This document shows, piece by piece, positions 1 through 33,454 of a DNA stretch of 33,454 bases. A model generated the notes under the pieces. It had not been told where the DNA came from. It did no database searches and saw only the letters and a list, made by a program, of their open reading frames with translations. Each line of letters starts with the position of its first letter. Positions within the stretch are counted from its first letter, which is position 1. The stretch is from Thermoanaerobaculia bacterium (lineage in GTDB: Bacteria; Acidobacteriota; Thermoanaerobaculia; Multivoradales; UBA5704). Where the stretch lies: the NCBI GenBank assembly GCA_044226625.1, contig JBGAGQ010000069.1:1-33454 (forward strand), given 5' to 3'. A program made the position numbers and the translations under genes.

Positions 1-60
1 GATAGGTCGCGGCGGCCAAATCGCGTAGGCTTCGGCCCGTTTCTTGAAGATCCGAGGGAG

Positions 61-1422
61 ATGCCGATGCCCAAGCGTCGGGAGCCCAATGTACCGACCC
101 GCCGGGAGCTGCTCCAGGGGGCGGCCGCGCTGAGCTTCACGGGAGCCGGAGCGCTCCGGCTCGCTGGCCGAAAGGAAGAGAGCGCGATGTCCGAGACGCC
201 CGCCGAGCCGCAAGCCGTTCCGCCTACGGCGGCGAAAACAGACCCGAGCCCGGTTCGGCGCCACGCGCTCAAGAAGGTCGCGGTGATCGGCGCCGGCTCG
301 TTCGGCGGTTGGACGGCGCTCTCCCTGCTTCGGCGCGGCGTCTCGGTCACGCTGCTCGACGCCTGGGGCCCCGGCAATCTGCGCGCTTCCTCCGGCGGCG
401 AGACGCGGGTAATCCGCGGCATGTACGGCGCCGACGCGATCTATGTCGATTGGGTGGTCCGTTCGTTCGAGCTCTGGAAGGATGCGGAGATGCGGCTCGG
501 CCGCCGCTTCTACCATCGGACCGGCGTGCTGTGGATGTTCTCGGTCGACGACGCCTACGCGAAGACCTCGATTCCACTCCTGGAGGCCGTCCATCTTCCC
601 GTCGAAGCGCTGTCGCTCGCCGAAGCGAAGCGCCGCTTCCCGCAGGTCCGCTTCGATGGCGTCCGCTCGGTCTATTTCGAGCCCGAAGCGGGATATCTCA
701 CGGCGCGCCTCGCCTGCCAGGCGGTGGCCGAAGCGTTCGCGGCCGAGGGGGGCGAGATCCGCCGCGTCTCGGCGCGCCCGGGACCGATCGAACACGGCCA
801 CCTCGCCCGGCTCGACCTCGCCGACGGCTCGACGCTCGAAGCGGACGCCTACGTCTTCGCCTGCGGCCCCTGGCTCGGCAAGATCTTTCCGGAGGTGATC
901 GGCGACGGCGTCCGTCCGACGCGTCAGGAGGCGTTCTATTTCGGTCCGCCGGAGGGGGACCGCCGCTTCGACGAGGGGAACCTTCCCATCTGGATCGATT
1001 TCGCGGAGCGGATCTACTACGGTCTGCCCGGCAACCTGGAACGCGGCTTCAAGGCGGCCGACGATACCCGTGGCGAGGCGATCGACCCGACCTCCTCCGA
1101 ACGGAGCGTCACTCCGGCCCGCCTCGCCGAGACGCGTGAGGTGATCGCCCGGCGCTTCCCCGAGATGGCCAAAGCGCCGCTCGTCGGCGCCGAGGTCTGC
1201 CAGTACGAAAACAGCCCCGACGGCCATCTGATCGCGGCCACGCACCCGGAAGCGGAAAACCTCTGGATCTTGGGCGGCGGCTCCGGTCACGGCTACAAGC
1301 TCGGTCCGGCGCTGGGCGAAAACGCCGCCCGGTGGATCGTGGGCGACGCGGCTCCCCCCGCATTGTTCTCGATCGCACGCCTGGCCGAGATCTCGAAACG
1401 GAAGACGCAGTTTTCGAGCTAG
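61..1422 (+). CDS. FAD-dependent oxidoreductase, sarcosine oxidase / N-methyl-amino-acid oxidase-like (DAO family), with Tat-like N-terminus
   Basis: Rossmann motif VIGAGSFG, ASSGGETRVIR, VCQYENSPD (Cys at the MSOX covalent-flavin position), GGGSGHGYKLGP; N-terminal TRRELLQGAAAL; SD GAGGGAG (start 61 or 67). Confidence 0.85.
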   Translation: MPMPKRREPNVPTRRELLQGAAALSFTGAGALRLAGRKEESAMSETPAEPQAVPPTAAKTDPSPVRRHALKKVAVIGAGSFGGWTALSLLRRGVSVTLLDAWGPGNLRASSGGETRVIRGMYGADAIYVDWVVRSFELWKDAEMRLGRRFYHRTGVLWMFSVDDAYAKTSIPLLEAVHLPVEALSLAEAKRRFPQVRFDGVRSVYFEPEAGYLTARLACQAVAEAFAAEGGEIRRVSARPGPIEHGHLARLDLADGSTLEADAYVFACGPWLGKIFPEVIGDGVRPTRQEAFYFGPPEGDRRFDEGNLPIWIDFAERIYYGLPGNLERGFKAADDTRGEAIDPTSSERSVTPARLAETREVIARRFPEMAKAPLVGAEVCQYENSPDGHLIAATHPEAENLWILGGGSGHGYKLGPALGENAARWIVGDAAPPALFSIARLAEISKRKTQFSS

Positions 1423-1572
1423 ATCAATCCGGATCTCGATCTGGTTTCTGGATCTCGGCCGCCCGCCGCGACGTGCGATGATTCCCCTCCCGTAGAAGGG
1501 TCGGTCTACCGTCACGACGAGGAAACGCCCCGATTCCGAGAGGGGCGGCCCCCCGTCGAGAGGAGGAAATCC

Positions 1573-3324
1573 ATGTCGCGATCGATCGCGGCCTCCCGCC
1601 GCGCGCGAGCTTCGTTCCGCGTTCTCGCGCTGCTCATGCCCCTCGGCGGAGCGGCAGTCGCGGCGTCGCCGCCGGAGACGTTTGCGGTCGCGGGCAGCGT
1701 GCTGCCGGTCGCGGGGGCGAGCGCTCCTCCTTCCACCATGGTCGTGGAGCTTCGACCGGCGTTTCCCGATTTCGAAGCGCAGCGGGCAGCCGTCCACGGC
1801 GACAGGTCAACCCCCTTGACGGCCGCGCGGGTCGCCGCCGATGGCACGTACCTACTGATCGTGCCAAAGCCCGGCGTGTACCGCCTCGACGCGCGAGCCG
1901 ACGGGTTTCGCACGCTCACGATTCCACGGACACCGCTGGTCGAGCCGACGCTCCTGCCGCCGCTCACGCCGATCTCCGCTCTACCGTTGGCGCTCCAGGT
2001 GCTCGACTCGTCGGGCCGACCCGCCGCCGGCGCCACCGTACGAATCGCGCCGGTCGACGCCGGCGGGAGCGCGGACGATCCCGGCGGCTGGCGCCCAACA
2101 GACGAGCCCGCCTTCGCCGATGCCGACGGGCGAGCCGTCGTTCGCCGGCCGGCGAAGGTCAAGGTTCGGGTGGACGCCGAATCGGCGGACGCCGTCGGCT
2201 CGGTCGAGGTCGAGCCCGACGCCGGGTGGAGCGTCTTGACGATGGCGGCCCGGCCGGGCCTGATCCTCTCCGTGCGCGACGCCGCGGGGCGGGCCGCCGC
2301 GGGCGCCCTGGTCTATTCGGCCGGCCGCGCCGTCGCCGTGGTCGGCGACGACGGCCGCGCGGAGATCGCCGCGCCGGCCCTGGACCGCGGCCCGCTCCTC
2401 CTCCTCGCCGAGAACGGCGAGTGGGCCGAGGTCAAGGCACCCCCACGCGGCGGGAAGTCTCCGCTCTCGATCCGGCTCGCTCCGCCGAAGAAAGCCCGCG
2501 TCCGGGTGCTCACGTCGGATTCCGGCCAACCGCTCCCCGGGGCCGTGGCCTGGACGAGCGGTAATCCCGGACCCGGGCGCGACGCGACGCCCGACGCCCG
2601 CGGCAGCTTCGAGATCCTCGTCGCCGCGGCGCGGCCGGCGGTGTTCGGCGCCGCGGCGAAGGGTTACCTGCCCCGAGAGGCTCCCGCTCCGGCCTCGGGC
2701 GCGCCGGTCGATCTTCGCCTCGAACGCGCGGCGGTCTTCCCCGGGGCCGCCGCCGTGTCGGGCGTCGTGGTCGACATCCGTGGCATTCCAATCGCCGGAG
2801 CCGAGCTCTACGCCGTCCGTACCGCGCAGACCCGGGTCCAGGGGCATCGGCCCCAGGAGCGGTTCGCGGAAAGCCTGGGAGCGACGAGCCAGACGGGGGG
2901 CTTTCTCGGCGAAGGTCTGGTCCCCGGCCGGTTCGACCTGCTCGCGCGCGCCAAGGGGTTCGTACCCGGACGGGTAGGCGACCTCAACCTCCGGCCGGGC
3001 CAACGGCTCTTTGGGGTGCGAATCGTGTTGATCGACGGCGTCCGTGTCGAGGGGAAGGTCACCGACCCGGACGGCCACCCGATCGAAGGAGCGGCGATCG
3101 AAGCGGGAAAGATCCTTCCTCCCGGCATCCCGGTCGCCGAGGTCGAGCGACCGGGCAACTCCGCCGTCACCGATCGCGACGGCCGCTTCACGCTCCTGGG
3201 GCTCGAGACGGGAACCTACCGCGTCTGGGCGGAGAGTCCGCAGGGCGATGCGAGCGGCACCTTCGAAGCGACCAAGGAAGGCGGCCGGATCGACCTCCAG
3301 ATCGCACCGCCCGCTAAGCGCTGA
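1573..3324 (+). CDS. Secreted protein with tandem carboxypeptidase-regulatory-like (transthyretin-like beta-sandwich) domains
   Basis: SD AGGAGG; hydrophobic signal; repeated G-x-V-x-D-x-x-G-x-P-I-x-G-A ... TDxDGRF motifs (VSGVVVDIRGIPIAGA, VEGKVTDPDGHPIEGA...TDRDGRFTLLGL). Confidence 0.75.
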   Translation: MSRSIAASRRARASFRVLALLMPLGGAAVAASPPETFAVAGSVLPVAGASAPPSTMVVELRPAFPDFEAQRAAVHGDRSTPLTAARVAADGTYLLIVPKPGVYRLDARADGFRTLTIPRTPLVEPTLLPPLTPISALPLALQVLDSSGRPAAGATVRIAPVDAGGSADDPGGWRPTDEPAFADADGRAVVRRPAKVKVRVDAESADAVGSVEVEPDAGWSVLTMAARPGLILSVRDAAGRAAAGALVYSAGRAVAVVGDDGRAEIAAPALDRGPLLLLAENGEWAEVKAPPRGGKSPLSIRLAPPKKARVRVLTSDSGQPLPGAVAWTSGNPGPGRDATPDARGSFEILVAAARPAVFGAAAKGYLPREAPAPASGAPVDLRLERAAVFPGAAAVSGVVVDIRGIPIAGAELYAVRTAQTRVQGHRPQERFAESLGATSQTGGFLGEGLVPGRFDLLARAKGFVPGRVGDLNLRPGQRLFGVRIVLIDGVRVEGKVTDPDGHPIEGAAIEAGKILPPGIPVAEVERPGNSAVTDRDGRFTLLGLETGTYRVWAESPQGDASGTFEATKEGGRIDLQIAPPAKR

Positions 3325-3419
3325 TCGATTCCTCGTTCCCGACCCGGGCACGAGAGCTCGGGCTCGGAATCCGCTTCCGGGCCGTGAGTCCCGTGTAGGA
3401 GGCCCGCGGAGTCATCGCC

Positions 3420-6134
3420 TCATGGGAGCGCGCTTCCCGCGAGCGGCAGCTTCCACAGCTCGTACCCTTCCTGCGGCCGGCCGGCGTTGAAATAGAGGTC
3501 GCCCCCGAAGGCTTCGAAGTCCCGCGGGCTCGAGGCCAGGGGTCCGGCGAGGACGTCCGCGGAGAGATGGGTCCCCTCCGGGGTGCCGTCGGTCGTCCAG
3601 ACCTCCAGGCCATGGACGCCGTCGTCGGCGGCGAAGACGGCGCGGTCTCCCACCCCGCGGATCGCTTGAGGGAACGAGCCGCGCGGTCCGGGATAGATCT
3701 CGAGGCGCCGCGTCCCCTCGGACGTGCCGTCACTGATCCACAGCTCGCGGCCGTGGAGCCCGTCGTCGGCCGAGAAGAGCAGCCGCTCGCCCAGCGCCGC
3801 GAAATCGCTCGGCGACGACGAGGCCGTGCCCGGAGCGAGGTCGGCCACCCGAAGGGTCCCTTCGGGCGAGCCGTCGCTCACCCAGAGCTCTCGGCCGAGA
3901 GAGGCCGACTCGACGCTGAAGAAGAGCCGATCCCCCACGGCGATCAACTCCTCCCCGATCGACAGCCGATCCTCCCCCGGCCCCTCGAGCACCGCGCGGG
4001 TCCCCGCGGCCGTTCCGTCGCTGACCCAAAGCGCACCGCGCGGCCCCTGCTCGTCGAATCGAACAAAGGTCTTGCTCCCCGCGGTGACGACCTGACGCAC
4101 CTCGAACGATCTGGGCGCCGAGATCCGTGCGAGCGGGTGCGTTCCCGAAACCGTGCCGTCGGTTTTCGACAGGGGCAGCAGACGGTCCGGGAAGGAGTCC
4201 GGAAACTCCTGCAAGAGGTAGCGAAGGCCCCCTTCCTCGGGCGCGGTCCAAACTCGGAAGGAGCCATGGAGCGGCGGGATTCGGTTCGAGGCCGGGACCA
4301 CCGCCCGCGTACCCTCCTCCGTGCCGTCGCTGGTGAACACCCAGACCTTGCCGTCTCCCGGGTCCTCGCCCGACGCCCGGGTCGCGAGGAAGATCGAAAG
4401 TCCGTCGCCGTTCGTGAATCCAACCGGAAAGCCGATCGAATGGGCCGGCGCGACCTCGTTCGCCGTCCGCCCGTCGGTCCAGCCGAACCAGCCGTCGGGG
4501 CCGTATTGGAACACTCCCCCCGCGCCGCGCACGAGCCTCGCCGCGGCGAAGGAGCTCGTGGGAGAACCGGCCAGAGGCTCCGTGCCTTGCGCGCGGCCGT
4601 CGGACCGCCAAACCTCCGATCCGCTGGCTTCGGGATCGACCGTGAAGACGAGCCCGTCCTTCGCCGCCGTGAGCTGCCGGGGGTTGGACGAGCGCTCCGG
4701 CCGAGCGAGATCGAAGACGCGCGTGCCCGCGACCGTACCGTCGGTGATCCCCAACCCTTCGCCCAAGTCGCCGTCGAGCGTGCCAGAGAAATAGACCCGA
4801 GAGCCCACCGGCTGGAGGGCCACGGCGCCGGGGCCGAGATCGCGAAGACGCAGGACGTTCCCGGTTCTCGCCTCGACAGCGAACAGCGTGGCGTGCGACT
4901 CACCCGCCAGATAGGCGATGAAGAACAGGCGGCCTCGGTGGAACCGGCCGCCGTAAATGCCGAATCCGGTCGCGGCGCGGCCCGGGGAGAGATCGGCCAC
5001 CAGGTGGGTCGAGTGCGGGGTCCCGTCCGTTTGCCAAAGCTCGGTGCCGTGCTCGCCGTCGTCCGCGGCGAAATAGAGGCGCGACCCCGCGGCCGCGACG
5101 ATCTCGGCCTTGCCCAACCCGCGCGCGGCTCCCGCGGCGCGGACCGGTACTGTACCGTGGGTCGTGCCGTCGGTCTTCCACAGCTGTCGCCTCCCGCGCT
5201 CGTCGAACGCGGTGAAATAGACCCGATTCCCTGCGGCTACGAATTCCGAAGGGAACGAAGGCTCACTCCCGGGCACGACATCTCGAAGCCGGTGCGTCCC
5301 GCGCGGGCTGCCGTCGCTCACCCACGGCTCGCAATTCTGGCGCTCGACCTCACCGCCGTAGACGACCAAACGACCGAGCCGCGCCCAGTCGCCGCAGGGA
5401 ACGATCGGCGTGCTGCGCGGTCGCGTACCGGCTTCCGTGCCGTCGGTCGACCAGAGCGCTCCGCGCCACGTGAAGGAATGAATTCCCGGATCGTCGTCGA
5501 CCACCGGCCAGAGGTAGTTGATCGGTAGGTTTCCGCCATCGTAGCGCCCCGGAAGGGGGGCGATCCGGTGCGTACCCGCGCGGGTGCCGTCGGAAAACCA
5601 AAGGCCCCACGCCTGCCGATGGCGCTCGTTGACCAGGAAGACGATGCCACCGCGAAACGGTGCCCAATACGAGAGGGGCAGCAGCAGGCCGAAACCCGGG
5701 ATCTGCATGTCGACGAGCGGATAGGTCCCGTCCGGGGTACCGTCCGAACGCCAAAGCCAGTAGGAATCTCCGCCGAAGGTCGCGTTGCCGGCAACGAAGA
5801 CGAGGTTGTCGCCGGCCCTTGTCAGCAGAAACGGGTTGCCCGCGCAGCGCCCCGGGCAGAGGTCGGCGAATCGCTTCGTACCGGCGGGCGTTCCGTCGGT
5901 CGACCAGAGCTCGTAGCCCTGAAAACCGTCGTCCGCGCCGAAGAAGTCGCGGCTTCCCAGTCGAACCGGCAGGCTGCCGTACGAGCCGGGCGAGAACGCC
6001 GGCCCGGTCGCGATGTCCTCGACCAACTGAGCGCCCTGCGCGCGAAGCGGCGGAGAGCCGGCGAGCCAAGCGATCAGGAAGGTCCACGTCGAAAATCGAA
6101 GCCCGCTCACGAAAAGCGACCGAGAACTGCGCAT
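3420..6134 (-). CDS. ELWxxDGT repeat protein (secreted beta-propeller-like)
   Basis: Many ELWSTDGT/ELWQTDGT/ELWVSDGS/ELWISDGT repeats preceded by F-x-A-D-D-G-x-H-G; signal peptide; SD GGGAGGGA; C-terminal GYELWK. Confidence 0.9.
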   Translation of the reverse strand: MRSSRSLFVSGLRFSTWTFLIAWLAGSPPLRAQGAQLVEDIATGPAFSPGSYGSLPVRLGSRDFFGADDGFQGYELWSTDGTPAGTKRFADLCPGRCAGNPFLLTRAGDNLVFVAGNATFGGDSYWLWRSDGTPDGTYPLVDMQIPGFGLLLPLSYWAPFRGGIVFLVNERHRQAWGLWFSDGTRAGTHRIAPLPGRYDGGNLPINYLWPVVDDDPGIHSFTWRGALWSTDGTEAGTRPRSTPIVPCGDWARLGRLVVYGGEVERQNCEPWVSDGSPRGTHRLRDVVPGSEPSFPSEFVAAGNRVYFTAFDERGRRQLWKTDGTTHGTVPVRAAGAARGLGKAEIVAAAGSRLYFAADDGEHGTELWQTDGTPHSTHLVADLSPGRAATGFGIYGGRFHRGRLFFIAYLAGESHATLFAVEARTGNVLRLRDLGPGAVALQPVGSRVYFSGTLDGDLGEGLGITDGTVAGTRVFDLARPERSSNPRQLTAAKDGLVFTVDPEASGSEVWRSDGRAQGTEPLAGSPTSSFAAARLVRGAGGVFQYGPDGWFGWTDGRTANEVAPAHSIGFPVGFTNGDGLSIFLATRASGEDPGDGKVWVFTSDGTEEGTRAVVPASNRIPPLHGSFRVWTAPEEGGLRYLLQEFPDSFPDRLLPLSKTDGTVSGTHPLARISAPRSFEVRQVVTAGSKTFVRFDEQGPRGALWVSDGTAAGTRAVLEGPGEDRLSIGEELIAVGDRLFFSVESASLGRELWVSDGSPEGTLRVADLAPGTASSSPSDFAALGERLLFSADDGLHGRELWISDGTSEGTRRLEIYPGPRGSFPQAIRGVGDRAVFAADDGVHGLEVWTTDGTPEGTHLSADVLAGPLASSPRDFEAFGGDLYFNAGRPQEGYELWKLPLAGSALP

Positions 6135-6325
6135 TGCGCTCCCTCCCGCAAACTGTGACGAAACACCGGAGGTAGCCAGTGTATCCCCCGCATCTCAGTC
6201 GCTGAGAGAGGCTTCCTCCCAGGCCGGCTGACCTGAAAACCTCGAAGGGCGCAGCCCGTCCCAACCCTCGCGCGAGCCATTCCTGCCGGCGCCGTTGGAG
6301 TTACTGCAAACGGCGGTTTCCGGTT

Positions 6326-6529
6326 CTAGGTCTGCTTCTGATACCAGGTCGTGAGCGTCCTCGCCCAGTATCGCGGCACGTCGTGCTCCCCTTGCAGGTG
6401 CGCCACGACGTCGTTGGATTTCTTCCCCGTGGCACCGAAGGCGTCGAGGACCTTGCGCCAATGGTCGAGCGCCTTACCGGTCTTTTCGATGACCTGCTCG
6501 TCCGTCACATTCCAGTAGTCGGTTTTCAT
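6326..6529 (-). CDS. Small DUF4287-like protein
   Basis: EKTGKALDHW...VAHLQGEHDVPRYWA pattern resembles DUF4287; SD GGAGG favours ATG 6529 (alternative 6535). Confidence 0.65.
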   Translation of the reverse strand: MKTDYWNVTDEQVIEKTGKALDHWRKVLDAFGATGKKSNDVVAHLQGEHDVPRYWARTLTTWYQKQT

Positions 6530-6644
6530 CGGCATCCTCCCGTCGGAGCGGACAGAGAGACGAGGTTCTCGCTGACTCTACATCCGGCCATCAGGCGGAA
6601 GGATACGCCGGCGAGATCGAAGACTTACCCGCTACCGAGACCAG

Positions 6645-6675
6645 TTGCACTCGCTTTAGCGAATTAAGGTACCCT
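6645..6675 (+). promoter_or_regulatory. Putative sigma-70 promoter of the peptide gene (TTGCAC-N19-TACCCT) with an internal dyad TCGCT-TT-AGCGA
   Basis: Hexamers read directly in a locally AT-rich patch about 75 nt upstream of ATG 6749. Confidence 0.35.
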
Positions 6676-6748
6676 CTCGCAAGAAACTTGTCCTCCCGCC
6701 GAAATCCGGGAGGGCATACCGCGGACATCCTTCCGAAAGGGGAACACC

Positions 6749-6901
6749 ATGAAGAAAGTCGCCGCGAAGAAACTGACCCTCAGCAGGGAGACGCTCCTCG
6801 CCCTGAAGGACGCGGAGCTCCGAGTCGCCGACGGCGGCTTGACCCTCGGCACCTGCTACAACTCCTGTCCTGGAACCACCTGCGGCACCCGCTACTGCTG
6901 A
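6749..6901 (+). CDS. RiPP (lanthipeptide-like) precursor, 50 aa: MKKVAAKKLTLSRETLLALKDAELRVADGG-LTLGTCYNSCPGTTCGTRYC
   Basis: Hand translation (absent from the ORF track); SD AAAGGGGA; KKLTLSRETL leader motif; ELxxxxGG double-Gly site; 20-aa core with 4 Cys, 5 Thr, 1 Ser. Confidence 0.85.
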   Translation: MKKVAAKKLTLSRETLLALKDAELRVADGGLTLGTCYNSCPGTTCGTRYC

Positions 6902-6917
6902 GACCTGGTTCTCGATT

Positions 6918-6954
6918 CGTCCGCCGGCGGTGCGGAACCGCGAGCCGGCGGACG
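6918..6954 (+). terminator. Strong GC hairpin 3' of the peptide gene (terminator or mRNA stabiliser)
   Basis: CGTCCGCCGGC...GCCGGCGGACG perfect 11-bp inverted repeat with inner GCGG/CCGC stem; no U-tract. Confidence 0.5.
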
Positions 6955-7106
6955 CCTCAGCCCCCAACGGAGCACGATCTTTCCCACCTCCGACCTTTGA
7001 ATCCGATGGATCGACCGGTTCTGCTCGATCTCGACGCCTGGGCGGCGGTACCCAGGAGTTTTGGGCCCCGAGCACGCCCGAAAATGTGTGCGGTTGGTTG
7101 GGACGT

Positions 7107-7589
7107 GGGTACGGGGCGCCGGGATTTGGGGAGAAGGCGTTGTGTTTTGGGTAGAGGGCGTTGGGATTTGGGTACGGCCCGCTGGGCTCTGGGTACGGCC
7201 CACTGGGCTTTGGGTAGGAGGCGTCGGGAATTGGGTAGGGCGCGTTGGGCTGCGGGTACGGGGCGCCGGGAACCGGGTACAGCGCGTCGGGCTTTGGGTA
7301 CGGCCCACTGGGCTTTGGGTAGGAGGCGTCGGGAATTGGGTAGGGCGCGTCGGGCTGCGGGTACGGTTCGCCGGGAATCGGGTACGGTTCGCCGGGAATC
7401 GGGTACGGTGCGCCGGGAATCGGGTACAGCGCGTTGGGCTTTGGGTACGGCCCGCTGGGCTTTGGGTACAGCGCGTTGGACTTTTGGCAGAGGGCGTCGA
7501 GCCTTGGGTCGAGCACGTTGGGAGGCGGGTTCGGCAGATTCGTCTTCTAAGTCACCGCGTTGGGCTTTGGGTACGGTCCGCGCGAAATT
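7107..7589. repeat. Degenerate 21-bp tandem array, 23 in-register units, consensus approx. GGGTACGGNGCGYYGGGMWTY
   Basis: Units such as GGGTACGGCCCACTGGGCTTT, GGGTAGGAGGCGTCGGGAATT and GGGTACGGTTCGCCGGGAATC start at 7107+21n; the register is kept to 7589; a further degenerate unit lies at 7086. Confidence 0.92.
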
Positions 7590-8178
7590 GGACAAAGTCC
7601 GGCCGGCTCCCTGGCTTCTCCGCCGCTCCGCCCGCCGCGCAAAGCGGGCACTCCTCCGCCTTGAAGGCCGGCAGGTTCAGCTCCAGCAGCGAAGCGAACG
7701 GCACCCCGAACGGCTCCGCTCCCGCCGTTCGGTCGATGATGGCGCCGATCGCCACCACCTTCGCTCCGGCGGCTTCAGCCAGCCTTGCAGTTTCCAGAGT
7801 CGATTTACCCGTGGTCACGACGTCTTCGACGATCGCGACCCGCTCGCCGGGGCGTAGCGCGAAACCGCGTCGAATCTCGAGCTCGGTCCCTTTTCGTTCC
7901 GCGAATCGAAATGGGACGTCCAGCGCGGACGCCACTTCGTGCCCGATGATCACTCCGCCGAGCGCGGGAGACAGGATCGAGTCAAGGCCGTAAGCGCGTA
8001 GCTTCTCGCCGAGAGCCGTCCCGACCTCGCGGGCGCGGCGGGGATGCTCCAGCAGTAACGCGCACTGGACGTAGGCCGAGGAGTGGAGGCCCGAGGAGAG
8101 CTGGAAGTGGCCGCGCTTGAGCGCGCCGCTCTCTTCGAGGAGTCGGGTGACGTCCGTCGCTTCCGCCGTCTCAGTCAT
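7552..8178 (-). CDS. pyrE: Orotate phosphoribosyltransferase
   Basis: GHFQLSSGLHSSAYVQC, PRPP-binding motif VAIVEDVVTTGKS, C-terminal ECPLC..KPGSR; ATG 8178 overlaps the upstream stop (ATGACTGA). Confidence 0.93.
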   Translation of the reverse strand: MTETAEATDVTRLLEESGALKRGHFQLSSGLHSSAYVQCALLLEHPRRAREVGTALGEKLRAYGLDSILSPALGGVIIGHEVASALDVPFRFAERKGTELEIRRGFALRPGERVAIVEDVVTTGKSTLETARLAEAAGAKVVAIGAIIDRTAGAEPFGVPFASLLELNLPAFKAEECPLCAAGGAAEKPGSRPDFVQFRADRTQSPTR

Positions 8179-9604
8179 CGTCTTCGTCCGCTCCGGCGTC
8201 GGCCGCGTCCGCTTCTCCGGCCGGGGCGGCCGGGGCGCCGTCGCGGCGGATGTCGTATTGCTCCAGCTTCTTGTAGAGGTTCGAGCGGGGCGTGTCGATC
8301 GCGACCGCGGTCTGGGTGACGTTCCAACCGTTCTCTTCGAGCTTCTGGACCAGGAACATTCGTTCCGAGAGCTCGCGGAATTCACGCAGCGTCTTCGCGG
8401 CGAGCATCGCACCTGAAAGCTCCGGCCGCGCGCCGCCGGTCGCGGCGACCAGATCGTCGCGGGTGATCAGGTCGCGCGGCGCGAGGATCAGCAGGCGCTC
8501 CACCAGATTCTTGAGCTCGCGGATGTTGCCTTTCCAAGGGAGCGCCTGGAGATGCCCGATCGCGTCGGCCGAGAAGGTTTTCGGCCGGTAGTTGTTCTGC
8601 TCGGCATAGCGGCGGACGAGATAGTCGACCAGGAGCGGGATGTCGTCCAACCTCTCGCGCAGCGGTGGCGTGCGGATCGGGATCACGTTCAGGCGATAGA
8701 ACAGGTCCTCGCGGAATCGGCCGGCGGCGATCTCCGCTTCGAGGTCGCGATGGGTCGCCGCGATCACCCGGACGTCGACGTGGATCGTCCGTTCGGCGCC
8801 GACCGGCTCGACCTCGCCGCTCTGGAGCACGCGGAGGACTTTCGCTTGCGTGCGCGCCGACATGTCGCCGATCTCGTCGAGGAAGATCGTGCCCGAATCG
8901 GCGGCGACGAACTTGCCGAGCTGTTTCCTCACCGCGCCGGTGAAGCTCCCCTTCTCGTGGCCGAACAGCTCGGATTCGATCAACTCTTCCGGGATCGCCG
9001 CGCAGTTGACCTGGACCAGCGTCCGATCGCGCCGCGGCGAATTGCGGTGGAGCGCGCGGGCGACCAGCTCTTTGCCGGTGCCGCTCTCCCCCGTCACCAG
9101 CACGGTCGCCGGGGTCGGGCCCGCCTTTTCGATCGTCTCGCGCAGCCGTTTGATCGCCGGCGAGGCACCGATCAGCTCTTCGGCGGGCCGGCCGTCGCGC
9201 CGGGCCTCGGTCTGCAGGCGATAGGCCTCGATCGCGTTGCGTAACGCGAGCAAAACCCGCTCGCGCTGGAGCGGCTTCTCGAAGAAGTCGTAAGCGCCGC
9301 GGCGCGTCGCTTCGACCGCGGTCGCCACGTCGGCGTGGCCGCTGATCATCAGGACCGGCATGTCGTAGCCGCGCTCGCGGAGGCGCTTGAGCAGCTCCAG
9401 GCCGTCCATCTCCGGCATCTTGATGTCGAGGACCACCGCGTCCGGAAGACGGTCCCCCACCTTGGCGAGCGCCTGGGCACCGCCCCCCGCCTCGTCCACC
9501 CGGTACCCCTCGAACTCGAGGATCATGCGAAGGCTCTCGCGGATCGCCGCTTCGTCGTCGACGATCAGGATCGAAGCCTTCACGCTGGCGTCGTCTCTGG
9601 CCAT
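8171..9604 (-). CDS. Sigma-54-dependent response regulator (REC-AAA+-Fis HTH; NtrC/NtrX family)
   Basis: ILIVDDE, LDIKMP receiver; Walker A GESGTGKE; ESELFGHEKGSFTGA; FLDEIG; FREDLFYRLNV; WKGNIRELKN; HTH ending RSNLYKKL. Confidence 0.95.
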   Translation of the reverse strand: MARDDASVKASILIVDDEAAIRESLRMILEFEGYRVDEAGGGAQALAKVGDRLPDAVVLDIKMPEMDGLELLKRLRERGYDMPVLMISGHADVATAVEATRRGAYDFFEKPLQRERVLLALRNAIEAYRLQTEARRDGRPAEELIGASPAIKRLRETIEKAGPTPATVLVTGESGTGKELVARALHRNSPRRDRTLVQVNCAAIPEELIESELFGHEKGSFTGAVRKQLGKFVAADSGTIFLDEIGDMSARTQAKVLRVLQSGEVEPVGAERTIHVDVRVIAATHRDLEAEIAAGRFREDLFYRLNVIPIRTPPLRERLDDIPLLVDYLVRRYAEQNNYRPKTFSADAIGHLQALPWKGNIRELKNLVERLLILAPRDLITRDDLVAATGGARPELSGAMLAAKTLREFRELSERMFLVQKLEENGWNVTQTAVAIDTPRSNLYKKLEQYDIRRDGAPAAPAGEADAADAGADEDDD

Positions 9605-9610
9605 GGTTCG

Positions 9611-9619
9611 AGCATAACA
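9611..9619 (-). promoter_or_regulatory. Extended -10 (TG-T-TATGCT) 6 nt before the ATG: probable leaderless promoter
   Basis: Minus strand reads TGTTATGCT-cgaacc-ATG; no SD. Confidence 0.6.
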
Positions 9620-9655
9620 AGAAAGGGGCCGGCCCCTTCGCGGGAGGCCGGCCCC
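9616..9655 (-). terminator. Rho-independent terminator of the degP-like gene
   Basis: GGGGCCGGCC...GGCCGGCCCC stem followed by TTTCTTGTT on the minus strand. Confidence 0.75.
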
Positions 9656-9683
9656 GGGTGCTGCACCTGCTAGGAGACTTTCG

Positions 9684-11228
9684 TTACGGCACGCGGATCA
9701 CGGCGAAGAACGGCTGGCCGTCGTCGCTCTGACCGCTGAAGCGCAGGACGTAGAGGCGGATGAACGTGCCCGACTTGGCGCCGGATACGATGCTTTCGAA
9801 CTCCTTGGAGTCCTTCACCGGACGACCGTTCACCTCGGTGATCACATCGCCGGGGCGGACGAACTTCTCGTACAGCGGCGAGGAGGCGCCGACGTCGGTC
9901 ACCCACACCCCCTCCGTCCCCTTCGGGATGCCGTGCTCGTTGCGCAGGCCGGCGGTCAGGTCCTGGTACTGGATGCCGAGCCAGTCGATGCCGCTGCGTC
10001 CTTTCGGCTTCTCCGATTCGGCCTGCTGGTTCTGGGCCGGGCGCTCGCTCAGCTTGACCACCTTGTCGATCTTCTTGCCGTCGCGCAGGACCACCAGGTT
10101 CACCTTGGTATTCGGGCCCTTGTTCGCGACGTAGTCGATGAGGTCGCGGGTCGTCTTGATCTTCCGGCCGTCGACCGTGAGGATCACGTCGCCGTGCTTC
10201 AAGTCGGCCTCGGCCGCCGGGGTGTCCGCTTCGACCCGGCCCACGAGGGCGCCGTCGGTCGAATCGAGCCCGAACGACTGCGCGGTCTCGAAGTTCAAGT
10301 TCTGGATCTGGACTCCCAGGTACCCGCGGATGACCTTGCCCTTGTCGCGCAGCTGCGGCAGGACCTCTTCGAGCGTCGAGACCGGAACGGCGAAGCCGAT
10401 GTTCTCGGCCCCGGCGTTGATCGCGGTCGCGATGCCGATCACCCGGCCGTCCATGTCGACCACCGGACCACCCGAGTTGCCGAAGTTGATCGCGGCGTCG
10501 GTCTGGATGAAGTTCTCGAACGCCGAGTCGGGGTTGATACCGATCGAACGGCCTTTGGCGCTGACCACTCCCGTGGTCACCGTCTTGTCCAGGTTGAGCG
10601 GGTTGCCGATCACCATCACCCAGTCGCCGACGCGGGTCTTGTCGCTGTCGCCCAGCTCGAGATAGCGCAGGCTGCGGCCGGCGTCGATCTTCAACAGCGC
10701 GAGATCGGTCGACGGATCGGCCCCTTTGATCTCGGCGGGATAGTCGCGGTCTCCGAGGTGGACGCGGACGCTGGTGGCGCCTTCGATCACGTGGTTGTTC
10801 GTGACGATCAGGCCGTCGGGCGAGACGACGAAGCCGCTACCGCCGGCATCCTGACGCCGCTCCGGGCCGTCGCCCTGGGGTCCGCGCCGGTTGCGGTCGC
10901 GCGGGCCGTTCGGCCCGGGGAAGAAGAACTCGAACGGATCGATGCCGCCGCCGCGCGGGTTCTCGTCGGAGGCCTTACTGATGGTGGACGCCTGGATCGA
11001 GACCACCGCCGGATCGACCGCTTCGGCAAGGTCGGCGAAGCTCGGCAGAGAATGCGTCGCGGCGATCGCCCCCTCGACCTGCGAGGCGGCGAGCGGCGCA
11101 GCGGCCGACTGGCTCGAGGGGGTCATTTTGAGGCCCCCGGCCAGGACCATGCCGAAGGCCACCGCTCCGACCACGAGCGAGGCGGTGGTGAACTGTCGTA
11201 CGGGGTTACGGGATGGCTGGGCGTTCAT
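9684..11228 (-). CDS. degP: Do/DegQ (HtrA) family serine endoprotease with two PDZ domains
   Basis: GGSGFVV, TNNHV, DLALLK, FIQTDAAINFGNSGGP triad motifs; two PDZ domains (GYLGV, WLGI); N-terminal TM; start MNAQPS chosen because it lies downstream of the sigma-54 promoter. Confidence 0.93.
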   Translation of the reverse strand: MNAQPSRNPVRQFTTASLVVGAVAFGMVLAGGLKMTPSSQSAAAPLAASQVEGAIAATHSLPSFADLAEAVDPAVVSIQASTISKASDENPRGGGIDPFEFFFPGPNGPRDRNRRGPQGDGPERRQDAGGSGFVVSPDGLIVTNNHVIEGATSVRVHLGDRDYPAEIKGADPSTDLALLKIDAGRSLRYLELGDSDKTRVGDWVMVIGNPLNLDKTVTTGVVSAKGRSIGINPDSAFENFIQTDAAINFGNSGGPVVDMDGRVIGIATAINAGAENIGFAVPVSTLEEVLPQLRDKGKVIRGYLGVQIQNLNFETAQSFGLDSTDGALVGRVEADTPAAEADLKHGDVILTVDGRKIKTTRDLIDYVANKGPNTKVNLVVLRDGKKIDKVVKLSERPAQNQQAESEKPKGRSGIDWLGIQYQDLTAGLRNEHGIPKGTEGVWVTDVGASSPLYEKFVRPGDVITEVNGRPVKDSKEFESIVSGAKSGTFIRLYVLRFSGQSDDGQPFFAVIRVP

Positions 11229-11282
11229 GGGGTTCCTTGGGTCTCCTTTCAAAATCCAAAGACCGACTCGCAGCGCTTTGAC

Positions 11283-11298
11283 AGCAAGGCCCTTGCCA
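11283..11298 (-). promoter_or_regulatory. Sigma-54 (-24/-12) promoter of the degP-like gene
   Basis: Minus strand TGGCAAGGGCCTTGCT matches TGGCACGnnnnTTGCW with exact GG-N10-GC spacing, 55 nt upstream of ATG 11228. Confidence 0.75.
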
Positions 11299-11427
11299 AG
11301 TTTCCCCACGGCGCTTTTCTGCCAAATTGGCGCGTATTTTCGATTCCCCTCCGGCTCACCACGAAAGGCCGTTGGAGCCCCGGGAAGCATGCCTTCGACG
11401 GTGGGACGCCGGCCGCGGGCGGCCGGC

Positions 11428-11457
11428 TTGGCGCGGAGTACCCTTCCGTGTTACATT
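11428..11457 (+). promoter_or_regulatory. Sigma-70 promoter of the rimP-nusA-infB operon
   Basis: TTGGCG-N18-TACATT with extended TG, just upstream of the rimP leader. Confidence 0.6.
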
Positions 11458-11487
11458 CCGACAGCCAGCCGGCCCTCGACGAGAGGG

Positions 11488-11520
11488 AAAAGGAGTGGGC
11501 AGCATGCCCACTTTTTTTGT
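11488..11520 (+). promoter_or_regulatory. rimP leader terminator/attenuator hairpin
   Basis: AGTGGGCA-gca-TGCCCACT followed by a T-run, upstream of rimP; matches the widely conserved rimP-leader hairpin. Confidence 0.8.
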
Positions 11521-11567
11521 TGGGGCCAATTTCTTGGAACCGCCCGCTGGACCGAACCGTGAAAGAA

Positions 11568-12221
11568 ATGGAGAACGACCACGAAGCATCGCGCACTCTT
11601 CCGCGACCGACGCGAGGCGGACGGAATCCGAAGGCCGCGACGGGCAGCCCGGGCGGGATCTCCCGCGCCGAGAAGCCTCGAGCGGTTCGCCGCCCCAAAT
11701 CGGAAATCGGGGTCGGGAGCGCGGAGGTCGACGTCCGAACCGATCTCCTGGCCGAGCTGGACGGCATCGCCCGCCAGGCCGGTTGCGAGCTGGTTCACGC
11801 GGAGTGGAAGGGCGGCACGCTCCAGATCCTCATCGACCGGACCGACCGCGAGGGCGGCGTCAGTCATTCGGACTGCGAGGAGGTCTCGAAGCGGACCTCG
11901 GCCCTCTTGGACGTCCTCGATTTCGGCCGGGCTCGTTACGTTCTCGAAGTTTCGTCGCCCGGCCTCGACCGGCAGCTCTATCGCCCAGCCGACTACCGCC
12001 GGTTCGTCGGCAGCAAGGCGCGGGTTACGTACTCGGGTCCGACGGTACGAAAGCGGACCGTCGTGGCGCGGATCGAGGCCTTCTCCGAGCCGGGAACCGA
12101 AGCGGAGCCCACTGCTTCGGATCAATACGGCCAAGTGACTCTCCATGACGAAGCGAGCGGCGAGCGCCTGACGCTCCGGCTCGACCAAATCCAGATGGCA
12201 CGTTTAGAGATCGAACTCTAG
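11568..12221 (+). CDS. rimP: Ribosome maturation factor RimP (start uncertain; N-terminal basic extension)
   Basis: LQILIDR, VSHSDCEEVS, YVLEVSSPGLDRQL, DYRRFVG; directly upstream of nusA. Confidence 0.9.
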   Translation: MENDHEASRTLPRPTRGGRNPKAATGSPGGISRAEKPRAVRRPKSEIGVGSAEVDVRTDLLAELDGIARQAGCELVHAEWKGGTLQILIDRTDREGGVSHSDCEEVSKRTSALLDVLDFGRARYVLEVSSPGLDRQLYRPADYRRFVGSKARVTYSGPTVRKRTVVARIEAFSEPGTEAEPTASDQYGQVTLHDEASGERLTLRLDQIQMARLEIEL

Positions 12222-12232
12222 GAATGACGGCG

Positions 12233-13768
<1,536 letters not shown>

Positions 13769-13922
13769 GCGGGGCGCGCCGCACCTAGAAGCCGGACACG
13801 AAGAGAACTGACGAAGAGCGGGCCGGACGAGTGAGTCGCAACGGCACCTACTAGCGAAGTCGGCGGGACGCGCGGCCCCAACGGCCGGTCGCGGAAGGGG
13901 TTTCAAGGAGTTCGAGGGGATT

Positions 13923-16900
13923 ATGGGAAAGATTCGAGTCCAGGACCTGGCGCGGATGATGAGCATCTCGAACCAGGACCTCGTCTTCAAGATGAAATCG
14001 ATCGGCGTGCGGGTCGAAGGCGATGACGCCCACATCGACTCCGAGACGCTGCAGGCGATCATCCAGGGCAAGAAACTGCCCCACCCCCGCGAGGTGATCC
14101 TGCGAGACGAGCCCGCCGCCGCGGACGCGCAGCGCAAGCGTACCGCCACGCCGGCGCCCGCCCCGACGAACATCCGGCCGCCCGCGAACCCCCTGCGTCC
14201 GGGTCGCCCGCGCACGCTGATCCAGAAGGTCGAGCCGCGGATCCAAACCCTCCCGGCCTCCGAGCGCCCCGAGCGCGCGCTCGCCGAGGCGCACGAGGCG
14301 AGCGAGGCGCTCGCCGCGTCCGCGGCGGGGGCTCCCGCGCCGGCGCACGCCGAGGCCGAAGCCCGGCTCGAGCCGCAGGTCGAGGCGAAGGCCGAGGCGA
14401 CGACGGCCGCTCAGTCCGAGGCGAAACCGGAGGCGCAGGCGGCAGCCGCCGCCGAGCCCAAGGCCGCCACGGAGGCTCCGGCCGAGGCCGCTGCCCCCGC
14501 GGCCGCCCCGCCCGCTCCGCCGACTCCGTCGACGCCGCCGGTTCCCACGGCCCGGCCCTCGTCGCCTCCGCATTCCGGCCCTTCGATGCGCCCACCTTCC
14601 CCCGGCGGTCCGTATCGCCCCGCGGGTGGACCGGGCTCGGGCCGTCCTTCGGGACCGCCGTATCCGCGTCCGGGACAAGGTCGTACCGATCGTCCGCCGA
14701 TGCGTCCCGGGGGACCGGGCGGCCCGTCCGGTGGCCCCGGCTCGATGTCGCAAGGTCGTCCGGTCGGTCCCCGTCCGGTCTCGCCGGGACGGCCGCCGCA
14801 CCTGCCGCCCCCGCGTCCCTCCGGGCCGGGCGGTCCGTCGGCCCCGTACCCGGGTGGCCGCGGGCGGCCGCCGGGCCCTGGAGGTCCTTCCGGTCCGCGC
14901 CCGCCGTTCGGCGGCGGTCCGGGCGGCTCGATGGCGCGCCCGCCCGCGCCCTCGCTCGATCGGCCGACGATCGGTCGTAGCGACCGGCCCGGCGGAGGCG
15001 GCGGCGACCGCGACAAGCGCGGCGTCGGCCCGAACAAGAAACCGAAGAAGGGCGCCCCGACCCGTCCGGCCGCGCCGCAAGCCGACCTCACGGTGTTCAA
15101 GGGTTCGTTGCGCGGGCTGGACGTCGACGAGGATGTCTCCAACCCGAGCGCGCGGCGGCGCCGGCGCGCCCAGCAGCGCGACGCCGACCGCCAGGACGGA
15201 GGCGATCGCGGCAAGCTCCTGACCTTCAAGGGCGCGCCGCCGTCCGGCCCGGTGACAATCTCCGAGGGGATGACGCTGCGCGAGTTCGCCGACAAGCTGG
15301 GCGTCAAGGTCAAGGACCTGATCAAGGCCCTGTTCGACCGCGGCATCCTCGCCAACATCAACTTCGTGGTCGAGCCGCAGCTGGCCCAGTCGCTCGCCGC
15401 CTCGCTCGGCGTCGAGACGACCGTGGTCTCGTTCGAGCAAGAGGTGCAGATGAAGGCCGAGCAGAAGCGGGTGGAGTCCGAGCCCGGCTCCGCCAACGGC
15501 GCGACCGAGCCGCGCGGCCCGGTGGTGACGATCATGGGTCACGTCGACCACGGCAAGACCTCGCTGCTCGACTCGATCCGCTCCTCCAAGGTGGCCGAGG
15601 GCGAGTCGGGCGGCATCACCCAGCACATCGGCGCCTACCACGTCGACGTGCGCGACCGGAAGATCGTCTTCCTCGACACGCCGGGCCACGAGGCGTTCAC
15701 CATGATGCGCTCGCGCGGCGCCAAGGTGACGGACATCGTCGTCCTGGTGGTGGCGGCCGATGACGGCGTGATGCCGCAGACGATCGAGGCGATCGACCAC
15801 GCGCGCGCGGCCAAGGTGCCGATCGTCGTGGCGATCAACAAGATCGACAAGCCGAACGCCAACCCCGACCGGGTCAAGCGCGAGCTCGCCGAGCGCGGGC
15901 TCCAGCCCGAGGAGTGGGGCGGCGACACGGTCATGGTCGGCGTCTCGGCGCTCAAGAAGGAAGGGATCGACGCCCTGCTCGAGATGATCCTGCTCACCGC
16001 AGACCTCCTCGAGCTGCGGGCGAGCCCCGCGCTCCGCGCCCAGGGCGCCGTGCTCGAAGCGCGCAAAGAGGTCGGCCGCGGCATCATCGCGACGGTGCTG
16101 GTCCAGAACGGCACGCTCCGTCCGGGCGATCTCTACGTCACCGGGGCGACCTGGGGACGCGTCCGCTCGATGACCGACGACCGGGGCCAGCGCATCCAGG
16201 TGGCCGGGCCTTCGACGCCGGTCGAGGTCTCCGGCTTCACCGATCTGCCGAACGCGGGCGACCTGTTCCAGGTGGTCGAGGACGAAGTCAAGGCGCGCGG
16301 CATCGCCGAGTACCGCCAGCAGGAGGAGCGCACGCGCGGCCTCCAGCCGGTCCAACGCGCCCTGTCGCTCGAGCAACTGTTCGGCAAGATTCAGGCGGGC
16401 GACGTCAAGGACCTGCCGGTCGTGCTCAAGGCCGACGTCCAGGGCTCGCTCGAGGTATTGCGCGACACGCTCGCGAAAGCGAGCACGGACAAGGTCAAGG
16501 TGCAGGTCATCCTCTCCGGCCTCGGAGCGATCACCACCAACGACGTCCTGCTCGCCGCGGCCTCCAAGGCGATCATCATCGGCTTCAACGTCCGCCCCGA
16601 GCGGACCGCGGCCGACCTCGCCGAGAAGGAAGGGGTGGACGTCCGCCTGCACACGGTGATCTACGAGCTGCTCGACGAGCTCAAGAAGGCGATGGTCGGC
16701 CTGCTCGAGCCCACCTTCCGCGAGGTCTCCGCCGGCCGCGCCGAAGTGCGCGACACCTTCAAGGTGCCGAAGGTCGGCACCATCGCCGGCTGCCACGTGA
16801 TCGAGGGGGCGATTCCGCGCAACGCCTCGATCCGCCTGGTGCGCGACGGCCGCGTGATCTTCGAAGGCAAGATCAGCTCGCTGCGCCGGTTCAAGGACGA

Positions 16901-17018
16901 CGTCTCGGAGGTGCGCGCCGGATTCGACTGCGGCATCGGCATCGAGCGGTTCCAGGACGTCAAGCCGGGCGACGTGATCGAGGCGTACGGACGCGAAGAG
17001 GTGGCGGCGACGCTCTGA
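13923..17018 (+). CDS. infB: Translation initiation factor IF-2
   Basis: [49 protein letters not shown]; long Pro/Gly/Ala-rich N-terminal linker. Confidence 0.98.
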
Positions 17019-17124
17019 TCCGGAGCGGCCGCCCCTCCTTCAAGCGACGGGCCCGGAACGAGGCGATTCCGGGGCTCGCCGCGAGGGGCGCGTCGCTCCG
17101 ACCTCGCCGCTCCGGAAGGGTTCC

Positions 17125-17418
17125 ATGGTCGTCGGGATCTGCATCTTCGAGCTCCACTTCCCCACCAGCCGGGGCCTCAAAGAGAAACGGCGGGTGCTCA
17201 AGCCGCTGATCGAACGGATCCATCAGCGCTATCGAGTCTCGATCGCCGAAACCGACCACCAGGATCTGCTGCAGCGGGCCGAGATCTCGCTCGCGATCGT
17301 CGCCCGCAACCACTTGGAGGCGGAGCGGATGCTCGACGAGATCCGTAATCTGATCGACGACGAGGGGGAGGCCTACCTGACGGTATGGAATCCCCAGGTC
17401 CTGGAGGGTTTGAAGTGA
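17125..17418 (+). CDS. DUF503 (YlxP-like) protein
   Basis: MVVG...LKEKRRVLK...VSIAETDHQDLLQRA pattern; conserved position between infB and rbfA. Confidence 0.88.
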   Translation: MVVGICIFELHFPTSRGLKEKRRVLKPLIERIHQRYRVSIAETDHQDLLQRAEISLAIVARNHLEAERMLDEIRNLIDDEGEAYLTVWNPQVLEGLK

Positions 17419-17774
17419 GTCGACGTACCGATCGAATCGGCGATCAGCTGCGCGCCGAGCTCTCCGATCTGTTGCTGCGCGAGGTCAAGGACCCCCGGGT
17501 CAGGCTGGCCTCCGTGCTCGAAGTCGAGGTCAGCGGCGACCTGCGCCACGCCATGGTCCACGTCTCCGTGCTCGGCGAGGACGCCGACCGGCAGGCCGCT
17601 ATCGAGGCGCTCCAGCACGCGCGCGGGTTCCTTCGTTCCGAGATCGCCCGGCGCCTGCGGCATCTCCGAGTTTCTCCCGAGCTTAACTTCAAGCTCGATC
17701 GCGGCGCCGAATACAGCCAGAACATTTCGAACCTCCTGGAGACTCTCCATGTCAACGACGACGAAAGCGCCTGA
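17415..17774 (+). CDS. rbfA: 30S ribosome-binding factor A
   Basis: RTDRIGDQLRAELS, VKDPRV, VSGDLRHA, ARGFLR, PELNFKLD; GTG start overlaps the DUF503 stop (GTGA). Confidence 0.95.
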   Translation: MSRRTDRIGDQLRAELSDLLLREVKDPRVRLASVLEVEVSGDLRHAMVHVSVLGEDADRQAAIEALQHARGFLRSEIARRLRHLRVSPELNFKLDRGAEYSQNISNLLETLHVNDDESA

Positions 17775-18789
17775 AGAGCTGCTGCGCCGGCTGCGGCAAG
17801 GCAACCGCTTTCTGCTGACCAGCCACATGAACCCGGACGGCGACGCGATCGGCTCGGCGCTCGGGCTCGCGCGCATCCTGCGCAAGTTGGGCAAGAGCGC
17901 GGTGGTTTGGCTCCGCGACGCGACGCCGTCGATCTACCGCCCGCTGCCCGGCAGCGAGCGGATCCATACCGGCGCGGAGCCGCCGGCCGGATTTCCTGAC
18001 GTCTTCGACGCGGCGATCGTGCTCGAGTGCCCGAGCCTCGATCGGACCGGCCTCGAGGCGATGCTTCCCGCCGTCGACCTGCTGAACGTCGACCACCATC
18101 TCGGCAACCAGCACTACGGCGCGATCAACTGGGTCGACACCGCGGCGCCAGCCGTGGGCGAGCTGGTCTATCGCCTCGCGCAGGGCCTCCACGTCCAGCT
18201 CGACCCGGAGACGGCGACCTGCCTGTACCTCACCCTGGTGACCGACACCGGCGGCTTCCGTTTCTCGAACGCCACTCCGCAGGCCTTCGAGGCGGCGGCG
18301 GCCCTCGTACGCGAGGGAGCGCACCCCGAGCAGGTCTCCCTTTGGCTCTACGAGAGCCAGCCGCTCGCTTCGATCCGGCTGCTCGGAGAGATGCTCCGTA
18401 CGCTCACGCTCCACGCGGGCGGCCGGATCGCGACCGTCGAGCTCGATCCGGAGATGTTCGCCCGCGCCGAAGCCGGTCCGGGCGACGCCGAAGGGCTGAT
18501 CGACCATCCTCGGTCGATCGCCGGGGTCGACGCGGTCGCGATGATCAAACGGCGCGAGGACGGCTCGGCCAAGGTCTCGCTGCGTAGCCGCGGCAACGTC
18601 GACATCGAGAAGATCGCCCGCCAGCACGGCGGCGGCGGACACAAGAACGCCGCCGGCTTCACGCTCGCGCCGACCGAGGAGACCGAGACGGGCGCCGCCG
18701 ACCCCATGGCGCGAATCCTCTCCGAGATCGAGGCGGCGCTCGCCGCGGGGGATGCCGCGGGAGACTCCGGCGAGGTTGCCCCGGCATGA
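17749..18789 (+). CDS. nrnA: DHH/DHHA1 phosphoesterase, oligoribonuclease/PAP phosphatase NrnA
   Basis: HMNPDGDAIGS, NVDHH, TDTGGF, SLRS, GGGGHKNAAG. Confidence 0.92.
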   Translation: MSTTTKAPEELLRRLRQGNRFLLTSHMNPDGDAIGSALGLARILRKLGKSAVVWLRDATPSIYRPLPGSERIHTGAEPPAGFPDVFDAAIVLECPSLDRTGLEAMLPAVDLLNVDHHLGNQHYGAINWVDTAAPAVGELVYRLAQGLHVQLDPETATCLYLTLVTDTGGFRFSNATPQAFEAAAALVREGAHPEQVSLWLYESQPLASIRLLGEMLRTLTLHAGGRIATVELDPEMFARAEAGPGDAEGLIDHPRSIAGVDAVAMIKRREDGSAKVSLRSRGNVDIEKIARQHGGGGHKNAAGFTLAPTEETETGAADPMARILSEIEAALAAGDAAGDSGEVAPA

Positions 18790-19694
18790 AGGACGGTCTG
18801 CTGCTGATCGACAAGCAGTCCGGCTGCACGTCGCACGACGTCGTCCAGAAAGCGCGGCGCATCCTCAAGGAGAAGAGGATCGGCCACTGTGGCACCCTCG
18901 ATCCGGACGCGACCGGTCTGCTGCTGCTGACCGTGGGGACCGCGACCCGGCTCACCCGTTTCCTGATCCGGGCGCCGAAGGTCTATACCGGGACGATCCG
19001 CTTCGGCGCCGCGACCGACACCTACGACGCGACCGGCCAGGTGACCTCCGAAGGCTCGACCGAAGGCCTGACGCTCCCGGCGGTGATCTCCGCGATGGAG
19101 CGTTTCGTCGGCACGTTCGAGCAGACTACGCCGCCGTACTCGGCCAAGAAGGTCGGCGGGGTCAAGCTCTACGAGTTGGCCCGGCGAGGTGAAGAGGTAC
19201 CGGTCGAGACCAAAGAAGTGACGGTCTTCGAATTCCGACCGACCGGCGAGCTCGTGGACGGCTCGATCGACTTCCGCCTCGCCTGCACCTCGGGGACCTA
19301 CGCCCGCTCGCTTGCCCACGATCTCGGGCAGGCACTCGGCTGCGGCGCCCATCTGTCGGCCCTCCGCCGGGAGAAGATCGGCTCGTTCGAGGTCGGGTCG
19401 GCGTTGACCCTTCCGGCGCTCGCCGATCGGCTCGCGGCGGGCGATGCGGCGCTCGCGGGCGGCTGGGTGCCGTTCGACCAGATCCCCCTGCCGTTCGGCG
19501 CGGTCGTCGCCGACAGCCAGCAGGAGCAGCGGATCCGGCACGGACAGACCGTCCTGGTCCGCGAGCTCGCCGGCGACGAGGGGGATTGGGTCGAGCTGCG
19601 CAACCGCCGACAGCAGCTGGTGGCGGTCGGCACGATCATCGAGCGGATCGGCAGCGCCGGGGCAGGCATCGTTCAGCCGAAGGTCGTCTTCTGA
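18786..19694 (+). CDS. truB: tRNA pseudouridine(55) synthase
   Basis: DKQSGCTSHDVV, GHCGTLDPDATG, PPYSAKK, LYELARRG, GTYARSLAHDLG. Confidence 0.96.
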   Translation: MKDGLLLIDKQSGCTSHDVVQKARRILKEKRIGHCGTLDPDATGLLLLTVGTATRLTRFLIRAPKVYTGTIRFGAATDTYDATGQVTSEGSTEGLTLPAVISAMERFVGTFEQTTPPYSAKKVGGVKLYELARRGEEVPVETKEVTVFEFRPTGELVDGSIDFRLACTSGTYARSLAHDLGQALGCGAHLSALRREKIGSFEVGSALTLPALADRLAAGDAALAGGWVPFDQIPLPFGAVVADSQQEQRIRHGQTVLVRELAGDEGDWVELRNRRQQLVAVGTIIERIGSAGAGIVQPKVVF

Positions 19695-19864
19695 CCGGGG
19701 CCTTCCGGCCGAGGAGCGCCGCGGGACGCCCGGGGCGATGGACCGCCCTCCGGTCCAGCGCCCGCGCCCTATGTCGCCCCGGGAGACAGGGCTACTAAAC
19801 CCAGCCCTCACAAGAGGTTGGGCGGCGAGAGCCGGCGGCTGCGGCCGGCTCGCCCCGTCTTCTG

Positions 19865-19873
19865 TGCTATCAT
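19865..19873 (+). promoter_or_regulatory. Extended -10 promoter (TG-C-TATCAT) of rpsO
   Basis: Motif about 55 nt upstream of the rpsO start. Confidence 0.5.
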
Positions 19874-19926
19874 TCCCCAGAACCGAAAGAGACGATCGCT
19901 AGAAGCGACGCATGGAGGAGTTGGCT

Positions 19927-20196
19927 TTGGCCCAGAATCAGATGACGACGGAACGCATCATCGCGGAGAACCGACTGCATGAGAAGGACAATGGCTCGAC
20001 CGAAGTTCAGGTCGCCCTTCTCACCCATCGGATCACCGACCTGACCGAGCATTTCAGGATCCACAAGAAGGACCACCACGGACGTCGCGGCCTGCTGAAG
20101 ATGGTCGGACGCCGTCGTCGCCTTCTCGATTACCTGAAGTCGCGCGACATCGAGCGGTATCGCAGCACGATCGAGCGCCTCGGCATCCGCAAGTAA
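19927..20196 (+). CDS. rpsO: 30S ribosomal protein S15
   Basis: [38 protein letters not shown]; SD GGAGG 8 nt before TTG 19927 gives the canonical 89 aa (ORF track start is 19912). Confidence 0.96.
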
Positions 20197-20449
20197 CTTT
20201 GCCTCCGTCAGCGGGCGGCGACGAGCGCCAGCCCGCAGGTCCGGACCGGCTCCAAGTCGACCGTTCGACCCACCTACCCGGTCCCTCACCGGCCCCGAGC
20301 GCCCCCTCGTGAAAGGGAGGCCCGGGGTCCGCGCCGTGGCACATCCAGGAATCCGCCGTCGTGAGATCTCCGATCTCGAACGCGCGAGGACCCGACCGCC
20401 GGGCGCCCTGAACATGATCGCTTCGATGTGATCGAAAGAACGAAGACCT

Positions 20450-22684
<2,235 letters not shown>

Positions 22685-22731
22685 GGACTTCTGAAATCCG
22701 GGGTGATCGGCTCCGGATCGCGGTGACTCGG

Positions 22732-22759
22732 AAAGGGCGCGGTTTTGCCGCGCCCTTTT
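22732..22759 (+). terminator. Rho-independent terminator after pnp
   Basis: AAAGGGCGCGG-ttttg-CCGCGCCCTTTT. Confidence 0.85.
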
Positions 22760-22819
22760 GCTATTCCCGCATTGCGCTTGCGCCAACAGCCTCGAAAGTC
22801 CATGGTGTACGATTCGCGC

Positions 22820-23914
22820 ATGCTGACCCGCCTCTTCGCCGACAACTTTCGCGCTCTGGTCAATTTCGAGCTGCGACCGGGCACTTTAAGCCTCTTTCTC
22901 GGGGAAAACGGCAGTGGAAAGACCAGCGTTTTCAACGCGCTCGGAAGCCTGCGCGATCTAGTGGTCCTAGGGTTACCTGCCTCCGACCTCTTTCAGTTCA
23001 CCCGTACCTCGTGGGACAAGAGAGACGTTCAGCGGTTCGAACTGGATTTCCGTAGCGAAGGCAATACCCTTCGCTACGCACTTGACGTTCAGCACTCTCC
23101 CGACAAGCCCCCCTTCCTGCGCTCGGAGTCTGTGGAGCTCGATGGTGAACCGCTTTTTCGTTTCGCCAACGGCGAAGTGCGCCTCTATTACGACGATGGT
23201 TCTCGGGGACCCTCATTTCCTTTCCGCTCCGACCAGTCGTACCTGGTCAACTTACGGGACTCCAAGCCTGGACGTATGGGGAGGTTGGGGCGATTCCTCG
23301 AGCTCATCGCGGGAATTCAGATTTTTCAGCCCAACCCTTTCGCTATGACGCCCGCCTCAGAACGCGACCAGGATTTTCTGGTTCGAAATGGGTCTAATTT
23401 CCCTGCATTCTTCGATCACATCAATGACGTCGATCCAACGGCACGTCAGGCACTGGAGGAAGACCTCCGGCAAGCGTTGCCCGGGTTCCGAAGCTTTCGT
23501 TTCGATCGCTTTGGAGCCATACATTCAAAGGTACTCCTTGCGGTGTTCGACGATCCGCAGCAGGGCGAATATGTGTTGCCTCAACTGTCTGAAGGGCAGA
23601 GGGTCCTTGCGGTCCTCTATGCGGCTCTTCGCGGTCTCGTTCGAAAAGACTCCCTAATCTGTTTCGACGAACCGGACAATTTCGTCGCCCTAACTGAGAT
23701 TCAACCTTGGCTCCAGGCGCTCCGCGACGCTCTCGCCGAAGTTGGTGCACAGTCGATGATCATCTCGCACCATCCGGAGGTCATCGACTATCTCGCGCTT
23801 GACTCCCTCTGGCGCTTCGAGCGGCCTCAAGGAGCGGTCATCGCCCGTCCGTACGAGCAACCCACCGGCGAGCCCGAGCTTCGACTTTCCGAGCTCCTCG
23901 CCCGCGGCGCCTGA
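22820..23914 (+). CDS. ABC-type (AAA_21 / SMC-RecF-like) ATPase
   Basis: NFRAL start, Walker A GENGSGKT, signature LSEGQ, Walker B/D-loop LICFDEPDN, H-loop IISHHP; no TM segments. Confidence 0.88.
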   Translation: MLTRLFADNFRALVNFELRPGTLSLFLGENGSGKTSVFNALGSLRDLVVLGLPASDLFQFTRTSWDKRDVQRFELDFRSEGNTLRYALDVQHSPDKPPFLRSESVELDGEPLFRFANGEVRLYYDDGSRGPSFPFRSDQSYLVNLRDSKPGRMGRLGRFLELIAGIQIFQPNPFAMTPASERDQDFLVRNGSNFPAFFDHINDVDPTARQALEEDLRQALPGFRSFRFDRFGAIHSKVLLAVFDDPQQGEYVLPQLSEGQRVLAVLYAALRGLVRKDSLICFDEPDNFVALTEIQPWLQALRDALAEVGAQSMIISHHPEVIDYLALDSLWRFERPQGAVIARPYEQPTGEPELRLSELLARGA

Positions 23915-23920
23915 CCCTGT

Positions 23921-24475
23921 ATGCCGGTCAAGTTCCGTTGCGAGTTGCTCTGCGAGGACTCGGCCCAGGAGCAATTCTTCCGTCCGATCCTGGAACGGCT
24001 CTTCCGTCGCGTCCGCGTTTCGCCACGGAGGACCACCGGCGGATTCACCTTCGTGCTCGAGCAAGCCGTGCGATCGGCGGCATACATCAGCCGGTACCGG
24101 CAGGAAGCCGTCGGTCTATTGATCGTTATCGATGGGGATCCACATGGTCAGGCTCAAAGGCGTCAACAGATCGTCGAACGGCTAGCCGCAAAAGGCCTCG
24201 ATTTCAAACTTCTTCGCGAGAACCTGGGAATCTGCGTTCCCACAAGGAACGTCGAAACGTGGATGCTCTGGTTCCAAGGTCGTCGAGACCTCGATGAGGT
24301 GACGGACTACAAACACAGGGTCGATCGGGCGATCCGACCCAGCGAGATCTTCAAATGGTGGCTCGGCGAGCTTTCGGCGGAGGAGCAAGAGGTGGAGAGA
24401 AAGCGCCTACCGGCGCTCGCCGATGGCCGAAAGGAGATCGATCGGTTGGCTCAGAAGGCGCACCGGTCTTCGTAG
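23921..24475 (+). CDS. TOPRIM-like hypothetical protein (DUF4276/RloB-like), partner of the ATPase
   Basis: LLCED N-terminal Glu, LIVIDGD DxD motif, PTRNVETW motif; 6 nt downstream of the ATPase. Confidence 0.7.
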   Translation: MPVKFRCELLCEDSAQEQFFRPILERLFRRVRVSPRRTTGGFTFVLEQAVRSAAYISRYRQEAVGLLIVIDGDPHGQAQRRQQIVERLAAKGLDFKLLRENLGICVPTRNVETWMLWFQGRRDLDEVTDYKHRVDRAIRPSEIFKWWLGELSAEEQEVERKRLPALADGRKEIDRLAQKAHRSS

Positions 24476-24499
24476 TCGTTCCGAGCTACACTCCGTCCC

Positions 24500-26008
24500 A
24501 TGAACCCGCTCACCCGCCGCGATTTCGTCGGGGCGACGGCCGTTTCGGCGGCGGCGCTCGCCTTCCCCAGACTCTCGTTCTCCTCGGAAACCCCGGACGG
24601 CATCGCCGCCGAGATCGCACGGCGGCATGGCGAAGGAGTCGCTCGGCTCCAGGAGTGGATTCGCCTTCCCTCGATCGCCGCCGAGAACCGCAACGTCGAA
24701 GAGGGGTGCGCGCACATGATGCGCATCGCCCGTGAGGCCGGGTTCGATCAGGTCGCTCGCGTCGCGACCGACGGCAAGCCCGGGGTGTTCGCGACGCTCG
24801 ACGCCGGGGCGCCGAAAACGGTCGGCCTCTATTTCATGTACGACGTCAAACAGGCCGATCCCGCCGAATGGTCGTCACCTCCGTTCGAGGCGGCGCTCGT
24901 CGACAAGGCCGGTTTCGGCAAGGTCGTGATGGGGCGCGGCGCGGTGAACCAGAAAGGGCCGGAGGCGGCGTTTCTCGCGGCGCTCCACGCGATCCGCGGC
25001 GCCGGCAAGAAGCCGCCGGTGAACCTGGTGCTCGTCGCCGAGGGCGAGGAGGAGATCGGTTCGCCGCACTTTTCGCAGGTGGTTCGCCGCCCGGAGGTAC
25101 GCGCCGCGCTCGAAAAGACGGTCGGCGTCTTCATGCCTTCGGCGGCCCAAGACCCGGACGGCACCGTGACCGTCTCGCTCGGCGCCAAAGGGGTCGTCGA
25201 GCTGGAGCTGGTCGCGAGCGGCGAGCGCTGGGGGCGCGGCCCCAAGAAGGACGTGCATTCGAGCAACCGCGCGCGCCTCGACAGCCCGGCCTTCCATCTC
25301 GTCCAGGCGCTCAACACCTTGGTGAACGCCGACGGCGATCCGGCGATCGACGGATTCGCCGACGCCGCTCGAGCCGCCTCGGCGGAGCAGAAGGCGATCC
25401 TCGACGCCGCCGCCGCGCGGCTCAACGAGGAGACCGCCAAGCGCCTGCTCTCGGCCGACCGCTGGGCGCACGATCTCGCGTGGCGCCCCTCGCTCGAACG
25501 TTTCCTGTTCACACCGACGGTGAACATCGAGGGGCTCGTCGCGGGCTACACCGGCCCAGGCGGCAAGACCGTCCTCCCCCACCGCGCGGTGGCGAAGCTC
25601 GACCTCCGCCTGGTCCCCGACATGACGTTCGACGGCGCGGTCGCCGCGCTCAAGGCGCACCTCGCGAAACGGGGCTTCGGCGACATCGAAGTGAACCCGA
25701 GCGGCGGCTACGACCCGACCAGCACCTCGGCCGACGCCGGGGTGATCCGCGCCCAGCTCGCGGTCTACCGCCGCGCGGGATTCGATCCGATCCTCTGGCC
25801 GAGGAACGCCGGCTCTTACCCGGGCTACGTCTTCACTGCCGAGCCGCTCAAGCTTCCCGCCGGCCATTTCGGCCTGGGACACGGTAGTGGCGCCCATGCG
25901 CCGGACGAATATTTCGTCATCGAGTCGACGAACCCCAAGGTGACGGGCTGGGATGGCGCCGTCCGCTCCTACGTCGACTACCTCTACGAGCTCGCCGCGA
26001 CGGCTTGA
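24500..26008 (+). CDS. M20/M25/M40 family metallohydrolase with Tat signal
   Basis: TRRDFVGA Tat motif; YFMYDVKQ, GRGAVNQKG, EGEEEIGS, DVHS, AHAPDE. Confidence 0.9.
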   Translation: MNPLTRRDFVGATAVSAAALAFPRLSFSSETPDGIAAEIARRHGEGVARLQEWIRLPSIAAENRNVEEGCAHMMRIAREAGFDQVARVATDGKPGVFATLDAGAPKTVGLYFMYDVKQADPAEWSSPPFEAALVDKAGFGKVVMGRGAVNQKGPEAAFLAALHAIRGAGKKPPVNLVLVAEGEEEIGSPHFSQVVRRPEVRAALEKTVGVFMPSAAQDPDGTVTVSLGAKGVVELELVASGERWGRGPKKDVHSSNRARLDSPAFHLVQALNTLVNADGDPAIDGFADAARAASAEQKAILDAAAARLNEETAKRLLSADRWAHDLAWRPSLERFLFTPTVNIEGLVAGYTGPGGKTVLPHRAVAKLDLRLVPDMTFDGAVAALKAHLAKRGFGDIEVNPSGGYDPTSTSADAGVIRAQLAVYRRAGFDPILWPRNAGSYPGYVFTAEPLKLPAGHFGLGHGSGAHAPDEYFVIESTNPKVTGWDGAVRSYVDYLYELAATA

Positions 26009-26021
26009 GGCCATAACTCCC

Positions 26022-26792
26022 ATGACGACGCCCACGATCGACCGCGACCACCTGATCGCCTATCTCGACGAATACCTCGACGCGAAGCGCGGGCGCGACT
26101 ACGGCCCGAACGGACTCCAGGTGGAGGGGCGGCGAGAGATCCGGAAGATCGTCACCGGCGTCTCTGGCTGCCTAGAGCTGTTCGAGCGGGCGCGGGCGGC
26201 GGGGGCGGACGCGATCCTGGTCCATCACGGGATCTTCTGGGACTGGATGCCGCGCGAGCTCACCGGTTTCCACTTCGCCCGCGTAGCCGAGCTGATCCGG
26301 CACGACGTCAACCTGATCGCCTACCACCTGCCGCTCGACCGCCACGGCAAAGTCGGCAACAACGCCGTCGCCGCGCGCGCGTTCGGCCTGGTCGACCTCG
26401 AGCCGTTCGCCCCCCACAACGGCCTGCCGACCGGCTTCAAAGGGCGCTTCCCAGAACCGATCTCGGCCGACGAGCTGGTCGCCCGCTGCACCAAGATCTA
26501 CGGCCAGGCGCCACTCTCCTTCCTCGGCGGTCCAGACCCCGTGCCCACCCTAGGCATCGTCTCCGGCGGCGCGCAGAAAGAGGTCTATGTGGCGCTTGCA
26601 GAGGGGCTTGCCGCTTACATCACGGGAGAGGTTTCGGAGTGGGTGATGAACGTCGCCCGCGAGGCCGGCATCCACTACCTCTCGGCCGGGCACTACGCGA
26701 CCGAGCGGCTGGGGGTGATCGCGCTCGGCGAGCACCTGCGGGAACGATTCGGGTTGGAGGTCGAGTTCATCGACGTTCCGAACCCGGTGTGA
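26022..26792 (+). CDS. Nif3-like dinuclear metal centre hexameric protein (YbgI/DUF34)
   Basis: DYGPNGLQVEG, ILVHHG, AYHLPLDRH, GNN, YITGE, GHYATE, DVPNPV. Confidence 0.93.
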   Translation: MTTPTIDRDHLIAYLDEYLDAKRGRDYGPNGLQVEGRREIRKIVTGVSGCLELFERARAAGADAILVHHGIFWDWMPRELTGFHFARVAELIRHDVNLIAYHLPLDRHGKVGNNAVAARAFGLVDLEPFAPHNGLPTGFKGRFPEPISADELVARCTKIYGQAPLSFLGGPDPVPTLGIVSGGAQKEVYVALAEGLAAYITGEVSEWVMNVAREAGIHYLSAGHYATERLGVIALGEHLRERFGLEVEFIDVPNPV

Positions 26793-26796
26793 GGGA

Positions 26797-27396
26797 TCAA
26801 TCCTCTTCGCTCAGTCGCTCCTCGACTTCACGCCAATACGTCTCGAGATCGAGCCGAATCTCCGGAAGGTTCGCGGATTGATAGATCGGCCCCTCGGGAA
26901 GCACGACCCGGTAATACCCGTCGTGCAGGTCGAGGAACTCGATCTGTCGTCCGGCGATGTCCACGACCCAATACTCCTGTACCCCCGCTTCGGCGTAGAG
27001 ACGAAGCTTTTGAACCCGGTCGGTTCGCGCCGATCCCGGGGAGACCACTTCGACGACTAGATCCGGCGGGCCTTCGGCCCGGGCGCGGACGAGCCTCCTG
27101 CGGGCTGCGGAGAAATAAAGCACGTCCGGCTGCACGACGGAGTGGTCGAACAGCGCAACGTCGAAGGGCGCCGCCACCGCGAGAGCCCGGGTCGGGCGCG
27201 CTAGGCCATCCAGGGCACGCCAGAGCACCAGCGCAGCGATCTGGTGGAGAAGCGAGGGGCTTGGCGACACGTAGAACCTCCCGAAGATCAACTCGCATCG
27301 AGGCGTCTCCGGCAGCTCCTCGTACTCGGCCAATCGATGAGGTCCGAGATCGAACAGCGGAAAGGCCGGCGGGTCGTCGAACAGCGCCAGACTCAT
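26797..27396 (-). CDS. Uma2 family endonuclease
   Basis: ELIFG, PSPSLLHQ, VQPDV, PDLVVEVVSPG, KLRLYAEAGVQEYWVVD. Confidence 0.92.
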   Translation of the reverse strand: MSLALFDDPPAFPLFDLGPHRLAEYEELPETPRCELIFGRFYVSPSPSLLHQIAALVLWRALDGLARPTRALAVAAPFDVALFDHSVVQPDVLYFSAARRRLVRARAEGPPDLVVEVVSPGSARTDRVQKLRLYAEAGVQEYWVVDIAGRQIEFLDLHDGYYRVVLPEGPIYQSANLPEIRLDLETYWREVEERLSEED

Positions 27397-27430
27397 GATT
27401 TAAGTATACCCCCCGCCGCGAGTGGGGTCC

Positions 27431-28204
27431 CTACCCCCGCGCCTTCCCGAACAGCCGGAAGAAGTTCTCCCCCGTACGGCGGCAGGTTTCCTCGTAGGTC
27501 TCGCCGGACTCCTGAGCGAGGCGCTCGGCGATCTCGACTACGAAGGCGGGCCGGTTCGGCTTGCCGCGATAGGGGATCGGCGCGAGGTAGGGCGTATCCG
27601 TCTCCACCAAGGCGCGGTCTTTGGGGAGGAACGGCAGCACCTCGCGGACGTTGTCGGCTTTCGGAAAGGTGATCATGCCCGAGAGGCCGAGCGAAAAGCC
27701 GTGGTCGATCAGCTCGCGGGCCATCTCCGCTCCTCCCGCGTACGAGTGGAAATCGGCGCGGAGCGCGGCAAACTCGGGATCGCGGACGACGTCGAGCATC
27801 GCGTCGTTGCTGTCGCGGTTGTGGACCACGACGGGCAGGTCGAGCTCGCAGGCGAGGCGCCACTGGGCTCGCATCACGCGGTCCTGTACGTCGCGCGGCG
27901 CGTGGTCGTAGTAGAAGTCGAGCCCGCACTCCCCCACGGCCACCGCTTTCGGATCGGCGAGGAGCGACCGGAGCCGCTCCTGGTCCCCCTCCTGCCAGGA
28001 CGCCGCGTCGTGCGGGTGGACGCCGAGGGCGCACCAGACGTCCGGATGCCGATGGCAGAGGGCGAGGATCTCGTCCGCCTGGTCGAGTCGGATCGCGGGT
28101 ACCAGAAAACCGCGGACGCCGCGCTCGCGCGCCTGATCCAACGCGCGCTTGGCCTCGCCCTCACCCTTGAGCGATTGGAGATGGCAGTGCGAATCGATCA
28201 GCAC
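27431..28204 (-). CDS. tatD: TatD family hydrolase
   Basis: IDSHCHL, GVHPH, VGECGLDF, VVHNR, HSY, VETDTPYLAP; follows metG. Confidence 0.94.
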   Translation of the reverse strand: MLIDSHCHLQSLKGEGEAKRALDQARERGVRGFLVPAIRLDQADEILALCHRHPDVWCALGVHPHDAASWQEGDQERLRSLLADPKAVAVGECGLDFYYDHAPRDVQDRVMRAQWRLACELDLPVVVHNRDSNDAMLDVVRDPEFAALRADFHSYAGGAEMARELIDHGFSLGLSGMITFPKADNVREVLPFLPKDRALVETDTPYLAPIPYRGKPNRPAFVVEIAERLAQESGETYEETCRRTGENFFRLFGKARG

Positions 28205-28217
28205 GACGGGTCCGGCC

Positions 28218-30128
28218 TCATTTCACCCTCGTACCCGCCGGAACCGGCTGGATCGGCCGCAGGACCACGGGCTTACCGTCGATCGAGGCGGCGAGCACCA
28301 TCCCCTGCGATTCGATCCCCATCAGCTTTGCGGCCTGGAGGTTCGCCACCACGACGACCTGGCCGCCGACCAGATCCTCCGGCGCGTACGCCTCGGCGAT
28401 TCCGGCGACCACCGTGCGCTGCCTCTCTTCGCCGACGTCGAGGGTGAGCTTCAGGAGCTTCTTCGACTTCGGGACCGCCTCGGCGGCGACGACGTTCGCC
28501 ACCTTGAGCTCGGTCTCGAAGAATTGATCGATCGTGATCATCTTCCGTTCTTCCTTCGTCTCGGCCGCCTCGGTCTTCGGGACCTCGGCGAAATAAGTGG
28601 CTTTGTCGATGCGCGGGAACAGGGGCGGAATCTCGGCGAGCGGCGCCCCGGTCGGCGTGCCGCCCCAGGCGAGCGCGTCGAGGCTCGTCGCCGGAACGTC
28701 CGTTCCCACCGCGGCGAGCACGCGCGCCGCCGCCTTCGGCATGAACGGCAGCAGACCGGTCGCGACGATGCGCACCGCCTCGAGGCCATTCCAGAGCACG
28801 CGCGAGAGGCTCGCTCGCGCCTCCTCCTGCTTGATCAGCTTCCACGGCTCGCGCGCCACGATGTACTGGTTCGCCTCCGCGAGCAGGCGCGCGAGCGCCT
28901 CGAGAGCGCGCGAGAACGCGAAGTCGTCCATCGCCGCGCGATAGTCGGCGGCGACCTGCGCCGCGACCGCGATCAACGGGTTGTCGGTACACGACTCGGG
29001 CGGCGTCCGGTTGTCGAACGCCCGGCGCGACAGCGTCACGACGCGGCTCGCCGTGTTGCCGAGGTCGTTGGCGAGGTCGCTGTTGTACCGGTCGATGAAC
29101 GCCTCGTCGGAGAACGAGGCGTCCTGGCCGAACACCATCTCGCGCAGCAGGAAGTAGCGGAGCGCGTCGGCGCCGAAGCGATCGACCAGCTCGTCGGGGC
29201 GGATCGCGTTGCCCGACGATTTCGAGATCTTCTTGCCGTCGCGCTGCCACCAACCGTGCGCCCAAACCGTCGTCGGCAGCGGCAAACCGGCCGACATCAA
29301 GAACGCGGGCCAGAAGACGGCGTGGAAGCGCAGGATGTCCTTACCCACCAGGTTGATCCGCGTGCCGGAGGGATTGCCCCAGAATCGCTCGTAGAGCGCC
29401 GGATCGGCGCTGCCGAAGCCGAGCGCGGTGACGTAGTTGGTGAGCGCGTCGAGCCAGACGTAGACGGTGTGCCCCGGATGGTCGGGGAACGGAATGCCCC
29501 ACGAGACCGAGGTGCGCGAGACCGATAGATCTTTCAAGCCGGAGGCGACGAACGACCGGACCTCGTTCAAGCGGCTCTCCGGCCGGACGAACTCGGGATG
29601 CCGTTCGTAGAGGTCGAGCAGCGGCTTCTCGAACCGGGAGAGCCGGAAGAACAGGTTCTCCTCCGACTTCCACTCGACGACCTCCTCGTGGACCGGGCAG
29701 CGGTTGCCGGCGAGGAGCTCCTTCTCCGTGTAGAACAGCTCGCACGCCGGGCAGTACCACCCTTCGTGCTTCGCGGTATAGAGGTCGCCGGCCGCCTCGA
29801 TGCGGCGGATGAGCTCGAACACCCCCGCCTTGTGGCGCGCCTCCGAGGTCCGGATGAAGTCGTCGTAGGAAAACTCCATCCGGTCCTTGAGCTCGAAATA
29901 GCGCTTCACCACCCGGTCGGCGAGCGCGATCGGGGCGACCCCCTCCTTCGCCGCCGCCCGCTCGATCTTTTGCCCGTGCTCGTCGGTGCCGGTGAGGAAG
30001 CGAACGTCGTTTCCCGCGAGCCGGCGGTAGCGCGCGATCACGTCGGCGACGATGGTCGTATAGAGATGCCCGATATGAGGCAGATCGTTGACGTAGTAGA
30101 TCGGGGTCGTGACGTAGAACGGTTTCAT
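28218..30128 (-). CDS. metG: Methionine--tRNA ligase with C-terminal tRNA-binding domain
   Basis: YVTTPIYYVN..PHIGH, TGTDEHGQK, YVWLDAL, GKDILRFH, KISKS, LANDLGN, OB-fold with ESQGM. Confidence 0.97.
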   Translation of the reverse strand: MKPFYVTTPIYYVNDLPHIGHLYTTIVADVIARYRRLAGNDVRFLTGTDEHGQKIERAAAKEGVAPIALADRVVKRYFELKDRMEFSYDDFIRTSEARHKAGVFELIRRIEAAGDLYTAKHEGWYCPACELFYTEKELLAGNRCPVHEEVVEWKSEENLFFRLSRFEKPLLDLYERHPEFVRPESRLNEVRSFVASGLKDLSVSRTSVSWGIPFPDHPGHTVYVWLDALTNYVTALGFGSADPALYERFWGNPSGTRINLVGKDILRFHAVFWPAFLMSAGLPLPTTVWAHGWWQRDGKKISKSSGNAIRPDELVDRFGADALRYFLLREMVFGQDASFSDEAFIDRYNSDLANDLGNTASRVVTLSRRAFDNRTPPESCTDNPLIAVAAQVAADYRAAMDDFAFSRALEALARLLAEANQYIVAREPWKLIKQEEARASLSRVLWNGLEAVRIVATGLLPFMPKAAARVLAAVGTDVPATSLDALAWGGTPTGAPLAEIPPLFPRIDKATYFAEVPKTEAAETKEERKMITIDQFFETELKVANVVAAEAVPKSKKLLKLTLDVGEERQRTVVAGIAEAYAPEDLVGGQVVVVANLQAAKLMGIESQGMVLAASIDGKPVVLRPIQPVPAGTRVK

Positions 30129-30155
30129 GGCGTGGCGGCTCCTCAGGGGGCCGGA

Positions 30156-30164
30156 ATCCTACCA
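30156..30164 (-). promoter_or_regulatory. Extended -10 promoter (TG-G-TAGGAT) of metG
   Basis: Motif followed by a short leader containing SD GAGGAG. Confidence 0.5.
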
Positions 30165-30395
30165 GGCTTGGGGCGGGCTCATCCGCCGGCCGTCGCTCGC
30201 TCGTAGACCCGCCGGAGCAGGAGTCCCGCGTTGCACGCCTGTCACATCCGCGTCGTCGCAACGCCCGCACCCGCTTCTATCGTCTTGCCACCTCGCCAGG
30301 AGCGTTCGCGGAGGCCTCGCGCGGCCGGCGCCCGGCGACGTCTCGATCTGCAACTCTGTGTTTCGGAAAGAAACGCTACGAAAAGGAGAGTCGGA

Positions 30396-31715
30396 ATGCG
30401 CAGGAAATCTCTGTTCCGGGCCGCCGTGCTCGCGCTCGTCGCGATCTCGGCCGCCGGCGCGGTCTCGGCCCAGGTCACGGGCCTGTTCTACAAAGAGGTC
30501 GAGCGGGACGGCAGGATCTATGTCTTCAACACGCCCGAGAGGCTCAAGTCCTTCGAGGACTCGGGTGGCGACATCGGCACGGCGATCACCCTCCTCGGGC
30601 GCGGCGAGCACGGCGAAACGCTGGTCGGCGAGAACGAGACCGCGATCGACCTCTATCTCTTCCGGCACAACCTGGAAGCCTACGAGCGTCCGACGCCGAA
30701 ACCGGCGGCGCCCGCCGCCTATCCCTCCTCGAAATTCGGCATCCGGGTCTACGCCGACGTCTCGTCGAAAGAAAACAAGGACGAGGGGACGGGGATCAAG
30801 AGCAACGACAGCGGCGTCGGCGTCGACGTGAAGCGCACCTACTTCACCTTCTCCCACGACTTCGACGCCAAGTGGAGCGCCGTCTTCCAGTCCGACATCG
30901 GCGACCAGGGCGCGCGCCGTTACGACGTCTTCGTCAAGAAGGCGTACGTGCAGTACAAGGTCAACCCGAACGCCCTCTTCCGCCTCGGCGCGGCCGACAC
31001 GCCGTGGATTCCGTTCGTCGAAGGGATCTACGGCCTGCGCTACGTCGAGCAGACGATCACCGACCGCCTGAGCTTCGGCGCCTCGGGCGACTGGGGCCTC
31101 CACTTTGCCGGCAAGGCCCTGGGCGATTCGTTGAACGTCGCCCTGTCGGCGCAGAACGGCCGCGGCTTCTCGAACCCGTCGCGCAGCAAGAACGTCGATT
31201 TCGAAGGGCGCATTTCGTACGCTCCCGTCAAGGGCCTGACGCTCGCCCTCGGCGGCTACAGCGGCAAGCGCGGCCTCGAGACCGACGCGGCGCCGGCCAA
31301 GCACACGGCCACCCGCACCGACGCCCTGGTCGCCTACGGCAACGATAAGTTCAAGATCGGCGGCGAGTGGTTCGAGGCGACGAACTGGAACACCGTGACC
31401 AGCGCCACGAAAGACAAGTCGGACGGCTACTCGGTGTGGGGCTCGTTCGCCGCCACCTCGGCGATCACCGTCTTCGGCAAGTTCGAGGAGGCGAAGCCGA
31501 GCAAGGACCTGAAGCCGCTGCTCAAGGAGAACTACTACAACCTCGGCGTCCAGTACCGCTACAACAAGGCGTTCGCCGGAGCGCTGGTCTACAAGTACGA
31601 CGAGGTGAAGGGCGGTACGGTGAGCACCGGCAACGGCGGCACCGTCGGTTCGACCCGCGCGGGCGCCAAGGGCAAGTTCAACGAGATCGGCATCTACACG
31701 GTGTACGACTTCTAA
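30396..31715 (+). CDS. Outer-membrane porin (OprO/OprP-like beta-barrel) with an extra N-terminal domain
   Basis: SD AAGGAG; Sec signal ending AVSA; VKRTYF, VKKAYVQY, NGRGFSNP alternating beta-strands; C-terminal YDF beta-signal. Confidence 0.75.
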   Translation: MRRKSLFRAAVLALVAISAAGAVSAQVTGLFYKEVERDGRIYVFNTPERLKSFEDSGGDIGTAITLLGRGEHGETLVGENETAIDLYLFRHNLEAYERPTPKPAAPAAYPSSKFGIRVYADVSSKENKDEGTGIKSNDSGVGVDVKRTYFTFSHDFDAKWSAVFQSDIGDQGARRYDVFVKKAYVQYKVNPNALFRLGAADTPWIPFVEGIYGLRYVEQTITDRLSFGASGDWGLHFAGKALGDSLNVALSAQNGRGFSNPSRSKNVDFEGRISYAPVKGLTLALGGYSGKRGLETDAAPAKHTATRTDALVAYGNDKFKIGGEWFEATNWNTVTSATKDKSDGYSVWGSFAATSAITVFGKFEEAKPSKDLKPLLKENYYNLGVQYRYNKAFAGALVYKYDEVKGGTVSTGNGGTVGSTRAGAKGKFNEIGIYTVYDF

Positions 31716-31743
31716 GACAGGGAAAGCCAGTGCAGGGCGCAAG

Positions 31744-31774
31744 GGGGAGGCCGGCCGGCCTCCCCTCTTTCTTT
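31744..31774 (+). terminator. Rho-independent terminator after the porin
   Basis: GGGGAGGCCG-gc-CGGCCTCCCC followed by TCTTTCTTT. Confidence 0.85.
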
Positions 31775-31805
31775 GCGGCGAGAAAAGGGGATCCCCCGAA
31801 CCAGA

Positions 31806-32099
31806 TCAGTGGTGTTCTGTACCAGCCCACCGGTGATTCGGGCCGGCTCAGTGGTGTTCTGGTCCAGACCAGTGGTGATCCGGCCCAGACCAGGGGAGAT
31901 CGGCACCAGACCAAGGGTGATCCGAGCCAGTCCACTGGTGTTCTGGTCCAGTCGAGCGGTGATCTGGTCCAACCCAGTGGTGTTCTGGTCCAGCCCAGTG
32001 GTGATCTGGTCCAGCCCAGTGGTGATGGGGTCCAGCCCAGTGGTGATGGGGTCCAGCCCAGTGGTGTTCTGTGCCAGCCCACTGGTGAGCGGGCATCGG
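31806..32099. repeat. Degenerate 21-bp tandem array, 14 units, consensus CCAGTGGTGWTCTGGTCCAGC
   Basis: Units in exact register from 31806 to 32099 (e.g. CCAGTGGTGTTCTGGTCCAGC, CCAGTGGTGATGGGGTCCAGC); one minus-strand frame reads (LDQITTG)n. Confidence 0.92.
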
Positions 32100-32325
32100 C
32101 GAGAGATGATCGCGACCGGAGCACCGCTTGGGTACGCTACTCCAGCACTCTCCGAGAAAACGATAGTTTTTGCCCGACGATTTTTCGAGGCGCCCTCCGA
32201 AGTCCGCCGGGGCGTCTTCCTTAGGGCGACGCCGAGCCGAAAAGCGGGCGGCTTCCCTCCGGACGTGGAGCCCAATGTCGCCGCGGTAGGGGTTATTTCC
32301 CCCTCCGGCGGCTCTAAGGATCTCC

Positions 32326-32730
32326 TCAGCCCAACCTCCCCGGCGGCGGCGTGGCGTGCCAGGTGAGCGCGGCCGCCAGCTCAGCGAGGGCGGCATCCGC
32401 CCTTCGGCGGGCCAGCTCGCCGAGCGCCGTGGCGCGATCCGCGATCGGCTGGCCCTGGCGGTCGGCCGCGCGGGGCGGGAGGCCAGAGGCCGCGACGGCT
32501 TCCGGTCCCGCAGCGTCGAGCAGGCGGGAGAGGGTCTGCGGGCGCGGGGTCCGCCGGCCCGATTCGTAGTCCGAGATCTGCTTGGGATGGACGTCCGCCT
32601 CGTGCGCGAGGCGCTCCTGTGTCCAGCCGAGCGCCGCGCGGAGCCGGCGCAGCCGGGCGGCGAGGGAGTCCACGCCCTCCGTGCCTCCGCGTTTCGAAGA
32701 GGTCTCCCGCCGAGAAGTGCCGTGCGTCAT
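32326..32730 (-). CDS. XRE-family helix-turn-helix transcriptional regulator
   Basis: LRRLRAALGWTQERLAHEADVHPKQISDYESGRRTP HTH_3 signature; SD GGAGGG. Confidence 0.88.
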   Translation of the reverse strand: MTHGTSRRETSSKRGGTEGVDSLAARLRRLRAALGWTQERLAHEADVHPKQISDYESGRRTPRPQTLSRLLDAAGPEAVAASGLPPRAADRQGQPIADRATALGELARRRADAALAELAAALTWHATPPPGRLG

Positions 32731-32740
32731 GATCCCTCCA

Positions 32741-32754
32741 CCGGATTAATCAGG
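32741..32754. promoter_or_regulatory. Putative operator palindrome CCgGATTAATCaGG between the divergent XRE and peptide genes
   Basis: 12 of 14 positions symmetric, with an AT-rich core in a very GC-rich spacer. Confidence 0.4.
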
Positions 32755-32823
32755 CGCCGCCCGTCGCGGCGCCCCCTCGGAGGCCGGCCCCCCGGTCTCC
32801 CGGACCCGAACAGGAGGATCGCC

Positions 32824-33201
32824 GTGTACCCCAAGCCACGCCGCCTCGCCGTCCCTTTCGCGCTCGCCGCCGTCCTTTTCCTCTTTCTCGGTTTCGCCGC
32901 CACGCCGGCCGCCCACGCCGCGCCGGGCGGAGCGCCCTTCGGGCTCGGCGACTGGCTCGGTGTCCTGCTCCGCATCTGGGCGCCGGAAGGGTGCGGCCTC
33001 GATCCGGTCGGCCGGTGCGGTCCGGCTGGGCCGCCCCCTAACTCCGGCTGCACGATCGACCCGAGCGGCCACTGCCGCGAGACCTCGGCGTTCCTTCCGG
33101 AAGGCTGCGGCATCGATCCGCACGGCCGGTGCACGCCAGCCGCGGCACCCCAGAAGGACGAGGGTTGCGGCCTCGATCCGCACGGCAAGTGCGTTCCATA
33201 G
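32824..33201 (+). CDS. Secreted 125-aa peptide precursor with four [E/S]GC[G/T][L/I]DPxG[R/H/K]C repeats
   Basis: SD AGGAGG 6 nt before GTG 32824; Sec signal ending AHA; cores EGCGLDPVGRC, SGCTIDPSGHC, EGCGIDPHGRC, EGCGLDPHGKC. Confidence 0.85.
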   Translation: MYPKPRRLAVPFALAAVLFLFLGFAATPAAHAAPGGAPFGLGDWLGVLLRIWAPEGCGLDPVGRCGPAGPPPNSGCTIDPSGHCRETSAFLPEGCGIDPHGRCTPAAAPQKDEGCGLDPHGKCVP

Positions 33202-33229
33202 CACGTGCCCACTGTCTAGAAGAATGCAT

Positions 33230-33454
33230 TCAAGCTTCCGCTCCGCCGCGCGGACGTGCCGTGGCGAGGGCCTGGGCAGCCCGCTGTGCGAGCGCGACGG
33301 TCGCCCGCTCCTCCTCTACTGCCGCGAGGAACAGGCGCACTGTGGCTAGTTCTTCACGCTCTATTCCTAGAGCGCGGATGAGGGCGGCCGACTGCCGTGC
33401 GAGTGTTCGCGTTTCGGCGGATCGGCCGTCCGCGAGATAGACCACCGCGAGGTC
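33230..33454 (-). CDS. C-terminal fragment of an alpha-helical TPR-like protein (continues beyond the window)
   Basis: Frame open to the window edge: DLAVVYLADGRSAETRTLARQSAALIRALGIEREELATVRLFLAAVEEERATVALAQR; LAxxYxxxG..A TPR pattern. Confidence 0.65.
   Translation of the reverse strand, partial: DLAVVYLADGRSAETRTLARQSAALIRALGIEREELATVRLFLAAVEEERATVALAQRAAQALATARPRGGAEA

Follow-up and report, generated by a model that had tools for sequence, protein, structure and literature searches.

A Sec-type multi-core DPxG peptide gene and its HTH-TPR partner as a candidate RRNPP-like signalling cassette in Thermoanaerobaculia

The window, which is the whole 33,454-nucleotide stretch of Thermoanaerobaculia DNA analysed here and the entire contig C69, ends in a cassette that may represent RRNPP-like peptide/receptor signalling in a diderm phylum, as one of many paralogous copies in Thermoanaerobaculia; we give this reading an even chance of being correct. 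The cassette is best read as resembling the RRNPP systems of Bacillota in the way it would work, but not as an RRNPP member at the sequence level. The gene order, taken directly from the sequence, is an XRE gene (-), a 93-bp spacer, a peptide gene (+), a 28-bp gap and a convergent gene (-) that continues beyond the end of the contig (Table 1). This confirms two elements of the initial annotation, namely an XRE gene divergent from a small secreted-peptide gene across a spacer that holds a palindrome, and a convergent TPR-like gene of which only the last 74 aa are visible. Assemblies from two sequencing studies, one of which is possibly the window's own source sample, support the contiguity of the locus. 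In these public assemblies a contig with 0 differences spans positions 32444-33342, a 97%-identical contig from another study spans 32303-33204, and contigs in both public runs continue past 33454. Among the public runs listed for the locus, none is of RNA. An Rfam search of positions 31000-33454 gave no match at E<=0.1. A 21-bp tandem array upstream was considered as part of the cassette and rejected: the genome has 10 arrays of this kind, and just 2 of them are found less than 2.5 kb from a family gene.

Table 1. Features of the cassette, in positions of the window
Feature	Position	Strand	Basis or detail
Short XRE-family regulator	32326..32730	-	ORF, 134 aa; Pfam HTH_31 6.2e-14, HTH_3 1.3e-13
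Divergent control region, XRE versus peptide gene	32731..32823	.	93 bp, read from sequence
Candidate operator, AT-centred imperfect palindrome CCGGATTAATCAGG (32741-32754) within ACCGGATTAATCAGGC	32740..32755	.	Some 10 nt 5' of the XRE start codon
GC-rich inverted repeat GGCGCCGC-N5-GCGGCGCC	32753..32773	.	Spacer inverted repeat
Shine-Dalgarno-like AGGAGG	32812..32817	+	6 nt 5' of the GTG start
Peptide precursor gene, 125 aa	32824..33201	+	GTG start at 32824, not 32825; stop 33199-33201
Predicted Sec signal peptide, residues 1-32	32824..32919	+	Hydrophobic maximum 2.76 at residue 8
Core 1, CGLDPVGRC	32992..33018	+	Motif in translation
Core 2, CTIDPSGHC	33049..33075	+	Motif in translation
Core 3, CGIDPHGRC	33106..33132	+	Motif in translation
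Core 4, CGLDPHGKC, then V-P and stop codon	33166..33192	+	Motif in translation
Gap, peptide gene to cut convergent gene	33202-33229	.	28 bp
HTH-TPR receptor-type gene, 3' end, 74 codons and stop	33230..33454	-	Open frame cut by contig end

Peptide precursor and divergent spacer

The precursor consists of four parts: a signal peptide, a Trp-containing amphipathic segment, four 9-residue Cys-closed loops and a two-residue tail. An A-H-A stretch, read by eye, is the putative cleavage motif of the signal peptide. The loops are four copies of the pattern C-x-[IL]-D-P-x-G-x-C, and searches of the window precursor against Pfam and NCBIfam assigned it to no family. A signal-type N-terminus is present in all 24 aligned precursors and in 144 of 146 family representatives, and the leader combines the signal peptide with a W-x-x-W-L ... 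L-W helix. At the other end, the cores stop 2-4 residues short of the C-terminus in 120 of 143 precursors. Sister cassettes in the same genome encode linear x-[IL]-D-P-x-G cores without cysteines, some of which lie at the extreme C-terminus (C125, L021), so the conserved element is DPxG and the closed loop is not universal.

At their variable positions, loops of one precursor resemble each other (0.45) more than loops of different precursors do (0.20), and 0 of 2000 shuffles reach the within-precursor value. This likeness also reaches into the linkers, for example in L014 and L023, and can therefore reflect recent tandem duplication instead of selection for a single ligand. Core similarity was accordingly set aside as strong evidence of ligand selection. 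Loop positions and copy number differ fast between species. Among orthologous cassettes of different species of the genus, the core region is 46-81% identical, compared to 73-88% for the leader. This lower conservation of the cores would fit pherotype drift, and would equally fit an effector in an arms race.

At the position of the candidate operator, the closest cassettes of four other genomes carry perfect palindromes, either ACCCGATTAATCGGGT or ACCCGTTTAAACGGGT, with diverging flanks. The pattern CCNGWTTAAWCNGG has a single occurrence in the 6.6-Mb genome, which is in the spacer of the window. We propose this conserved, cassette-specific palindrome as a candidate operator. The GC-rich inverted repeat of the spacer is probably incidental, and was rejected as an operator since its stretch is missing from three of the four closest cassettes. 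In addition, GGAG is kept at the Shine-Dalgarno position in the closest cassettes. Scans of positions 32200-33454 for a consensus sigma-70 promoter and for terminators returned nothing, a negative that says little for Acidobacteria.

Linkage to the HTH-TPR family and the short XRE regulator

The linkage between peptide and receptor genes is far above chance. The pattern C..DP.G.C has nine matches in the six-frame translation of the 6.6-Mb genome, all of them in five small secreted-peptide genes, and each of the five adjoins a member of the HTH-TPR family. With the peptide profile, 14 of the 15 matches in the genome at E<=0.1 adjoin a family gene, and family windows make up 1.8% of the genome. 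Counted from the receptor side, 14 of the 23 family genes of this genome (22 full-length ones and the cut one of the window) adjoin a profile match at E<=0.1, to which motif inspection adds three peptide neighbours, one of them (C8) with a weak profile match (E 0.85), giving 17/23. An adjacent receptor gene was found at 20/20 sampled peptide loci, 19 from other genomes and one from this genome, with 19 in convergent and one in co-directional orientation. Among 79 receptor loci found with the receptor alignment in named Thermoanaerobaculia/Acidobacteriota MAGs, 70 have a peptide match in the flanking 1.5 kb, in 62 the two genes converge at a distance of up to 400 bp, and three of the nine loci with no peptide match have a downstream flank of <=60 bp. 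The conserved linkage of DPxG peptides to TPR/XRE genes, on which the initial annotation had made its proposal depend, thus extends across genomes. The Cys-free peptide variants are located directly upstream of the receptor gene and run in the same direction.

The peptide family is unannotated and comprises 2089 representative clusters at 50% identity. Genomes of the window's genus have 9-32 peptide-profile matches each, numbers that are not copy numbers. All 79 named loci belong to Thermoanaerobaculia/Acidobacteriota MAGs and none comes from Bacillota; the source names obtained for further loci are in agreement. The peptide family is lineage-restricted, and the cassette is met repeatedly within a single group of soil Acidobacteria. 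The cassette includes neither a transporter nor a protease gene, and immunity, export or modification genes were sought in it with none found to be conserved. The genome has a gene for an OppA/DppA-type binding protein, which is necessary but not sufficient for peptide uptake. A fourth conserved gene was considered as a TPR-only paralog, a candidate not supported by an hhalign probability of 1.5%.

The receptor family consists of XRE-HTH and TPR proteins of ~480 aa, with 22 full-length paralogs in this genome. The cut gene of the window matches positions 396-465 of the 468-position family profile as well as the C-termini of paralogs; it shares 57-65% identity with the C-terminal ends of full-length relatives, and its Pfam match to TPR_12 (0.0044) is sub-threshold. 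HTH_31/HTH_3 is found at the N-terminus of four of four paralogous receptors of this genome, and their TPR matches are weak. The HTH of the window XRE can be aligned to residues 19-53 of the closest full-length relative, which is 60.6% identical to the cut gene over 71 aa. The N-terminal HTH about which the initial annotation had asked is therefore present in the family members and in the closest full-length relative, the window's own copy being cut. The rest of the cut gene was sought on the other contigs of the assembly, none of which has an overlapping end or nearly identical DNA. In the Protein Atlas, the nearest clusters are Acidobacteriota entries named 'hypothetical protein' (0.88-0.90, low recognition), which serve as a lead only.

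The AlphaFold2 model of the paralog C57, with a pLDDT of 92.9 and a pTM of 0.81, adopts a TPR superhelix. Residues ~150-476 of the model resemble pheromone-bound Rap (8rsv, Z 21.9; 8rsu, 21.7; 4gyo, Z 21.6; 4i9c, Z 20.9), and ~290 residues match NprR (5dbk, Z 20.3; 4gpk with NprX, Z 19.8). Among generic TPR proteins, LGN (4wnd, 5a6c) is the top match with a Z of 22.0 and also takes Foldseek rank 1 (6hc2), and APC/C TPR subunits reach a Z of ~19.5. As the eukaryotic LGN and APC/C have scores on a par with those of Rap and NprR, the structural match does not set pheromone receptors apart. Searches of the receptors against Pfam and NCBIfam gave generic HTH_x and sub-threshold TPR_x/TPR_MalT matches only, with no RRNPP-specific family. 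Similarly, the receptor profile against PDB sequences found generic TPR and XRE matches, and RapH at 5.4e-4 over one TPR stretch. Co-folding of C57 receptor residues 95-482 with residues 25-93 of the cognate precursor, with both partners given as alignments and without controls, gave a score of 0.01 (mark 0.32), which speaks neither for nor against binding.

No consistent hydrophobic segment was found in 118 family members, 98 of which are below the threshold. The remaining 20 have marginal hydrophobic stretches that are scattered over several parts of the protein, and 19 of these 20 contain acidic residues. With no consistent membrane or export segment, the receptor family is predicted to be cytoplasmic.

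The window XRE scores above the curated cut-offs, with 52.5 bits for HTH_31 (cut-off 27) and 51.2 bits for HTH_3 (cut-off 23). It is made up of the HTH and some 60 aa, which can be aligned to the HTH and linker of the large receptor family; compared with residues 13-118 of a relative's full-length receptor, it shows 40.5% identity over 111 aa. Because of this alignment, the short XRE looks like a truncated receptor paralog that lacks the TPR sensor. The gene at the divergent position in other cassettes is either a full-length member of the family or one that covers profile positions ~12-238. PADLOC on the locus matched capH, RmrA and control proteins within the HTH stretch only and gave no match for the peptide, and the NCBIfam antitoxin models scored the window XRE far under their cut-offs. 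An anti-phage defence or toxin-antitoxin reading was rejected, as the matches are at the HTH level only and include no system-specific component.

Comparison with known systems

Similar to NprR-NprX, the cassette combines an XRE-type HTH and a long TPR superhelix with a neighbouring small gene for a propeptide that bears a signal peptide. The two nevertheless differ in several respects. NprR-NprX comes from the Bacillus cereus group of Bacillota, whereas the cassette belongs to the diderm Acidobacteriota and its receptor has no sequence-family membership. The Acidobacteriota precursor has ~100-130 aa and 1-5 Cys-closed DPxG loops, and an additional XRE paralog, apparently sensor-less, is divergent from the peptide gene. 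Moreover, the peptide gene is convergent with the receptor gene, whereas the NprX gene is located downstream of the NprR gene and co-directional with it. A convergent arrangement of peptide and receptor genes is unusual among Rap, NprR, PlcR and AimR cassettes, a point against the proposed reading.

The Rgg-SHP and PrgX-type systems of streptococci and enterococci have an HTH and helical-repeat receptor and an adjacent small peptide gene, either divergent or convergent. Their peptides are exported by a dedicated transporter, not by Sec, and their receptors are of ~285 aa. Rgg/PrgX structures are not among the matches listed for the C57 model, although this does not show that such a match is absent. 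Rap proteins lack an HTH, and their targets are response regulators. The Rap-Phr systems of Bacillus, its phages and plasmids share with the cassette the many paralogous receptor/peptide pairs per genome, and pheromone-bound Rap structures are among the best matches of the C57 TPR model. However, they belong to a different phylum, and Phr peptides are linear 5-6-mers, judging from the titles of structure entries. Propeptides of the Rap-Phr type with several peptide copies are described (PMC9765709). The TPR domain of the animal protein LGN/Pins resembles the receptor in being a TPR superhelix, and its structures contain bound partner peptides or proteins, according to the entry titles; in contrast to the receptor family, LGN is a eukaryotic scaffold without an HTH, and no relation by descent is implied. 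With LGN as the top structural match, the similarity of fold is of a generic kind, common to peptide-binding TPR superhelices. The passages searched in the RRNPP surveys PMC10075063, PMC9765709 and PMC12700828 make no mention of Acidobacteria, and the titles or abstracts present these systems as Gram-positive or Firmicutes. Literature searches agree with the earlier statement that no characterised system has this form.

Proposed mechanism and alternative explanations

We propose that the 125-aa precursor would be exported by Sec, after which the leader and the Pro/Ala-rich linkers would be cut off to yield up to four units of ~9-11 residues built on C-x-[IL]-D-P-x-G-x-C, probably closed by a disulfide in the periplasm. 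These units might build up outside the cell or in the periplasm, be re-imported, and bind in the concave groove that the TPR superhelix forms in the convergently encoded, presumably cytoplasmic HTH-TPR protein. This protein, with or against the short XRE paralog, may then act at the palindrome of the divergent promoter region of 93 bp, and would thereby control the peptide gene and the XRE gene (autoregulation) as well as further targets. Every cassette of the genome would serve as a separate signalling channel. The initial annotation had suggested such an RRNPP-analogous cassette with disulfide-closed loops as ligands. The analogy gains from the HTH and TPR of the receptor, the linkage and the fold match to Rap and NprR, but a generic TPR match is as good and the disulfide loop proved not to be universal. 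Two further points speak against signalling: a disulfide-closed loop would face the reducing cytoplasm, and Sec export in a diderm ends in the periplasm, so that a shared signal would need to cross the outer membrane.

A bolder version, which we put forward tentatively, is that Thermoanaerobaculia possess tens of private peptide channels per cell, here represented by five Cys-type cassettes and 22 receptor paralogs. These would constitute an independently evolved RRNPP-like quorum sensing with Sec-exported multi-copy precursors, 9-residue cyclic D-P-x-G pheromones (linear in the sister cassettes), cytoplasmic HTH-TPR receptors, and a sensor-less XRE as a built-in antagonist. Genetically encoded peptide signals with cytoplasmic TPR receptors are currently treated as a hallmark of Bacillota. 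If the proposal holds, peptide quorum sensing would extend beyond the monoderms, and the cassette would offer an entry point to cell-cell communication in Acidobacteria, an almost unstudied subject. It would also raise the question of how a periplasmic, possibly cyclic peptide gets to a cytoplasmic receptor. The large unannotated family keeps the same architecture throughout and belongs to an uncultured lineage of soil and bioreactors.

Alternatively, the HTH-TPR protein and the short XRE might be dedicated regulators of a secreted effector, such as a peptide used against competitors or as an antimicrobial, a protease inhibitor with several heads, or a peptide that binds metal or belongs to the cell surface, with the TPR domain sensing something else. 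We regard this explanation as less likely than signalling, yet it accounts for several observations. An exported, cysteine-rich peptide with small closed loops is a common format of extracellular effectors, the interspecies shifts of the loops are as expected of one, and re-entry of the peptide into the cell is our own inference. Bowman-Birk/SFTI inhibitors have a nine-residue ring closed by one disulfide and tandem heads; the ring size of the cassette peptides is the same, with a hydrophobic residue at ring position 3. The cassette loops differ from them in the pattern C-x-[IL]-D-P-x-G-x-C and in having Cys-free sister peptides. These sister cores are short, linear and cysteine-free, and hence fit poorly to a folded inhibitor or defensin; the sole Pfam hint among the five precursors of this genome is a sub-threshold Defensin_5 match (E 0.019) in one of them. 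Furthermore, a dedicated receptor-type regulator for nearly every peptide gene (17/23 here and 70/79 at the MAG loci) exceeds the needs of simple regulation, and the cassette carries none of the conserved immunity, export or modification genes sought. Even with an effector function, the cassette would define secreted Cys-loop repeat peptides as a new family that has its own dedicated regulators.

It is also conceivable, though improbable in our view, that the TPR domain binds the unexported precursor or its Trp-rich leader helix in the cytoplasm, so that the cassette would report secretion capacity or titrate the regulator. Such sensing would need neither re-import nor a cytoplasmic disulfide, and would agree with a receptor that has no export signal and with a leader that is better conserved than the core region between orthologous cassettes. 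By contrast, the invariant residues of the family are the D, P, G and two C of the cores plus one leader Trp. The strain variant that is 97% identical has 27 differences, 10 of them in the stretch encoding the leader, and the 228 nt that code for the cores are unchanged; at the protein level the leader has seven amino-acid changes and the cores 0, with the reading frame kept. We know of no precedent for a TPR regulator that senses an unexported precursor.

Finally, chance adjacency or a spurious small ORF, as high-GC DNA yields many long spurious frames, is refuted by the size of the family, with conserved architecture in its 2089 representative clusters, and by the linkage counts (20/20 and 70/79 loci), besides the AGGAGG 5' of the start codon and the frame kept in the strain variant.

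Gene arrangement and control region of the cassette

The window comprises all of contig C69 of a draft genome of 6.6 Mb (67.7% GC, 133 contigs), and its end carries a short XRE regulator gene, a secreted-peptide gene and a cut convergent frame with a sub-threshold match to Pfam TPR_12. Re-reading of the sequence gave the same coordinates, 93-bp spacer and 28-bp gap as the initial annotation. The arrangement is backed by assemblies from two sequencing studies, one of which may be the window's source sample: a public contig with zero differences spans 32444-33342, and a contig of another study, 97% identical, spans 32303-33204. Contigs from both runs carry on beyond 33454.

Other cassettes also have a divergent partner of the peptide gene, a member of the receptor family that is full-length in some and reduced to the HTH and the first half in others (profile positions ~12-238). 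The XRE of the window is the shortest form; its alignment to a full-length receptor covers residues 13-118 of the latter. Alignment of the spacers of the window and the four closest cassettes revealed a single conserved block beside the XRE start codon, the palindrome ACCCG(A/T)TTAA(A/T)CGGGT, which is perfect in the relatives and whose pattern occurs once in the whole genome. The initial annotation had noted a palindrome in the spacer; the conserved one is a candidate cassette-specific operator, possibly overlapping a promoter.

Coordinates of the cassette genes and related features. Positions without a prefix refer to the window; the prefixes C and L denote contigs of the window's genome (G000) and cassette loci from it or its relatives, and G022 is another genome.
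Feature	Position	Strand	Description
XRE regulator	32326-32730	-	134 aa; Pfam HTH_31 6.2e-14, HTH_3 1.3e-13, both above cut-off
Spacer between XRE gene and peptide gene			93 bp
Imperfect palindrome ACCGGATTAATCAGGC	32740-32755		from spacer alignment with four closest cassettes
GC-rich inverted repeat	32753-32773		stretch missing from 3 of 4 closest relatives
Peptide gene	GTG start 32824, stop 33201	+	125 aa; AGGAGG ahead of start
Cut convergent frame	33230-33454	-	stop codon 28 bp past peptide gene; contig end after 74 codons
Open reading frame	30231-31715	+	494 aa; high third-position GC; end ...IGIYTVYDF; by eye outer-membrane beta-barrel/porin-type look
Tandem array	31807-32088		21-bp unit, 13.4 copies, consensus CAGTGGTGATCTGGTCCAGCC; ~240 bp downstream of XRE gene; crossed by long open frames (148-285 aa) in 5 of 6 frames
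Further conserved gene	L004:2258-3127 (C57)	+	
Further conserved gene	L003:2152-2934 (C46)	-	
Degenerate peptide cassette	C5:42300-46400 (L001)		single loop
Cys-free sister peptides	C125:67426-67950, C76:29418-29945, C81:70657-71505, C86:49992-50420, C39:4833-5255, C51:21906-22301, C8:61211-61531		signal peptide, Trp helix, linear x-[IL]-D-P-x-G cores, some at extreme C-terminus
Differently spaced peptides	C101, C124, C58		C-IDPN(G/N)-xxx(x)-C
Eight-residue-ring peptide	L017:1483-1818	+	C-x-I-D-P-x-G-C
Peptide gene, other family of the order	L021:1486-1818	+	upstream of receptor, co-directional; product end ...DMDPNG
Two peptide genes, same strand	G022:C14:53433-53726 and 55556-55849		2.1 kb apart

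Peptide precursors and their linkage to receptor genes

The peptide of the window has a hydrophobic, signal-type N-terminus, followed by a Trp-containing amphipathic stretch with I-W-A-P-E-G at its end, four loops of nine residues each (CGLDPVGRC, CTIDPSGHC, CGIDPHGRC and CGLDPHGKC) and a two-residue tail. An in-frame search matched no Pfam or NCBIfam family, and the source names are 'hypothetical protein' for the peptides and 'helix-turn-helix transcriptional regulator' or 'tetratricopeptide repeat protein' for the receptors. Other peptide genes of the genome, located immediately upstream of and co-directional with further receptor paralogs, encode Cys-free or differently spaced variants, such as GAAIDPHG, GAYIDPNG and CIDPNGxxxxC; what is conserved is thus [IL]-D-P-x-G, and the disulfide characterizes only a subfamily. 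Across the C5 cassette, no frame passes the GC3 filter passed by coding frames elsewhere, which suggests an atypical composition.

Six-frame translation of the genome yields nine occurrences of the motif C..DP.G.C, all within five small genes (contigs C5, C13, C46, C57 and C69), all of which encode a signal-type N-terminus and a Trp helix and are convergent with a family receptor at gaps of 20-89 bp. Fourteen of the 15 peptide-profile matches at E<=0.1 adjoin a family gene; only 1.8% of the genome lies in the windows drawn around these genes. Counted from the receptor side, such a match adjoins 14 of the 23 family genes, and motif inspection adds three more (17/23), one of them a weak profile match only.

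Among 41 relatives, the peptide profile matched 27. Within the same family, 23 of the 24 genomes gave matches; each genome of the genus had 9-32, and one further genome of the family had 38 (matches, not copy numbers). A 301-genome sample of the phylum, searched at a stricter threshold with fewer candidates scored per genome, gave matches only in the window's genome and one congener. The initial annotation had suggested checking whether DPxG peptides are linked to TPR/XRE genes, and such a linkage is borne out from both directions: a receptor adjoins all 20 peptide loci compared (the best of each of 19 other genomes and one of the window's genome; 19 convergent, one co-directional), and 70 of the 79 receptor loci in named assemblies, every one a Thermoanaerobaculia/Acidobacteriota MAG, have a peptide match in their 1.5-kb flanks. 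These 70 comprise 62 convergent at <=400 bp, four convergent at 415-472 bp and four divergent, and three of the nine loci with no peptide match have a downstream flank of <=60 bp. One peptide per receptor is the rule. The two peptide genes on one contig of G022 indicate that cassettes can stand in tandem, in which case a 'divergent' full-length paralog is plausibly the receptor of the next cassette.

In a library of 1.84 billion representatives, 2089 clusters match the peptide profile at E<=0.001, of which 806 also pass E<=1e-10. Of the 150 representatives listed, 146 were examined and four left out; 143 of the 146 have at least one Cys loop (mode three loops, 87/146) and 144 a hydrophobic N-terminus, and the last loop lies 2-4 residues short of the C-terminus in 120 of the 143 listed representatives with a Cys loop.

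The receptor family and its predicted fold

The C-terminal part visible for the cut gene (74 residues) matches the corresponding end of a paralogous family, which in this genome has 22 full-length members of about 445-560 aa in addition to the window's fragment. In all four members tested, an N-terminal HTH_31/HTH_3 domain precedes ~400 aa in which TPR matches are weak. The closest relative, from a same-genus genome, shares 60.6% identity over 71 aa, corresponding to residues 421-491 of a 503-codon frame that covers profile positions 10-465. In this relative, residues 19-53 align with the HTH of the short XRE of the window, and the cassette agrees with that of the window gene for gene and in gene order, down to the short divergent XRE. 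By homology, the TPR-like protein is predicted to carry an N-terminal HTH, a point raised by the initial annotation; in the window this part lies beyond the contig end.

The AF2 model of the C57 paralog (118-sequence alignment; pLDDT 92.9, pTM 0.81) consists of an HTH (residues 7-58), two linker helices, the second of which is long (93-137), and helix pairs from ~141 to 479. In a structural similarity search using Foldseek, the top ranks went to the TPR domains of LGN/Pins and to Phr-bound Rap proteins, with 4gyo at rank 4. A second structural aligner, scoring over about 290-300 residues, gave Z-scores of 22.0 for LGN (4wnd, 5a6c), 21.3-21.9 for phage phi3T Rap with pheromone, 21.6 for Rap with competence and sporulation factor (4gyo), 20.9 for aspartyl phosphate phosphatase F with inhibitory peptide (4i9c), 20.3 for apo NprR (5dbk), 19.8 for NprR with NprX (4gpk) and about 19.5 for APC/C TPR subunits. 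The modeled receptor adopts a TPR superhelix of the peptide-binding type; this fold agrees with Rap/NprR without being specific for them, because LGN and APC/C TPR subunits score alongside. The sequence searches returned no model specific for RRNPP receptors. No consistent membrane segment was found in 118 family members, so the receptor is most likely cytoplasmic.

NprR-NprX is closest to the cassette in architecture, and Rap-Phr is closest in structure score and in the many cassettes per genome. The cassette falls outside RRNPPA in sequence homology and taxonomic range, and is thus classed as working like RRNPP systems, not as a member. Full-text literature searches returned nothing describing the cassette by title or abstract, and a term search of the main text of the RRNPP surveys PMC10075063, PMC9765709 and PMC12700828 found no mention of Acidobacteria.

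Proposed function, peptide evolution and neighboring elements

We propose, with roughly even confidence, that the cassette is a peptide/receptor signaling unit working like RRNPP systems. The precursor would be exported and processed to DPxG units, which would be taken up again (an OppA/DppA-type gene is present in the genome) and bound in the TPR groove of the receptor; the receptor would then control the divergent promoter, and the short XRE would act as a competitor without a sensor. The RRNPP-like reading of the initial annotation is partly supported: linkage and HTH-TPR architecture agree with it and the fold is compatible with it, but the disulfide loop that it suggested as ligand is not universal, and all biochemical steps of the model are inferred. 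Four points count against signaling: the envelope is that of a diderm, a disulfide would be exposed to reducing conditions in the cytoplasm, the fold match is generic, and no transporter or protease genes were found within the cassette. The main rival, in which the peptide acts outside the cell as an effector and the regulators do no more than control its gene, seems possible rather than probable. A minor rival, in which the unexported precursor is sensed via its conserved leader, is quite unlikely.

The four variable ring positions are more similar within a precursor than between precursors (0.45 versus 0.20; none of 2000 label shuffles as high), but the linkers are repeated as well, so that much of this similarity is explained by recent tandem duplication. 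Loop copy number differs between orthologous cassettes (2 to 3). In one orthologous group of four species, the leaders are 73-88% and the core regions 46-81% identical; the receptors, aligned for three species, are about 66-81% identical in all parts. By contrast, the 97% identical strain variant (a contig of public run X2) has 27 differences, ten of them in the leader-coding part (seven amino-acid changes, codons read by eye), whereas the 228 nt of loop-coding sequence are unchanged. The two patterns, both from small samples, pull in different directions.

Divergent from the receptor 5' end, a further conserved gene encodes a helical protein of ~130-290 aa in six of nine loci with long flanks, and is found in relatives at L033, L034, L036 and L037. 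A narrow profile placed it upstream and divergent of the receptor in only 3 of 79 MAG loci, with a fourth match inside the receptor gene, and matched on four contigs of the window's genome. The protein matched no Pfam family and showed no significant similarity to the receptor family; in the window's cassette, its gene would fall past the contig end. Tandem arrays similar to the one downstream of the XRE gene number ten in the genome. Only two of them have a gene of the receptor family within 2.5 kb, and the array therefore appears to be a dispersed repeat.
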